Shown: positions 1 through 64,000, counted from the first letter of the stretch. The stretch is DNA of 64,000 nt from Candidatus Latescibacterota bacterium (GCA_965206595.1 OZ242214.1:4864001-4928000), one strand, 5' to 3'. Made by a program: numbers and translations. Notes: generated by a model from the letters alone, not told the origin.

Positions 1-1107
1 GTAGCGGCGGCGCAGCTGATCGATCCTGTCGGCCACGGCGTCGACCACCGCCTCCCTGCTCTTTCCCGACAGATCGATGCCGGCCACCCCGGCTGCGTAG
101 TAGTACTTGTCGCCTGCTGCCGGGGCGTTGTGGCGCATCACTCCGGGCAGCACCAGGGCGACCGCGGTGCCGTGCGGCACCGGTTTGCCCTTGGCGTGGG
201 ACACCTTCTCGATTCCGTACCCGAGGGCGTGGGCGGCCCCGGTGTTGATGGGGCTGAGCAGCAGTCCGGCAAGCAGGCTGCAGCGCGACATCTGGTAGCG
301 GACCCCCGGATCGGCGCTCCCGTTTTCGACCGCGGCGGTGAAGTTCGGCAGTCCTGCCCTGAGCGCCTCGCGGGCCACGGCGTCGCCGACGGGGTTGCTC
401 TTCAGCGACGCCGTGCACTCGAGGGCGTGGCCGACGGCGTCGAGGGCGGTGATGGCGGTGAGAACCGGCGGCAGGTCGCGCGTGAAGTGCGGGTCGACGA
501 TGGCGACGGCAGGCTGTATGTGATCGCTGTACACCGCCTGTTTCCCTTCCTCCGCGACGATGACGGAGACCCGGCTGGCCTCGGCGCCGGTGCCGGCCGT
601 GGTCGGCATCGCGATCAGCGGCCAGCGCGACGGCTCGGGGAACAGGTCGAAGCCGAAGTAGTCGGCGCAGGAGCCGCCGCTGGTGGCGGTGCAGGAGCCG
701 ACCTTGGCAGTATCGAGGGAACTGCCGCCCCCCAGGGCCGCGACAGCGTCGCAATCGGTGTTGCGCAGGGTTTCGGCGAAATCGTCGACGCTGGCCACCG
801 TCGGATTGGGAACCACCCGGTCGAACACCCCGGCGAGCTTGATCCCCTCGCGGTCGAGTATCCAGCGGACCGGTTCTTCGAGGTGCTCGACGGCGCCGTC
901 CCGGAGCAGCAGCAGCCGGCGCGCCTGCAGACGCCGGCATTCCCGGGCGAGAAGGTAGACGGCCCCCTCTCCCAGTATCACGCGACGGCTGTCGAACTTG
1001 AAGATCCGGGACAACCCGGCACGCTGCGCCGCGTCGGCGAAGAAACCGCTTTCCGCCAGCAGTTCTTCGTTTACCAGCAGTTCCTCGTTTACCTGAATCG
1101 GCTTCAT
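1..1107 (-). CDS. Iron-containing alcohol dehydrogenase family protein (3' end runs off the window)
   Basis: Not in the ORF track. Manual translation from ATG at 1107 gives MKPIQVNEELL...FDRVVPNPTVASVD...ALGGGSSLDTAK...PTTAGTGAEAS, the Fe-ADH GGGS and PTTAGTG motifs. Confidence 0.85.
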   Translation of the reverse strand, partial: MKPIQVNEELLVNEELLAESGFFADAAQRAGLSRIFKFDSRRVILGEGAVYLLARECRRLQARRLLLLRDGAVEHLEEPVRWILDREGIKLAGVFDRVVPNPTVASVDDFAETLRNTDCDAVAALGGGSSLDTAKVGSCTATSGGSCADYFGFDLFPEPSRWPLIAMPTTAGTGAEASRVSVIVAEEGKQAVYSDHIQPAVAIVDPHFTRDLPPVLTAITALDAVGHALECTASLKSNPVGDAVAREALRAGLPNFTAAVENGSADPGVRYQMSRCSLLAGLLLSPINTGAAHALGYGIEKVSHAKGKPVPHGTAVALVLPGVMRHNAPAAGDKYYYAAGVAGIDLSGKSREAVVDAVADRIDQLRRRY

Positions 1108-1265
1108 GCGGCCTCCGTTCGTCAGAAGAAATCGTGAAGGTAGGGGGGTTCCGGTGCCTGTCCAATCCGCGGAACGATTGCAATTCGGTTGAAGGGCGGG
1201 TGCCCTTTCCATAGCTTTTTCGGTCTCCCCAGAAAGCGCATCTGCGAATTCCAGGAGCAATCGAG

Positions 1266-2036
1266 ATGACAACCGCAACCGTGACTGATTCCGCGCGGCA
1301 GCAGTACGAAGCGGATGGCTACCTCTCCCCCATCGACCTGTTCGGGGCCGATGAAATCGCCGCCTACCGGAAGCAATTCGACGAGCTGGAGGGCCGCGAG
1401 GGCCAGGAGAAGTCCCAGATCGGCCTGCAAGCCCGGCACTTCGACCAGGAGTTCATCTGGAAGCTGGCCGCCGACCCCCGCGTCCTCGACTGGATGGAGG
1501 GGGTCATGGGCGAGGACCTGATGCTGCTGAGCACCCACTTCTTCTGCAAATACCCCGACGCGAAGGGGGAGAAGTTCGTCGCCTGGCACCAGGACGTAAC
1601 CTACTGGGGCCTCGAGCCGGACGAAGCCCACACCGCTTGGATCGCCATCGACGACAGCGACGTCGGGAACGGCTGCATGCAGGTGATTCCCGGCTCGCAT
1701 GCCCAGGGGATCGTCCCGCACGGCAAGGCGGACCGCAACGGCAACCTCCTCAGCATCAACCAGGAGATCCCCGACGAGTACGTCGACAAGACCAACGCCG
1801 TCAACCTCGAACTCCAGGCGGGCCAGATGTCCATCCACTACGGCAAAGTGTATCACGCCAGCCATCCCAACACCTCGAACCGGCGCCGCTGCGGCCTCAC
1901 GGTCCGCTTCATTCCCCCCGAAGCGCGCCAGACCGAGATCAACTCGCTGGGTAGCGACTGGAAGCCGATCCTGCTGCGCGGCGAGGACCGCTATCACCAC
2001 TATCTCGAAACGCCGCCCCCGTTCCCCGTCCCTTAG
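1266..2036 (+). CDS. Phytanoyl-CoA dioxygenase (PhyH) family Fe(II)/2OG oxygenase
   Basis: WHQD motif, NGCMQVIPGSH, distal His (YHAS), NRRR; GGAG RBS upstream. Confidence 0.9.
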   Translation: MTTATVTDSARQQYEADGYLSPIDLFGADEIAAYRKQFDELEGREGQEKSQIGLQARHFDQEFIWKLAADPRVLDWMEGVMGEDLMLLSTHFFCKYPDAKGEKFVAWHQDVTYWGLEPDEAHTAWIAIDDSDVGNGCMQVIPGSHAQGIVPHGKADRNGNLLSINQEIPDEYVDKTNAVNLELQAGQMSIHYGKVYHASHPNTSNRRRCGLTVRFIPPEARQTEINSLGSDWKPILLRGEDRYHHYLETPPPFPVP

Positions 2037-2181
2037 CAGCTGTCCTGTTTCACCACACCTCGCCGGGCCCTCGCCGGATCGCCTGCCTGTCCGCGTCGAG
2101 ACCGGCGCCGATGGCCCTGTCCCGCCTCCGCCGGGGCTCGATAGCTTTTCGAAACACTTTTTCCCGGGAGCCTTCCGCACC

Positions 2182-2853
2182 ATGGCCCAACACGACCGCA
2201 TGGCCGTGCTCAACGCGATCTTCGAGGTCGGCGTTGTTCCGGTCTTCTACCACGGCGACCTGAACACCGTCATCTCGACCATCGAAGCCTGCGCCGCAGG
2301 GGGCGCCCGCGTCGTGGAGTTCACCAACCGCGGCGACCAGGCCTACCGCGTCTTCGCCGATTCCGCCCGGCACGTCATCGACAACGAGGTCGACGTCATC
2401 CTCGGGGTCGGCTCGATCGTCGACGCTCCGACTGCGGCGCTCTACATCGCCAGCGGCGCCAACTTCGTCGTCGGGCCGCTGCTTAACACCGAGGTGGCCA
2501 GGCTCTGCAACCGCCGCAAGATCCCCTATTCGCCCGGCTGCGGCAGCGTCTCCGAGATCGCCGCCGCCGAAGAGCTCGGGGTGGAGATCGTCAAGGTCTT
2601 TCCCGGCGCCGAGGTGGGCGGGCCCGAGTTCGTCAAGTCCGTGCTCGGACCCTGCCCCTGGACCCGCGTCATGCCCACCGGCGGAGTCGATGTCACGCGC
2701 GCGAGCCTCGAGGCCTGGTTCGGCGCCGGGGTCGCCTGTGTCGGCGTCGGCTCGAAGCTGATCACGAAAGAGATCCAGGCCTCGGGTGATTTCGCCGGGC
2801 TCAGCGCGGAGGTGCGCCGGGTGGTTGAGCTGATCGCCGAGATACGCAGCTGA
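2182..2853 (+). CDS. eda: KDPG/KHG aldolase
   Basis: VVEFTNRG, GANFVVGP, VKVFPG, MPTGGV motifs; start moved to ATG 2182 (GGGAG upstream). Confidence 0.88.
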   Translation: MAQHDRMAVLNAIFEVGVVPVFYHGDLNTVISTIEACAAGGARVVEFTNRGDQAYRVFADSARHVIDNEVDVILGVGSIVDAPTAALYIASGANFVVGPLLNTEVARLCNRRKIPYSPGCGSVSEIAAAEELGVEIVKVFPGAEVGGPEFVKSVLGPCPWTRVMPTGGVDVTRASLEAWFGAGVACVGVGSKLITKEIQASGDFAGLSAEVRRVVELIAEIRS

Positions 2854-2973
2854 CCTCCTGGCCCGGTCGATGCCCGGCACCTCGGCCAGGAGGCTTCAAC
2901 CCGATCTCCCGCAAGCAATTGTCAAATCCGCACCAGCGATTAGTTTCTAGCACCAACAAGGAGGTGCGCCGCG

Positions 2974-3198
2974 ATGGGAAAAACGATTTTCTCTGGCGAA
3001 GTCTCAACCGCCCTTCAGGACATCGACAACAAGTACGAAGTCTGCAGGGCGATCTTCACCCGGGCCCGCGACATCAATTCGCGGGCGATGCAGACCGGTG
3101 AAGCCCTGCACAACGCCCCGGCCACCGCCCTCGGGGAGTACACCGACGGACGCATCGCCCCCCGGGTCGAAGAGGAAGTCGAGGAGCAAGCCGGGTAA
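2974..3198 (+). CDS. rpoZ: Probable RNA polymerase omega subunit-like protein
   Basis: 74 aa; IDNKYEVCRAIFTRARDIN resembles the omega NRY...KRARQI core; ALGEYTDGRI resembles the AL.E...GKI segment; strong AAGGAGG RBS. Confidence 0.55.
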   Translation: MGKTIFSGEVSTALQDIDNKYEVCRAIFTRARDINSRAMQTGEALHNAPATALGEYTDGRIAPRVEEEVEEQAG

Positions 3199-3210
3199 GA
3201 TACCGGACCG

Positions 3211-3253
3211 AAAAAAAGCAAGCCCCCCGGAGTGGATCTCCGGGGGGCTTTTT
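3211..3253. terminator. Bidirectional rho-independent terminator
   Basis: A-run, then AAGCCCCCCGGAG-TGGAT-CTCCGGGGGGCTT, then T-run, between the convergent rpoZ-like gene and ahcY. Confidence 0.85.
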
Positions 3254-3312
3254 CGTTCGAGCCAGTTCTTTACCGTGCCGGCCGGCCGCTGTGCCCGTCG
3301 GGCTGGCAAGCG

Positions 3313-4662
3313 CTAGTACTTGTAGTGATCCGGCTTGTAGGGGCCTTCGACCGGCACCCCGAGGTACTCCGCCTGACCCTCGCCGAGCCTGTCGAGCTCG
3401 ACCCCTAGCTTCTTCAGGTGAAGCTGGGCCACCTGCTCGTCGAGCCTCTTGGGCAGACGGTGGACGCCGATCTCGTACTCCCCGGTGAACAGCTCGATCT
3501 GCGCCAGCACCTGGTTGGTGAACGACATAGACATCACGAACGACGGATGCCCGGTGGCGCAGCCCAGGTTCACCAGGCGGCCTTCGGCAAGCAGGATGAT
3601 CGTGCGGCCGTCGGGAAAGGTATAGCGGTCGACCTGCGGTTTGATCTCGTCCTTGCGGATGCCGGGGTAGGCCTCGAGCCGGGCGACCTGAATCTCGACG
3701 TCGAAGTGACCGATGTTGCAGACGATGGCTCCGTCCTTCATCGCTTTCATGTGGTCGATGGTGATGAGGTCCTTGCACCCGGTCGTGGTAATGAAAATGT
3801 CCCCTTCCTCGACCGCCCGGTTCATCGGCATCACCTCGATCCCTTCCATCGCCGCCTGCAGCGCGCAGATCGGATCGACCTCGGTGACGATGACCCGCGA
3901 GCCGAACCCGCGCATCGATTGGGCGCACCCTTTCCCTACGTCCCCGTACCCGGCGACAACGGCGACCTTGCCGGCGGTCATGATGTCGGTGGCTCTTTTT
4001 ATGCCGTCGAGCAGCGACTCCCGGCAGCCGTAGAGGTTGTCGAACTTCGACTTGGTGACGCTATCGTTGACATTGACGGCCGGAATCTTCAGGGAGCCGG
4101 CGGCCAGCATGCGATGCAGATTGTGGACCCCCGTCGTCGTCTCTTCGGAGGTTCCCCGGATTTCCGGCAACAACTCGGGCCGTTCGTCGTGGACCCACCG
4201 GGTCAAATCCCCGCCGTCGTCGAGGATGAGGTTGGGGCCCTCTTCCGCCCAGTTCAGGGTCTGGTCCGTGCACCACCAGTATTCCTTCTCGCTCTCCCCT
4301 TTCCAGGCGAACACCGGGGTGCCTGTTTCGGCGACCGCGGCGGCGGCGTGGTCCTGGGTCGAGAAGATGTTGCAGGAAGCCCAGCGCACCTGAGCCCCGA
4401 GCGCCTGCAGGGTCTCTATGAGCACGGCCGTCTGGATCGTCATGTGCAGGGAGCCGGCTATGCGAGCCCCTTTGAGCGGCTGCCGCCGCCCGTACTCCTC
4501 GCGCAGCGCCATCAGCCCGGGCATCTCCTTCTCCGCCAGCTCGATCTCCTTGCGGCCCCAGCCGGCCAGCCCGATGTCGGCAACCTTGAAATCGCCCGCA
4601 TTGCCGTTGCCCGCAGCGCGCGCGCGATCCAGCTCGTCAATACGCGTGGGTGTGGTCGTCAC
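3313..4662 (-). CDS. ahcY: Adenosylhomocysteinase
   Basis: [61 protein letters not shown] and KPDHYKY signatures. Confidence 0.98.
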
Positions 4663-4863
4663 GTCTTTCTCCGAGGTGATGAGTTTCAGAAGGCTCGCGC
4701 CCGCAGTTCTTGACAGCTGCGCGGAGGCGCTCGCCAGGTTCCGTCAACAAAGATAGGGTGGGGGGCAACCCGGCGATTCGCGAGGACCGGGATAGATCCA
4801 GGCGTGAGGCACCTGGTTACGACGAAAACGCGCAGTACCGGGGCCTTCAGCATGGAATCCCCT

Positions 4864-6447
4864 TCAGAAGGCAGGCGCCGCTGCCCCCTCGATGGTCACG
4901 TCGAGCACCGATGGCAGGCCACTGGCGAGGGCGCGCTCGACCGCCGGCCCCAGCTCGCCGGGGTCCTCTACCCGCTCCCCGTACCCGCCCAAGGCCTCGG
5001 CGACGCGGTCGTACCGGGACGGCAGGAGTTCGCAGCCGATGGTGCGGCCGGGGCCGTACTGGCGGATCTGCAGTTGCACTTCGGCGTTCCAGCGGGCGTC
5101 ATTCCCGACGATGACGATCACGGGCAGGCCGTAGCGCACGCAGGTGTCGATCTCGAGGGCGTGGTAACCGAAGGTGCCGTCCCCCTGAAACACGAAAACA
5201 TCGCGGTCCGGGTAGCGGAGCTTGGCGGCCATCCCCAGCGGCAGAGAGCTGCCGATCGCACCGGAGGGGCCGTTTATCAGGCGCAGGTCCGCGGTGAGGC
5301 CTGCCTGCATCCACTGCCCGAACTCGCCGCCGTCGCTGACGAAGACGGCGTTCTCCTCCAGGAACGGCTGCAGCGTCTCGCAGACCGCCAGCGGATGCGT
5401 GGGCGCCGCGCCGCTCATGCGCTGGTCCAGCCATTCCAGGGGCGCGGCGCGGGCCGCCGTTACCTCCCGGCTCCACGGGCTTTGCGGCCACTGCCGCCCT
5501 TCCGCGGCCGCGGCGAGGAGGCGAACCGAGGCCGCGGGATCGCCGCGGTAACAGCACTCGAGGCGGCCGCCGTTGACGACCGCCCCCTCGGCATCGACCG
5601 ACAGAAAGCTCACCGAGTCGGAAAAGGCCGGGGGTTCGCCGAAGCGCAGGGAGAAGTCGAGCTGCTTGCCCACCAGCAGCACGAGGTCGGCCCTGGCGAG
5701 ACAGCTGTTGGCGCCGCGCAGCCAGGGATCGTCGACCCCGCGCGGACTCTCGCACGGCAGCGCGGGAATCCCGGAGACCGACTGCAGTTCCAGCACCCCG
5801 CTCCAGCCGCGGCCCCGCGACATGGCGGACCCGGCCAGGATCAGAGGACGGTCCGCGGCCTGCAGGCGATCGAGGATGTCTCCGGCATCGGCGTCGCTCA
5901 GCCGCGGACCGGCCGCCCCGGAGAACTGCGTCTGCGGGGCAGACTCAGGACCCGCTGCCTGCAGCAGGTCGACCGGAAGGCTGATGTGTACGGGACCGGG
6001 ACGGCCGCCTGCGGCGACCTTCAGAGCCCGGGCGACGACCTCTCCCAGGGGCTCGGCGCCGGTCGCTGTGTGCGACCACTTGGTCACCGGCGCCGCCACC
6101 GCGGCCTGGTCGATTTCCTGGAAGGCCCCTGTGCCGGCCTGCAAAACCGGGCTGCTGCCGCTAATCAGCACCAGGGGGGACTCCGCCTCCCGGGCGACGT
6201 ACAGTCCGGAGATGCCGTTGCAGTGCCCGGGGCCTGCGGTGAGCAGGGCGACCCCCGGTTCGCCGCAGAGTCGGCCCCATCCGTCGGCCATGTGCACCGC
6301 GGCTGCCTCGTGGCGGGTGTGGATCAACCGGATGTCGCTGCCGATGCAGGCGTCGAAGAGCGGCAGGTTCTGGTTGCCGGAGAGCGCGAAGAGATGGCGG
6401 ACTCCGGCCGCGGTCAGCGTCTCGACGACGCTCTCGGCCCCGGTCAT
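4864..6447 (-). CDS. Thiamine-pyrophosphate enzyme (acetolactate synthase-like / 2-hydroxyacyl-CoA lyase-like)
   Basis: RHEAAAVHMADG, TAGPG, GDGTFG...GNDARW TPP motif. Confidence 0.85.
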   Translation of the reverse strand: MTGAESVVETLTAAGVRHLFALSGNQNLPLFDACIGSDIRLIHTRHEAAAVHMADGWGRLCGEPGVALLTAGPGHCNGISGLYVAREAESPLVLISGSSPVLQAGTGAFQEIDQAAVAAPVTKWSHTATGAEPLGEVVARALKVAAGGRPGPVHISLPVDLLQAAGPESAPQTQFSGAAGPRLSDADAGDILDRLQAADRPLILAGSAMSRGRGWSGVLELQSVSGIPALPCESPRGVDDPWLRGANSCLARADLVLLVGKQLDFSLRFGEPPAFSDSVSFLSVDAEGAVVNGGRLECCYRGDPAASVRLLAAAAEGRQWPQSPWSREVTAARAAPLEWLDQRMSGAAPTHPLAVCETLQPFLEENAVFVSDGGEFGQWMQAGLTADLRLINGPSGAIGSSLPLGMAAKLRYPDRDVFVFQGDGTFGYHALEIDTCVRYGLPVIVIVGNDARWNAEVQLQIRQYGPGRTIGCELLPSRYDRVAEALGGYGERVEDPGELGPAVERALASGLPSVLDVTIEGAAAPAF

Positions 6448-6671
6448 CCCGCAGCGCGTGGCTGCCAGCGCGGCGCCGGGGGGGCAGCTTCTGCCAAGTG
6501 ATCGTCCCTGGATTCCAAACGGATTCCCGAGTCGGCTTCGGCGGCTGCGAGTCGGTCTGTATCGAGTTGAGCCATGATTGAGCCCGGCTATTTTAGCCGC
6601 ATAGGCCGGCGGGCAACACCCCGCCAGGAAATACCATCGCCCGAAGCCGCGGGCAGGACGAAAGGAACACA

Positions 6672-7655
6672 GTGACGGAAATCCGGACAGGTATCATCGG
6701 GACCGGGGGCATGGGAAGGCACCACGCGCATCAGATCTCGCAGCGAGACGACGCCTGCATAGTGGCGCTCTGCGACACCAATGGAGATTCGATGGCGCAA
6801 CTGCAGCGGTCCCTCGGCGGCGAGGTGGCACAGTTCCCGGACTGGAAACAGCTGCTCGCCGAAGGCGGTCTCGACGCCGTCGTCGTAGCCACCCCGCACA
6901 CGCAGCACGGAGAGCAGGTGCGGCAATGCCTGCAGGCCGGCCTGCACGTCCTGGTCGAGAAGCCGATGGCGACCACCGCGGCCGATGCACGCGGCATCCT
7001 CGACGCCGCCGAGGCCTCGGGCAAGGTGCTGGCCATCGCCTACCAGAGACACGGAGAGGGGCGCTTCATCCGCGCCCGCGAGCTGCTGCGGAGCGGCGCC
7101 ATCGGCGAGATACGCCTCGTCCACGTCGTCATCGCCCAGGACTGCCTGTCCGTCTTTCTGCCGGGCGCCTCGTGGCGGGCGGACCCGGCGCTTTCGGGCG
7201 GGGGCCATTTCATGGACACCGGCAGCCACATCAACGACATCCTGCTGTGGGCGACCGGCCTCGAGCCGAAGCGCGTCCAGGCCTTCATCAACCAGGAAGG
7301 CACCGATGTCGACGTGCTCACCGCGGTGACCGTCGAGTTCACCAACGGCGCCGTCGGCACCCTGGCCTACACCTCGCTCTCACCGGAGTGGCGTGAGGAG
7401 TTCACTTTCTACGGAACCGAAGGGGTGATGAGATTCGGCGCCGTTGAGCCGCTGATGATCCACAGGCGCGGGGAGGACATTCTGCTGCCGCGGCCGGCCG
7501 CCGGGGGCGCCTCGCCTGCCCACAACTTCATCGACGCGATCCAGGGCAGGGCGGAGGTGCAGGCGCCCGGAATCTGCGGACTGCGGGTGGCGCAGCTGAC
7601 CGAGGGGGTGTACGCCTCATGCGCCAGCGGCCGCCCCGCCGGGGTGGCCCAGTAG
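6672..7655 (+). CDS. Gfo/Idh/MocA family oxidoreductase
   Basis: GIIGTGGMG, HVLVEKPM, GGGHFMDTGSH. Confidence 0.9.
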   Translation: MTEIRTGIIGTGGMGRHHAHQISQRDDACIVALCDTNGDSMAQLQRSLGGEVAQFPDWKQLLAEGGLDAVVVATPHTQHGEQVRQCLQAGLHVLVEKPMATTAADARGILDAAEASGKVLAIAYQRHGEGRFIRARELLRSGAIGEIRLVHVVIAQDCLSVFLPGASWRADPALSGGGHFMDTGSHINDILLWATGLEPKRVQAFINQEGTDVDVLTAVTVEFTNGAVGTLAYTSLSPEWREEFTFYGTEGVMRFGAVEPLMIHRRGEDILLPRPAAGGASPAHNFIDAIQGRAEVQAPGICGLRVAQLTEGVYASCASGRPAGVAQ

Positions 7656-7665
7656 GAGGCCGCTG

Positions 7666-8646
7666 CTACAGCTGCTCCACCACCTGCAGCAACGCCTTCA
7701 TGTAGCCGACGGCATGGGCGCGGCCGCGGTGGTTCCAGGGCGAATCGCCGTCGGTTGCCGGCACGTGGTCGGGAATCATGAAACCGGTGAAGCCGACCTC
7801 CTTGAGGGTCTTTACCACTTCCAGGGTGTTGACGTTGCCGTCGCCGATGAAACACTCGTTGAAGCAGGGGATCTGCCCCTGCACGTCGCGGAAGTGGACG
7901 TAGACGATCTTCCCCTGGCCGCCGAAGTGGCGGATCGCCCTGATGACGTTGTCGTGGCCCCCCATCTCCGACCAGCAGCCCATGCAGAAATTGAGGCCGT
8001 GGTTGGGGCTGTCGAAGCGGTCCATGGCGCGGCGGAAGGCGTCGAAGCTGCCGAAGATCCGCGCGATACCGCCCAGCGAGGGGACCGGCGGATCGTCCGG
8101 ATGCAGGGCGAGGCGGACCCCGGCTTCCTCGGCGACCGGCAGGATGCGCTCGAGGTAGTACTGGTAATTCTCCCACATCTCATCGGCGGTGAACTCGCGC
8201 CCGTGGGTTGGCCCGGCATCCTCGTGGGCCGCCAGGTCGAAGCGGGTGCCCCTCGCCCCGCCCGAGAGCACCGCCGGATCCGGGGTGCGCCAGACCCCGT
8301 TGGGGACCCAGTGATACCCCAGCGTCGGGATGCCCGCCCTGCCGAGGTTGCGGATCGTCGACTGCATGTGGGCGATCTGCCCGTCGCCGCCCGGCAGCCC
8401 GAGCATCGCCTTGTCGTAGAAGGCAAACGGCACGTTCTCGATCGCCATCAGGCGAAGCCCGGCGCCGTCGGCGCGCTGTCTGAGCGCCGCGAGGTCCTCG
8501 TACTCCCACTGCTGTTCCCCGGGCAGCGAGGATCCGTTGACCATGTTCATCAGGAAATCGTCGACGCCGATCTGCTTGATGAAGGTGAGCATCTCGTCGG
8601 TAAGGGTGTTGAACTGCCCGAGTCCGACGCGCATGGGAAGGGTCAT
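7666..8646 (-). CDS. uxuA: Mannonate dehydratase family protein
   Basis: ILPVAEEAGVRLALHPDDPP, NHGLNFCMG, VHFRDV, IPDHVP. Confidence 0.85.
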   Translation of the reverse strand: MTLPMRVGLGQFNTLTDEMLTFIKQIGVDDFLMNMVNGSSLPGEQQWEYEDLAALRQRADGAGLRLMAIENVPFAFYDKAMLGLPGGDGQIAHMQSTIRNLGRAGIPTLGYHWVPNGVWRTPDPAVLSGGARGTRFDLAAHEDAGPTHGREFTADEMWENYQYYLERILPVAEEAGVRLALHPDDPPVPSLGGIARIFGSFDAFRRAMDRFDSPNHGLNFCMGCWSEMGGHDNVIRAIRHFGGQGKIVYVHFRDVQGQIPCFNECFIGDGNVNTLEVVKTLKEVGFTGFMIPDHVPATDGDSPWNHRGRAHAVGYMKALLQVVEQL

Positions 8647-8666
8647 GGTTTTCTCCGGCCTCGGGG

Positions 8667-9245
8667 TCAGTCTGACAACTCTATATACCCTGACAGATCC
8701 GAAATCGACTTTTCGATCTCTTGCTTTTCGAACCTTGGTTTCAAGTTTTCCACGAGTTCCATGACACGACTCTTTTCGACGCTCTCCTCCCTGCGTTGGA
8801 GATCCCGCACCACGTAGACAACCGTGGCACGCAACTCCAGGTACTTGGCGGGGAGATGGCCGAAATCCCCGACAATTCGGGAGATCGCGTCATTCGCCCC
8901 TTGCTCCTCCAGCAGACTGCTCGCTTTCTGGATCAAACCCTCCGCATTTTCTCCTGGCTCGAGATGAAACCCACCCGGTTCACTCACCACGCGATTAATT
9001 TTCACCCCCCCTAAGCCCTCAACCAGGTCAAGATCCTGCAACAGCTCGACTGAAAACGGACCGTACGTATAGAACCGGAACCGGTATCCAGCCTGGATGT
9101 TGGCCAGGGCCTGAAGCAGGTAAACGATCTTCTGCAGGACCGTCTTCCCAAGCTGTGGCGATCTCTGGTGCAGCCCCTTCACCACCGCAGAAATCAGTCC
9201 ATACCGCTCCCAAGGCACCTTGAATTTCAAGGGACTCTCTACCAT
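8667..9245 (-). CDS. YwgA / SocA-Panacea (DUF4065)-like helical protein
   Basis: GKTVLQKIVYLLQ...YRFRFYTYGPFSVEL and LELRATVVY motifs. Confidence 0.65.
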   Translation of the reverse strand: MVESPLKFKVPWERYGLISAVVKGLHQRSPQLGKTVLQKIVYLLQALANIQAGYRFRFYTYGPFSVELLQDLDLVEGLGGVKINRVVSEPGGFHLEPGENAEGLIQKASSLLEEQGANDAISRIVGDFGHLPAKYLELRATVVYVVRDLQRREESVEKSRVMELVENLKPRFEKQEIEKSISDLSGYIELSD

Positions 9246-9248
9246 CGG

Positions 9249-10527
9249 TCAGTTTCCTCCTTTCGCAAGACGCACCACTTGCTCGGCCGGTTCGCGAACC
9301 GACGGTCGAACGTAGACCCTGTGCCGGTTTACCGTCTTCATGCTGCCGACAATGGTCGAGAGCTGAGAGAGCGGCTTCACTCCGTCCTTTCCACTAATCA
9401 GGGGGTCACCCTCTTGCCGGTACAATGTGCTCTGCGCCTCATCCACGAATCCGACCATATCGCCAAGTTTACCTGTCAGCGTTTCAAAAAATTCGAGATC
9501 CTTCTCGGAAGGTACTTCCGGCGTTTCGAAGACATGCCGGAAATGCTTGCGCTCCAGCAATGCAGCCCCATGCTCTCCTCCTTCCCCTTCCTTATACCCG
9601 CCCCAGAACCCGCCAGTCATCCCAGGCGAGATACTCGGTGAGAGAATCTGCATCGTCGGCAGGTGGAAGCAACGTCGCTCGCCCGGCTTGCTTCGCATCG
9701 TTCTCGAGCACCTCCTGCGTGGCGATGACGCAGTGCTTGTCGTACGCCCTGCGTGTATGCTGAAAATAGACCTGCGTGAACATCATGTATCTCGCAATGA
9801 TGAATGACTCTGCAACGTGCCAACCACCTTCACCCATGGCGATCCGGGGTGAGTCCGTCTCCGGATCGATCGCCAGTTGAAGACACACCAGCATCCTTTG
9901 GAGGTCGTATCTCCCGTACTCCACTCCCGCATGATAGGAGTCCCGCAGCAGGTAGTCGGCACGATCGGCATCCAATTGCCCGGAGATGAGCTCTCGCCAC
10001 ACCAGTTCCTGGTGTCCGAGCCTGGTCTCTTCTGCCAGTAATGCGGTCACCTCGTCTGCGCGAATGCCGTATTTGGCAGTGTTTACCGGATTATCTTCGA
10101 TCACATCCCGAAGCAGGTGCTTCACCACGCCGACGGAGTACTCCTCGTGGGTCACTTCTCCTTCTTCTCCCTCCATCAACTCCTCCGCTGCGTGGGAAAA
10201 GGGGGCGTGCCCCACGTCGTGGACCAGTGCAGTTATCCGAATCAATGCATGTTGGCGGTCCAGCCCTGCATCCTCGTATCCCAACTCTTGCAGAAGATCC
10301 GGTGAGCGCACGCGGATCTCGCTGAACATCCTCGAAGCGACATGCATGACCCCGAGTGAATGTTCGAACCGGGTGTGCACGCTCCCGGGATAGACCATAT
10401 CGCTCAGGCCGAGCTGGCGGATTCGCCTCAGCCTTTGGAGTGCCGGATGGTTGAGGATATCCCGTTCCCACTTGCTGATGCCGATGAAGCCGTGGATCGG
10501 GTCGCGTATCTCGTGCAGAAGTTCCAT
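9249..10527 (-). CDS. SAMHD1/YwfO-like HD-domain dNTP triphosphohydrolase, split by a +1 frameshift near 9595-9604
   Basis: RDPIHG, QRLRRIRQLG, HTRFEHSLG, HDVGHAPFSH, LDADRADYLLRD, QVYFQH. Removing one G from CTGGGGCGGGTATAAG joins ORF 9592-10527 to the frame of ORF 9249-9698. Confidence 0.85.
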
Positions 10528-10717
10528 TCAGTCAGTTCATGGTCGGGTTGTTGGCAAGTTCAAAGACCAGTACTACCCTCGCAAGGATTTTGTGGCCCCA
10601 AGTGATCTCACAGGGTTGGAAGGAGACACCCCCCTCGGCAGTCCATCGAGACACCCCGCCCAAAAGTCCCAGGACAACCGCCAGAGCAGGCAGCAAACAG
10701 CTGTTCCTGCCGGGCCT

Positions 10718-11554
10718 TCACCCCCGCCCGGGCGACCGGAAACCGGCGGGCAACCCCTGCTGGTCGTGGTCGTGGACCTTCTCCGAGAAACAGGGCCACG
10801 CCTGCCCGCCCATGTGCTCCCACTCCTCGCCGCACAGCCAGACGAGCATCTGCGCCGGAGGAACGGTGAATCCGGGAAACTCGTTGGGCGGCCAGGAAAA
10901 GCTGAAGCCAGGGTCGGTCTTCCAGTCGCGGCAGGGCTCCGAGGTGCGCCAGTAGTTGTACTTGAGGTTGTTGCGGATGCCGCTGCGGGTGCTGGCGCTG
11001 CGGCGGTGCCAGATCGTATAGCAGGTCAGGAATATGGTGCCGGCCGGCGCGATCGTGAGAAACGAGTCGCGCACGCTGCGGAGGCGGCTGAGGATGCCGC
11101 CGTAACCCCGCTTGAGGTGGCTGCCGGGCAGTATCTCGGTCGGCCCCATCTCTCGCGGCACGTCCTCGGGGTAGTAGAACACCTGCAGGTAGTCGACCCG
11201 CGGGGTCAGCATCGAGCCGCCGTCCTGGTGCCAGTTGAGGGCCGGCGCCGGGCACTCGACCCGGTGGTTGGCCATCAGCGCCGGAAGCACGAAGTCCTTG
11301 CCGAGAAGGGAGCGCACCGCCCCGGCCGCTTCCGGGTTGCGGATCACCCCCTGTGCGAACCACTCCTCGTCGAGGATCTCCGACGGCTCGGGGGAGTCGT
11401 GCTCGTCGAGGAACTCGACGGTGCGGCAGTTGACCTCGTCCGGGACCACCCCCTCGAGCATCGCGTAGCCCCTTCTGCAGAAATCCATCACCTGCCGGTC
11501 GTCGAGGGTGGGCGGGCAGTCCCAGGTCTGGCCGGCGACCACGGCGCCGTTCAT
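10718..11554 (-). CDS. PhyH family dioxygenase
   Basis: Real C-terminal part of the 1041-aa ORF: WHQDGG, GPTEILPGSH, IWHRR; ATG 11554 overlaps the upstream stop (ATGA). Confidence 0.8.
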   Translation of the reverse strand: MNGAVVAGQTWDCPPTLDDRQVMDFCRRGYAMLEGVVPDEVNCRTVEFLDEHDSPEPSEILDEEWFAQGVIRNPEAAGAVRSLLGKDFVLPALMANHRVECPAPALNWHQDGGSMLTPRVDYLQVFYYPEDVPREMGPTEILPGSHLKRGYGGILSRLRSVRDSFLTIAPAGTIFLTCYTIWHRRSASTRSGIRNNLKYNYWRTSEPCRDWKTDPGFSFSWPPNEFPGFTVPPAQMLVWLCGEEWEHMGGQAWPCFSEKVHDHDQQGLPAGFRSPGRG

Positions 11555-11907
11555 TTCTCGAGTATGAATTCCCATTTCATGCCCCCGTAGTCGGGATCGA
11601 GGTAGGCCAGGGCCATCTCGGGAAACTTGACGATGCGCCAGCCGTCGCTCATCGCCTCGAGAACGGTCTGGTAGGGCCAGTCGTCCGGGTCGTCCGGCGC
11701 GTCGAGCACCACCGCGTCGTCGACGATGGCCATGCCGATGACGGGCGACTCGAGGTCGGTGGTGTGGGTCTGGAGATAGAGCAGCCGTTGTACTGCCGGG
11801 GTGCGGTCCTGCTTCAGGCGGTCGAGGGTCTGCTCGAGGTCGGCGGGGGTGAGCGCCCCCCGCTTGAGCTGCCCCAGCCACTGCGAAACCTGGGCGGCGT
11901 CGATCAT
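11551..11907 (-). CDS. Hypothetical 118-aa protein coupled to PhyH
   Basis: High GC3 codon usage, ATGA overlap with the PhyH gene, WPYQTVLEAMSDGWRIVKFP motif. Confidence 0.7.
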   Translation of the reverse strand: MIDAAQVSQWLGQLKRGALTPADLEQTLDRLKQDRTPAVQRLLYLQTHTTDLESPVIGMAIVDDAVVLDAPDDPDDWPYQTVLEAMSDGWRIVKFPEMALAYLDPDYGGMKWEFILEK

Positions 11908-12199
11908 GGTCTTCGGTGGTTTGTTCCGAGGGAGGTTCGCAGGATGCTAACGCACCATCAGGAAGGCGGCAAGCGAGGGTTCTCGCCTGGGTGCGGGCCG
12001 GACAGTTTATTCCCTGCGACGCATCGCCGGCACGGACCGGTGACCTCGTCGAAAATCCCGCCTTCACACGGTTATTTGGCCAATGCCGAGATTCGCCAAA
12101 GGTGCAAATCAGAAGCAGTCGGGCGCCCGGAATACCCTCGGAAAAGAGGCACGAGCACCTGCGATACCAGATCAAGAGGCTGCGATCGCCCCTGATGTC

Positions 12200-12503
12200 A
12201 TGGACAGCGTCGTAAGCACAATCGTGCAGAACTGCGATCCTGAAATGATCGCCCTGTTCGGTTCGGCGGCCACGGGGAGGACCCATCAAGACAGCGATCT
12301 CGATCTGCTCGTGGTCATGGATTCCACCCTGCCACGCCCACAGGCGGGCCGCCCCGATTCGCCTGCTGTTCTCACCGTATCCTTGTCCTATGGACATCCT
12401 GGTGTACACGCCGGACGAAATCGAGAAGTGGCGGGAAACGACAAACCATATCGTGACCGAGGCCCTCGAGTCTGGGAAGGTCTTGTATGAGCGGCTTGGA
12501 TAA
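12200..12503 (+). pseudogene. Minimal nucleotidyltransferase (MNT antitoxin) with a +1 frameshift at ~12338
   Basis: LFGSAATG...DSDLDLLVV. After removing one C the frame continues HRRAAPIRLLF...MDILVYTPDE...GKVLYERLG* (TAA 12501-12503). Start codon uncertain. Confidence 0.75.
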
Positions 12504-12531
12504 GCTCGCGGCCCAATGGCTGGCGAAGGCC
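12487..12531 (+). pseudogene. N-terminal remnant of a HEPN partner
   Basis: ATG overlapping the MNT end encodes MSGLDKLAAQWLAKA, resembling the first helix of MNT-linked HEPN proteins; the similarity then ends. Confidence 0.5.
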
Positions 12532-12613
12532 GGCCTTTGCACGCCACGATGGCATTGTCGTCATAGTCGGGTGAAGCGGCCCTGTACAGCCTGATGGATC
12601 CGTCTGGTAGAAA

Positions 12614-14360
12614 ATGCGGCTGACACACGAAGCCTGGGGAAAGACCGACAAGGAGGGAGGCGGCGTTCACCCGCTGGCGCATCACTGCATGGATGTGGCA
12701 GCGGTGTTCGAGCGGCTGTCGGAACTGCCCGTCATCCGCGACCGGCTTGAGATGGCTGCCGATGCGCGGCTGACAGATGCGGATTGCCAGCAGCTGTCCG
12801 CCCTCGTGTTCCTGCACGACATCGGAAAACTGCATCCGGGTTTTCAGGCGAAGGGCTGGTCGGCCGGCATGTGGCACGGCTCGACCCGGGGACATCTGAA
12901 AGAAGGTTGGGCGTTCCTGGAGCTGGCCGCGAAACGGTCGCAGCACCCATTCCACGAAACGGTGCGACGGATAATGGAATGGGGGGAGGCTGTCGTCCCT
13001 CTTTTTTCGGCGATTATCGCTCATCACGGACGCCCTGTAGAGCCACCGTCGGCTCCGATGCTTAAGGAGTGGCCGTGTCTTCCACATTACGACTGGCAGG
13101 CAGAGACCGGTGTGATGTGCGCAGCCCTTCATCGCTGGTTCGCCGGAGCTGTTGAATCCGGCGGAGAACCTTTGCCCGGCAATCCCCGCTTTCACCACGC
13201 GGTCGCCGGTCTGGTGTCGCTGGCCGACTGGATCGGTTCGGATAGGAGATTCTTCCGTTTCACCGATCCGTTCGACCTTTCCTACAACTCGGTGGCGCGT
13301 GATGCCGCACGGAAAGCGCTGAAGACGATCCGCTTGGACCCGGGCGCTCTCCTCACTCGTCCCGCGCCGGACTTCCACACACTGACGGGGTTTCCCGAGG
13401 CAAATCCGGCACAGGCCGTGGTGGGCGATGTTGGGCCGGAAGCCCGGCTGCTGATCCTCGAAGCCGAAACCGGCTCGGGCAAAACCGAGGCTGCGCTGTG
13501 GCGCTTCACCCAGCTTCTGGTGGCAGGAGCAGTGTCGGGACTCTACTTCGCTGTGCCGACGCGCGCCGCGGCCAGGCAGCTTCACGGCCGCGTGGACATG
13601 GCAGTGCGCCGGGTATTCGGCGCGGCGGCACCCGAAGCCGTACTGGCCATCCCCGGGATGCTGAGGTCGGGGCAGTTCGAAGGCCAACGCCTTCCCCATT
13701 GGGACGTAAGATGGGACGACGATACGACATCGGCCCCGCAGCGATGGGCTGCAGAGCACGCAACGCGGTTCCTGGCGGCACCGGTCGCTGTGGGGACGGT
13801 TGACCAGGCGATGCTCGCCGGCCTGCAGGTAACGCACGCGCACCTACGCGGCAGCGCATTGAACCGCAGTCTTCTGGTCATCGACGAGGTTCACGCTTCC
13901 GACGCTTACATGACGGAGGTTCTGGCGCAGCTTCTGGAAGGACACCTTGCCACCGGCGGATACGCGATGCTGATGTCCGCGACCCTGGGCTCCCGGGCAC
14001 GGGTGCGCTGGACCAGAGAATCGTTGCCGGAGTTCGGAACCGCGATGGAGACGCCCTATCCGGCGGTCTGGGTAAAAGGAGAAAACAGCCCGCGTTCGGC
14101 ACCGGATGGGGGGCGCCCCAAGAGGGTGCATCTCGAAACCGTGCCGACGATGGACCCGGCGGAGACCGCGCGACGTGCCGTCTCCGCAGCGGAGCAGGGA
14201 GCGCGGGTCCTAGTGATCCGCAATACCGTTGACATGGCAGTCGACACTTGGCGCGGTGTTAGGGAATTCGGTTCCGAAACGCTGCTAATGCAGGTGGCCG
14301 GGGGGCCGGCGCTGCATCACGGACGCTTTGCCGTTGAGGACCGCGCGCTGCTTGATCGCG
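12614..14360 (+). pseudogene. cas3: Type I (I-E-like) Cas3 HD nuclease-helicase, C-terminally truncated
   Basis: WGK...HPLAHHCMDV, LHDIGK, AHHG, LADWIGS, EAETGSGKT, DEVH, MSAT, IRNTV, HGRF. After EDRALLDR the ORF reads antisense integrase sequence to 14665; helicase motifs V/VI are absent. Confidence 0.88.
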
Positions 14361-14611
14361 GCCACGATCTGGGAACACGTGGCCGGCGCCGGCGATTTTT
14401 CCTCGTCGGCGAAAAGGTGGGCGAGATAGACCGCCACGACGGTATCGGTGACCGGCCGGCCGGCAATCGCCTCGTCGAACTTGGCCAGCGCGTATCGGTA
14501 GGCCCGTTTCGTGTTGACCGCGATACTGGAGTCGACGAGCCGGTGGACCTGCCTAGAGACGGGAAGCGACGGGGTCTCTTCGAGGGCGATCAGTGCGGTG
14601 TTCGAATCCAT
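14351..14611 (-). pseudogene. N-terminal (core-binding) fragment of a Cre-like tyrosine recombinase
   Basis: SIAVNTKRAY...VAVYLAHL...SPAPATCSQIVAAIK is typical of integrase N-domains; no catalytic domain follows. Confidence 0.65.
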
Positions 14612-14730
14612 TGGGGGCGGCCCTTCCTGGATGGTGGGATTACATCACCTTATGCCAGAACATGACATCAGGCGGAAGGGCGGGCTACTTGTCGTGAAAA
14701 ATACGAGCCTATCCAGATTTTTTTAACAAG

Positions 14731-14991
14731 CTATCTCTTGCGGTAGGCGGAGGCTCTGGGCTTGATCCCGGTGACCTTAAGGGATCTTTCCGGTTCACTG
14801 ACTGTGTAGATGATTCGGGCTCCCTTGACCTTCACCCGGCGAAATCCCTGGAATTTCCCTTTCAGCCTCTTTCCTGCGTAGGGATTTGTTTTTAGCTCGT
14901 CTATGGCCTCTTCAACCTGCTCAAACAGGGGTTTCGGCCACCCTCGGATCGTCCTCAATGCCTTCCCGCTCACGGAAACGGCGTATTCCAT
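14731..14991 (-). CDS. RelE/ParE family toxin
   Basis: 86 aa basic protein: IDELKTNPYAGKRLKG...RRVKVKGARIIYTV...GIKPRASAY. Confidence 0.8.
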   Translation of the reverse strand: MEYAVSVSGKALRTIRGWPKPLFEQVEEAIDELKTNPYAGKRLKGKFQGFRRVKVKGARIIYTVSEPERSLKVTGIKPRASAYRKR

Positions 14992-15100
14992 CTTTCGCTT
15001 CCTCCCACTCTACCCACTCCGTAGAAGGATCATCGAGGATCGCCTTGGCTTCCTCAGTCTCATCTTTCTGCGGTTTGTGGCCTTTCGCGTCTCGCGCCAT
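14921..15100 (-). CDS. Small acidic putative antitoxin (59 aa)
   Basis: Below the ORF-track cutoff. AAAGGAG RBS, then MARDAKGHKPQKDETEEAKAILDDPSTEWVEWEEAKDGIRR...; upstream of and overlapping the RelE gene. Confidence 0.55.
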   Translation of the reverse strand: MARDAKGHKPQKDETEEAKAILDDPSTEWVEWEEAKDGIRRFREREGIEDDPRVAETPV

Positions 15101-15623
15101 GCCCGGATCTCCTTTTGACGTTACCTAAGGATTATCACAAGTAGCAACGACCTTGTCAACGTTTTGGGCTTTCCCGATACTTGCTGAAACCTTCGGCGGA
15201 AACAGGAACTCCGTAGAGAATGGAAAGAAAAAAGAACAAAGAAGCAGCGGCGACCGTCGCCACCCGGCCCTGGCCGTTTGCCCGGTTCTGGCCGAGGCTG
15301 GGGGCCTCCAGTGAGATGCGCTAAGAAGCGGGTGCTCAGCGAGAAATTCAGAACGTGTTGCCGGGCAAGCAAAATCTCCAAACCGGTATATCACAAGATT
15401 TTCGAGGAGCTTCAGGAGATAAAGAATCGGCTGGATCAGCTGGACCGATAGCCCTTCCCTCCCGGGGAAGTTTCTCATCTGAGACACTACCAATTTTTTT
15501 TGCATGAGCCCGAATAGCTCTCCTCCTAAAAAAATAATAGGGAACCCCCCAGGACGGAAGGATCCTGCCTGGGTGCCGCTGCTGAGCCGCGTCGTGGATG
15601 TGTTTCTCCATGTCGTTTTGTGA

Positions 15624-16235
15624 ATGAAATGGGAAGAAACTAAATGGGAAGAAACTAAATGGGAAGAAACTAAATGGGAAGAAACTAAAATGACCGCGGA
15701 TACCCTGACTCACCTGGCTCTAGACACCGGACTTATATGCACAATAGCGCGCTCTGAGATAGCCGACACGGTAATTGCCGAATTGCGTCCAGCATTATGC
15801 GAGGCTCTACTTGGCCCAGTTGGCCGGCCTGTCAACCTCCCGGGAACTGAATATTGTCTGACGACCGACGCCCTCCCGGAATCCTACCTGTCGTTCGATC
15901 TGCGTCTGAACCCCGGACACCTCCCTCTGGTAACCTGCTGGTGTCACGCGCGTTCAGACAACGTGGATCCGTTGTGGAAGCATTTTCAGGGAGAGATGCC
16001 GACCAAAGCCTACCCCACCAGGGAAAGTCGTTCCGAACTCAAAGAGTGGGAACGGATGCGCGACTTCCTCCTGCAACCACCGCTACCACTGCCGGCGACC
16101 TTGTCGCCCCCTTGGTTGATAACCGTAGAGCTGCACCCTTCCCCAGGGAAGTTCCTTTCCTGCAAGTTGGGAAATTGCGCGCGACGAATTGCTTGGTGCT
16201 GGTTGGAGAGGGAATGCCGTCATCCGTCGGGTTGA
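15624..16235 (+). CDS. Hypothetical protein of mobile-element origin (true start may be ATG 15690)
   Basis: 203-aa ORF in an AT-richer island; no family recognised. Confidence 0.5.
   Translation: MKWEETKWEETKWEETKWEETKMTADTLTHLALDTGLICTIARSEIADTVIAELRPALCEALLGPVGRPVNLPGTEYCLTTDALPESYLSFDLRLNPGHLPLVTCWCHARSDNVDPLWKHFQGEMPTKAYPTRESRSELKEWERMRDFLLQPPLPLPATLSPPWLITVELHPSPGKFLSCKLGNCARRIAWCWLERECRHPSG
15627..15686 (+). repeat. Perfect tandem repeat, 4 x 15 bp (AAATGGGAAGAAACT)
   Basis: Read directly; encodes (KWEET)4 in ORF 15624-16235. Confidence 0.95.
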
Positions 16236-16244
16236 TACCATCAT

Positions 16245-16640
16245 CTGGTCACGGGCCTCTGGAAATCGCCTCCCACGGGGTTCGCCCTTTGTCTACTGGC
16301 CGTCTTTTTTGCGTCTTGCAGTACTGAGCTTACGGAGAAGGAGAGGGAGGAGGAGTGGGTGATGAAGGGAAAAAAAGAAGTCAAGAACAAACTGCGTGAT
16401 CCCGATTCTGCCAAGTTCCGCGATGTTTTTTTGAACCGGGGAGAAGGTGCTAACAACCTGCCAATAACTTGTGGGGAGGTTTCCAGCAATGATGGATTGG
16501 GCACAGGTTACCAGAAGTTTATTTCCGACGGTAGCTCAAGTACTACTTATCTGGAGGAGGAGGTAGATGGAGATTTTAATGATTTGTGGGATCTCTTTTG
16601 CGGATCGCCATCTGTGTCTTACGAGCTAAAGAGAAGATGA
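16245..16640 (+). CDS. Putative phage-type lipoprotein (LRDPDSAKF family)
   Basis: VKNKLRDPDSAKFRDV...CGEV...GYQKFI. The frame is open upstream of 16359 and encodes FALCLLAVFFASC (lipobox). Start codon uncertain (CTG 16245?). Confidence 0.5.
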   Translation: MVTGLWKSPPTGFALCLLAVFFASCSTELTEKEREEEWVMKGKKEVKNKLRDPDSAKFRDVFLNRGEGANNLPITCGEVSSNDGLGTGYQKFISDGSSSTTYLEEEVDGDFNDLWDLFCGSPSVSYELKRR

Positions 16641-16710
16641 ACCTCTGAAGCATTGGGCATCCGTGGTTAGCTGGGGCAAGGGAATCAACAACCTTATAAA
16701 GTAAGTATTG

Positions 16711-17447
16711 GGGGTATCCATTTAACTGGACCCACTCTTGATTGCCCGCCACGGTCGGTTCGCCGCCGGACGTTCCAAGCTCGCCGGGCGTCCACGTTGG
16801 GTCGGTGGTACGGGTCGTACTTTGCGGGGGCGCCGGCTGGCGACGAGATCCCGATAGCGTACAGGCGCGTGGCCGACAGCCAGCTCGAGCACGCGATAGA
16901 ACACCCTACCCCGGCTGCGAGAGCGGCGGCGGTTGAAGCGGAACACGAACTCGTCGAGGTAGCTGATCAGGTGGGCGTCGTCGACGGAGCCCTGGTGAGT
17001 CCCCAGCAGCCAACGCTTGGCCAACGAGGCGACGCGATGTACGGCGGGCAACCGCTTGTGGGGATCGTCGCCACGAGCGCGCTCGGCGCCCTGGCTGCGC
17101 CTTTCCTGTTCGTAGCCGAGCTGCGCCAGACCCTGATAGGCCGGCCAACCGTCGGTGAGGATCGTCGAGCCGGGTTCAATGTGGTCGATCACGAAGCCGT
17201 GAAGGGACTGGGCCGACGCATCGGCCAGCGGCGAGATTCGGCAACGGCCAAGACCCTTTGGCTCCCGGAGCTCCACCGCGATTCCGGTCAGCACCTTCTT
17301 GCCTTTGGCGCGGCCTCCTGCCAGCCCTGGCTCGACACCGCCGATGTAGGTCTCGTCCACCTGGACCGTCCCGGTCAGCAACTCACGACCGGGACGTACC
17401 AACACCGACCGCAGCCGGTGCAGCATCGCCCAGGCGGTCTGATACGA
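16711..17447 (-). mobile_element. IS1595 family (ISXO2-like DDE) element, 5'-truncated
   Basis: SYQTAWAMLHRLR, VQVDETYIGG, TDGWPAY, YLDEFVFRFNRR. The N-terminal zinc ribbon is missing. GGGGTATCCATTTA beside the stop is the likely surviving terminal repeat. Confidence 0.85.
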
Positions 17448-17697
17448 TCAGTGATCAGGGGCTTTTCTCAACCTCTGACGGCGAATGAGTTTCTCATTCG
17501 AATTACTGCTTCCTCTGCCCATGCCTGTCTACTGTCTACCACCTCGGTTTCGCAATCGTAATCTTGTTCCCCTCCATAACTATGTGCGAGGTACATGTAC
17601 CTATCTGGGGGGAGGGACCGCGTCATCGAACTGCTGCGCTTGATCAGTATGCCTACGCGAGGCTGCGTAGTCTTTGATGAATTTTTCAGTCAGATTC

Positions 17698-19584
17698 TCA
17701 AGGCTGAAACGGCACCGGGATCCTGCCACCGTGCCACGGGAAGGCGTAACCCGGCCGGTTGGCGAAACGGCGCAGCCCTATCTCGAGACGGATGCCGGTC
17801 TCCGGGGGGAGCCGCACCGCGAGGTGCCTGGAGTTTACTGCCGGCGGCCGTTCCCCCGCCCCGTCCCAGGTCAGATCGGTGAACCTGTGCTCGCCGAAGG
17901 CTCCGGCCTGCACAACGAGGTTGCGGGTCGCGGCTCCCGTGTTGACCAGCTGCAGCCCCACCCGCTCCGCCTGCAGCAGATCGACGAAGGCGGCGACGTC
18001 CTCGGGCAGGCCGGGACGCCGGGCGTCGGCGTCGAAGTGACGGACCGTCGACCGCAGCAGGCCGCCGTTGTAGATGCTGTGCGGCGATCCCGTCGTCATC
18101 TGCGTCAGTCCCTTGGTCACCACGGGATTGGGGGGATTCCGGTTCTCTTCGCCGATGGCCTCGACGTCGCGGCTATCGGCGCGGATCGCCTCCGCGGTTT
18201 CCTGCACGTAGCGGAGCTCTCCCCGCATCACCTGCACCGGCCAGTCGGGATTGCGGCCGTCGTAGTACTGGAAGCGTGAGTACTCTGAGTCTCCCTCGCG
18301 GTTGTTCTTCTCGCCGAACGAGTCGAGTTGGTTCCAGTCTCCCTGCCGGTCTCCGGCGCGCAGCCGCTCGATCAGCTCGTAGTCGCGCCGTTCCATCGAG
18401 GCGTGCCAGAGGTGGACGGCGTCGACAATGCGGAAGCGCCGGAAGTGGTACCAGCCGTCCGGGCCGTAGCGGTGGGGCAGCAGGAGCTGGCCGTCGCTGT
18501 CGCTGACGGCGTTGTCGAACAGCAGCCGCAACTGCGAGCGCAGGACATCGAGGTATCCGTAGTCCCCGCTCAGCAACAGGGCGCACTCGGCGCCGACTAT
18601 GGTGCCGTTGAGCATGATCCGGGGAGAGAAGCGGCTGTTCCAGCCGTAGTACCCGCCCCACCACTGGCCGCCGCGGTTTTCGCCGATCTCCCCGGTAGGC
18701 CCGACGTTGTCCGGCATGATGCCGCGGTTCTTCCGCATCCGCTCGATCCAGACCTCGACGTAGTCGAGCACCCACTGCCGGTACTTCTCCTCGCCGGTGT
18801 AGAGATAGGCGTTGGCGACCAGGGCGGTGGCCGCCATGTTCTGGGGGACGTCCCCGTCGAGCACGACCTCGCCGACGAGGCGGACGATCTCGGCGCGGCG
18901 CTGCGGATCGCGGTCCCAGTCCAGCTCGAGCTCCCCGAAAAAAGGATGAAGGCTCGCCCGGATCCCGTAGAACCGCTCCTTCTCCCAGTCCCTGGCGGTG
19001 AGGAGCGTCTTTGCGAGGTGCCGGTCCGCCTGCAGCCGGGGGCCGCGGCTGGTCGTCACCGGGGAGCGCAGGATGCGGCGCCGGCGGTCGTAGTTGGGGG
19101 CCTGTGGGTCTTCGCCGGTGAACATCGCGGCGAAGCGGCGGGCGCGGCGGACGTTCTCCGAGACCGCGGGGGAAGCGACGCCGAAGTCGTAGAACAGCAT
19201 GTTCCCCTCGCTCTGGTGATGCCACTCGGTGTCGTTGTAGTACTCGTTGTGAAGCTGCTGTCCGAATTGCGGGTGCCTGCGGCTGACGATGCCGTCGTCG
19301 CAGAATCTCGTGACCGCGTTGTACTCCTGCAGGGCCCAGGTCAGCAGTTCTTCGCGGCCCCCGAGGGCACGGAAAAGCCCCCAGTTGTAGAACATCTCGT
19401 ACAAGTCGTCGACGTCGTCCGCGTAGTACGGAACGCCCCCGGGCTCGGTGTACTTCTCGATATGGAGCGGCGCGGCCTCGTTGACGGCGTCGATCAGCCG
19501 CCGCTGCAGGAGCGCCCACTCCGGCGCCGGCACCTTCCGGGACGCCGTTACCGAGACCAAGTCCCCGTCCACGGTTCTGATCAT
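17698..19584 (-). CDS. Hypothetical 628-aa protein, probable helical (alpha/alpha-barrel-like) enzyme
   Basis: Long ORF with native codon usage; DDLYEMFYNW, EWHHQSEG, MPDNVGP, WWGGYYGW, QAGAFGEH motifs; AAGGAG RBS. Confidence 0.7.
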   Translation of the reverse strand: MIRTVDGDLVSVTASRKVPAPEWALLQRRLIDAVNEAAPLHIEKYTEPGGVPYYADDVDDLYEMFYNWGLFRALGGREELLTWALQEYNAVTRFCDDGIVSRRHPQFGQQLHNEYYNDTEWHHQSEGNMLFYDFGVASPAVSENVRRARRFAAMFTGEDPQAPNYDRRRRILRSPVTTSRGPRLQADRHLAKTLLTARDWEKERFYGIRASLHPFFGELELDWDRDPQRRAEIVRLVGEVVLDGDVPQNMAATALVANAYLYTGEEKYRQWVLDYVEVWIERMRKNRGIMPDNVGPTGEIGENRGGQWWGGYYGWNSRFSPRIMLNGTIVGAECALLLSGDYGYLDVLRSQLRLLFDNAVSDSDGQLLLPHRYGPDGWYHFRRFRIVDAVHLWHASMERRDYELIERLRAGDRQGDWNQLDSFGEKNNREGDSEYSRFQYYDGRNPDWPVQVMRGELRYVQETAEAIRADSRDVEAIGEENRNPPNPVVTKGLTQMTTGSPHSIYNGGLLRSTVRHFDADARRPGLPEDVAAFVDLLQAERVGLQLVNTGAATRNLVVQAGAFGEHRFTDLTWDGAGERPPAVNSRHLAVRLPPETGIRLEIGLRRFANRPGYAFPWHGGRIPVPFQP

Positions 19585-19654
19585 CTTGCGGGCTCCTTCT
19601 GTTAGCGCCGCTGCAATCCCTTCGACCTGCGCATTCTCGAGACCACCCGCCGCC

Positions 19655-19954
19655 CTACCTCGTCATCCGGTGCGAGGTGAACCAGCGCAGCAGCCGCGAA
19701 ATGAAGTTCGGCTGACTGTCGTCCATCCACTTCTGGTTCTGCTCGACGCCGTGGGCGTGCACGTAGCGGGCCGAGACGATGCTGTTGCGGGAAGGACCGC
19801 AGACCGCTCCCTGGACGAAGGCGTGACTGAAGGCGGCGCCGCGCGCCGCCAGGCGGTCGAGGTGGGGGGTGATCATGTGCGGGTACCCGTAGCGGCCGAG
19901 CGTGTCCCAGCGCTGCTGGTCGCTCATGACCAGGAGGATGTTGGGTCTGTCCAC
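19655..19954 (-). pseudogene. Sulfatase fragment (99 aa)
   Basis: RPNILLVMSDQQR, TPHLDRLA, CGPSR (CxPxR); about a fifth of the normal length. Confidence 0.8.
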
Positions 19955-19963
19955 GGACCCGGC

Positions 19964-21289
19964 CTACAGGTCGATCTTCTCGAACTGGGGCAGCCACTTC
20001 CGGTTCTTGCGGAACATCTCCCTCACCATGTCGCGCGCCTCGGCCAGCGACAGCTTCGCCGCGGTCAGCGGATCGTGGGCGATCGCCTGGTAGACGAGCC
20101 CGGCGTCTCCCTTGAGGCAGCCTTCGACCGCCATCATCTCGATCTGGGCGCTGAGGCCGGTGAGCATGGCGCACTGCGGCGGCAGGCTGCCGACGCGGAT
20201 CGGCTCGAACCCCTTGCGGCTGGCGACCACCGGCACCTCGACGCAGGCGCCCTGCGGCAGGTTGTCGACGAGCCCGTCGTTGGCGACGTTGCCGTTGAAC
20301 TCGTAGATCTCCCCACCCATGCGCGCGTTGATGATCGAGGCCGCGTACTCGTGGCCGCGTTCGAGCGGCACCTCGTCCTCGGCGAGCCAGTCGCGGACCG
20401 ACTGCTTCCACGTCTTCTCCCGCTTGCGGTACTCCTCGAGGATGTGGGCGAAACGCCCGGGGTTCCAGCCGGTGCTGCCGGTGCAGTAGCGCTCGATGAG
20501 ATCGGGCCGCTTGCGGAACCACCAGTTGTATTCCGAGTTGTGGCCGCTCGATTCGGTGACGTAGCTGCCCAGCGCCAGGAACATCTCGTTGCGGACCTTC
20601 TCATGGTCGTACACCGCCCTGTCGGTCGTCACGACCTTCCTCAGCTCCGGGTAGAGGTCGCGGCCGCGGTGCTGCAGCCTGAGGTACCAGGCCATGTGGT
20701 TGATCCCGGCACACTGGTAGTCCATCTCCCCCGGCTCGAGGCCGAGCCAGCGCTCGATCATGGCCGCGGTGCCCTGCACCGAGTGGCACAGGCCGGTCAG
20801 CTCGATGGAGGTTTCGCGCTGCATGGCGTGGCACAGCATCGCCATCGGGTTGGTGTAGTTGAGCATGATCGCCCGCGGGCAGAGCTCCTCCATGTCGCGG
20901 GCTATGGCCACCATTTCCGGGATCGTGCGCAGGGCGCGGAAGATGCCGCTGGGGCCGCGCGTGTCCCCGACGTTGGTGTCGATGCCGTACTTCTTGGGGA
21001 TGAGGATGTCGTGCTGCCAGACGCTGGTGGCGCCGCGCAGGATGGTGACGCAGACGGCGTCCGCCCCCGCCAGGGCTTCGCGGCGGTCCGTCGTCGCCGT
21101 CAGCCTGGCCCCGTACCCGCCCTGGGCGATCAGCTTCTCGCAGGCGCGGCGCGCGAAGTCGAGCCGCTGCTTGACGATGTCGACGAGGGCGATCTCGCAG
21201 TTCTCGAGGCGCTCGAAGCTGAGCAGATCGCGGACCAAGTTGCGGGTGAAACCGAAGCTTCCTGCTCCGATGAAGACGACCTTTGTCAT
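19964..21289 (-). CDS. melA: GH4 alpha-galactosidase/alpha-glucosidase
   Basis: [47 protein letters not shown]; start at MTKVV. Confidence 0.88.
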
Positions 21290-21550
21290 TGCAGATTCTC
21301 CAATCTCTTTGCGAAGGGGGATTCGATGCCCGTACACACTGCTCCGAGGTGAATTCGGCCGCAGCTGCCTCTCGAGGCGAAAAAAAACCTCGTACGGCCG
21401 GCCCCTGAGGATGGCGGCGGCCCGGCGAGAGACCCGGGCCTGATCGCGGTTCAGTCCAATCCAGGATCATCCGTGCGATTTCCCTCGATCCGGCCTCGGG
21501 CCGTTCGCACGCTGACCGCGCCCGCAGGCACCGGGGGCCGGGTCCGATTA

Positions 21551-23983
21551 TTACCGCCGCTCGGCCCCGACCGGCCCGAAGTCGAAACGGGCCAGGCTGA
21601 CTCCGGCGCTCCAGCCGGGCCGGTCAAGCCGCCGGGTGAAGTCGAGGCGCAGCAAATTGTACAGTATCAGGGAAGCCCCCGCCTCGTGGCGGAAGCCGTC
21701 CTTGTAGCGCGGATCGTAGCCCAAGGCCGCCAACCGCTCCGGGCCGATCCACGTCCTCCCCGAAGCCCCGTGCACCACCAGCCCCGTTCCGCGCCTGGCC
21801 CAGCCCCACAGCCCCAGCAGCTCGAAGGGGGTGCTCTTGAAGTTGTGCTCCCAGTACAGGGCGGCGTACCGCTCCCCCTCGAAAGGGTGGCCGCGCACCG
21901 TGCGGAAGGTGCCGAAGGGGGAGAAGAAGGCCATGCCGGCCTCCAGAGCCCCGAAACGCTGCGGCGGCAGCTCGCCGAGGGAGTACCCCGCCACCAGCCT
22001 GACGTCGAGGGCGTTGGGAGCGGAGCGGCGTCTGAGGAAGGTCTTGAAATGCCCGTCGAGGACCAGGCGCACCCGGGTGAAGGAGAAGGCGCCGCCCAGG
22101 CCCTCGGAGCCGTGCTCGACCCTCGCTTCGAGCCGGCGGTTGGCGGTCAGACCGAACGGACGGTACGGCCCGCCCCACGCGAACCCCGCCTCCAGCGAGC
22201 GCAGCCGCCCTTCCTCGATTTCCGGATTGGGGCGGCTCCAGTCCCGGCCCAGCAGGTTGGAAGCGGCCGTCTCCTGCAGGGAGGAATGCGCTTCGTCGTT
22301 GAAGCCGAGCTCCAGGCCGACACGGCGCGGCAGCGAAAGCCCGACCCGGTAGCGCAGGCCTTCCTTTCGGTAGTAGTCGAAGTAGTCGTCGAGCCCGAGC
22401 AGGCTCTGGGCGCTGTTGAGCAGCAGGGGATAGCTGTCCGAGGGTATGCGGGGGACCGGGCCTCTCCCGTACTCGACGGCCGCGCCGCCCGCTCCCCTGT
22501 GCCATTCGACCCTGCCTGAAAAAGAGACCCGTTTCAGTCCGGCGTCGTAGCCAGCGCCGGCGGCCGCCTCCAGTCCGCCTCCCAGATCCCGGCGCCCCTC
22601 GAGCCCGAGGTGCGCCCCTGCCACCCGGTCGTAGCGCAGCTCCGGGTTCAGGCCGGCCAGTCCCGGGAGGCGGGACCGCCCCATCCGCTTTTCCGTCCCC
22701 GGCCGGACGGGCCTCTCCTCCTCCGGCTCGCCTCCCTTCTCCCGGGGCTCCGGCACCAGGAAGCGGGCGAGAAACCCGGTGGGCCGGAACGCCCGCTCGA
22801 AGCGCAGGGTGCTGTCGATGGTGGCGTACGCCGTCTCTTCCCGCGCCGACAGGGGCACCTTGTCGGCCAGCATCGCAAAGGAGCTGTCCTGCGCCACCGC
22901 CAGGGAGTCGACCCGCAGGACTTCCTCCCCGGCATAGAGCGAATCCGGCATATCGACGTTGACCTCGTACTCTCCCAGCCGCGTCACCAGGTTGTACCTC
23001 GCCGCGGGAAAGTGCAGTCCTACCACGCCGACCTTCACCTTCATGGAAGCCCGGTAGTCGACCGGCAGCCACACCCCTTCGGCAAAGCCGCGGAACTGCT
23101 GGCGCCAGGCGATATCCATCCGCTCGATCACCGGCAGGGGAACGGCCGAGGTCACCGACGCCCGGCTCGGCGCCAGCTCCGCCTCGAGCAGGGCGAACTC
23201 TCTGTCCAGCACGGAGACGCGGCCGGCCAGGGCGGACTGCAGCCTGTTCCTCGGCTCGACCGAGATGTCGAACACCACCCGGTCGTCGAGGTAGCGCCGG
23301 CCCACCAGGCGGAAGCGGTACTGCTCGAGGGCTTCGGGATGGGTCGGACCGATCAGTTCGTGGCCGATGAAGGGGATGTCGTCGTCGTAGAAGTTGACGA
23401 ACCCCTGCAGGGCGGAGACGTATCCCGCTTCGGGGCCCTGGTTGCGGGTCGCGCGCCGGGACTTGACCACCTCGCGCAGGCCCCGCTCGCGATCCCAGTA
23501 GATCTCGGAGGCCAGCTCGCCGATCAGGACGATCTCCTCCTCGTTTTCGAGAACCCGCCGGGTGTAGGCCTGGGCCCGGTAGCTGGCCAGCGCGGGACGC
23601 CACGCCTGCTTGCGGCGGATTACCTCGCGCATGATGCGCACGGCCGGATCCTCCGCGGTCACCACCACCGGCTCGAAGCGGAAGGGGACCGGAGTCAGGG
23701 CGAAGTCGATCCGCCCCGGGGCCGCGGTAAGAACGCTGTCCCGGGAAGCGTAGCCGATGTAGCTCACCTTCAAAACGGCCGGCAGCCGCCGCACCTCGAG
23801 CAGGTACTCCCCCTCGTCGTTGGATACGGTGCCGCGGTAGGTTCCGGCCAGCTGCACGGTAGCCGCGGCCAGGGGCTGCCCGCTGGCCGCGTCGAGGACC
23901 GTGCCGCGCACCAGCCACGGCTGTGGATGGGCGCCCGCAACCGACAGCAGCGAGGCGAGGAGTGCCAGTCTGAAGTGCCTCAT
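21551..23983 (-). CDS. Carboxypeptidase-regulatory-like domain + DUF5686-type outer membrane beta-barrel protein
   Basis: Signal peptide MRHFRLALL..., VRGTVLDAASGQPL...SYIGY, C-terminal amphipathic strands. Confidence 0.75.
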   Translation of the reverse strand: MRHFRLALLASLLSVAGAHPQPWLVRGTVLDAASGQPLAAATVQLAGTYRGTVSNDEGEYLLEVRRLPAVLKVSYIGYASRDSVLTAAPGRIDFALTPVPFRFEPVVVTAEDPAVRIMREVIRRKQAWRPALASYRAQAYTRRVLENEEEIVLIGELASEIYWDRERGLREVVKSRRATRNQGPEAGYVSALQGFVNFYDDDIPFIGHELIGPTHPEALEQYRFRLVGRRYLDDRVVFDISVEPRNRLQSALAGRVSVLDREFALLEAELAPSRASVTSAVPLPVIERMDIAWRQQFRGFAEGVWLPVDYRASMKVKVGVVGLHFPAARYNLVTRLGEYEVNVDMPDSLYAGEEVLRVDSLAVAQDSSFAMLADKVPLSAREETAYATIDSTLRFERAFRPTGFLARFLVPEPREKGGEPEEERPVRPGTEKRMGRSRLPGLAGLNPELRYDRVAGAHLGLEGRRDLGGGLEAAAGAGYDAGLKRVSFSGRVEWHRGAGGAAVEYGRGPVPRIPSDSYPLLLNSAQSLLGLDDYFDYYRKEGLRYRVGLSLPRRVGLELGFNDEAHSSLQETAASNLLGRDWSRPNPEIEEGRLRSLEAGFAWGGPYRPFGLTANRRLEARVEHGSEGLGGAFSFTRVRLVLDGHFKTFLRRRSAPNALDVRLVAGYSLGELPPQRFGALEAGMAFFSPFGTFRTVRGHPFEGERYAALYWEHNFKSTPFELLGLWGWARRGTGLVVHGASGRTWIGPERLAALGYDPRYKDGFRHEAGASLILYNLLRLDFTRRLDRPGWSAGVSLARFDFGPVGAERR

Positions 23984-24252
23984 CCCCTGACCCTCCGCGA
24001 GCACCCCACCCGGGGCTGGCCTGCATGCAACCTTGCCCGGAGCCTGTCCATGCAATCCATCAGTTTGTGCCGCGGGCACCGTTTGAACTGATATCGTGGT
24101 GCGCGTGGGGACCACAGCGAGGGCCTGTCCTCGCCCCGGGGTCCGCAGCTTCCGTCGAGGTCGTTGCGGGGAAGGGGATCTTGCGGGAGTATTTCGCCGA
24201 CCGCAGGGTGAGCCATTCATCCTGAAACCAAACCTACCAGGAGAAAACCGGA

Positions 24253-24591
24253 ATGTATTCGATTTTCGTCACCATCGACGTCAACCCGGAACACGTCGAG
24301 GAGTTTACGCAGGCCAGCTTCGGAGACGCCCGGGGCTCGGTCCGGGACGAGCCCGGCTGCTTCCGGTTCGACATCAACCAGGACCAGGAAATCCCCAGCC
24401 GCTTCTACCTCTACGAAGTCTACCGCGACGAAGAGTCGTTTCAGGCCCACCTCGAAACGCCGCACTTCAAGGAGTGGATCGGCACCGTCAAGCCGATGTT
24501 CGCCGGCGAGCTCGAGAAGGTGTCGATGAACACGGTGTTCCCCTCCGACTCGGGGTGGGAGCAGCAGAAACCCGGGCTTGTGAACTGGTAG
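24253..24591 (+). CDS. ABM/LsrG-like (putative quinol monooxygenase) protein
   Basis: DEPGCFRFD...FYLYEVY...AHLETPHF. Confidence 0.85.
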   Translation: MYSIFVTIDVNPEHVEEFTQASFGDARGSVRDEPGCFRFDINQDQEIPSRFYLYEVYRDEESFQAHLETPHFKEWIGTVKPMFAGELEKVSMNTVFPSDSGWEQQKPGLVNW

Positions 24592-24759
24592 CGATCCGCT
24601 GCCTCGAGGTTGCCGCCGCGGAAGGCCGCCGAAAGCCCTCTCGGCAAGCCGCGGTTCCTGCTATGGAGAATCGCGCCATGGCCGGAGACGGGGCGCCCAG
24701 GGACAACCGGTAAACCGTAAAAAAACACCGCGCCGGGACCTCCCCCGGGCCCCGGACCA

Positions 24760-26401
24760 CTACCCTGACCGGCTGCGGGCCGCCTCGAAGAGGGCCCTCG
24801 GCCCCGGTTCCATGATCTGCGGCGGCAGCGCCACCGGCACCTCGATCAGCGCCGGCATCTCCGCCTCCAGCGCCTCCGACAGGGCCCGCCCCAGGCCTCC
24901 GACCTCGGTGACGCGCCGGGCCTCGACCCCGAACGCCCTGGCGAGGGCCACGAAATCCGGGTTGCCCACATCGACGGCGTGCCTGCGGCCAAAGCGATGG
25001 ACCTGCTGGGGCCGCAGGGCGCCGAAGCCGTTGTCGTTGAACAGCAGAACGACGACCGGCAGGCCGGCTTCCGCGGCGACCGCCAGCTCCTGGCAGTTGA
25101 ACAGGAACCCGGCGTCCCCCGAAAGGCAGACGACCGGCCGCCCGGGACATGCCAGCTTCGCCCCGATGGCCGCGGGCAGGCCGAAACCGAGGGTGCAGAA
25201 CCCCCAGGGATAGATGTTGCGGCGCGGCTCGTAGAGCTCGAGCAGGCGCCGGCACCAGTACGCCGCCACGGTGAGATCGCTGACCAGGACGGCGTCGCGC
25301 GGCAGCCCTTCCTGCAGGGCGGCGACGAGCTCCACCCCTTTCCGGGGCCAGCTCGCGGCAGTCGGCGACGATCCCCTTCCTCAGGGCGGCGACCTCGGCC
25401 GCGCGGGAACCGGACTCGAGGCCGGCAAGCCGGGCGCCCATGGCGCGCAGGGACTCGCGGGCGTCCCCGACCACGGCGACGGTGGCCGGGTAGTTGCGGC
25501 CGATCTCTGCGGCGTCGACATCGAGGTGAATCAGGGTTTCCGGGAGGCGCAGTTTCCAGCCGAGGGTTTCCTCTTCGGTGAAGCGGGTGCCGACGGCGAG
25601 CACGACGTCCCGCCGCGCCAGGAACTTCTGCGCCAGCGGGTGCAGGATGGCGGTGCCGGCCGCCAGGGGGTGGTCCTCCGGGAGCGCTCCCTTACCCAGC
25701 ACCGTTGTGAACACCGCGGCTTGCAAGGTCTCGGCCAGCTGCCGCAGCTCGGCGCTCGCGCCGCTGGCGATCACCCCGCCGCCGGCCCAGATCACCGGGG
25801 ATTCTGCCGCGCCTAGACGATCCGCAGCGGCCTCGACGGCCGCATCCCCCGGCTGCAGCCGCTCGACCTGAAGAGGCCCACAGATCTCCGCTTCCCCGGC
25901 GGGATCGAGGACGTCGCAGGGGATCTCGAGCGCCGCCGGACGCGGGCGGCCGCTGCTCATGCCGGCGAAGGCCTCGCGCAGCAGCCCCGGGATGGCGGCG
26001 ACCGAATCGGCGCGCCCGCACCAGCCGCTGACCGGGCGGAAGCAGGCGAGCTGGTCGCTGCACTCGTGCAGGTAGCCCTTCTCCTTGCCGATGCCGGCGG
26101 CCGGGATCTGGCTGGCGATGCAGAGCACCGGCGAGGAATCGCTGTATGCCGTTCCCAGCGAGGTGATCGTGTTGAGGGCGGCCGGCCCGGAGGTGACGAC
26201 GCAGACGCCGGGGCGGCCGCAGGCGCGGGCGTAGCCGTCGGCCATGAAGGCGGCCCCCTGCTCGTGGCGCGCCAGGACGTGGCGTATCGGCGCCTCGATC
26301 AGGGCGTCGTAGAGAGAGAGGTTGTGCGCCCCGGGGAGGCCGAAGACGGTGTCGACGCCGTGCGCCGCGAGGGCGGCGGCGACCGCCTCCCCCCCGGTCA
26401 T
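24760..26401 (-). CDS. TPP-binding acetolactate-synthase-like enzyme with a +1 frameshift at ~25339
   Basis: MTGGEAV...RHEQGAAFMADG...TSGP in one frame and GDAGFLF...NDNGFG in the next. Removing one A from GAAAGGGGTG restores ELAPEGVELV. Confidence 0.82.
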
Positions 26402-27669
26402 GCGCGGCTGCGTCCGTTGGGCAGGGTGTTGAACAGCAGCTTGAGGTAGAACAGCGGGCTGGTGAGCTCTTCCTTCGGCGTCGCGTTGGCGATCATGGCG
26501 CAGATCATGTCCCTGACCCTCTCGCTCCTCGCCGCCTTGCCGATGACGAAATTCAGCAGCGGCCGCCAGCGCCCGAGGTTCTGCATACGCGTGCTCGTCT
26601 TCAGTTCGTCGCCGAGGGAGTCCCACAGGCGGTCCTCGTAGCGCTTGAGGAAAGCCTCGCTGAAGTCGCCGGCACGCTTCGCCTCGACCGCGGTCTCGAT
26701 TGCGAACTTCGCCGAGTAGAGGGCGTTGCCTATCCCCTCGCCGGTGAACGGGTCGATCAGCCCGGCGGCATCGCCGAGCAGCAGGACGCCGTCCCCGTGC
26801 GCCTTCCGCCTGGTGCTGCCGATCGGCAGGTTCCAGCCGACCGGCTTCTCCAACGGCCGCGCCGCGGCGAAACGCTCGGCGAAGGGAGGCCGGGAGATCA
26901 CCTGCTCCAGGGCCATCCTCAGGTCGACCTTCCTCTCCTTCATCGACTCCTGCAGCATGCCGATGCCGATGTTGGCGAAGCCGTTCTCCAGGGGAAAGGC
27001 CCAGAAGTAGCCGGGGATGACCTCGTCGACGAAGTGGAGCTCGATCTGGCTGTCGAGTCCTTTCACGTTCTCGTAGTACTGCCGGATCGCCACCACCCAG
27101 TGGCGGCTGTCGTGGGAATAGAGGCCGGACTGCCGGGCGACGATGGAGCCGAAGCCGTCGCACCCGAGCACGAGGTCGGCGCCGATCTCGACCACGGATC
27201 CGTCCTCGAGCCTGCCGGTGACCCCGGTAACGGAGCCGTCGCGCCGCGACAGCCGCGTGACCTGGAATCCCTCGTGGCACTCGTCGGCGGCCGCCTTCGC
27301 CTCCTGGAACAGGAAGTCGTCGAAGATCTCCCGCCTGATCACCGAGCCTTCCATCTTGATGTCGCGGCCGGTCGCGGTGTCGTGCAGGGGGCGCGTCGAC
27401 AGGTCGATGCTGGCGTTTTGGTGCCTGGGGCTGCCGAAGATGACCCTGTCGATGCGGGAACCCGGAAGCTCCCTGACCTGGTCGAGCAGTCCCAGGTCGA
27501 GCAGGACGGCCAGCGATTTTCCCGAGAGGGCGTCGCCGCAGACCTTGTCGCGGGGGAAACGGGCGCGGTCGACGAGGCAGACCGACAGGCCGTGTTTCCT
27601 GGCGTACAGCGCCGCCGTGGCACCGGCGGGTCCGCCGCCGACTACGACGAGGTCCAGGGAAGTTTTCAA
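26398..27669 (-). CDS. Geranylgeranyl reductase family FAD oxidoreductase
   Basis: GGGPAG, FPRDKVCGD, GYFWAFP, GDAAGLIDPFTGEGI. Confidence 0.88.
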   Translation of the reverse strand: MKTSLDLVVVGGGPAGATAALYARKHGLSVCLVDRARFPRDKVCGDALSGKSLAVLLDLGLLDQVRELPGSRIDRVIFGSPRHQNASIDLSTRPLHDTATGRDIKMEGSVIRREIFDDFLFQEAKAAADECHEGFQVTRLSRRDGSVTGVTGRLEDGSVVEIGADLVLGCDGFGSIVARQSGLYSHDSRHWVVAIRQYYENVKGLDSQIELHFVDEVIPGYFWAFPLENGFANIGIGMLQESMKERKVDLRMALEQVISRPPFAERFAAARPLEKPVGWNLPIGSTRRKAHGDGVLLLGDAAGLIDPFTGEGIGNALYSAKFAIETAVEAKRAGDFSEAFLKRYEDRLWDSLGDELKTSTRMQNLGRWRPLLNFVIGKAARSERVRDMICAMIANATPKEELTSPLFYLKLLFNTLPNGRSRA

Positions 27670-27850
27670 GCAGGATTTCCGGGTGGTTTCTGCGTGGGGT
27701 CGGGGAACTTACCGGGCGGCTCCGGGACGGTCAAGCCGGCCGCGGCCGGCTGCAGGCCGGGGTCAAAAGCTGTCTCACCTGGGTTGATGATCATGTTTTC
27801 GGCGTCGGTTTTTTCGACCCCTTTCCACCGTCCTTCAGGCCGCGCGCGAC

Positions 27851-28534
27851 CTATCTGCGCAGGACCCCGATCTCCCGGGTGGTCGCGTCGCAGTACCACA
27901 GCTCGCCGTCGCGCGCCGTCATCCCGTGCACCTCGTCCGGCTCGTTGACGCGGAACACGTCGCAGATCCTGCCGCCCCGGTCGAGGTCCATCAGGATCAC
28001 CGTCCCGGCGGAGGTGTCGGACACCCACAGTCGGCCCTCCTCGTCCCAGGCGATGCCGTGGACCCGGAGCCCCCCGGTGGGAAACTGCTCGACCTCCTGC
28101 CAGGTCTCCGCGTCGATGACGTGCAGCCGCTGCGTCGGCGGGGCCGCGGCGTAGATCCTGCCGTCGCGCCACTCCAGCCCGTGCGAGCTCGACTCGCGGG
28201 GGTTCTCGGCAGCCTCGGCAGAGGCCACCAAACCCCTGCCGGGATCGGGATGGCGGGCCAGGGTCTCACCGGTGAGGGGATCGGCCTTGACGATCTCCAG
28301 CCCGAAGGTCGAGCTGATCCAGAGGGCGCCGTCGTCGCCCATGGTGATGCCGCTCGAATGCGCTGTCTCCGTGTCGATCTCGTGCAGGACCGCGCCGGTG
28401 TCCCAGTCGACCTTCTGCGCCTTGAGCGATACCTGGTCGATGATCCACAACCCGTCCTCGGCCGCATGCAGGCCGTTCGGCTGCGGGCCCGGACTGAGAA
28501 AACGCTTTTCAACTTTTGCGGAATACGTTGCCAC
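27851..28534 (-). CDS. Beta-propeller protein (glutaminyl cyclase/NHL-like)
   Basis: Repeated (H/N)GL/I-x-W-x-DG-x-LW blades. Confidence 0.65.
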   Translation of the reverse strand: MATYSAKVEKRFLSPGPQPNGLHAAEDGLWIIDQVSLKAQKVDWDTGAVLHEIDTETAHSSGITMGDDGALWISSTFGLEIVKADPLTGETLARHPDPGRGLVASAEAAENPRESSSHGLEWRDGRIYAAAPPTQRLHVIDAETWQEVEQFPTGGLRVHGIAWDEEGRLWVSDTSAGTVILMDLDRGGRICDVFRVNEPDEVHGMTARDGELWYCDATTREIGVLRR

Positions 28535-28699
28535 TTCTCTCCCTTTCGCTTGTTCCGAGACGCTCCCGGATGTCTCCTCTCACCCGGGGATCGGACATCC
28601 TCCCGACTGTGCATTGACTCCCGGAGATCCGCAACGGCTACAGGTTGCCGAACCGCTCCGTTTCACGAAAATCATGCCCGGGCTACGGGGACGGGGCCC

Positions 28700-29548
28700 C
28701 TATCGTCGCGGCTTCGGAAGCAGTTCCTGCCTCCACTCGTCGATGATCTCCCCGTCTGCCGAGACCGCCTCCCCGAGAATGGTCGAATCCTCGAGAGCGA
28801 ATCGCACATAGCTCTGCCGCTCGTCGAAGGCGATCCTGTACTCGCCCGGCTTTTCGTCCATGTCGTCGAAGAAGATATCGGAGGCGCTCGTCATGACCTG
28901 CGTCAACCTCCTGCAGCGGGCTCGCTCGTAGGCGTGCAGGTGACCGCACAGGTACAGGTCGACGCCCGCCTCGAGCAGCATCGGAAGCAGTAAACCGGTG
29001 TCCCCCGGTTCCTTGTCGCGAAGCACGGAGTGTTCGAGCAGCCAGGATGGAACCAGAACCGGATAGTGCCCTGCCACTACCGTGCATCGCGCCCGCCTCG
29101 CCGCCCGCAGATCCCGCCGCAGCCAGCGCGCCTGCGCCCTGTCGGAAAAACCGCCGCGATGCCTGCCGTCGAGGACATCGAGGATGGCGACATGGACGCC
29201 GCCGATCGTTCTGGCATGCCAGGTCCGCCGACCCTGGCGTCCGACTTGGCGCAGATACTCCTCCGATGAAGGACTGGATCCGGTCTGATCGTGGTTGCCG
29301 ACAGTCGATATCAACGGGCACAGCCTCTCCAGGGGCTTGGTGACGCGGTGATAAGCCGCCCACATGAGGGCGACTCTCTCGGCTTCCTCCGGTTCGTCGG
29401 TCACGGCGCCGGCCACGTGGTCGCCGCCGTCGATGACGAAGTCGGGTTTTTCAGCGGCGACCCGCTCGATCAACAGACGCCGACGCTCCTCGTGCTCGCG
29501 GTCGTCCGGTTTCAGCTGCAGGTCGCTGACGAAGATCCAGCGCGCCAT
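28700..29548 (-). CDS. Calcineurin-like metallophosphoesterase
   Basis: SDLQ, GGD, GNHD, GHYP, GHLH motifs. Confidence 0.85.
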   Translation of the reverse strand: MARWIFVSDLQLKPDDREHEERRRLLIERVAAEKPDFVIDGGDHVAGAVTDEPEEAERVALMWAAYHRVTKPLERLCPLISTVGNHDQTGSSPSSEEYLRQVGRQGRRTWHARTIGGVHVAILDVLDGRHRGGFSDRAQARWLRRDLRAARRARCTVVAGHYPVLVPSWLLEHSVLRDKEPGDTGLLLPMLLEAGVDLYLCGHLHAYERARCRRLTQVMTSASDIFFDDMDEKPGEYRIAFDERQSYVRFALEDSTILGEAVSADGEIIDEWRQELLPKPRR

Positions 29549-29693
29549 GGGTCTCCTCTCCGGGGCATTCCGGTTTCGAGAACTCGGGACGATCACTTCG
29601 ACTCCTCAGGGCACGAAGAACCGGAAGCACTAAAGTAGCGAGTACGCCTGGAACGGGAACCGCACCATCAGGTTCCCGGAGGTTCACTCTCTC

Positions 29694-31865
29694 TCAGCAG
29701 CGGCGCGTCCACTCGCTCAGGCGTCCCCGCCAGGGCTCGAACCAAGCCTTGCACTGCGCCAGCGATTCCGCGGCGACCAGCAGGGTGACGAAAGCCCGCG
29801 CCCTCTGCGGATCGGTGGTGAACAGCACCCCCCTCGATATCAGATCCCCCTCCGCTGTCGTTTGGATCGGGTGGCGCCGCCGCATCTCCCGGGCGAAGGC
29901 ATCGGCATTCTCGAAACCGGCTGCCTCGATATCGCGGACCCGCAGCATCAGCCAGAGGGCGGCGCCGGCCGCATGGACGCGCCGCGCCAGCTCCAGAGCA
30001 ACCGTGCCCATCGTCATGCGCGGATTCACCTCGATCACAGGCTTCAGCCTTAGCCGGCCGCCCGCCCGGTAGACCAGCGCGTCCACCCCGAGGGGCCCGC
30101 AAAAACCGGCTGCCTCCAGCCCGGGTTCCATGTGCCCGGCCAACTCTTCGTACAGACGCCGCAGGCGCCGGCTGTCGCGGCCGTCCCCGTACAGGAACCG
30201 GCGGGCGCCCTCGTCGAGCCCGGCTACCTTGCCGTGCAGGAAGGAGCCGAGGTACTGTCCGCGGCCGTCGGTGATGAACCTGGTAATGCCGAGCAGGCCG
30301 GCCTTCCCGTCTGCCCCGACCTCGTACTGGGCCGACAGGTCGGCCACCCCTTCCAGCAGCGGTTCGACAACCACGGCCCCTTGCTCCGCCAGCAGCCGCT
30401 CCACCCGACGCCATTTCGCTCCGTCCAGGCCGCCCTCCGCGTCTCCGGGATCCGCCGCGGTTTCGAGCCGGACCTGTCCGCGACCGGCAGCGCCGAAAGG
30501 AGCCTTGATCACGGCGCGGTTCCAGCCCCGTTCCCGCAGCAAGGCGAGCGCTTTTCCGACCTCTCCCGCGGACCCGCACCCCTGCCCGGCAACGTCGGGG
30601 CCGCACAGCCAGTCCTCCCGCCGGTCCTTGAGGAATTCCGCGAGCAAGGCCGCGCTCCATTCCTTTGAGTACAGCCGGCGCAGGGCGCTGCTCCACGCCG
30701 GAGCCTGCCCGGGACCGGCGACGTTGGCTCTAAGCGGTGCCAGCAGCTGCTCGCTGTCGGGGGCGACCCCCCATGGACGCAGGGCCTGGAGCTTGCGCCC
30801 TGAAAGCGGATGGCCGCCAAGCCCCTCCGGGGTGCTGTCGAACAGGGCGAACTCCGGAATCTCCAGTCCGGCGGCCTGCAGCTCCGACAAGTGCTCCCGC
30901 CGCGGCCGGCGCCTGACGAGGAGGACGTCTCCGGCGGCGCAGCCCAGGGCCGGCACCGTCTCCAGGTCTTCGGCCACCTGCGCCATCCACTTCGGCGGCG
31001 TCTGCACGGCGTCCAGGCCGGCGCAGCGGTCGCATGCCGGGTTGAACCAGAACACCGAGGGGCGCCGGCCCCGCGACTGGGAGTGGACCTGCAGCTCGCC
31101 GATGAAGGCCTCGGAAAGGCCCGCCTTCCTGCGCCCCTCGGCGTTGAAGCGGATTCCCTTGGCGCGGCCCGGGTCCAGCGGCGGCGCCAGGGCCCGGGTG
31201 TACGCCTCCCACTCGCCGAGGGCCGGGTCGCGCCAGCTGTTGAACCAGGTCAGGCCGTGCTTCACGTGGCCGATCTCGTCGCGGTAGATGCGCTCCATCA
31301 ACTGCGCCGTCTCCGCGTCCCCGAGCTCGCCGTACACCGAAGCGTAGTACGGGGCGTAGTCGAGGTTGGCCTGCTCCAGAGTGAGGCTGAGGCGGGTGAC
31401 GAACTCGATCGGCGTCGCCACCGGCGAGATGCAGCGCCAGAAAAAGTCGCTGACCGGGATCTCCCCGAACTCGACGCCGATGCCGCGCATGCGCTCGATG
31501 TAGAGGCGCAGGTGCTCCTGCTCCTCCCGCAGGATGCCGTAGAGGCCGCGCCGGAACTTCTCCGGGGCGTCGGGAAACTTCAGCAGCGCCAGCGCCATCA
31601 GCTCGATGGCGAGAAGCTCGTGGTTGGCGAAGAAATGCAGGACGAGGCCGCGCTCCTTTTCGCTGTGGAACCCCCGCACCTCGCGGAAGCGGACGCGGTC
31701 GCGATCGTTCCAGCCGCCCAGTGCCAGGGACAGGGGACGCCCCGGTTCACTTGGCGCGGCGATGGCGCTGCCCGGGTCGCGGCCTCGATAGCGGCCGCCG
31801 TCGATCAGCTTGTCCTCGAGGGTGGTGCCGAAGAGCACCTGTTCGGCGAATTCCCTGGTTTCCAT
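29694..31865 (-). CDS. DUF455 ferritin-like domain fused to an ATP-grasp domain
   Basis: N-terminal ANHELLAIE, EEQEH, LEQANLD, DEIGHV (di-iron ExxH). C-terminal VIKAPFGAAGRG, VVVEP, GVDAL, IEVNPRMTMG. Confidence 0.75.
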   Translation of the reverse strand: METREFAEQVLFGTTLEDKLIDGGRYRGRDPGSAIAAPSEPGRPLSLALGGWNDRDRVRFREVRGFHSEKERGLVLHFFANHELLAIELMALALLKFPDAPEKFRRGLYGILREEQEHLRLYIERMRGIGVEFGEIPVSDFFWRCISPVATPIEFVTRLSLTLEQANLDYAPYYASVYGELGDAETAQLMERIYRDEIGHVKHGLTWFNSWRDPALGEWEAYTRALAPPLDPGRAKGIRFNAEGRRKAGLSEAFIGELQVHSQSRGRRPSVFWFNPACDRCAGLDAVQTPPKWMAQVAEDLETVPALGCAAGDVLLVRRRPRREHLSELQAAGLEIPEFALFDSTPEGLGGHPLSGRKLQALRPWGVAPDSEQLLAPLRANVAGPGQAPAWSSALRRLYSKEWSAALLAEFLKDRREDWLCGPDVAGQGCGSAGEVGKALALLRERGWNRAVIKAPFGAAGRGQVRLETAADPGDAEGGLDGAKWRRVERLLAEQGAVVVEPLLEGVADLSAQYEVGADGKAGLLGITRFITDGRGQYLGSFLHGKVAGLDEGARRFLYGDGRDSRRLRRLYEELAGHMEPGLEAAGFCGPLGVDALVYRAGGRLRLKPVIEVNPRMTMGTVALELARRVHAAGAALWLMLRVRDIEAAGFENADAFAREMRRRHPIQTTAEGDLISRGVLFTTDPQRARAFVTLLVAAESLAQCKAWFEPWRGRLSEWTRRC

Positions 31866-32113
31866 GGTGTCGTCGCGCGAGCAAAATAGGCGGTCACGCC
31901 GACATAACCCGTAAATTCCCGGTGGGGGAATATTCCGTCCTGCATGCCCACCAACGGGAGGTTAGGAGGCAAATTCAGACTGGGGTTGAGGCGGAGCCCC
32001 CTAAGAGGAGACATCCCCAGGCGTCAAGCCCGTAGTCCCGTGGACGGCTTGGCCTGATCCCTGTTACCAATGGAACCGGTACCAGTAGAAAGGAATAGGA
32101 GGGTCGACTAACC

Positions 32114-33088
32114 ATGCCCCACGTTTTCATGTCCTATTCGCACGTAGATGAAACCCTGCGAAACGAGCTGGAAAAGCACCTTTCCGGTCTTCGGCGACAG
32201 GGGGTAATCACGACTTGGCACGACCGCAGGATCGGTCCCGGAGAAGATCTTCACGGTCAGATCAGCGTCCAGCTCAACACCGCGAACATCATTTTGCTCC
32301 TGGTCAGCGCGGACTTTCTCAACTCCGACTATTGCTATGACGTCGAGTTGATTCGGGCAATGGAACGCCACGAACAAGGCGATGCGCGCATTTTACCGGT
32401 AATCCTACGACCGTGTGATTGGCATGGGGCGCCGTTCGGCAAGTTGAGGGCTGTGCCCGCTGACGGAAAACCTGTGGTCAAACACGCAACTTTGGACGAA
32501 GGATTCCTCGAGGTTGCCCAAGCAATTCGCGAAGTGGCAGGCGAAACCAGCCGGATTACCGCCCCAAGCGCTTCGAAGCCCGTCTCGGATGGTGAAGGTA
32601 TAGCACCCCGGGATCCCCGTTCGAGCAACCTCAGAGTAAGGAGGGATTTCGCCGACCATGACCGCTACGCTTTTCTCCGCGGCGCCTTCGAGTACATTTC
32701 CCGCTTTTTTGAGAACTCTTTGAGCGAGCTCCAAGAGCGAAACGAACAAGTGGAATCCGATTTCCGAAAGATTGATGCCAACAGGTTCGAGGCAAAAGCT
32801 TTTGTTGGTGGTGAAGAGCAGGGCTTTTGCGATATCTGGCTCGGCGGGTTATCGCGCACGGAGGGTCTGTTTTTCTCATTCGGTGGAATGGGCAACGGCA
32901 GCTATAATGAGTCTATGTCGGTGGATGACGATGGCTACACGTTGTTCCTAAAGCCACTGGGAATGGCCCGCCTAGGCCAACAACATGACGATGAACTCAC
33001 CATGGAGGGCGCTGCCGAATATTTCTGGGACCTATTTGTAGAAAGACTAAAGGTAGAGCACGTGAGGAGATACCTGGGGAAGCGTTGA
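32114..33088 (+). CDS. TIR-domain protein with an uncharacterised C-terminal domain
   Basis: VFMSYSH, WHDRRIGPG, LLVSADFLNSDYCYDVE (catalytic Glu position), PVILRPCDW. Confidence 0.88.
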   Translation: MPHVFMSYSHVDETLRNELEKHLSGLRRQGVITTWHDRRIGPGEDLHGQISVQLNTANIILLLVSADFLNSDYCYDVELIRAMERHEQGDARILPVILRPCDWHGAPFGKLRAVPADGKPVVKHATLDEGFLEVAQAIREVAGETSRITAPSASKPVSDGEGIAPRDPRSSNLRVRRDFADHDRYAFLRGAFEYISRFFENSLSELQERNEQVESDFRKIDANRFEAKAFVGGEEQGFCDIWLGGLSRTEGLFFSFGGMGNGSYNESMSVDDDGYTLFLKPLGMARLGQQHDDELTMEGAAEYFWDLFVERLKVEHVRRYLGKR

Positions 33089-33589
33089 TTTCCTCGTCTG
33101 CTTCCTTGAGGAGCAGATCGGCGGTCGAGCCGGCTTGCCAAGCAATCAAACCAATCCTCAAGGACCTATGGAGACTCCGGCATCCTTCTGCGGTCCTGTT
33201 CCAGCCAGACCTGTGGATCTTCGGTTAGTGCCAGATCTGGGTGGTCACCCCGAAGACGGTAAGGCCAAAATGAACCGCGGCGCCCGGTCCGAGGGCCCTG
33301 TTGTCTGTTGGGCCCTTCCGACTGCCGGATTCCTCCCAATTCACGACCATCATCATCCGCCTCGCTCCCGCCCAATAACGCCCGGGCATTCCTCTACACC
33401 GTAACGGAACGGAACGACGTCACCTATTTTTTCGCTACCATCTGGAGGTCTTAACGGCTCTCTGCAGGCCCCACCGACTGCTCGAACTGGCCAAGCCGGG
33501 CTGCTGGACGCCCGCAAAATCAGGAATCAGTGGTACTTCAACCCCGTTGAGGATTGGAAGGCCGCCTTTCCGGGACCCGTGGAAGCGTA

Positions 33590-33800
33590 GGAGAGTGAGG
33601 CGGGGCGGGGGACCAGATCCATCATGTCGGTCCAGAGTTGGGGTAGACGTAGCAGTTCGACAGCGGCGGCCCCCCCGGGGTGGGTGATCAGCCTGACGTC
33701 GTGGTTCTCCGCGGCCGGGGCCAGGGCCCACAGGATTTCCATGGACCGCTGCCAGTGATCCTCGATGGAGACCCAGGGCTCGGCGACGAAATGGGTCCGC
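33590..33800 (-). pseudogene. Degraded mannonate-dehydratase-like fragment
   Basis: SIEDHWQRSMEILWALAPAAENHDVRLITHP resembles the UxuA segment seen at 7666-8646 (ADEMW...LPVAEEAGVRLALHP). Confidence 0.4.
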
Positions 33801-34012
33801 ACGGCCCAAAATACCCAAAACGGCTTCACAAACGTCATACTTAGAGGAAGAGAATTCCCTGCGAGTACCGGCAGCACTCAAGTGTGTTCAATGACAGGGG
33901 GCCACCCGCGCTCGCATATTCCCCCAGTGGGCGAAAGCCTTCGGTATCTGTCACCGCCTGAAGGAATTTCGTAGACTGCTGGTCAAACCTGCCTGACTAC
34001 CTGCACGCAACC

Positions 34013-35341
34013 ATGCCGATCGAGGTTTTTTCCAACACTGCCCGTTCCCGGGAGAGCCAGAACAAGCTGCGGCCGGAAGACAAGGCGATCCACGAATGGT
34101 ACCGGTTCGTTCTGTCGTTCCCGCCGCACTTGGTTCAGGACTATGTAGACCGTTTCGGCGTCGCTGCCGCGGACACGGTTCTCGACCCCTTCTGTGGAAC
34201 GGGCACGACATTGGTCGAGTGCAAGAAACTCGGTATCGGCAGCGTCGGCATCGAGTCGACCCCGATGCCCCATTTCGCGAGCTCCGTGAAGGTCGATTGG
34301 TCGGTCGAATCCACAGAACTCCAGGACTATTCCCGGGAGGTTGTGTCGTCTGCGAGAAGGACTCTGAAGCAGCAGGGGATCGACGAATGGGACGATACTC
34401 CTCTATTTGCTGCGAAGAAAAGCCGCCGCTCTTCGCTGCGAGGACTTCCTCCGGAACAGTCGAAACTGTTGCTGAAGGACTCGATCAGCCCGTTGCCACT
34501 GCACAAGACGCTGGTACTACTGGACTCCATCGACCGGCACGGAAACAGCCGGGTGCAGCAATACGGACGACTCGCGCTCGCGAACGCGCTGGTTCACCGT
34601 ATCGGCAACCTGAAGTTCGGCCCGGAAGTGGGAGTGGGTCAGATCAAGAAGGACGCTCCGGTTTCGGAGGCCTGGCTCGACAGCATACGGACCATGATCC
34701 ATGACCTTCGTCTAAACAAAGACCAGGCTGACGTGCCTGCGCGGGTTATCAAGGCAGACTCCCGGGGAGCCGGCCAAGTCCTGAGACCTCAGTCCATAGA
34801 TGCCGTAATTACCTCCCCGCCGTACCCGAACGAGAAGGACTACACCCGTACCACCCGCCTGGAATCCGTCATCTTGGGACTCATAAGTGACAAAAAGGAA
34901 TTGCGGTCTCTGAAACAAACCCTGATCAGGTCCAATACCAGGGGGGTGTATAAATCCGACACGGATGATCGCGAGGTTGCCGACAACGTCGAGATACGGA
35001 ATATCGCCGACGCCATCGAAAGACGCCGTATTGAGCTGGGCAAGACATCTGGATTCGAGCGTCTGTACCCGCGGGTAACCCAGCTGTACTTCGGCGGAAT
35101 GGCACGGCATCTTTCCTCCCTCAGACCAGTCCTCAGGCCGGGGGCAAAGCTCGCCTACGTGGTGGGTGACCAGGCTTCCTATTTGAGAGTAATGATCCGC
35201 ACTGGACAGCTGCTTGCGGATCTCGCCCGATCCCTGAACTACAAAGTCACCGGCATCGACCTGTTTCGGACCAGACCCTCAACGGTTACGGGCGATCAGC
35301 TTCGAGAAGAGGTCATTCTCCTGGAATGGCAGGGCAACTGA
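34013..35341 (+). CDS. Amino-group DNA methyltransferase (likely N4-cytosine)
   Basis: LDPFCGTGTT (motif I) precedes ITSPPY (motif IV). Confidence 0.9.
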   Translation: MPIEVFSNTARSRESQNKLRPEDKAIHEWYRFVLSFPPHLVQDYVDRFGVAAADTVLDPFCGTGTTLVECKKLGIGSVGIESTPMPHFASSVKVDWSVESTELQDYSREVVSSARRTLKQQGIDEWDDTPLFAAKKSRRSSLRGLPPEQSKLLLKDSISPLPLHKTLVLLDSIDRHGNSRVQQYGRLALANALVHRIGNLKFGPEVGVGQIKKDAPVSEAWLDSIRTMIHDLRLNKDQADVPARVIKADSRGAGQVLRPQSIDAVITSPPYPNEKDYTRTTRLESVILGLISDKKELRSLKQTLIRSNTRGVYKSDTDDREVADNVEIRNIADAIERRRIELGKTSGFERLYPRVTQLYFGGMARHLSSLRPVLRPGAKLAYVVGDQASYLRVMIRTGQLLADLARSLNYKVTGIDLFRTRPSTVTGDQLREEVILLEWQGN

Positions 35342-35357
35342 CCGAGAGGGGGGAATC

Positions 35358-36161
35358 ATTCCTTCTAAGAATCTCTATACAGCTATCATCGAGGCGATTT
35401 TCCACGCCAAGTATGAAAGCGGACAACGGGAGGTGAACTTCGAACGAGAGGAGATTTCCGAGTTCGCTTCCAATTTGAATATCCGCCTGCCCAAGAACTT
35501 GGGCGATGTGATCTACAGTTTCCGGTACAGAACGGATCTCCCTTCCAGCATTCTGGAAAAAGCACCTTCCGGAGAAACCTGGATCATCCGCCCGGCTGGG
35601 AGGAGCAAATACCGCTTTGCCCTTGTCAGCGACCGACCCCTTGCTCCCAACCGAAACTACGCGTCTACGAAAATACCCGACTCGACTCCGGGAATAATCG
35701 CCAAGTACGCATTCAGCGACGAACAGGCCGTGTTGGCCCGCGTTCGCTACAATCGGCTGATCGACATTTTCCTCGGAATCGCCTGTTACTCCCTTCAAAA
35801 TCATTTGCGGACGACGGTCCGCGGTATTGGACAGGTAGAAACGGACGAGATTTACGTCGGCCTAGATAAGAGCGGATCTCACTACGTGGTGCCTGTTCAG
35901 GCCAAGGGTGGAAACGACAGTCTCAACAGAGTACAAATCGAGCAGGACATTGCCCTTTGTGAGAACAAGCTGCCGTCTCTGATCTGCCGGCCCGTAGGAA
36001 CCCAGCTAATGCAGGATGACCTGATCGCGCTCTTCGAGTTCGAGCAGGAAGGCGAGGATGTAAAGGTGATATCGGAGAAGCACTACCAGTTGGTGCCGCC
36101 CGATGCCGTCAGCTTGGAGGACTTGGAAAAGTACCGGAAGCGATTGTCCGACGGGATGTAA
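35358..36161 (+). CDS. Probable type II restriction endonuclease (PD-(D/E)xK fold)
   Basis: Directly after the MTase; QVETDEIYVG...VPVQAKG catalytic-like motif. The frame opens at ATT 35358 after a GAGAGGGGGG RBS. Confidence 0.75.
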   Translation: MPSKNLYTAIIEAIFHAKYESGQREVNFEREEISEFASNLNIRLPKNLGDVIYSFRYRTDLPSSILEKAPSGETWIIRPAGRSKYRFALVSDRPLAPNRNYASTKIPDSTPGIIAKYAFSDEQAVLARVRYNRLIDIFLGIACYSLQNHLRTTVRGIGQVETDEIYVGLDKSGSHYVVPVQAKGGNDSLNRVQIEQDIALCENKLPSLICRPVGTQLMQDDLIALFEFEQEGEDVKVISEKHYQLVPPDAVSLEDLEKYRKRLSDGM

Positions 36162-36226
36162 TCGAGCGCCTTTGCAGGCGAGGATCGCGACCGTCAGGGA
36201 GGGCAGCGCCGGACCGCCGGGTCCAC

Positions 36227-36625
36227 CTACGGCTGACCCGCGGTCAGGGCGCGCGCGGCAACCATTCCGGCGGAGGTGGCCAGCAGGCAGCCGCCGACGC
36301 TCAAGCCGATGTTGGCGAGCAAGGCCGGCCAGCGGTCTTCGTTCCACAGCTGGACAGATTCGTAGCTGAACGCCGAAAACGTGGTGAAGGCGCCGAGAAA
36401 GCCGGCCATCACCAGCAACCTCACCGCGGCCCCGGCGAGCAACCGGTCGGCCAGCCCGGCCGCCAGGAAGCCGATCGCCAGCGACCCGATAACATTCACC
36501 GCCAGGGTGCCGTAGGGGAACTGTCCTGCGTGGGCGCCGATCCATCCGCTCAGGAGAAACCTCCCGGCGGCGCCAAAGAACCCGCCGACGCCGACCAGCG
36601 CCCCGTCCCGCAACAACTCGCTCAT
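36227..36625 (-). CDS. crcB: Fluoride channel FluC/CrcB
   Basis: GGFFGAAGR, FPYGTLAVN, GFLGAFTTFSAF. Confidence 0.93.
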   Translation of the reverse strand: MSELLRDGALVGVGGFFGAAGRFLLSGWIGAHAGQFPYGTLAVNVIGSLAIGFLAAGLADRLLAGAAVRLLVMAGFLGAFTTFSAFSYESVQLWNEDRWPALLANIGLSVGGCLLATSAGMVAARALTAGQP

Positions 36626-37039
36626 CCGTGGCCCCCACTCGTCACCAGATTGGCCAACCCCATCAGCAACCTCTCATGTTCGTGTACCCTGGTTCCGTCT
36701 TCCGGCGTGTGATGCCAGCCCGGCGAGCGTCGCCCTGACACACCGGTCGGGAGCCGTCTACCGGCTGTCGACCCGAATACACCGATTTTCGGCTCGCATC
36801 CTTACTACATTTAGAACGGAATAGCAATTGATTAGCGGCCCGCTTCGCGGATGCGCAATTGGAATCGGGGAACCGTTTCGGATTCGGCCGGCCGGCAACC
36901 GTATCAGGCGGTAACGCGGATCCCCGTCATTGCAGGAACCACCCCATCCTATTGGCGCGTCCCTTCCAAGACGCAATCATTGTGCCCCTTGGTTCGTTAA
37001 AGAGGCAAGTCCCATCACCCATCAACAAGGAGAAAGACC

Positions 37040-37444
37040 GTGCGCATCGCCATCGCCCTCAGCCTCGCCATCCTCCTCACCACCTCTGCTCACTCCGCCG
37101 ACGACCCTGCCATCCCGAAAGAGGACAAGGCGGTGGTGCAGAAGGCCATGCAGGAGCACATCGCCGCGAATCGCGTCGGTGAGCAGTATATCATCTATGA
37201 TGGAGTCTCAGGGGAGCTCCTGCGCCTCAGTTTCGTCGAGCTCCATGCCGGTGTCGTCCGCAAGGGGGAGTTCTACGTGAGCTGCGCCGACTTCACCGCC
37301 GCCGATAGCACCAGGATCGACGTCGACTTCCTCGTCGCCGGCGACAAGGACGACCTGCGGGTTCTCGACGCCATCGTCCACAAGGTCGGCGACACCAAGC
37401 GTCCCTACCGCGTCGAAGACATGCCGGACGAATCGAAGGATTGA
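37040..37444 (+). CDS. Secreted hypothetical protein
   Basis: AAGGAG RBS, signal peptide ending AHS, native codon usage. Confidence 0.7.
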   Translation: MRIAIALSLAILLTTSAHSADDPAIPKEDKAVVQKAMQEHIAANRVGEQYIIYDGVSGELLRLSFVELHAGVVRKGEFYVSCADFTAADSTRIDVDFLVAGDKDDLRVLDAIVHKVGDTKRPYRVEDMPDESKD

Positions 37445-37697
37445 GGGAGCTGATCCAGGCTGGATACGGCTATGCACCCGGCCCGACGGAGGATCTGCAC
37501 CTGGACCGGGTCGATCTGACACAAGCCCTGTCGCGCCTGCGGCCCGAGGAACGCGAGGCGATCCAGCTGCAGGCTCCCGTCAACTGAGACCACCTCATCA
37601 TCGAGACCCGTGCCGGTATCGGCCTGCCCCGTCGGATTGATTCTGTCGGGCGATTTGTTATCATTACGACATGATGTGATAACATGGAGCCACTGGA

Positions 37698-37949
37698 ATG
37701 GTTCGAACACAGATTCAGTTGACCGACGAACAGGCGCGGCACGTCAAGCGGATCGCCGCCGAGCGGCAGGTTTCGATGGCGACGGTGATTCGCCAGGGGG
37801 TCGATCTCCTGCTGCGTTCGACGGAGACAGCCCCAACCGATGACGAGCGCATCGAACGTGCGCTATCGGTGGCAGGCCAATTCCGATCCGGCGGCGGCGA
37901 TGGGGCCGCGCAACATGACCTCCACCTGCAGGGTGCCTACCGCAGGTGA
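37698..37949 (+). CDS. RHH/CopG-type antitoxin (VapB-like)
   Basis: MVRTQIQLT...SMATVIR; GTGA overlap with the PIN gene. Confidence 0.82.
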   Translation: MVRTQIQLTDEQARHVKRIAAERQVSMATVIRQGVDLLLRSTETAPTDDERIERALSVAGQFRSGGGDGAAQHDLHLQGAYRR

Positions 37950-38380
37950 GTGTCCTCGTAGATACCTCCGCGCTTTACGCCGTTCTCGATGCCGACGACG
38001 ATCAGCATCCGCGGGCAATCGCTGAATGGCACCGCCTCGTGCGCGGCGCATTCTCCCTCGTGACGACCAGCTATATCCTCGTGGAGACGACGGCCCTCAT
38101 CCAGCACCGGCTTGGGATGGATGCCGTTCGCGCGCTCGATCAGGACATCAGACCCGTCCTGCGGGTCGAGTGGATTGACGAAGGTCTGCACTCCATCGGG
38201 ATGGCCTCCATGCTCGCCGCCGGTCGCAGACGCCTGAGCCTCGTTGACTGCGTCAGTTTTGCTTTCATGTCCCGTGCAGGGCTGCGGGAAGTTTTTGCCT
38301 TCGACGAGCACTTCGCCGAACGGGGCTTCTCGTGCATCCCATCGGACGCTTCCACGACGATCGAGGCTCCCGATCCGTAA
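37946..38380 (+). CDS. vapC: PIN-domain toxin (VapC)
   Basis: VDTSAL, ILVET, SLVDCVSF, AFDEHF. Confidence 0.88.
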   Translation: MSVLVDTSALYAVLDADDDQHPRAIAEWHRLVRGAFSLVTTSYILVETTALIQHRLGMDAVRALDQDIRPVLRVEWIDEGLHSIGMASMLAAGRRRLSLVDCVSFAFMSRAGLREVFAFDEHFAERGFSCIPSDASTTIEAPDP

Positions 38381-38464
38381 CAGGGGGGCGAGTCTGAGAC
38401 CCACCCTTGAGGAACACGGAGCTACCAACGCGAAGGCTGCGTGGGCATGCCAAAGCCCCCAAAG

Positions 38465-39682
38465 TCAGGCCAACCCGCCGACCAGACTCTGAACCGATGT
38501 TTCGAGTTCATGGGTTATCTGTTCTACCGTTTCCCTCCTCTGAGCACGGTAGGTGTCATAACATTCGCGGAGGTTTTCAGGTTCACCGACGCGGACCGAT
38601 GCCACCCGCGGTCCACGCATTTCCGACCTGCCGAATACTTCCCTTTCAAGACGGAGAATCACATCGAGAAACCGCTCCTGGGACGGCTCTTCGGCAACAT
38701 ACCCGTCAGTTATCGATATGAAATTGATCAACCGCTCCAGGTCGGGATAGAACTGTTGAAATTTCCGGAGCTGCTCTTCATGTATTTTCCGTTCGTACTC
38801 CGTCATCTGCTCAACTTCCCGATAGACTTGGGCATCCACCATGTTTTTCAACGCACGTGTCCTTGTGAGTATGTCGGCTTCAGTCCGGATATCCAAAATC
38901 CCTTCGGCACGTGACAGGATCGCATCTTTCAACCTTTCGATATGTACATCGAGGGCCACGGTTTCATCTATCTCGTACTGATATTCCGATGCGAGTGTCC
39001 TGAATACCGCGACACCGATGCGGCGCAACCGATCGTAGCGTTCCACCGGCGTCCGTTCGGCAGGCGGGAGAATATGCCGTTCCAACCTCGTGAGAGCGGC
39101 ATCGATGGAGTTCCACATGTCCCGCGGATAATGGTATTTGATGCCGACGGGAACAACGTAGAGCGGCTTTTCGACTTCCGCTTTTTCCATATCGTCCAAA
39201 GCCCAGAAGCACATCTGTACGATGCCTCTCTCAAAACGCATGACGGTGTCGTTCTGGCGCGAAATTTCCCCTTCTCCAAAGATGACAATCGGCCAGTCCC
39301 CCTTGAACAACAGCTTCCGCGTGGTCCGGAAGGCATCCCTGTCTACAGTGCCGCGCACGACCGAGTACACACCGACCCGTTGCAGCAGACAGCATCTGAC
39401 AGCCCCGAACCTTCCCTTTTCGAAGACTTCCCGAGCCGCCATGTAGTAGAACGGTTGCGATAACCGCTTCGACAGGAGAAACATGACCACGGGATCTTCG
39501 TGCGCCGGATGGTTGGGGGCCAGCACCGCGGAATGCCCATGTATCGCCTCCAACCGGGCAAGGGACTCCGCATCGATATCCAGCGTCAACCCTTTCAGAT
39601 ACCAGCGATTCGCAAGCGGTATCAGGGCTCGTAAAATTTGGCTCGTTGTCTTACTCGGTTGAGGTGGTTTGAAATCCAACAT
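38465..39682 (-). CDS. PlsC-family glycerolipid acyltransferase
   Basis: NHPAHED (HX4D), FGEG, VPVGIKY. Confidence 0.85.
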   Translation of the reverse strand: MLDFKPPQPSKTTSQILRALIPLANRWYLKGLTLDIDAESLARLEAIHGHSAVLAPNHPAHEDPVVMFLLSKRLSQPFYYMAAREVFEKGRFGAVRCCLLQRVGVYSVVRGTVDRDAFRTTRKLLFKGDWPIVIFGEGEISRQNDTVMRFERGIVQMCFWALDDMEKAEVEKPLYVVPVGIKYHYPRDMWNSIDAALTRLERHILPPAERTPVERYDRLRRIGVAVFRTLASEYQYEIDETVALDVHIERLKDAILSRAEGILDIRTEADILTRTRALKNMVDAQVYREVEQMTEYERKIHEEQLRKFQQFYPDLERLINFISITDGYVAEEPSQERFLDVILRLEREVFGRSEMRGPRVASVRVGEPENLRECYDTYRAQRRETVEQITHELETSVQSLVGGLA

Positions 39683-39811
39683 CCTGTCCTGTCTTTGCGT
39701 CAGACGGTGTGTTGCTACTTAGCGCTCGTCGCTGATGTCAAGGTAACCGGGGAGGGCCGGGTCGGTAGCCCGACGTCTTTCGGGCAGGTATTCTCCCGTC
39801 CGATATTCCCG

Positions 39812-40750
39812 CTATCCCCTGCGCGAAAGCCGCCAGACATCCGGCTCCATATTGTTTCCGGCCACCATCCACAGAGACCCCTCGAAGACGAACACGCTCC
39901 CCGCATGCCGGGGAGCCCAGGGAGTATCGGGCAATTCGGTCCAGTCCACGCCGTCGGGCGAATGCCACACATCGCGGCGATTCCCGCTCTCTGCCGCCCA
40001 GCCTTCGAGCACCCACATGCGGCCGTCGAACGCGGCCACCTCGTGGTATTGCCTTGGCGCCCAGGGAGCGTGCGTCACGTGCTGTTCCCAGTTCACCCCG
40101 TCTTCCGAACTCCACACATCGTTGTAGAACTTCCGGACAGGAGTCGCAGGCGTATCGTATGTGCCCCCGCCGAGAACCCACATCCTGTCGTCGTGCACGA
40201 CGGCCCCTCCGATCATCCCCCTGGGGGCCCACGGAGCGCCCTCGTTGACCAGGGTCCAGCTGATCCCATCTTCCGAACTCCACACGTCGTTGTGGAAAAC
40301 CTCATCAGCGCCGGCAAACTCAGGCATCGTCTGTCCGCCCATTACCCAGATCCGGCCCTCGAAGGCGGCGGTATAATGAAGCGCCCGGGGAGCCCACGGC
40401 ACGCGATCGTTCGCCAGCTCCCAATGAATGCCGTCGGCACTGCTCCAGACATCGTTCTGATAATGGCCTTGATTGCAGTCGCCGCCCACGATCCACATCC
40501 GGCCGTCATTCACCGCGTAACCTGCCGTATGCCTACCCTCCCAGGGCGCCTGAGGATTCTCCAGCGTCCAGGCGGCGCCGTCCGCCGACGACCAGACCTC
40601 GCTGTTGCAGATCAGGGGGAAATGGACTTTATCCCCGGGGTTCCATCCGCCCAGCAGCCACATCCTGTCCCTGAACACCAGCGCCCCAGCGCCATCTCGA
40701 GCCGCGAAGGCCCCTTTCTCAGCTACCAGGCGCCACTCGTATTTCGCCAT
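39812..40750 (-). CDS. Kelch-repeat protein
   Basis: About six repeats of MWV.GG...NDVWSS.DG..W...APW.PR. Confidence 0.85.
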   Translation of the reverse strand: MAKYEWRLVAEKGAFAARDGAGALVFRDRMWLLGGWNPGDKVHFPLICNSEVWSSADGAAWTLENPQAPWEGRHTAGYAVNDGRMWIVGGDCNQGHYQNDVWSSADGIHWELANDRVPWAPRALHYTAAFEGRIWVMGGQTMPEFAGADEVFHNDVWSSEDGISWTLVNEGAPWAPRGMIGGAVVHDDRMWVLGGGTYDTPATPVRKFYNDVWSSEDGVNWEQHVTHAPWAPRQYHEVAAFDGRMWVLEGWAAESGNRRDVWHSPDGVDWTELPDTPWAPRHAGSVFVFEGSLWMVAGNNMEPDVWRLSRRG

Positions 40751-41033
40751 TTGTTTTTCAAATTCCTGATTACAGATACATACTCAAACTTTCAACTTCA
40801 CGATTTTCTATAGAAAAGCCACGGACTCAAGATCTCGAAATCTCTTGATTCCAGGACACGTAACAATTTAAATTCTGGCGGATTTCTAACCCGTCTCTTT
40901 GTATCGGTATGCAAACGGTTGCCCAAACACATTGACCGTAACTCGAGGTTGTCGTCGTGCCTGCCACTTGCAGTATACGTGAGCCCTCCAGCGTGCGGGC
41001 CGCCCTGGCCCACCGGGGCGGCTCGCTTCCAAT

Positions 41034-42486
41034 TTGAGACCGGATTCGACCCTGTTCGCGCGGATCGGGGGCGCTGTGTTGTCGGAAGAATCATCGACGG
41101 TCTGTATGATCGCATCGAGAAAGACGTCGAACTACGTCCCATGTTCACCCGGACGTTCACTTCCGAACGCATGAAGCAGAAGGCCTTCATGGAAGGGTGG
41201 ATGGACGGTGAACCGGATTACACCCGTCATCATGCCCACGGCGGTATCAAAAGAATCCGCGAAGCGGTGGCTGATGCATATGACCGCGTCGCTGCGTGAC
41301 AACGTCGGGGAGGAGCGGCTCGTCGATGAAGTTCTTTCGACGCTCGGACCCCTCGCTCACGGCCTCGTCAACGAGGATAAACCCCCGCAAAACCGGTGGC
41401 AACTGCGATGCCACAGGGAGAATAGATGCAGGCAGCCGGCCAAACTGGCGGCTCGGGGTCAACTGGAGGAACTGAAACGACTCCTGGACGAAGATCCCGC
41501 CATTTTGAGTGATCCGCGCCAGGGGCGATTCTCCTGGTTGAAGCTGCCTCGCGGGGACGCACCGCCGTAGCGGCCATGCTGCTGGAACGGGGAGGGGACG
41601 TCAACCTGCCGGCGCCGCACACGAGCGATCTCATGATGACCCCTTACTGCCCCTCCCGCTACAAAAATAAACTCGAAACCTCCGGTTTTCTTCTGAACCA
41701 TGGAGCCGTGTACGACATCTTCAGCGCCTGTTTTCTCGGCGATCTGGATCGGATATCGACGCTGCTCCAGGAAGTACCCGATCTGGTCAATGCACACGAT
41801 CCTGCCTGCGATCACCTTCCCGTAACCCCCATCCATCATGCCGTCTATGCCGGACACGAAGAGGTCGTGGGGTTCCTCTTCGAAATGGGTGCCGAACCTG
41901 GTATCAACAGCACTCCACTGGTCAGGTACGCCGCCGGTCGAGGACAGACGCGCCTGCTCAGGCTGTTGCTGAAGCGCGGCGCCGACGCCTCGAGGACAGG
42001 CTGCGGACGCTGGGTCCTCGATCAGGACACCTCCGCCCTCCTGATGAGTCACGGGGCCGACGTCAACTGCCCCGAAGGGGCCTGGGTGTGGACGGCATGT
42101 ACGGGAAACAACAGCCAGAGGGACGACCCCCGTTACGTCCAGGCCCTGCTGGACCCCGAATCGACACGGTACTGCGCGTCGCCCAGGCGCTGCACTATGC
42201 ATCCAAGGCGGGATTCACGGGTGTAATGGAAGTACTGCTGAAAAACCATGCCCCGGTCGACGCGCGGAGCGACATGGGGGAGACGCCCCTGTTTTTCGCG
42301 CTGAAGGCCGGACCGCGGACGAACATGGTGAGAACCGTCGAGCTGCTTCTATCGCATGGGGCGGATCCCCACCGGGAAGACGATTCCGGAAAAACACCCT
42401 GGAGTATCGCCCGCCGCATGCGGCACCCGGACGCGGGCGAAATCATCGCGCTGTTCGACGCCGCCAGCTCTCGCCAGACGGCGTGA
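41034..42486 (+). pseudogene. Truncated (2/2) haemoglobin fused to ankyrin repeats, with at least four frame breaks
   Basis: STLFARIGG / IIDGLYDRIEKDVELRPMF...QKAF / RWLMHM...AHGLVN, then ankyrin motifs (TPIHHAV, TPLVRYAA, ALHYAS, GETPLFFAL). Breaks at ~41068, ~41250, ~41525 and ~42160. Confidence 0.7.
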
Positions 42487-42562
42487 TTTCCGAAGCTGTT
42501 GCCATATCAGCTGGGGGAGTTATATTTCGACTCATTATGACTCTCAATAATGGTTCGCGCAC

Positions 42563-42802
42563 ATGAAATCTCTCACAATACACATGGACGAGGCCTTGGA
42601 CCGTCGCGTTCGAGAAAAGGCAGCGAGTGAAGGAGTCAGCCTGAACCGGACCGTGACTCGCGTGCTGCGGGAGGCGTTGGGACTCAATCCCAAGAGCAAC
42701 CGGGCCCAATTCGAAGACCATATCGGCGTCTGGAGCGAGGAGGAAAAACGCGAGTTCGACGCGCTGACCAGACGGGATGTCGACCCACGGGACTGGCAAT
42801 GA
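42563..42802 (+). CDS. RHH antitoxin (VapB-like)
   Basis: MKSLTIH...EGVSLN; ATGA overlap with the PIN gene. Confidence 0.82.
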   Translation: MKSLTIHMDEALDRRVREKAASEGVSLNRTVTRVLREALGLNPKSNRAQFEDHIGVWSEEEKREFDALTRRDVDPRDWQ

Positions 42803-43188
42803 AGGTCCTGCTCGACACCAACGCGTTGAGTGCCCTGTGGCACGGCGACGAGCGCATACTCGAAGCCCTCGACCAGGCCGAGCAGGTTCTCCTGTCCGTT
42901 ATCGTTTTGGGTGAACTGCACGCCGGCTTCAGGGGCGGCAGCCGGCTGGTTGAAAACCGGGCCCGCCTGAACGACTTCCTTGGCAAGCCTCTTGTCGAGA
43001 CCCTCGAGGTATCCGCAGAGACGTCCGAAGTCTATGGCCAGATCAAAGATTCTTTGCGCAAGGCAGGTAATCCGATTCCCATCAACGACGTTTGGCTGTC
43101 CGCCCAAGCGATAGAGATCGGGGCTGTGCTGGTTACCTTCGACGAACACTTTCGCCATGTTGCAGGTCTGCGGCGATGGGAGTTCTGA
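42799..43188 (+). CDS. vapC: PIN-domain toxin (VapC)
   Basis: LLDTNAL, GEL, PINDVW, TFDEHF. Confidence 0.9.
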   Translation: MKVLLDTNALSALWHGDERILEALDQAEQVLLSVIVLGELHAGFRGGSRLVENRARLNDFLGKPLVETLEVSAETSEVYGQIKDSLRKAGNPIPINDVWLSAQAIEIGAVLVTFDEHFRHVAGLRRWEF

Positions 43189-43366
43189 TTCGAATCGGCA
43201 ATCGACTGGACGCAGGGACGCCCCCGCGAGTGAGCGTTGATTGACGTGAGTTCAGGCGACGATGCGACCCCGGCGACGGAAACTCCTCGCACCGAGCCGG
43301 GCCCTCTGCCTACCCCCTGGCCAGCTAGCCGATCGCCCGGGCAACTGACAGCGAAAGAAACCTGAG

Positions 43367-44443
43367 ATGAATCGCAAAGACCCCGATACAGACTGGTTTG
43401 CAGTTGAACCGCCCGAGCCCCCCAATCAGGGGATCATGTTCGTCGATCATGCCAGGGCCGGCCGCAGCGGTCACCTGGGCCACGCCCTGGTCGAGTACGC
43501 GCCGGGCAGGATACTGGCCTTCTACGCCAACTGCTCCGATTTCCAGAAGGGCCACAGCGGGGATGGCTGGATGGAGTTCAAGCGCTCGGAGGACGGCGGA
43601 CGCACCTGGAGCGAGCCCGCGGCCCTCGAATACTCAAGGCAGACCTACGACCAGGGGGTGGGGCACTCGGTCATGTGCGAAAAGGCGCTGCGAGCCGACG
43701 ACGGAGCGATCCTCCTGTTCAACCTGGAGTGCCGCGGCAAGGGCTGGCAGCCGCTGGCGGTTCCGACCTGTCTGCGCAGCACCGATTGCGGTTCCACCTG
43801 GGAACCCGCAAGACCCATCGGCGATGAGCCCGCGCGCATCTGGGATGCAATTCTTCACGAAGCCTGCATTCTCGTCCTGGAGCTGTGCAACGACAGCGCT
43901 GTCCATTGGTACGGCAACCTGCCGGACCACCGTTACGCTCTCCATGTCAGCCAGGACAACGGTCTCACCTTCTCCCGACGCAGCATCCTTCCCCTCGACG
44001 TTCAGGGACGCGGTTACGGGACCATGGCCACTCTGCCCGACGGCAGGCTCATCGCCTATGTCTACAACATCGATGACGAAAAGCATCTCGACTACGTGAC
44101 CAGCGACGACGGCGGTTGCACGTGGAGCTCCGTGCAAACCGCCTTCATGGCCAAGAAAATTCGCAACCCGCAGATGGCGGCGTTCAGGGACGGCTTCGTT
44201 CTGCACGGCCGCAGTGGCAACAAGGGCGAGGGGAGGAATCACTTCGTCCTCTATTCCTCGCGGGATGGAGAGAATTGGGACGCCGGCCGTTATCTACGCA
44301 TGGGCGAAGCGGGGGCCGGCGCCTACTCCAACAACCTGATCGTCAGAAACCCGGACACAGGGCTGCCTGAAGGATTGCTCATCCAGGCTTCTCACGCCTA
44401 CGAGGAACACATGACCAATGTGCTGCATTGGTGGTTGCGATAG
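43367..44443 (+). CDS. Sialidase-like BNR/Asp-box protein
   Basis: Five Asp boxes (SEDGGRTW, STDCGSTW, SQDNGLTF, SDDGGCTW, SRDGENW). Confidence 0.8.
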   Translation: MNRKDPDTDWFAVEPPEPPNQGIMFVDHARAGRSGHLGHALVEYAPGRILAFYANCSDFQKGHSGDGWMEFKRSEDGGRTWSEPAALEYSRQTYDQGVGHSVMCEKALRADDGAILLFNLECRGKGWQPLAVPTCLRSTDCGSTWEPARPIGDEPARIWDAILHEACILVLELCNDSAVHWYGNLPDHRYALHVSQDNGLTFSRRSILPLDVQGRGYGTMATLPDGRLIAYVYNIDDEKHLDYVTSDDGGCTWSSVQTAFMAKKIRNPQMAAFRDGFVLHGRSGNKGEGRNHFVLYSSRDGENWDAGRYLRMGEAGAGAYSNNLIVRNPDTGLPEGLLIQASHAYEEHMTNVLHWWLR

Positions 44444-44483
44444 TGGCTCTCGTGTGCGCGGCAGTCGCCCCGAGCCCCGGCGT

Positions 44484-45260
44484 CTAGCCCGCCGGCCGTA
44501 CTCGTGACCGCTGCTCCTCGGTCATGTCGTCCGCCACTTCGGGGCCGTGCGTTCCGAAGCTCATGAAGCCCGGGGTGTAGCGATAGATCAGAGCGCGGCG
44601 CTGATGTTCGCCGTTCCACTTCAGGGTGCCGTGGGTGCAGGCCTCGACGAAGATCACGGCATCGCCCGCCCGGACGTGAATCTCCTTGACCAGCTCCTGG
44701 TGTGCTTCGTAGAACTGCAGCGCCTGCGGCAGGGGGTAATTCGACTTGTGGCCGCCGGGGACGATCGCCAGGCCGCCGTCGCCGGGTCCCTCGTCGGAAA
44801 GCATGAACTCCACGACGGTCATGCCGCAGTAGATCCTGCCGTGTTTCCACATGTAGGTCTGGGTGAAGTCGGGCCGCTCGACTCCGCCGCCGTGCAGGTA
44901 GTGGCCGGCACACCCCTTCTCCATGGTCACCAGGTCGGGCCCGACGTTGATGCGCCAGCCGCTTCCGAGGATTTCGGTCAGGCAGGAGCTGACGCGCGGG
45001 TGCACGAGCAGTTCGCGGAAGGGTTCGCACCAGGGGGCGTCCCAGGTGAGCATGCCGGACATCCAATGCTGCCGAACCTCGCTCGCCAGCACCTGCGAGT
45101 CGCCTTCCAACCGCCGTTCGTGGGGCTCGAGCTGATCGGCGTGATGATCTATGGCCCGGTTGCACCGCGCCACCTGGTCCGGCGACATCACTTCCCGAAG
45201 CACGAGGTAACCGTTCAGGTCGAAGACGTACTTCTCGTCGTCGTTCACTGTCCGCTCCAT
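44484..45260 (-). CDS. PhyH-like dioxygenase
   Basis: FDLNGYLVL, GGLAIVPGGHK, distal His (CTHG), QRRAL. Confidence 0.78.
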   Translation of the reverse strand: MERTVNDDEKYVFDLNGYLVLREVMSPDQVARCNRAIDHHADQLEPHERRLEGDSQVLASEVRQHWMSGMLTWDAPWCEPFRELLVHPRVSSCLTEILGSGWRINVGPDLVTMEKGCAGHYLHGGGVERPDFTQTYMWKHGRIYCGMTVVEFMLSDEGPGDGGLAIVPGGHKSNYPLPQALQFYEAHQELVKEIHVRAGDAVIFVEACTHGTLKWNGEHQRRALIYRYTPGFMSFGTHGPEVADDMTEEQRSRVRPAG

Positions 45261-45934
45261 TCAACTTCGCGCCTTTTTTCCAACCGGCTCGAGACTTCCT
45301 TTTCCACATCCTCGTGATCTATCTTGCCCACCCACTGAGCTACGATCTGACCGTCCCGGTCGAGAAGAAACATTGCAGGAATCGCTTTCACCTTGAACTG
45401 ATGCCAGGCGGGCGTCTGTTTCGCGTCAACGAAGATGGGGTATGTAATGTCCATTTTTTCCACCATCTTCTTGATCTTCCTGCCCCGGTCCTTGTCTTCA
45501 TCTATGGACACACCCAGAACTTCAACCCCCTTGTCGGAAAAAGCGCTGTAGAGTTGTTGCAACCGGGGCATGGTCTCGAGACAAGGTTTGCACCAGGTCG
45601 CCCAGAAATCCACGAGCACGATTTTGCCGTTCAAATCTCCCAACGCCTTGTCCCCGCCCTCCAGCATTTCAACGACGAAGGGTGGTGCAGGTCGTGGAAA
45701 TACCGGCGGTAAATAGGCCAAGGGATCCGCGGCGAATTCCATTTTACAATCTCTGGAACAAAAGTAATACGTCTTGCCTTCATGTTCCGAATAGGCCTTG
45801 ACCTTTTCCAACTCGGTCTCGCCGGCCTTCAATGCACAGACACTGCAAAGTGCCTTGTCGGGAATCTGAGCTTCAGCCATAAGCGAAGCCGAACCGGCAA
45901 GGAAAATCAGAACCCAAAATTTGCTATAACGCAT
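45245..45934 (-). CDS. Exported YHS domain + TlpA-like thioredoxin
   Basis: Signal peptide, CSVC...HEGKTYYFCSRDC (YHS/TRASH), DFWATWCKPC, cis-Pro motif AIP. Confidence 0.88.
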   Translation of the reverse strand: MRYSKFWVLIFLAGSASLMAEAQIPDKALCSVCALKAGETELEKVKAYSEHEGKTYYFCSRDCKMEFAADPLAYLPPVFPRPAPPFVVEMLEGGDKALGDLNGKIVLVDFWATWCKPCLETMPRLQQLYSAFSDKGVEVLGVSIDEDKDRGRKIKKMVEKMDITYPIFVDAKQTPAWHQFKVKAIPAMFLLDRDGQIVAQWVGKIDHEDVEKEVSSRLEKRREVEWSGQ

Positions 45935-45946
45935 TGATCCTCCACG

Positions 45947-46615
45947 CTAAAATCCGAGAGAAAACGAAACACCCATGGTTTCAAGCCACACATACATCAA
46001 GCTGACCCCGTATTGAGCAGCGAAATAATTCAGCATCGCATGCCCCCGGTCGCCATCGTACATCGGTCGAAATGAAAAGCCCTTGCCCAATTCAACCCCC
46101 GCGCCGAAGGGAACATTGATGCCCCCATCCCATTCCGAATAATTCAGACTGCCGTAAAGAGAAGTCCGCAACCGCGGAATATATTTACTTACAGTCGCGA
46201 AGTAAGACTGCTCGCCTGCCGGCGAACCAATTCGATCCGAGCTCGTGCCCAGAAAGAGCGCCGGACGCGTCTCTGTTTCCGTCAACAAAAATAGAGTCAC
46301 AAGAGGTCCTGCCTCTTGTGCTTTCGGATTCAGCTCAACCCCGACCTGCAGGCGTCGATGCAGGCTGTAATTGGCGGTAAACCGCCACTGCGGACGGTCC
46401 ATCGACGTATCTACATACCGCCCCGAAAATGCATATTTCGTATGAATGCCACTCCCCCGGAGCGGTGCGCCTTCGCCAGGTCAGCCCACTCAGGTAGGCG
46501 TCATCGAAAATGTCGGCCGTTCACTCCGCGTAGAATCCGGCTGCGTTTCCTGTGCAAGAACAGGTGATGTGCCCAGGTATATGGCCAAAAGAAAAAGAGG
46601 AAAGTTCATCATCAT
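45947..46615 (-). CDS. Putative double-selenocysteine (UxxU) exported beta-barrel-like protein, 222 aa
   Basis: Signal peptide, in-frame TGA at 46492-46490 and 46483-46481 (codons 42 and 45), then an open frame continuous with ORF 45947-46402, ending VSFSLGF. Confidence 0.72.
46449..46465 (-). promoter_or_regulatory. Candidate bacterial SECIS hairpin
   Basis: CCGCUCC-GGG-GGAGUGG; the G-rich loop lies 22 nt after the second UGA and 31 nt after the first. Confidence 0.5.
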
Positions 46616-47024
46616 GTTCCGTCTGCATAGATAGAAAGGTGTATGCATACAAAAAACGTCTCCCGACCCATCGCCGCAATCCTGTGCAAGGACCCGCACC
46701 TTGCGCCCCCGCTGCGATCCCGGCCACTTCGCCTTCAGATGAATGGGTGCAACGCGGAAAATTGCAACGGCGGTCGGATTTACCTGGCCAATGCCTCCCG
46801 ACCGCGATGGAGAGCGCCAAACCCAGGGCTTTCTGGCTTCCAGCCACCGCGCCGGGAACCGGTGGACCAGGCCGGCTTCCAGAAGGTACATTCGCGCACC
46901 GGGGCAACGGGATGCCCCCCCGATTTCGGAGTGGCTTCGTCGAGAGCTGAGTGATCCGGCGCCCCGCAACCCAACGCAGCGAACATCCCCCTGCATCGGT
47001 AATGCAAAGGAAAAGGAGTGGACT

Positions 47025-47348
47025 ATGTATTCAACTGGACAGACGTACCAGCTCAGACCCGGCTTCTACGACCAGTACAAGAAAGCCCACGATGAGCTGT
47101 GGCCCGGGCTGGCAGAGGCGATGGCCGCCAAGGGGGTGAACATGGTGATCTACCGGTACGGAGACCGCCTGTTCCTCTACGCCACGGCGCCGTCACAGGA
47201 GCATTTCGAGCAGAGTCACGCCGGGGATAAAGCCCAGGAATGGCTGGAGTACATGGCGACGATGATGGTCACCGGAGAGGACGGCAAGACCATCGTCGAA
47301 GAGATGGAAATGGCCTTTTCGTTCGGTGCCTTCAAGGCTGATGACTAG
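47025..47348 (+). CDS. L-rhamnose mutarotase family protein
   Basis: YKKAHDELWP motif; AAGGAG RBS before ATG 47025. Confidence 0.82.
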   Translation: MYSTGQTYQLRPGFYDQYKKAHDELWPGLAEAMAAKGVNMVIYRYGDRLFLYATAPSQEHFEQSHAGDKAQEWLEYMATMMVTGEDGKTIVEEMEMAFSFGAFKADD

Positions 47349-47445
47349 TCCCTCTGCATGGCGTTGATGGGGGACCTCGAACTCCGATGAAAGATCCGAT
47401 GCGGACCGGAGCCGTTCACCTTGGCGAACAAAGAGGAGCAATTCC

Positions 47446-48336
47446 ATGCGTTTGCAAGACAAGGTGGCCCTGATCACCGGGGCGGGCAGCAATATCGGAC
47501 GGGCAATGGCCCGCTTGTTCGCCCGCGAGGGCGCGGCGGTGGTGGTCGGCGATACGGACGAGGTCGGAGGCGGCGAAACCGTGCGGCTCATCGAAGCGTC
47601 CGGAGGTCGGGCATGTTCGGTCGCCGGCGACGTCGGCACGACGCAGGGGCTGCGTCTGAGCATCGACCGGGCGGTGGAGACCTATGGGCGGCTCGACATA
47701 TTCCTGAGCAATGCCACTTCCGGGGCCTCGGGCACCATTGCCCGGTTCGACAGGGCCGGGGCGGAAAAGCTGTTGATGGTCAACCTCATGGCGCTGATGG
47801 AAGGGGCCCACTACTGCCTGCCCCACATGCAGCAGGCAGGCGGCGGCGCCATTGTCGCCACCTCCTCGGTGCAGGCCCTGGTGGGGGTCCCCGGACATCC
47901 TGCCTACGGGGCGGCCAAGGCCGGCATGCTGGGGGCGGTGCGCAGCATGGCGGTGGAATTGTGGCCTTGCAAAGTGCGAGTCAACGCCGTGTGCCCGGGC
48001 AGTGCTTCGGGCAAGACCTGGAACGTGATCGACGAGTTGGGCGAAGAGTACCTGCCCGAATTCGAGGCGCGCTTTGGCAGGGAGATGCGCCATTTGCCCC
48101 TGCCCGTGTCCACCGACCCGATGGCCATTGCCCAGGCGGCGCTGTTTCTGGCCTCGGACGAAGCCAGCTACATCACCGGGCAACACCTGTCGGTCGACGC
48201 CGGCCTCGCCCTGTTGCACTACAGCGTCTTCCACGGACCCGAGCCGCTCGACACGCCGCAGGCAAAAAGCCGGCGGCAAAGCGAATTGCAAGCGGAATTC
48301 GAGGCGTGGTTGGCAGCGAAGAAAGAAGAGCGCTAA
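47446..48336 (+). CDS. Short-chain dehydrogenase/reductase
   Basis: TGAGSNIG, YGAAK, RVNAVCPG. Confidence 0.92.
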   Translation: MRLQDKVALITGAGSNIGRAMARLFAREGAAVVVGDTDEVGGGETVRLIEASGGRACSVAGDVGTTQGLRLSIDRAVETYGRLDIFLSNATSGASGTIARFDRAGAEKLLMVNLMALMEGAHYCLPHMQQAGGGAIVATSSVQALVGVPGHPAYGAAKAGMLGAVRSMAVELWPCKVRVNAVCPGSASGKTWNVIDELGEEYLPEFEARFGREMRHLPLPVSTDPMAIAQAALFLASDEASYITGQHLSVDAGLALLHYSVFHGPEPLDTPQAKSRRQSELQAEFEAWLAAKKEER

Positions 48337-49083
48337 ATGGCGGAGCGGTCCTACGATCCGGTCGTGTGCCGGGTGGAAGCTCTGGCGAGCCGGGGCCGGA
48401 CGGTGGAAACCATCGGGGTGGTCGAGGGCCACCCGGTTTTCTGCATCCGTGCGGGCTCGCCCCGGCGGCTGCGGGTCCTGCTGACCGGTGGGGTCCACGG
48501 CGACGAGCCGGCCGGGGTGGAGGCGATCCTGGGCTTTGTCGAAGAGGACATGGGCCCCTGGCTCGGGCAGGTGGAGTTCACTGCGGTGCCCTGCGTCAAT
48601 CCCGTGGGGTACGTGCGCGACACCCGCGACAACGGGGGCGGAGCGGACATCAACCGCTCTTTCGAGAGCACCGATGTGCCCGAAGTGCAACTGGTCAGGA
48701 AGGTGCTGGAGGGGAGTCGGCTGGACGCATTCGTCGATTGCCACGAAGACTGGGAGGCCGATGGCTTTTACATGTACGAGGGGCTGCGACAAGGCACAGC
48801 CGCAGGACCAGCCGTCATTGGCACAGTTGCAGAGCATGCTTCCATCGATCCGGACAGCGGCGAGGACAGTGAACCCGTTTCCCCGGGCGTGTTCGCGATT
48901 TCCCCGTCCTGGGGCCTGGTAGGGCTGGGGCCCTATGTGTTGCACGGACACGCCTCCCGCGCATGCATCTTTGAAACGCCGACTGAATGGCCTCTGGAGA
49001 AACGGGTTGCCGTGCACCGGGTGGGGCTGGACACCGCCCTGCGGCATTGGACGGGAGAACAGAGGTCTCTACGGACCGAATAA
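48337..49083 (+). CDS. M14-like zinc hydrolase (succinylglutamate desuccinylase/aspartoacylase family)
   Basis: GVHGDEPAG, DINRSF, DCHED, FETP. Confidence 0.82.
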   Translation: MAERSYDPVVCRVEALASRGRTVETIGVVEGHPVFCIRAGSPRRLRVLLTGGVHGDEPAGVEAILGFVEEDMGPWLGQVEFTAVPCVNPVGYVRDTRDNGGGADINRSFESTDVPEVQLVRKVLEGSRLDAFVDCHEDWEADGFYMYEGLRQGTAAGPAVIGTVAEHASIDPDSGEDSEPVSPGVFAISPSWGLVGLGPYVLHGHASRACIFETPTEWPLEKRVAVHRVGLDTALRHWTGEQRSLRTE

Positions 49084-49180
49084 TGAAGCGGCGCTTGCGG
49101 AACGCCCTACCGGCCGCAGTACAAGGGCCAGCCCTCTGTCCCCGATGAAATCCAGTCGAATCGCGCTCGGCAACCGGGGG

Positions 49181-50269
49181 CTAGTGTCCTGTCGCAGAGA
49201 TTCGTTCACAAAGTCTCTTGATTTTGGCGAGGATGGAATCCGCCGTAGCCGTCCAGACGAAAGGGTGTGCGTTGGCGTTCCATTTGGCCGTGTAGCGTTC
49301 GATTCGCTCGATGAGCTCCGACACCTTGCGGAACGAATCGCGCCGAACCGCCTGGCGGGTGAGGATATTGAACCAGATCTCCACCTGATTGAGCCACGAA
49401 GCATACGTGGGAGTGTAGTGAAGGTGAAATCGGGGACGCCGTGCCAGCCATCGCTTGACCTTGGCATGCTTATGCGTGGCGTAGTTGTCGACGACGAGAT
49501 GAATATCGAGGTCAGCGGGCACGTTGGCCTCGATGTGGCGCAGGAACTGGAGGAACTCCTGGTGACGATGACGGGGCTTGCACTGGGTCATCACTTCCCC
49601 GGTGGCGATGTCCAGGGCGGCAAACAGGGTGGTGGTGCCGTGCCGCTTGTAGTCGTGCGTAATCCCTTCCACGTATCCCAGTCCCAGGGGCAGTATGGGC
49701 TGACTTCGTTCCAACGCCTGGATCTGGCTCTTCTCGTCCACGCACAGCACCAGGGCGTGCTCGGGGGGATTCAGGTACAAGCCGACGATATCCCGTACTT
49801 TGTCGACAAAGAAAGGATCGGTGGAAAGCTTGAAGCGCTTGTGTCGATGGGGCTGCAAACCATACGTGCGCCAAATGCGATGAACCGCGTCCTTGGTCAG
49901 GCCGGTTTCTTCGCCCATGGAGCGCACCGACCACTGTGTTTCGTCTTTGGGCTTGGTCTTCAGGGTCTTGTATACCACCTCGGCTACCTGCTCGTCCGTG
50001 ATCGATCGCGGCGCCCCTGAACGTAGTTCATCATACAAGCCATTGAGTCCGTTGTCGAGAAAACGCCGGCGCCATTTGCCCACCGTAGCTCGCGTCACAC
50101 CCACCGCGGAAGCGACCGCTTCATTGGGCCAGCCATCGGCGGCCAGCAGCACCATCTCGGCTCGCCGCACCAATCCGTGGGGAAGACTTCGTGATTTGGC
50201 CATCGATTCCAGTCGTTCCCGGTCCGACGGACTCAGCTCTAACGGCGTTAATGGACGCCCCGTCACCAT
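49181..50269 (-). CDS. IS630 family transposase
   Basis: HTH domain, [27 protein letters not shown]. Confidence 0.95.
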
Positions 50270-50350
50270 AGGTCTCTCCTTTCAGAAGGGGGATAAGGGA
50301 AACCTACGGCACTTTCAATTGTTTGTACAGTTAATTACACGACATGACAC
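49184..50350 (-). mobile_element. Intact IS630 family element
   Basis: Terminal inverted repeats GTGTCCTGTCG / GTGTCATGTCG, each flanked by TA (49182-49183, 50351-50352). Confidence 0.92.
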
Positions 50351-51483
50351 TAGTGGCCCGTCCGGTTCGCCCGGCTCAGGGTGAGAAGCGCGATTTCGGA
50401 AGGGACACCGAGCCGTAGCGGGGGACCCCAGTAGCCGGTGCCCCGGTGGACGTAGATCCAGGTGTCGCGAACCTTGTGCAAGCCCGCCACAAACGGCTGT
50501 TGCAGGGGAATTGCGTACTTCCACGGCACGAACTGGCCGCCGTGCGTGTGACCCGAAAGCTGCAGGTGGCAGCCGGCCCGGCTGGCCGCCTCTATGCTGC
50601 GCGGCTGGTGCGCGAGAAGGATGCGCACATCGGCGCCGTCGCTGGAAGCAAGGGCCTTGGCCGGGTCCGATGCGTGGCCGGGGACCATCTCGCCGGCGCT
50701 GAAGTCGGTCGTGCCAGCCAGGGCGATCCGCCCGCCGCCGCAGTCGATCTGGCAAACCTCGTTTATCAGCACCTTGAAGCCGAGGCGGCGCGCCTGCTCC
50801 GTCCAGCCCTCCACGCCGGAGTAGTATTCGTGGTTGCCGGTACAGAAATACACCCCGAGCGGAGCGGTGAGCTCGGACAGGGCAGCGGTATGAGGGGCGA
50901 GTCGTTCGACGGTCCCGTCGGCGAAATCCCCGGTGAAGGCGATCAGGTCGGGTTGGAGTTCGTTGACCCGGGCGACAACGCGCTCGACAAAAGGTGCCTT
51001 GATGGTCGGGCCGACGTGAAGGTCGCTGATCTGGACGATGCGCAGCCCGACCAGCGCGTCCGGAAGATTCGGGATAGGAACATCGACCCGGCTTACCGCT
51101 GGCGTACGGCGGGCCTGATAGAAGCCATAGCCCCCTGCGACCACCGCCAGAATGACGGTCGCCAAGTCGATGCCGGCCTTGAGCGCGGCGTCGGCAGGAT
51201 AGACCAGTCCCAGGACCAATCCCCCGATATCGCGCAGGACCAGCAAGGACGAGCAGACGGTGAAGAAGCCCATGCCGAGGTAGGCCACCCAGGAGAGGGG
51301 ATCCGTCAGCCAGGCCAGATGCGGACGGGAGCGCAGGCGAAAGAGCAACAAGGGGGCAAACAGCAGGAATGCCAGCGCCAGTGCGGCACCGGTATGTGAG
51401 GACGGAGGGAGATAGGGGATGAGCCGCCAGCCCGCATAGCCGTAGATCGAGCCGAGCAGCGCCAGGAAAATCAGTACGAACAT
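50350..51483 (-). CDS. Membrane-anchored metallophosphoesterase (YkuE-like)
   Basis: N-terminal TM helices; SDLH, TGD, GNHE, AHQP, GHTHGGQ. Confidence 0.9.
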   Translation of the reverse strand: MFVLIFLALLGSIYGYAGWRLIPYLPPSSHTGAALALAFLLFAPLLLFRLRSRPHLAWLTDPLSWVAYLGMGFFTVCSSLLVLRDIGGLVLGLVYPADAALKAGIDLATVILAVVAGGYGFYQARRTPAVSRVDVPIPNLPDALVGLRIVQISDLHVGPTIKAPFVERVVARVNELQPDLIAFTGDFADGTVERLAPHTAALSELTAPLGVYFCTGNHEYYSGVEGWTEQARRLGFKVLINEVCQIDCGGGRIALAGTTDFSAGEMVPGHASDPAKALASSDGADVRILLAHQPRSIEAASRAGCHLQLSGHTHGGQFVPWKYAIPLQQPFVAGLHKVRDTWIYVHRGTGYWGPPLRLGVPSEIALLTLSRANRTGH

Positions 51484-51544
51484 GCGATTTCAGTTTCGTG
51501 GGAAGCGCGGCTTTTTCTGGCTGCCCAGATCTTGCAGGTTCCGT

Positions 51545-52447
51545 CTACTTCAGGGATGCCTTGATCCTTCCCCAGGTTATGGATTCGACGGCTGTTTCCT
51601 GGGCGGAAAGTAATAGCCCATCGACATAGAGATCGGCCATACTGTAATAAAGATCGAGCCAGGCCTGGCCTTCCATTTCAGCCGGATACCAGGAAAACCC
51701 GCTGCATCCACATTCATGGAAGTCTTCTTCTTGCTCAATAACTTCAACAGAAAAACCGACAATCTGATGGGCGGACAGGTTGCTGAAAAGGGTTTCCCCC
51801 ACATCCTCTCCCCACTCGTCAAACGGAGTGACATACAGCTCGATTACGCTTATGGTGGGATTCTCTCCTGCTGCCATCCCTCCTGCATCTCCGTAAGGAG
51901 GGTAAACCCTCCAGGACTTTGGTATTCTCCCCCCATATTCCCACCGGGTCCCGTCGTCCAGGATCGGCCCAGTTTCTGTTTGAGCAACAGCTGAATACCT
52001 CTGTGCGTCCCCATGCACTTCCATCAACTGCTCCCTGGTAGGAGAGAACCACTGCCTCTCCCCCTTTCCTCCAGCGTGATCCGCATCGATTTGGAAAACA
52101 ATGCTGTCATGGACAAACATCCCACCGCGTCCGGTATGGTTGTGGGTGTTTCGGTAAACATCGTCGGCGATAATGAAAGCTGCGTAAACCCGATCGGGTT
52201 CGTCGTGCCAGGCAAGCCAGACGCGGAAGTCGAGGTTGGACGGATCGTGGGGACGGTCCGAGAAAGTTTTGAAGTCCAGTAACGTCATGCTCGGTTCGCC
52301 AACTTCATGCCATTCGTCTATCGATCCATCGTGCAGGTCGATCTTCTCCAGCATCTCATCCGTCAATTGGTAGAAGGGGTACAGGCGGGTTCCGCTGTGC
52401 GCTTCTGCAGCCGATACCATGCACAAAATTATCAGGATTTTACTCAT
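51545..52447 (-). CDS. Secreted CBM9/DOMON-like protein with a C-terminal TWGRIK motif (paralog 1)
   Basis: Signal peptide, IDLHDGSIDEW, LDFRVWLAW, ELYVTPFD, TAVESITWGRIKASLK. Confidence 0.7.
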   Translation of the reverse strand: MSKILIILCMVSAAEAHSGTRLYPFYQLTDEMLEKIDLHDGSIDEWHEVGEPSMTLLDFKTFSDRPHDPSNLDFRVWLAWHDEPDRVYAAFIIADDVYRNTHNHTGRGGMFVHDSIVFQIDADHAGGKGERQWFSPTREQLMEVHGDAQRYSAVAQTETGPILDDGTRWEYGGRIPKSWRVYPPYGDAGGMAAGENPTISVIELYVTPFDEWGEDVGETLFSNLSAHQIVGFSVEVIEQEEDFHECGCSGFSWYPAEMEGQAWLDLYYSMADLYVDGLLLSAQETAVESITWGRIKASLK

Positions 52448-52682
52448 CAGGATCTTTCTGATTCTTCTTTCTCGGTTGGTGTGAGCAGGCGCTGCCGCTC
52501 TCCCCCGAAAAGCCGTAGTTGACAACCATACGCAATTCAGCCACTGTCCGCAGGAAGTGTTCACGCCCCGGCCAATGCCGGGCATCCGGGCCTTCCACAT
52601 CGGTTGAGTTCAATAGGTTTCGAGCAAGGTAAAATCCTGGGCTGACAGGCAGGTAAGGCCGTTGAGCCGTTTGAACAAGAGC

Positions 52683-52988
52683 ATGACAGATTCCATCCAT
52701 CCAAAGCAGTTTCCCGGGCGGTTCCAGCGATACGCGACCAGCGAATTCGGCAGAGAGGGCGAGGAATGGCTTGAGGAACTGCCCTCCATTATCAGGAGGT
52801 GCTGCGACAAGAGGGGCCTGACACTCGGCCGGCCGGCCGATGAGATCAAGGCCAACTATATCGCCTGCGTCGATATGGGAAATGGGGATGGGGTTGAAGC
52901 GGCGGACAGCAACATGCCCGCCGGTACTTCCCGGGCGATGGTCCACCGACCTCGGCACCGGCGTTGGGTTTGGCCGCCGGGCGAATGA
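52683..52988 (+). pseudogene. N-terminal fragment of an APH(6)/hydroxyurea-resistance-type kinase
   Basis: FGREGEEWLEELPSII...GLTLG...NYIA resembles the start of this family; no kinase core follows. Confidence 0.55.
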
Positions 52989-52994
52989 GCCCGG

Positions 52995-55250
52995 TCAGTG
53001 CCCGTGGATGGACCTCCCGCCGAGAACGACCGGCGCGGAATCTACGATCTCGAGATCCGCGATTCCCTCCCTGATGCGCACGATGCAGTCGAGCGGCGGC
53101 AGCTCGTACACGGACCGCTCGCCGGTCGTGGGCCAGTGAATCTCCATCCTCGCGATGCGCACGGCACGGCCGAGGCCGATCTCGACCTGCAGGCTCGACG
53201 AACCGAAGCTGCCGCCGGTGCCGACGACCCGGTGGATCTGGCGCAGCTTGCCATCCTCTTGCTGCGCGACCACGTGGACCCGGACGCCGATAGCGGAGCG
53301 GTTGGAGCGGACGCCCTCGAGGCGGAGCGTGATCCAGCGGTTTCCGAAACCGGGGTTCTGGAAGAGGATGTTCTGGTACACGTCGCCGCTGTAGGCCCCC
53401 CCCATGTTGGCGTAGATGTCCTGGTCGCCGTCGTTGTCGAGGTCCCCGAAGGCGATGCCGTGCCCCTTCTGAATACTGCCGAAACCGCCAGCCGTCGTTA
53501 CGTCCTGGAAACGGCGGCCGCCGTCGTTGCGGAGCACCACGTTGGGAACAAGCGTGTACAAAGCGGGTTCGCCGGTGCCGAAGTAGGCGTCGAGAAAGCC
53601 GTCGTTGTCGATGTCGCCGAAGTTCGCCCCCATCGCCAGCAGAACGCGGTCGAATCCGGTTCGTCGGCTGACGTCCTCGAAGGTCCCGTCGCCGCGGTTG
53701 CGGTACAGCCTGCAACGAGCCGCCTCGGTCGGCAGGTCGAGGTACTCGGAGACGACCAGGTCGAGCCCGACGCTGCTGAAGCCGGCGAAGCTTCCGACCA
53801 TCAGGTCCAGCCAGCCGTCGTTGTCATAGTCGAAGAACCAGGTGGGAAAGCTGCGGATCGGTGCGGCGATCCCGGCTGCGGCGGAAACGTCGGAGAAGCT
53901 CCAGCTCCCCCCGACCCCCGGCCCATCGTTACGGTACAGCACGTTCGGCTGATCGAACCTTGAAAGGAACAGGTCGGCCCTGCCGTCGTTGTCGTAGTCG
54001 CCCCACACCGCGCCCTTGACGAAGCCGACGTGGTCGAGACCGACGCTCCACGCCACCTCGGCGAAGGTGCCGTCGCCGTTGTTCCGGTACAGCTCGCAGG
54101 GGTGTTGCCGGGACCTGGACTCGTTGGCGACGAACAGGTCCAGCCAACCGTCGTTGTCGTAGTCGCCCCATGCGGCCGAGTGGCTCGGCTGGAAGCTCAG
54201 GATGCCGGCCCGCTCGGTGACGTCCTCGAAGGAGCCCCCCAGGTTGCGGAGAAGCGAATTGGGGTACACTCCGAGGTTCCCGAGCCAGGCTCCCCGGAGC
54301 ACGAGCAGGTCGGGGTGGCCGTCGTTGTCGTAGTCGGCGTGCTCCAGGTTGATTCCGCCCGTCAGCCCTGTCAGGCCGGCGGCGCCGGTGCGGTCGGCGA
54401 AACGGCCGTCCGCCCGGTTCTCGAAATAGCGCAGCGGATCGGTCGGGCCCCAGGATGAGGTGACCACGTCGAGGTAACCGTCACCGTTGAAGTCCTCGAC
54501 GACCGATCCTCCCGAGGTCGACAGGTGGGCGACTTCCGCAGCCGGGGCGACGTCCCGAAAGCGCTGGAGCTCGAAATCCGAGTCGAATACCGACGGGGGA
54601 ACGAGCCAGCCTTCAGGCACGTTTTCAGGGTACTCGCCGAGTGTCATGTACGCTATGTTCAGCAACCAGCGGGAGCTCAGGTCTTCGGGATCTTCTTCGA
54701 GGAGGCTGCGGTAGATCTCGACCGCCGCCCGCGATCCCCGCTGGAGACGGTGGATTCCGCGTTCCTGGATCGGAAGCAGGCAGGAGTCGATGGTGTGGTC
54801 GAGGATGCAGTTCTCCTGCTCGCCGATACGCAGGTACGAAATCGCCTTCAGCCGTCGGAGCTGCCGCTTGTTCTGCGGCGTCGAGTAACGCGCGTCCTTC
54901 CCGAGGAGCCCGGTCAACCGATGGACCTGGCGCACGGCATCCTCGGACCGGCCCGCCCGCAGCAGCTCGACGGCGTGCTGCACCTGGAAGAAGAGCGGCG
55001 GCGGGCTCGCGGACGCTGCAGTCTTTCGCTCGATCATCTCGACTCGCAGGTCGTTGCTGTACGGCGTGTTGCGCAAGCCGGCATCTTCCGCGAGGCGCTG
55101 GAGCCGCTCCGCCATGGGCAGATTCGCAGCGCGCGCCGAATTCTCTTCGGGAGGGTCCGTGGCCGAGGGCTCCGGCGAGGAGTCGGCGCACCCACCGCCG
55201 AGGCTCGCCAGGGCCAGAGCCAGGACCACAGCCGTTGGAATCCGCCGCAC
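52995..55250 (-). CDS. CRTAC1/ASPIC-UnbV FG-GAP repeat lipoprotein
   Basis: Lipobox-like LGGGC, many DYDNDG.LDL repeats, SNRSAIG...GLG ASPIC/UnbV C-terminus. Confidence 0.85.
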   Translation of the reverse strand: MRRIPTAVVLALALASLGGGCADSSPEPSATDPPEENSARAANLPMAERLQRLAEDAGLRNTPYSNDLRVEMIERKTAASASPPPLFFQVQHAVELLRAGRSEDAVRQVHRLTGLLGKDARYSTPQNKRQLRRLKAISYLRIGEQENCILDHTIDSCLLPIQERGIHRLQRGSRAAVEIYRSLLEEDPEDLSSRWLLNIAYMTLGEYPENVPEGWLVPPSVFDSDFELQRFRDVAPAAEVAHLSTSGGSVVEDFNGDGYLDVVTSSWGPTDPLRYFENRADGRFADRTGAAGLTGLTGGINLEHADYDNDGHPDLLVLRGAWLGNLGVYPNSLLRNLGGSFEDVTERAGILSFQPSHSAAWGDYDNDGWLDLFVANESRSRQHPCELYRNNGDGTFAEVAWSVGLDHVGFVKGAVWGDYDNDGRADLFLSRFDQPNVLYRNDGPGVGGSWSFSDVSAAAGIAAPIRSFPTWFFDYDNDGWLDLMVGSFAGFSSVGLDLVVSEYLDLPTEAARCRLYRNRGDGTFEDVSRRTGFDRVLLAMGANFGDIDNDGFLDAYFGTGEPALYTLVPNVVLRNDGGRRFQDVTTAGGFGSIQKGHGIAFGDLDNDGDQDIYANMGGAYSGDVYQNILFQNPGFGNRWITLRLEGVRSNRSAIGVRVHVVAQQEDGKLRQIHRVVGTGGSFGSSSLQVEIGLGRAVRIARMEIHWPTTGERSVYELPPLDCIVRIREGIADLEIVDSAPVVLGGRSIHGH

Positions 55251-55260
55251 CGGCTCCCCT

Positions 55261-57300
55261 TCAGCCCAGCTCCCTGGGCACGGTGACGCTCCAGCTCTTG
55301 TCGAAGCAGCGGTCGCCGTCGACGGTCACTTCCACCGTGGTCGAGAAACGGTAGGCTTCCGCGTCGCTTCTCAGGACCTCCTTCGCCTCGACGACGATTC
55401 TCTTGTCCGGATGCGGCGGCTCGTACACGTAGCCGGCCTTCAGCACGGTTTCGGCCGGATTCTTCGGCGACACCGTGTATGTCGACCACGCCCGCCCAGG
55501 GACAGCGCGACCGGTCCCGTCCCTCTCCAGGGTGGCGGTCACGGTGCCGGCGACGTGGTCGTGGGTGATCTCGTGCCGGTTGGGGGGCAGGTCCTCCATC
55601 GTCGCCGGCGAATGCGGCGAAGGTTCGAACTGGGGCTCCGGCAGGGACAGAGTTCGCGCCGGGGTCAGCGGCAGCACTACACGGGACGGGCAGTTCCGTC
55701 CGCAGTACACGCTGTTGACCGCAGGAAACGGGGTGGGCCAGGCGTTCTGAAAATCGGCGCTGGCGACGCTCAGGCGAATGCGGTGGCCCTTCTCGAAGAG
55801 GTAGGAGAGGTACTTCATGTCGATGCGCAGCTCGTAGACCTCACCCGGTTCCATCGGCTCGGGACGGGAGTGCGAGCTCCGGTGCGTCCCCAGCAGCCCG
55901 CCGTCGGTCAGCCACTTCGAGGTGCCGTCCGGGGCGACGTCGGTCAGCTTCACGTGGAAGTACGCGGTCTCGGCGCTGGAGGAGACGTGCAGCACCGCCA
56001 CGGGATTGCCGGTTACCTCGAGATCCCGCTCCAGCGGCGGCGTGGTCCAGGTCAGCGACAGGGCCTCGTCGAGCCGCTGGTCGACCGGCATGGCCCACGG
56101 CATGATGCCGCCGCCCCAGTAGATGCCGGCGGTGATGCCGACCGCGGGGTTGTAGTCGTACTCGCGGACGCCACCCTCGCAGTCCGGGGCCTCGCTGCTC
56201 AGCTCTTCGCCGGGATGTAGGTAGAAGGGAGTGTCCCGGTTTCGCGCCGGAGGCCACTCTTCCTCCGCTCTCCAGAACCCGGCGTCCTCCAGGTACATGT
56301 GCGCCGCCGGCTCCTTGTACTTGCGCACGAAAAGGGAGACCGGCGGCTCATCCATCACCCCGGTTTCCTCCCCTTTCAGCCAGCGGTCGTACCACTTCAG
56401 CATCTCGTGCCTGAAGTCGATCCGGGGACCCGGCAGCGCGTCCTCGGGCCAGTAATGGCCCCACGGACCCAGCAGGATCTTTTTGGGAACCCCCAGCTCG
56501 GAGAAAGCCCGCAGGATCGGGGTGGGGTAGGGGTCGGCCCATCCGCACCAGAACAGCACCGGCACCTCGATGCGGCCGTAGTCCGGCTGCAGGGAACGCT
56601 CCCTCCAGTAGGGTCCCTGCAATGGATGGGAGATGTAGCCGATTCCCCAGGGAATGTTGTTCTCCAGGCGCTCCTGCCACAGCTCCTCCCACAGCGGCCC
56701 CGCGATCTCGGCGTCGGGGGGAGCGAAGTTGTAGGCCGTCATCAGCGGCGAGTAGCTGTCGAACATGTAGGGGCGGATCGAGCCCCCGGGGTGGGTCCAG
56801 TCGAGGTAGACGTCGGTGTTGGAAGATCCCATCACCAGGGTCCTGAGATGGGGAGGCCTCTGCGCGGCCACCTGCCACTGCACGACGCCGCCGTAAGACA
56901 TCCCCCACATGCCCACGGCGCCGGTGCACCAGGGCTGGGCGGCTACCCATTCCACCGCTTCGTACCCGTCCCGCCGTTCCCGCTGCGAGTAGATGTCGGT
57001 GCTCGAGCCCCCCGAGTTGCCGGTGCCGCGGACGTCGTAACAGACGACGGCGTAGCCGCGGCGGGCGAACCAGGCGGGCCCGTGCCGGCGGTGGTCGTAG
57101 CCGCTCTCCGAAACGCCGGCTTCAATCCGGGCCAACCGGCGGTAGGGGTGATACTCGACAATCGCGGGAAACTCCCCGGGCGCGTTGGGACGCGCGACCA
57201 CGGCCGCCAGCTCGACGCCGTCGCTCATCGGCATGCGCACGCGGCGGTCGAGCTTCACCTCGAATTCCGGCCCGGATACCGGCCTGCTCTGTCCGTTCAT
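55261..57300 (-). CDS. CocE/NonD family hydrolase
   Basis: MSDGVEL, DVRGTGNSGG, GMSYGG nucleophile elbow, GPWGH; start at MNGQS. Confidence 0.9.
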   Translation of the reverse strand: MNGQSRPVSGPEFEVKLDRRVRMPMSDGVELAAVVARPNAPGEFPAIVEYHPYRRLARIEAGVSESGYDHRRHGPAWFARRGYAVVCYDVRGTGNSGGSSTDIYSQRERRDGYEAVEWVAAQPWCTGAVGMWGMSYGGVVQWQVAAQRPPHLRTLVMGSSNTDVYLDWTHPGGSIRPYMFDSYSPLMTAYNFAPPDAEIAGPLWEELWQERLENNIPWGIGYISHPLQGPYWRERSLQPDYGRIEVPVLFWCGWADPYPTPILRAFSELGVPKKILLGPWGHYWPEDALPGPRIDFRHEMLKWYDRWLKGEETGVMDEPPVSLFVRKYKEPAAHMYLEDAGFWRAEEEWPPARNRDTPFYLHPGEELSSEAPDCEGGVREYDYNPAVGITAGIYWGGGIMPWAMPVDQRLDEALSLTWTTPPLERDLEVTGNPVAVLHVSSSAETAYFHVKLTDVAPDGTSKWLTDGGLLGTHRSSHSRPEPMEPGEVYELRIDMKYLSYLFEKGHRIRLSVASADFQNAWPTPFPAVNSVYCGRNCPSRVVLPLTPARTLSLPEPQFEPSPHSPATMEDLPPNRHEITHDHVAGTVTATLERDGTGRAVPGRAWSTYTVSPKNPAETVLKAGYVYEPPHPDKRIVVEAKEVLRSDAEAYRFSTTVEVTVDGDRCFDKSWSVTVPRELG

Positions 57301-57467
57301 GTCATTTCCCTCGGTAATCAACGCCCAACCTATGCCGGGCACCCCCGGGCTGTCCACGTTTCCCCCTGCCAGGGGAAATGCCGTTCTCCGGGACTTGGGC
57401 AGGTCCCGGGATCCGATATCTTCCCTGCAGCACCCTGTCTTGCCGCCCCGAACCGGAGACCGCCGGC

Positions 57468-58617
57468 ATGGACACTCGCTCGACTGACATCGCACCCGTC
57501 GTGAAAGCCTGGTGTGCCGCGGGCCTGCTTTCCGCCGGCCTCGCACTGGCGCCGTCCGCCTGGGCGCAAGAGGAGGAGAGATGGGTGTTCGGAGGCGCCG
57601 GCGGGGAGACCTGGCGAGCCCATGTCGACCTCAATGTCATGGCCGTTTTCGTCGGCTCGCAGGGACCGATAACGGATGATTTCGACAATTGGTCCCCATG
57701 GTCCGGCCCCCTGGCCGAATCCGGGAGCCGCCCCGGTCTCGCCAGCGGCCGATGGTTCGCGGTGCAGATCGAAATGCGATCCGGGAGTCCTTCCGACTTC
57801 GCGCGGCTGGACTCGCTGTCGATCGAGATCATCCCGTTGCTCGCGGACCGAGTGGTCGCGGAAGTGGCGAAGGCCGGCGACGGCCTGTCGCCGCTGGCTT
57901 CCGAGGTGCCTCTCGGAGAGGAGGTCGAGCTGTCCTACGCCATCAGCGCCGAGTTCGAGGAGATTGAAGGCGGCTTCGACGCCGTGCACATCGGCACACC
58001 CTCGCGGCCGACCTTCCGCGGCCTGCGCATCGGAACCCCTCTCGACGAGGTGGCGCCGGACAGCGTCGCCCTCGACGAGAAGGGCCTGACCGTATATCTG
58101 CCTGGCCGCATCGAGGCGGACGAGGATCTCCGCATCGGGCTCGGCACCGTGTTGTACACCGTCGCCGCGGAGCTGGACGGGATAGTCTTCAACCGCGCCG
58201 AGCCCGGCCGCGGCCAGCCTGTCATCGGCGGGGACGCCACCGGGGAGATCGCCAGCAACAGCCTGCAACTGCTGTCGTCGGGAAACGAACTGGAGCGGAC
58301 GATCTCCGGCGTCGACATCCGCCCGCGCGCGATCACCCCCAACGGCGACGGCTTCAACGACCTCATGGAGATCGGGTTCGCCCTGTTCGGCGTGCTCGAA
58401 ACCGATGTCGAGATCGTCTTCTACGACTTGGGCGGAAACGCGGTGAGCCGCATCATGGGCACGAGCGCCGGCCCGGGTACAAAACGCGCTCGAATGGGAC
58501 GGAACGGACGAGGAGGGGAGGGCGCTCACACCGGGAGTGTACCTGTGCGAAGTCGCCGCCGAGACCGGTAGAGGCCGCTTCAAGTCCATCATCCCGGTGG
58601 CCGTGGCCTCCTATTGA
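57468..58617 (+). CDS. Secreted protein with a FlgD/T9SS-like Ig C-terminal domain; +1 frameshift at 58481-58484
   Basis: Signal peptide, ITPNGDGFND, FYDLGG. Removing one A gives LEWDGTDEEGRALTPGVYLC...VAVASY*. Confidence 0.7.
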
Positions 58618-58645
58618 GGGTCGCCTTAACTAAAGAGAAGACTCA

Positions 58646-58981
58646 ATGCTCCACTTGATCCCGGAAGAACAGCGATGGCTCGACGCATACCGCCAAATTC
58701 TGGACGACCGGTTCCCCGGCCTTGTGGAAGAGTTTTTGATTTTCGGCTCCAAAGCCCGCGGCGATTCCACCCCTGATTCGGATCTGGATCTCCTTCTCGT
58801 CATCAGGGAAGGGGACTGGCGCCGAAAAGAGGAGATCACCCGACCGGGGAACATGCTGGCCATCGGCACCGACGCGGTGCCTTCCTTCGTTGTGTACACG
58901 CGAGAAGAATGGGAGCAGCGCCGTGAGGACCGGGCCCCTTTCTGGCAGACCGTGACCAGAGACGGAGTTCCGGTCCTGTGA
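58646..58981 (+). CDS. Minimal nucleotidyltransferase (MNT)
   Basis: IFGSKARGD...DSDLDLLLV. Confidence 0.88.
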   Translation: MLHLIPEEQRWLDAYRQILDDRFPGLVEEFLIFGSKARGDSTPDSDLDLLLVIREGDWRRKEEITRPGNMLAIGTDAVPSFVVYTREEWEQRREDRAPFWQTVTRDGVPVL

Positions 58982-59034
58982 ACCCCGCGTGCATACAGGC
59001 CGAGTTCGCCCGAGCAGAGAAAGCCGCGAGAGCC
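58978..59034 (+). pseudogene. N-terminal remnant of a HEPN partner
   Basis: GTGA-coupled start encoding MNPACIQAEFARAEKAARA, after which the sequence is antisense to another gene fragment. Confidence 0.5.
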
Positions 59035-59159
59035 TCGGCTTCGAACTCCATGCCTTGGAGTGCAAAGCCGAGGCTTCCTGTGATCGCCCAGACGATCTCG
59101 GTGTTCTGAAGCTTCCCGTAGATGATCTTCAGGGCCCTCGAATGTGGCGAGGAAGTCAT
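59031..59159 (-). pseudogene. N-terminal fragment of another nucleotidyltransferase-fold protein
   Basis: IVWAITGSLGFALQG (GS motif), cut off before the DxD motif. Confidence 0.5.
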
Positions 59160-59258
59160 CTCAACCTGTCGATTACCGAATCTCCAGTTAACGCACCGAG
59201 GCCGACGGGCGCCCTTCTTGGAAGGGTATAGGCTATAAACCGTCTGAAACTTATCAAC

Positions 59259-60215
59259 TTAGTATCTCAACGAGGCCTTTATCATGCCCCAGGAACTCGG
59301 TCGGACCGCACTTTAAAAAAAGCCATCTGCATGCAAAAGCGCACCATCCACAAAAGCATCCGCCGTTTCAGAAGGATTCCCACCACCCTTGGACCAATCA
59401 TAAATCCTGTACCCATCACCTTCGGATGAGTCCAGGTCTCCATCTCCAACTGCGAGGAAAAAACCAATCACTTTACCGCCCTCCAACTCGGAAGCCACAC
59501 TGCCTTCCGGGTCGTCATTCAAATAGTCGAAGGGAGTCACAAAAAATTCAATCACCCAGACCACAGGAAACTCACCCGCAGCCCCGTCACCCCCTTGGGC
59601 GTAGGGAGGATCTCCTGCCCAATCGAATTCGTAAGGTTCCCCGAAAGGATCATTCGTCATACCCACGGAAAACTCTGGCTCGTAAACATAAGGGGAAGAG
59701 TAGGACTGGGCATGCCGAAGACCTTCCTGGAGCCGTTCCCCCGAAAAAAACCGATACTGACCCCCTGAGTGGTCCCCATCGATTCCCGCGTACAAACAAT
59801 CTATCTCTTCATGACGACTCTTACGATGCCTGACATGCACGTCGTCTGCGAACTGTCCAGAGACATACAACCGGTTGTGTGTGTCATTCCACCCTAGCCA
59901 AATTCTGAAGTCGAGGTCCGCTGGATCATAGGCCACTGTCTCTCTATTCAGCGTATTCCGGTCCAAAATTTGTCTGGTGAAATCCAGTGTCGTAAGGGTG
60001 GGCTCGAATAGCTCATCCCACTCGTCTATGCTCCCGTCATAAAGATCTATCACCTCCAGCATGTCGTCCGTGATCTCGAAAATGGGAATGACTCTATCTC
60101 CCCGGTGGGCTAAGGCATGAAAAGATCCAAGAAGAACAAAAACCTGAACTGCAAAAACAATTTCCCGAGCTCGGGATCGGGGGCCTTTTTCCTGAAATTT
60201 GATAATGTTTGCCAT
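59259..60215 (-). CDS. Secreted CBM9/DOMON-like paralog 2; in-frame TAA at 59313-59315 just before the C-terminal motif
   Basis: Family motifs present; after DGFF* the same frame continues SAVRPSSWGMIKASLRY*. Confidence 0.72.
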
Positions 60216-60281
60216 GGGACTTCCTCCTACCCTATCGGCTTACCAGCGACCGAACGGGTTAACCAGTACGCTTCACCTACG

Positions 60282-61227
60282 TTAGTATCCCAACGAAGCC
60301 TTTATCATGCCCCAGGAACTCGGCTGGACAGCGCTGTGTTCCAAAAACTCACCAGCCTCCAACAGCATTCCATCGACAAATAAATCCGCATCCGATGCAG
60401 GATTCCCCTGTCGTCTTAGAAAAGCGTCGTCTATCATGTAGCCAGTTCCCGATTCTTGCGTATGCGCATCATAATCAGCGATCGAAATAAAGAGACCCAC
60501 CACCTTCCCGCCAACCAATTCGGAAGGCAGACTGCTTTCATGGTCGTTCCAGATCAGCTCGTCGAACGGAGTTACGTAAAATTCGAGAACCCAGAACACA
60601 GGGTTTCCCCCGACACTCCCCTGCCCGCCGTCCGCGTAAGGAAGATCGTCCACCCACTCCAATGCTTCCATTCCTTCCGAGTCACCAAACATAAGCCCAA
60701 TAGACAAACCTATACCCCAAGCAGCCGGAGCCAAATATGCTTGCGCAGGACCCATGCTGTCCCGGTGTCTCGGTCCCGAAAACCACCGGTACGGACCGCC
60801 GGAGTGATCGCCGTCCACACGTAATTCCAAGCTATCCTCAGGATGATGTGCCTTTTCTCTGATCTGGTAGTAGTCGTCTGCGGGCCTGAATACTCAAGTA
60901 CAGCCGACCATGCGTAACGTTCCAACCCAGCCATATTCGGAAATCCAAATCCGAGGGGTCATACGGTACGATTTCCCGAGTGGTGATCGAGGTGTACGCA
61001 AAAAAGTCAAGTGTCGTCAAGGAGGGCTCGAATAGCTCTTCCCACTCGTCGATTCTTCCGTCCTTGAGATCGATCAAATCCAGCATGTCATCGGTGATCT
61101 CGTAAATTGGAATGACTCTATCTCCCCGGTGGGCGGAAGCATTGTTGAACCCGACCAGCAGGGGTGCCACAGTCAGAAAACAGATACCAATGGCCGTACA
61201 AGGATTGGGTTTCATGATCCGTTTCAT
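60282..61227 (-). CDS. Secreted CBM9/DOMON-like paralog 3; +1 frameshift at ~60883
   Basis: AAGGAGG RBS. Removing one C restores QAADDYYQIREK...VDGDHSGG. Ends SAVQPSSWGMIKASLGY. Confidence 0.75.
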
Positions 61228-61309
61228 ACGGCTCCTCCTTACCAGGTGGGTGAACCAGATCCTAAACGGATCAGCCAAGTTCTGCCAGGCTGACTTCCAT
61301 GTCTACAGC

Positions 61310-62236
61310 TTAGTACCGCAACGAAGCTTTTATCCTGCCCCAGGAACTCGACCGGACCGCGCTGTCCACCAAAGGCACCTCCTTGCCCAATAAAAACCCG
61401 TCAATCCAATAACTGGAATCCTCACTAGGATTCCCACCGCCCCTGAGAAAACCGTCATCTACCAGATATGAGGTAGGGTCCGAATCTCTGTCGACGTCAC
61501 CTACCCAAAAGAATAAACCTATCACCTTTCCTGCCTCCAGTTCAGATACGACACTGTTTTCCTGATCATTCCTGATCAGAGCGTCGAACGGAGTTACGTA
61601 AAATTCCAGGGTCCAGACAACCGGGCTTTCCCCGACAGCAGCTTCCCCTCCATCCGCGTAGGGATAATCATTAACCCACTCCATTCCTTCGGGGTCATGA
61701 AGCAGCCCGACGGACCTGTCCATGTCCCAAAGTGAGGGAGCCACATACTTTTGCGCCTGCCTCATGCTGTCCCAAACTCTTTCCCCCGAAAAGAATCGAT
61801 AGGTGCCCCCAGAGTGGTCCCCATCGACCCCGAAAGACATGGCGTCCCGGCTCTGAAGGATCTTTTCCCTTACCGCATGGTAGTCGTCTGCCGCCTGCAG
61901 ACTACCGTACAGCCGGTTTTCCGTAGCGTTCCAGCCTAGCCACATTCGAAAATCCAAATCCGACGGATCATAGGATACTCTCTCCCGATCCAAAGTTTCC
62001 GAATCAAGGATGTAGACATGAAAGTCCAGCGCCGTCAAAGAGGGTTCAAACAGCTCTTCCCACTCCTCGATGCTTCCATCTTGGACATTGATCAACTCCA
62101 GCATGTCATCCGTAATCTCGAAAACAGGAATGATTCTCTCCCCCTGGTGGGCGGGGGCAATGTAAGGCCCGTTAATTAACAAGACCATGACCGCATACCC
62201 AACTGCGGTTGCCGGCTTATTTAAAATTCTCCGCAT
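61310..62236 (-). CDS. Secreted CBM9/DOMON-like paralog 4 (intact)
   Basis: Signal peptide, DGSIEEWEELFEPSLT, DGDHSGG, EFYVTPFD, SAVRSSSWGRIKASLRY. Confidence 0.78.
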   Translation of the reverse strand: MRRILNKPATAVGYAVMVLLINGPYIAPAHQGERIIPVFEITDDMLELINVQDGSIEEWEELFEPSLTALDFHVYILDSETLDRERVSYDPSDLDFRMWLGWNATENRLYGSLQAADDYHAVREKILQSRDAMSFGVDGDHSGGTYRFFSGERVWDSMRQAQKYVAPSLWDMDRSVGLLHDPEGMEWVNDYPYADGGEAAVGESPVVWTLEFYVTPFDALIRNDQENSVVSELEAGKVIGLFFWVGDVDRDSDPTSYLVDDGFLRGGGNPSEDSSYWIDGFLLGKEVPLVDSAVRSSSWGRIKASLRY

Positions 62237-62364
62237 CCTATCCCCCCTCCTGCTTCCTGGGAGTGAACACCGCTTCATAGGCTTCAAATCAGGCAAGCAG
62301 GGGGCATTCACCACGCCTTCCTACTTGCCTGAAAAACTTTCATTCTTGGGAAGGCCCAAGAACC

Positions 62365-62652
62365 TTACGAGCCCCCGTTGCAGGCGGTCTGGAAGCAATA
62401 ACCCGCCTCTTGGATACATCGGCTATTGTCTTCGGGGATGGAAGCGCAAAAAATGCCCACACACTGTTGTTCATTGCAGGGAAAGGCCTTTCCCGGAGGG
62501 ACCAACAACTGGTCAAGGGCAGAATACGTCCCCGAAGCCGACCCACCCGATGGCATTAAAACGCTAACCCCAGCGCCGGCCAATGCGACGCCAAGCGGTG
62601 CTATGCCGGCCTTCAGCACGGCAAGGACCTTCTTTCTTATCATGCCTATCAT
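62365..62652 (-). CDS. Small exported six-cysteine peptide (95 aa)
   Basis: GGAG RBS, basic N-terminus plus hydrophobic stretch, C-terminal Cx4Cx4Cx9Cx6Cx4C. Confidence 0.6.
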   Translation of the reverse strand: MIGMIRKKVLAVLKAGIAPLGVALAGAGVSVLMPSGGSASGTYSALDQLLVPPGKAFPCNEQQCVGIFCASIPEDNSRCIQEAGYCFQTACNGGS

Positions 62653-62856
62653 GGTCTTTTCTCCATAAAAACCGAGGATATGGAAAGGGAATGGAAAATG
62701 TAATTGTTCCATCGCGTGGCAGATTACGCGCATTAAAGGATTTTACCCTCCTTCCTCTGCCTAGGGTTTTTTCAAAGCAAATTCAATCCTTGCGATTCAA
62801 AACCAATCCCCCAATATTGGGTTCCATGTTTGTCTTCATCAAGTTTCAAGAGAGCT

Positions 62857-63788
62857 TTATTGCCTCAACGAGGCCTTGATCAGGCCCCAGGAACTTGGTC
62901 TAACGGCGCTGTCTTCCAAAAACTCCCCGGCCCCCAACAACAACCCATCAACAAAAGAATCAGCATTTTCCGAGGGGTTCGGAGCCGTACGCCTGACAAA
63001 CCCGTCGTCGATGGTGTAAGTGACCGACTTCGAAAGATCGCCATCTACATCGACGACCCGAATAAAAAAACCAATCACCTTACCGGCCACCAACTCCGAC
63101 ACCACACTGCTTTCCTGGTCATTCCAGATCAGCGCGTCAAATGGGGTTACGTAGAATTCCACACTCCAGAAAACAGGGTTCTCTCCGACCGCTCCTTCTC
63201 CTCCGTCGATATAAGGAGGATAGTTCACCCATTCGAAGCCCTCCGGGTCCAATTGCAACCCAACGGACCGATCCATATCCCATAATGAAGGGGCTATGTA
63301 CTTTTGGGCATGCCCAAAGGTGTCCCGATACCTCGGACCCGAAAAAAACATAAACGTTCCCCCGGAGTGATCGCCATCGACATATAGTGACAAAAAGTCC
63401 TCGTTTTGAAGAATTTCACTCTTACCATATAGGAGTCATCCGCCGCTTGAATGGCCACGTACACCCGACTGTGGGTACCATTCCATCCCAGCCAAATTCG
63501 AAAGTCGATGTCCGACGGGTCAAACGGTGCTATCACGCGATCGGAGGAAGCGGTAAAATCCAGCGTCGTCAAAGAAGGTTCGAATAGTTCTTCCCACTCG
63601 TCGATGCGCCCGTCCTTGAGATCGATCAACTCCAGCATGTCATCCGTGATCTCGTAAATGGGAAAAATCCTATCTCCTTGGTAGGCAATTGCAGCGGTAG
63701 AGCAAGAAATCAACGATACCACCACGAAACAGACGATTGCCTGTGACCACACGGGACACTTCCTGTTGAAATGGATAAAGGGTTTCAT
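62857..63788 (-). CDS. Secreted CBM9/DOMON-like paralog 5; 1-nt deletion at ~63404
   Basis: ORFs 63294-63788 and 62857-63393 are the two halves; ends SAVRPSSWGLIKASLRQ. Confidence 0.75.
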
Positions 63789-63858
63789 GTGCGTCTCCTT
63801 CTTATCGGTTTCAGTATGCTGCCGAGGTGCTTTTTGCAGACCGCCCGCCGGCCTCCAC

Positions 63859-64000
63859 TCAGAGGTCGATCGCGACCGCGTCCCCGGCTCCCAGCAGGGA
63901 ACGCTTCCCCGCGTCGACCACCTGCTGCGCCCGCAGTCCGTCCCCCTGGTTGACGCTGAAAGGCCCCCCGTTCAGGCACTGCTCGACTAAGTGGGCGATC
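63859..64000 (-). CDS. C-terminus of a probable Gfo/Idh/MocA-type oxidoreductase (starts outside the window)
   Basis: IAHLVEQCLNGGPFSVNQGDGLRAQQVVDAGKRS...IDL*. Confidence 0.45.
   Translation of the reverse strand, partial: IAHLVEQCLNGGPFSVNQGDGLRAQQVVDAGKRSLLGAGDAVAIDL

What the first reader, a model, noticed from the sequence alone, without database searches (positions are those of the whole stretch)
45245..46615. Hidden double-selenocysteine (UxxU) envelope protein paired with a YHS-thioredoxin
Seen: on the minus strand one frame reads MMMNFPLFLLAIYLGTSPVLA|QETQPDSTRSERPTFSMTPT-TGA-V-G-TGA-PGEGAPLRG... and continues without a shift into ORF 45947-46402, which has alternating amphipathic strands and a terminal Phe. 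The only two interruptions are both TGA and are spaced exactly like a CxxC. A G-looped hairpin (46465-46449) follows at a spacing that could serve either UGA. Without readthrough the signal peptide and the barrel-like body would be separated. The next gene, 12 bp downstream, is an exported protein with a Cys-rich YHS metal-binding domain and a WCKPC TlpA domain. Known: bacterial Sec insertion uses a SECIS immediately 3' of the UGA, and UxxU motifs are rare (selenoprotein L is the classic thioredoxin-fold case). Inference: an outer-membrane barrel carrying an N-terminal diselenide/bis-selenol, recycled by a dedicated periplasmic reductase, for trans-envelope redox or soft-metal handling. I cannot tell whether the family has already been described.
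Basis: partly seen in the sequence, partly recalled or inferred. Interest (0 to 1): 0.9.

Follow-up and report, generated by a model that had tools for sequence, protein, structure and literature searches.

The report
Unannotated double-selenocysteine outer-membrane barrel protein
This is a real but unannotated gene for an exported barrel protein that carries two selenocysteines three residues apart, always partnered with a metal-binding thioredoxin-like protein, and it defines a selenoprotein family that gene callers cut in half.

Summary
Minus-strand frame 46615-45950 is open except for TGA at 46492-46490 and 46483-46481.

Evidence that both TGAs are read as selenocysteine:
- Both are kept in 10 of 10 full-length relatives and in 34 of 36 loci from at least seven phylum labels. 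No Cys, TAA or TAG replaces them.
- Substitutions pile up at third codon positions on both sides of the TGAs.
- The hairpin at 46465-46449 shows compensatory changes at synonymous sites and fits the published bacterial SECIS rules for both UGAs (22 and 31 nt).
- The genome has selA, selB, selD and tRNA-Sec, and it uses TGA as an ordinary stop.

A sister family carries an invariant PTCAGCAGEA (CxxC) at the same place.

AlphaFold (pLDDT 87.6) gives a 12-stranded barrel like FapF, COG4313, KdgM and autotransporter beta-domains (Z 14-16).

The YHS-TlpA neighbour is conserved. In the Cys family the YHS domains are fused to the barrel protein instead, and a plain TlpA-like gene follows.

Not shown: selenium incorporation, the redox cycle, and the substrate. 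My best guess is soft-metal (copper-type) or redox handling at the outer membrane.

No Pfam or NCBIfam model matches the protein, and a 2026 catalogue of 119 selenoprotein families does not list it.

The parts
45947..46615 (-). Full selenoprotein gene (222 codons plus TAG stop at 45949-45947), read through two UGA codons. Public gene calls keep only 45947-46402.
   Evidence: orthologs
46553..46615 (-). Signal peptide, residues 1-21 (MMMNFPLFLLAIYLGTSPVLA | QE). The cleavage site is inferred from the A-x-A-like end.
   Evidence: A hydrophobic N-terminus is present in the 21 aligned orthologs. No signal-peptide predictor was run.
46490..46492 (-). UGA 1 = Sec42
   Evidence: TGA in 34 of 36 loci; also retained in L052.
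46481..46483 (-). UGA 2 = Sec45
   Evidence: TGA in 34 of 36 loci.
46449..46465 (-). SECIS-type hairpin: 7-bp stem CCGCUCC/GGAGUGG with loop GGG. It lies inside the codons for A-P-L-R-G-S-G.
   Evidence: 98.3% of cells paired; pair 42-54 is AU13/GC13/GU7/other1; pair 45-51 is CG28/UA5/other1; dG -10.7 kcal/mol
45950..46435 (-). 12-stranded beta-barrel body, residues 61-222, ending in Gly-Phe. Conserved motifs: GTSSDRIGSP, NYSEWD, RPMYDGDRxH.
45935..45946 (-). 12-nt intergenic spacer with GGAGG ribosome-binding site in front of the partner gene
45245..45934 (-). Partner gene: signal peptide, YHS/TRASH four-Cys domain, Pro-rich linker, TlpA/ResA-like thioredoxin domain. Its stop codon is TGA.
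45707..45847 (-). YHS/TRASH domain of the partner (residues 30-76). Cys30, Cys33, Cys59 and Cys63 are invariant in 17 of 17 orthologs.
45581..45595 (-). W-C-K-P-C active site of the thioredoxin domain (residues 114-118)

Best explanation
SHOWN OR STRONGLY SUPPORTED. Window 46615-45947 (minus strand) is one gene for an exported selenoprotein of 222 residues. Both in-frame UGA codons (42 and 45) are recoded as selenocysteine by the SelB pathway. One SECIS hairpin inside the next codons lies within the permitted distance of both UGAs. The body (residues 61-222) is a 12-stranded outer-membrane beta-barrel ending in Phe. The two Sec residues sit in an invariant P-T-U-x-G-U-P-G-E-G knuckle 15 residues before the first strand. 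The gene forms a two-gene unit with a periplasmic YHS/TRASH-TlpA protein. A sister family has CxxC at the same place, carries the YHS domains on the barrel protein itself, and is followed by a plain TlpA-like gene. YHS, the C/U-x-x-C/U knuckle on the barrel, and the thioredoxin therefore form one three-module system.

INFERRED, about 40% for this particular function. The bis-selenolate knuckle is a soft-metal site (copper(I)-type, possibly Hg/Ag/Cd) at or inside the periplasmic mouth of the barrel. It exchanges metal with the four-Cys YHS/TRASH domain. The TlpA domain, fed by the genome's DsbD/CcdA-type transporter, keeps the selenols and thiols reduced in the oxidising periplasm. This parallels the way TlpA prepares the copper sites of ScoI and CoxB (recalled, not read here). 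The knuckle may form a hairpin that plugs the lumen. This rests only on the model's secondary structure and on the ranges of the fold alignments, because I had no coordinates.
For: Reading frame and TGAs.

Conservation of both TGAs:
- 10 of 10 full-length matches among 61 related genomes; an 11th match is cut by a contig end.
- 34 of 36 loci in the species-genome scan.
- P0019 and P0062, the only 2 full-length proteins among the 120 best database hits, read W at both positions, i.e. TGA translated by table 4. The other 118 hits are N-truncated ORFs of 130-173 aa.

Coding across the TGAs: the third-position share of substitutions is 0.66 upstream, 0.74 around and 0.70 downstream in the close clade of 19 sequences.

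SECIS:
- 7-bp stem paired in 98.3% of cells.
- 18 cells have changes on both sides, against a shuffled mean of 1.8 (0 of 500 shuffles reach it).
- Slid controls give 29-69% paired.
- RNAalifold finds the same helix on its own.
- dG is -10.7 kcal/mol, and SelD of the same genome has a comparable element.
- The published rules are a 3-9 nt loop, a 4-16 bp stem, G in the first two loop positions, 16-37 nt from the UGA, and MFE <= -7.5 (PMC13188914, section 5, read). All are met for both UGAs.

Sec machinery: selA, selB, selD, and one tRNA-Sec with UCA and G73.

TGA is an ordinary stop here:
- The partner gene ends in TGA.
- 13 of the 31 full-length ortholog frames listed end in TGA (L055, a truncated copy, is left out).

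Cys homologs:
- PTCAGCAGEA is invariant in 11 of 11.
- The profile-profile match has probability 100% and E 4e-40 over 194 columns.

Barrel:
- pLDDT 87.6, pTM 0.78, 12 strands.
- VIA-align Z 16.1 (4rl8), 15.9 (FapF), 15.5 (KdgM) and 13-14 (autotransporter beta-domains, LpxR, NanC) at rmsd 2.4-3.1 over 150-165 residues.
- Omp85/BamA is present in the genome.

Partner:
- The YHS-TlpA gene lies directly downstream in 27 of 36 Sec-family loci.
- It is the only neighbour shared across phyla.
- 4 of 4 Cys-family loci with enough flank have a TlpA-like gene downstream.
- YHS is fused to the barrel in P0140, P0148, P0155, P0162 and P0164.
- A DsbD-type membrane protein is present in the genome.
Against: - There is no direct evidence of selenium in the protein, or of expression. 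The one RNA run holds only two tiny contigs.
- A distance of 31 nt from UGA1 is at the long end of the SECIS range. Decoding of two UGAs 9 nt apart by one element is only proposed in the literature, not demonstrated (PMC13582414, discussion passages read).
- That paper also warns that a SECIS-dependent tRNA (tRNA-ReC) could insert Cys at such UGAs. ARAGORN found none here, but its sensitivity for such tRNAs is unknown.
- A diselenide is expected to be much harder to reduce than a disulfide (recalled from the selenoprotein L work, not read here). That makes a simple TlpA redox cycle thermodynamically awkward.
- Nothing in the neighbourhood names a metal. The only conserved neighbour is the partner. 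The match to the copper channel PcoB is weak (Z 8.9, rmsd 4.5).
- Residues D127, D187 and H192 are also conserved in barrel homologs that lack any CxxC. The barrel therefore has a function of its own that I cannot name.
- 4 loci (L041, L043, L047, L050) have the barrel gene without the partner next to it.
Confidence: 0.8

Rival explanations
1. Same gene and same Sec decoding, but the job is purely redox. The UxxU knuckle would be a very low-potential diselenide/selenol couple on an outer-membrane anchor. It would reduce or isomerise envelope or external substrates (peroxides, disulfides, polysulfide, selenite), with TlpA as electron donor and YHS as a structural or regulatory zinc-ribbon-like module.
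For: Most bacterial selenoproteins with UxxC, CxxU or UxxU motifs are classed as redox proteins (PMC13188914, section 7, read). The partner carries a classical WCxPC thioredoxin site. A DsbD-type electron importer is present.
Against: The knuckle is not in a thioredoxin fold. YHS/TRASH domains with four invariant Cys are annotated as metal-binding domains (Pfam descriptions). These domains are fused directly next to the CxxC in the sister family, which is easier to explain by metal hand-over. No peroxidase-type or other catalytic domain is present.
Confidence: 0.25
2. The barrel is primarily a channel or an outer-membrane enzyme, and its conserved Asp/His/Arg loop residues do the work. The UxxU hairpin would be a redox- or metal-operated plug that opens or closes the barrel.
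For: D127, D187, G188 and H192 are conserved even in homologs without a CxxC. The best fold matches are plugged or occupied 12-stranded barrels (FapF, COG4313, autotransporter beta-domains) and the lipid A deacylase LpxR. Several of these alignments already start at model residues 38-44, before the first strand. The model has a beta-bridge between residues 38-39 and 52-53, and pLDDT is 82 at residues 41-50.
Against: I had no coordinates, so the position of the hairpin relative to the lumen is not shown. No catalytic motif of a known outer-membrane enzyme was recognised. No Pfam or NCBIfam family matched.
Confidence: 0.15
3. The UGAs are conserved and recoded, but one or both are read as cysteine by a SECIS-dependent tRNA-ReC-type tRNA. 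Alternatively, read-through is inefficient and termination at UGA1 is the main outcome.
For: Genomes with UxxU hydrogenases are reported to be enriched in such tRNAs (PMC13582414, passages read). Two consecutive recoding events should be costly.
Against: ARAGORN finds one canonical tRNA-Sec (G73 discriminator), one ordinary 74-nt tRNA-Cys and no second Sec-like tRNA among 53 tRNAs. If Cys were wanted, TGC or TGT would do, yet 0 of 34 loci have it. Strong purifying selection continues downstream of the UGAs.
Confidence: 0.05
4. The gene is not one gene: a pseudogene, two unrelated ORFs, a sequencing error, or a TGA-sense genetic code.
For: Public gene callers annotate only the 151-aa downstream ORF. 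Four loci do carry degraded copies: L033, L052, L054 and L055.
Against: The same two TGAs recur in independent assemblies from many phyla. The first barrel strand (residues 61-68) and the signal peptide lie upstream of the annotated start. Many orthologs have no Met at the annotated start. TGA ends the partner gene and 13 of the 31 full-length ortholog frames listed.
Confidence: 0.01

Closest known systems
   Same: Two Sec residues spaced like a CxxC. The bacterial Prx-like family is listed with UxxU in the 2026 catalogue (PMC13188914, table 1) and in the GOS study (PMC2398784, passage read).
   Different: Those are thioredoxin/peroxiredoxin folds. This motif sits on a free N-terminal knuckle of a membrane barrel, and the protein matches no Trx or Prx model. 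What I say about SelL itself is recalled, not read here.
Metal-binding UxxU double selenoprotein (NF041115, 'putative mercuric reductase') and the FmdB-family UxxU protein
   Same: UxxU that replaces a metal-binding CxxC in bacteria; 2 Sec per protein (PMC13188914, table 1).
   Different: No NCBIfam model, NF041115 included, matches the protein at E <= 1. Those are small soluble domains, not outer-membrane barrels.
Outer-membrane selenoproteins already catalogued: the FCYXU-type TonB-dependent receptor (NF049945) and the GSU2204 MtrB/PioB-type barrel (NF041027)
   Same: Selenocysteine in an outer-membrane beta-barrel protein (PMC13188914, table 1).
   Different: Those have one Sec and are large 22- or 26-28-stranded barrels (strand numbers recalled). 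They show no sequence relation to this protein. This one is a 12-stranded barrel with two Sec.
12-stranded outer-membrane barrels: COG4313 channel (4rl8), FapF (5o65), KdgM/NanC, autotransporter beta-domains, LpxR
   Same: Same fold: Z 13.3-16.1, rmsd 2.4-3.1 over 150-165 residues; C-terminal Phe. Several have a segment of their own chain in the lumen (recalled). The alignments to them include the stretch before strand 1.
   Different: 6-14% identity and no Pfam membership. None is a selenoprotein or carries a CxxC knuckle. The conserved SDRIGSP, EWD and YDGDRxH motifs are specific to this family.
TlpA with ScoI/CoxB (copper-site reduction), and ResA/CcmG
   Same: A periplasmic, signal-peptide-bearing thioredoxin with WCxPC that is dedicated to one CxxC client. 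The best NCBIfam hits of the partner are ResA (110 bits), StoA and TlpA.
   Different: All these hits lie below the curated cut-offs, so the partner is TlpA-like and not an ortholog. The N-terminal YHS fusion and a Sec-bearing barrel as client are not part of those systems. The TlpA-ScoI biology is recalled, not read here.
Campylobacter FetMP-FetABCDEF cluster
   Same: A periplasmic YHS domain (FetA) encoded together with periplasmic thioredoxins (FetE, FetF) in a metal (iron) uptake system (PMC10783030, passages read).
   Different: There YHS is on an inner-membrane protein. No outer-membrane barrel and no Sec are involved. The biochemical role of YHS is unknown there as well.

Membership tests
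Bacterial SelB/SECIS-dependent selenoprotein | In-frame UGA conserved among orthologs, with conserved flanks on both sides | tested here: met
   10 of 10 full-length relatives; 34 of 36 loci. PT-U-x-G-U-PGEG is invariant in the 21 aligned sequences. Third-position bias holds on both sides.
Bacterial SelB/SECIS-dependent selenoprotein | Cys-containing homologs that align Cys with Sec | tested here: met
   PTCAGCAGEA is invariant in 11 of 11 Cys-family proteins. hhalign gives probability 100% and E 4e-40. TGC or TGT sits at both codons in 6 loci. Caveat: the tools read U as C, so those two columns align partly by construction.
Bacterial SelB/SECIS-dependent selenoprotein | bSECIS: 4-16 bp stem, 3-9 nt loop with G in its first two positions, 16-37 nt after the UGA, MFE <= -7.5 kcal/mol (PMC13188914, section 5) | tested here: met
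   7-bp stem; GGG or GUG loop; 22 nt (UGA2) and 31 nt (UGA1); -10.7 kcal/mol. Covariation is. bSECISearch itself was not available.
Bacterial SelB/SECIS-dependent selenoprotein | selA, selB, selC and selD in the genome | tested here: met
   Of the 11 related genomes with the gene, 10 have a strong SelA match. The 11th (G005) is 81% complete.
Bacterial SelB/SECIS-dependent selenoprotein | Selenium found in the protein | not testable with these tools
   Needs 75Se labelling or mass spectrometry.
12-stranded outer-membrane beta-barrel (fold class of KdgM/NanC, FapF, COG4313, autotransporter beta-domain) | 12 antiparallel strands closing a barrel; structural match to solved members | tested here: met
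   pLDDT 87.6 and 12 strands. Z 13.3-16.1. Foldseek E 1e-5 to FapF.
12-stranded outer-membrane beta-barrel (fold class of KdgM/NanC, FapF, COG4313, autotransporter beta-domain) | Signal peptide, C-terminal aromatic residue, and BAM machinery in the host | tested here: met
   The N-termini are hydrophobic, and the terminal residue is Phe in 19 of 21. Omp85 is present in the genome. The signal peptide was judged by eye only.
KdgM, FapF, autotransporter or other named barrel families (sequence membership) | Match to the family's Pfam model | tested here: not met
   0 Pfam families for the window protein at E <= 1. Among the 21 aligned members scanned at E <= 10, the only match was a chance-level one (Etd1, E 0.16, 2 members).
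Selenoprotein L / Prx-like UxxU | UxxU inside a thioredoxin or peroxiredoxin fold | tested here: not met
   No Trx or Prx model matches the barrel protein. The model is a membrane barrel.
NF041115 metal-binding UxxU selenoprotein | Match to the NCBIfam model | tested here: not met
   0 NCBIfam families at E <= 1.
TlpA/ResA-type periplasmic thiol-disulfide oxidoreductase (partner gene) | Thioredoxin fold with WCxPC, exported; equivalog-level score | tested here: inconclusive
   PF00578, PF13905, PF08534 and PF00085 all score above their cut-offs, and WCKPC is invariant. ResA (110 bits against 170) and TlpA (67 against 230) stay below the curated cut-offs. The partner is a family member in the broad sense, not an ortholog.
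YHS / TRASH metal-binding domain (partner gene) | Pfam YHS above its cut-off; Cys ligands conserved | tested here: met
   34.1 bits against 30.3. Cys30, Cys33, Cys59 and Cys63 are invariant in 17 of 17. Metal binding itself was not tested.

The most novel reading that the evidence does not exclude
This would be an obligate bis-selenolate site built into the outer membrane. A Sec-tipped hairpin sits in the lumen of a 12-stranded barrel and passes a soft metal (or electrons) between the outside and a periplasmic YHS-thioredoxin partner. That would make it a three-module envelope system (YHS, C/UxxC/U-barrel, TlpA) not described before. In its Sec form Cys never substitutes, and one SECIS must serve two UGAs 9 nt apart.
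Probability: 0.3. Interest if true: 0.8.

Novelty: new variant of a known kind. Interest (0 to 1): 0.68.

Why it matters
1. Annotation. In the protein collection the family appears almost only as N-truncated 'hypothetical' ORFs: 118 of the 120 best hits, out of 614 with E <= 0.001 (names). A widespread protein of uncultured marine and sponge-associated phyla is therefore systematically mis-called. These phyla are Latescibacterota, Gemmatimonadota, Poribacteria, Acidobacteriota, Planctomycetota, KSB1 and Krumholzibacteriota, by the record titles.

2. Selenium biology.
- The family adds a UxxU selenoprotein outside the thioredoxin fold, located in the outer membrane.
- Neither Sec is replaced by Cys in any of the 34 loci that carry the motif.
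- The family is a clean natural test case for whether one bacterial SECIS can serve two nearby UGAs. That question was left open in a 2026 study of UxxU hydrogenases (PMC13582414).

3. Envelope biology. The swap of the YHS domain between the barrel gene and the thioredoxin gene ties three uncharacterised modules into one system. It also gives a testable hypothesis for the poorly understood YHS/TRASH domain.

Tried and rejected
- Pfam and NCBIfam on the read-through protein gave no family. Pfam on 21 members gave none either.
- Rfam on window 45000-47000 at E <= 1 gave no match. I do not know whether Rfam holds a bacterial SECIS model.
- The ESM Atlas gave only unnamed clusters, 'DUF3570-like' clusters and a YjbH-type barrel cluster. 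These are leads at best.
- The first AlphaFold run, with 10 close sequences, was poor (pLDDT 59). It was replaced by the 74-sequence run.
- Sequencing runs: 20 of 24 listed rows hold part of the stretch. The single RNA run (X18, a sponge metatranscriptome) holds only a 169-nt identical contig at 45239-45407 and a 51-nt diverged contig at 46435-46483. That is too little to call expression.
- The promoter and terminator scan found no sigma-70-like site upstream on the minus strand. The terminator-like hits lie inside the coding region and number about what shuffles give.
- MFE of 60 nt after the first codon does not separate the two families: the Sec family ranges from -14.9 to -30.2 and the Cys family from -12 to -28. 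Only covariation separates them.
- Clustering the neighbourhood ORFs of 43 loci found no conserved neighbour across phyla other than the TlpA-like gene. The PhyH gene that overlaps the partner's end occurs only in the same genus.
- In the tree of 79 barrel sequences the Cys family is one clade (100/100). The Sec family plus truncated ORFs form a weakly supported group (84/72). No direction of the Sec/Cys change can be read from it. Rows shorter than 140 aa were left out.
- Earlier findings of this scan returned nothing by place, sequence or words.
- Literature searches for such a family found only the two reviews, the GOS study and the hydrogenase paper. Supplementary tables of those papers were not available and could list it.
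Full report
**1. The observation**

On the minus strand the frame that starts at ATG 46615 reads MMMNFPLFLLAIYLGTSPVLAQETQPDSTRSERPTFSMTPT, then TGA (46492-46490), Val-Gly, TGA (46483-46481), then PGEGAPLRGSGIHTKYAFSGRYVDTS. It continues without a shift into the ORF that a mechanical ORF list starts at Met72 (45947-46402), and it ends ...SLGF-TAG. There is no other stop.

Twelve nucleotides after the TAG, behind a GGAGG, starts a 229-residue protein.

**2. Both TGAs are conserved and recoded**

A six-frame search of 61 related genomes, the window's own included, found the protein in 11.
- All 10 full-length matches have exactly two stops inside, both TGA.
- The eleventh match is cut by a contig end at residue 60.

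A pattern scan of one genome for each of 185,579 species returned 36 loci.
- The pattern that found them lies in the C-terminal barrel (RPMYDGD), so it is independent of the TGAs.
- By their record titles the loci are Latescibacterota, Gemmatimonadota, Planctomycetota, Acidobacteriota/Thermoanaerobaculia, Poribacteria, KSB1 and Krumholzibacteriota.
- 34 of the 36 read P-[TS]-TGA-x-[GA]-TGA-P-G-E-G.
- L052 keeps the first TGA and then has an internal deletion. L054 is only a C-terminal fragment.
- Two of the 34 are otherwise degraded: L033 has a non-TGA stop after the signal peptide and a broken hairpin, and L055 has an internal deletion.
- No locus has Cys, TAA or TAG at either position.

In the 5.8-billion-cluster protein collection the query found 614 proteins.
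- Of the 120 best, 118 are ORFs of 130-173 residues that cover only the C-terminal 59-80% of the query.
- The two full-length ones (P0019, P0062) read W at both positions. That is what a table-4 gene call makes of TGA.

The region upstream of the TGAs is coding. In the close clade (19 distinct sequences) the third codon position takes these shares of all pairwise differences:
- 66% in the 15 codons before UGA1;
- 74% in the 15 codons from UGA1;
- 70% in the next 15 codons.

TGA is not a sense codon in general.
- The partner gene ends in TGA.
- 13 of the 31 full-length ortholog frames listed end in TGA right after the family's terminal Gly-Phe. This count leaves out L055, a truncated copy.

**3. 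The hairpin behaves like a SECIS**

On 34 distinct sequences, 98.3% of cells in the 7-bp stem are paired.
- Pair 42-54 is A-U in 13, G-C in 13, G-U in 7 and unpaired in 1. The mismatching A/C combination never occurs.
- Pair 45-51 is C-G in 28, U-A in 5 and unpaired in 1.
- These are the third positions of the Pro, Leu, Gly and Ser codons, so the changes are synonymous and compensatory.
- 18 cells change on both sides, against 1.8 expected. None of 500 shuffles reaches that value or the covariation score.
- Sliding the partner by 1-3 columns drops pairing to 29-69%.
- RNAalifold predicts the same helix without being told.

The element meets every constraint of the published bacterial SECIS model (PMC13188914, section 5, read in full). 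Those constraints are a 4-16 bp stem, a 3-9 nt loop with G in its first two positions, 16-37 nt from the UGA, and MFE <= -7.5 kcal/mol. Here the stem has 7 bp, the loop is GGG or GUG, the distances are 22 nt from UGA2 and 31 nt from UGA1, and the energy is -10.7 kcal/mol.

SelD of the same genome is itself a selenoprotein. Its SECIS is UGA plus 11 nt, a 6-bp stem and a GGUC loop.

The Cys family has TGC or TGT at both codons and no conserved fold downstream.

A 2026 paper on UxxU hydrogenases proposes, without experimental proof, that one SECIS can serve both UGAs (PMC13582414, passages read).
- It also warns that a tRNA-ReC could insert Cys at such codons.
- ARAGORN finds 53 tRNAs here: one tRNA-Sec (UCA, 99 nt, G73) and one ordinary tRNA-Cys.

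**4. Sec machinery**

- SelA scores 464 bits.
- The SelB wing domain lies in an 876-residue frame.
- SelD scores 368 bits.
- tRNA-Sec is present.
- Of the 11 related genomes that carry the gene, 10 have a strong SelA match. G005, 81% complete in 810 contigs, has only weak ones.
- 55 of the 61 genomes have a strong SelA match, so this test has little discriminating power within this class.

**5. Cys homologs and the wider family**

A profile of 21 read-through orthologs was scored against 1.84 billion representatives. It found 228 proteins at E <= 0.001. Most are again N-truncated ORFs.

The full-length hits include a sister family with an invariant P-T-C-A-G-C-A-G-E-A at the aligned place (P0146, P0151, P0152, P0161, P0178, P0209).

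Five further members carry one to three YHS domains fused in front of the CxxC: P0140, P0148, P0155, P0162 and P0164 (Pfam). One cluster is annotated 'YHS domain-containing protein [Armatimonadota]'.

The profile-profile comparison of the two families gives probability 100% and E 4e-40 over 194 columns, with the motifs aligned.

More distant barrels lack the motif but keep D127, D187, G188 and H192.

In a tree of 79 sequences the Cys family is one clade (100/100). The Sec orthologs, together with the truncated ORFs, form a weakly supported group (84/72).

**6. Fold**

With 74 sequences AlphaFold gives a mean pLDDT of 87.6 and pTM of 0.78.
- Values are above 90 over residues 61-222 and 82 for residues 41-50.
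- There are twelve strands: 61-68, 77-86, 89-96, 101-111, 119-125, 137-146, 151-160, 170-177, 180-186, 191-198, 202-209 and 213-221.
- A beta-bridge joins residues 38-39 and 52-53.

The search that aligns the model to about 48,000 solved chains is topped by these matches (Foldseek agrees):

| Match | Z | rmsd (Å) / residues aligned |
|---|---|---|
| COG4313 channel | 16.1 | 2.6 / 164 |
| FapF | 15.9 | 2.4 / 165 |
| KdgM | 15.5 | |
| VhGalP | 14.9 | |
| EstA, AIDA-I, BrkA, Hbp and NalP autotransporter beta-domains | 13.2-14.1 | |
| LpxR | 13.9 | |
| NanC | 13.6 | |

- The copper channel PcoB scores only Z 8.9.
- Several alignments begin at model residues 38-44, before strand 1. This hints that the knuckle region occupies the position that plugs or linkers occupy in those structures. 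I had no coordinates to check it.
- With the usual topology (C-terminal Phe in the periplasm; an inference) the conserved SDRIGSP, EWD and YDGDRxH motifs fall in the short extracellular loops.
- The genome encodes Omp85/BamA.

**7. The partner**

By tblastn the YHS-TlpA protein is encoded next to the barrel gene in 40 of 47 loci, a count in which some genomes appear twice.

By ORF clustering it is present in 27 of the 36 species-genome loci, and it is the only neighbour shared across phyla. The nine loci without it are:
- two with remnants (L052, L055);
- three at contig ends or fragments (L023, L045, L054);
- four with other genes downstream (L041, L043, L047, L050).

In L022 a TAT-signal PhoX gene lies between the two genes.

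In all four Cys-family loci with enough flank (L056-L059) the next gene is a 159-161-residue thioredoxin/redoxin with FWATWC and no YHS.

The architecture is therefore:
- Sec family: [UxxU-barrel] + [YHS-TlpA];
- Cys family: [YHS(1-3)-CxxC-barrel] + [TlpA].

This is a domain swap that ties the three modules together.

In the partner, Cys30, Cys33, Cys59, Cys63 and WCxPC are invariant in 17 of 17 orthologs. One DsbD/CcdA-type membrane protein is present in the genome.

**8. How it most likely works**

Shown:
- one gene with two recoded UGAs and one SECIS-type hairpin;
- an exported 12-stranded barrel;
- a conserved periplasmic YHS-thioredoxin partner.

Inferred:
- After export, the mature protein has a free N-terminal tail of about 20 residues, then the Sec knuckle, then the barrel.
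- The knuckle faces the periplasmic mouth or reaches into the lumen.
- The two selenolates bind a soft metal and exchange it with the four-Cys YHS domain, while the TlpA domain keeps both reduced.

My estimates are about 40% for this metal model, about 25% for a purely redox role and about 15% for a gated channel or enzyme.

A precedent for YHS encoded together with periplasmic thioredoxins in metal transport is the Campylobacter Fet cluster (PMC10783030, passages read).

**9. Novelty**

- No Pfam or NCBIfam model matches the protein.
- I read table 1 of the 2026 catalogue of 119 prokaryotic selenoprotein families. It lists UxxU only for Prx-like proteins, a metal-binding protein (NF041115) and the FmdB family.
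- Its outer-membrane entries are only a TonB-dependent receptor type and the GSU2204 barrel.
- Five full-text searches found no description of this family.
- Supplementary tables were closed and could hold it.
- I rate the finding a new variant of a known kind: a new selenoprotein family in a new structural setting, within a three-module system that has not been described.

Noticed in passing
G000:C1:6566458-6567381 (minus strand; outside the window, locus L007): SelD of this genome is itself a selenoprotein with one in-frame TGA. A SECIS-like element follows it: 11 nt, a 6-bp stem and a GGUC loop.
   Followed up: partly
L022:3817-5181: In one Latescibacterota genome a PhoX alkaline phosphatase gene with a TAT signal is inserted between the barrel gene and the YHS-TlpA gene.
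   Followed up: partly
L033, L052, L054, L055: These are degraded copies of the barrel gene. L033 has a non-TGA stop after the signal peptide and a broken hairpin. L052 and L055 have internal deletions. L054 is a C-terminal fragment. Assembly errors are not excluded.
   Followed up: partly
protein P0130 (no DNA held): P0130 reads P-A-C-V-G-W-P-G-E-G. If the W is a table-4 reading of TGA, this clade is a CxxU intermediate between the Cys and Sec forms.
   Followed up: no
window 46640-46651: A perfect 12-nt palindrome, TGTATGCATACA, lies 25 nt upstream of the start codon. It is a possible operator. Judged by eye from translations, it is conserved only in the same-genus relative.
   Followed up: no
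L020-L040 (record titles): Genomes labelled Latescibacterota and Gemmatimonadota share barrel proteins that are 80-88% identical and interleave in the tree. Either the operon moves between phyla, or the bins or labels are unreliable.
   Followed up: no
window 44484-45260 (minus strand): A PhyH-type dioxygenase gene overlaps the end of the partner gene by 16 nt. It accompanies the pair only in the same genus, so it is probably not part of the system.
   Followed up: yes
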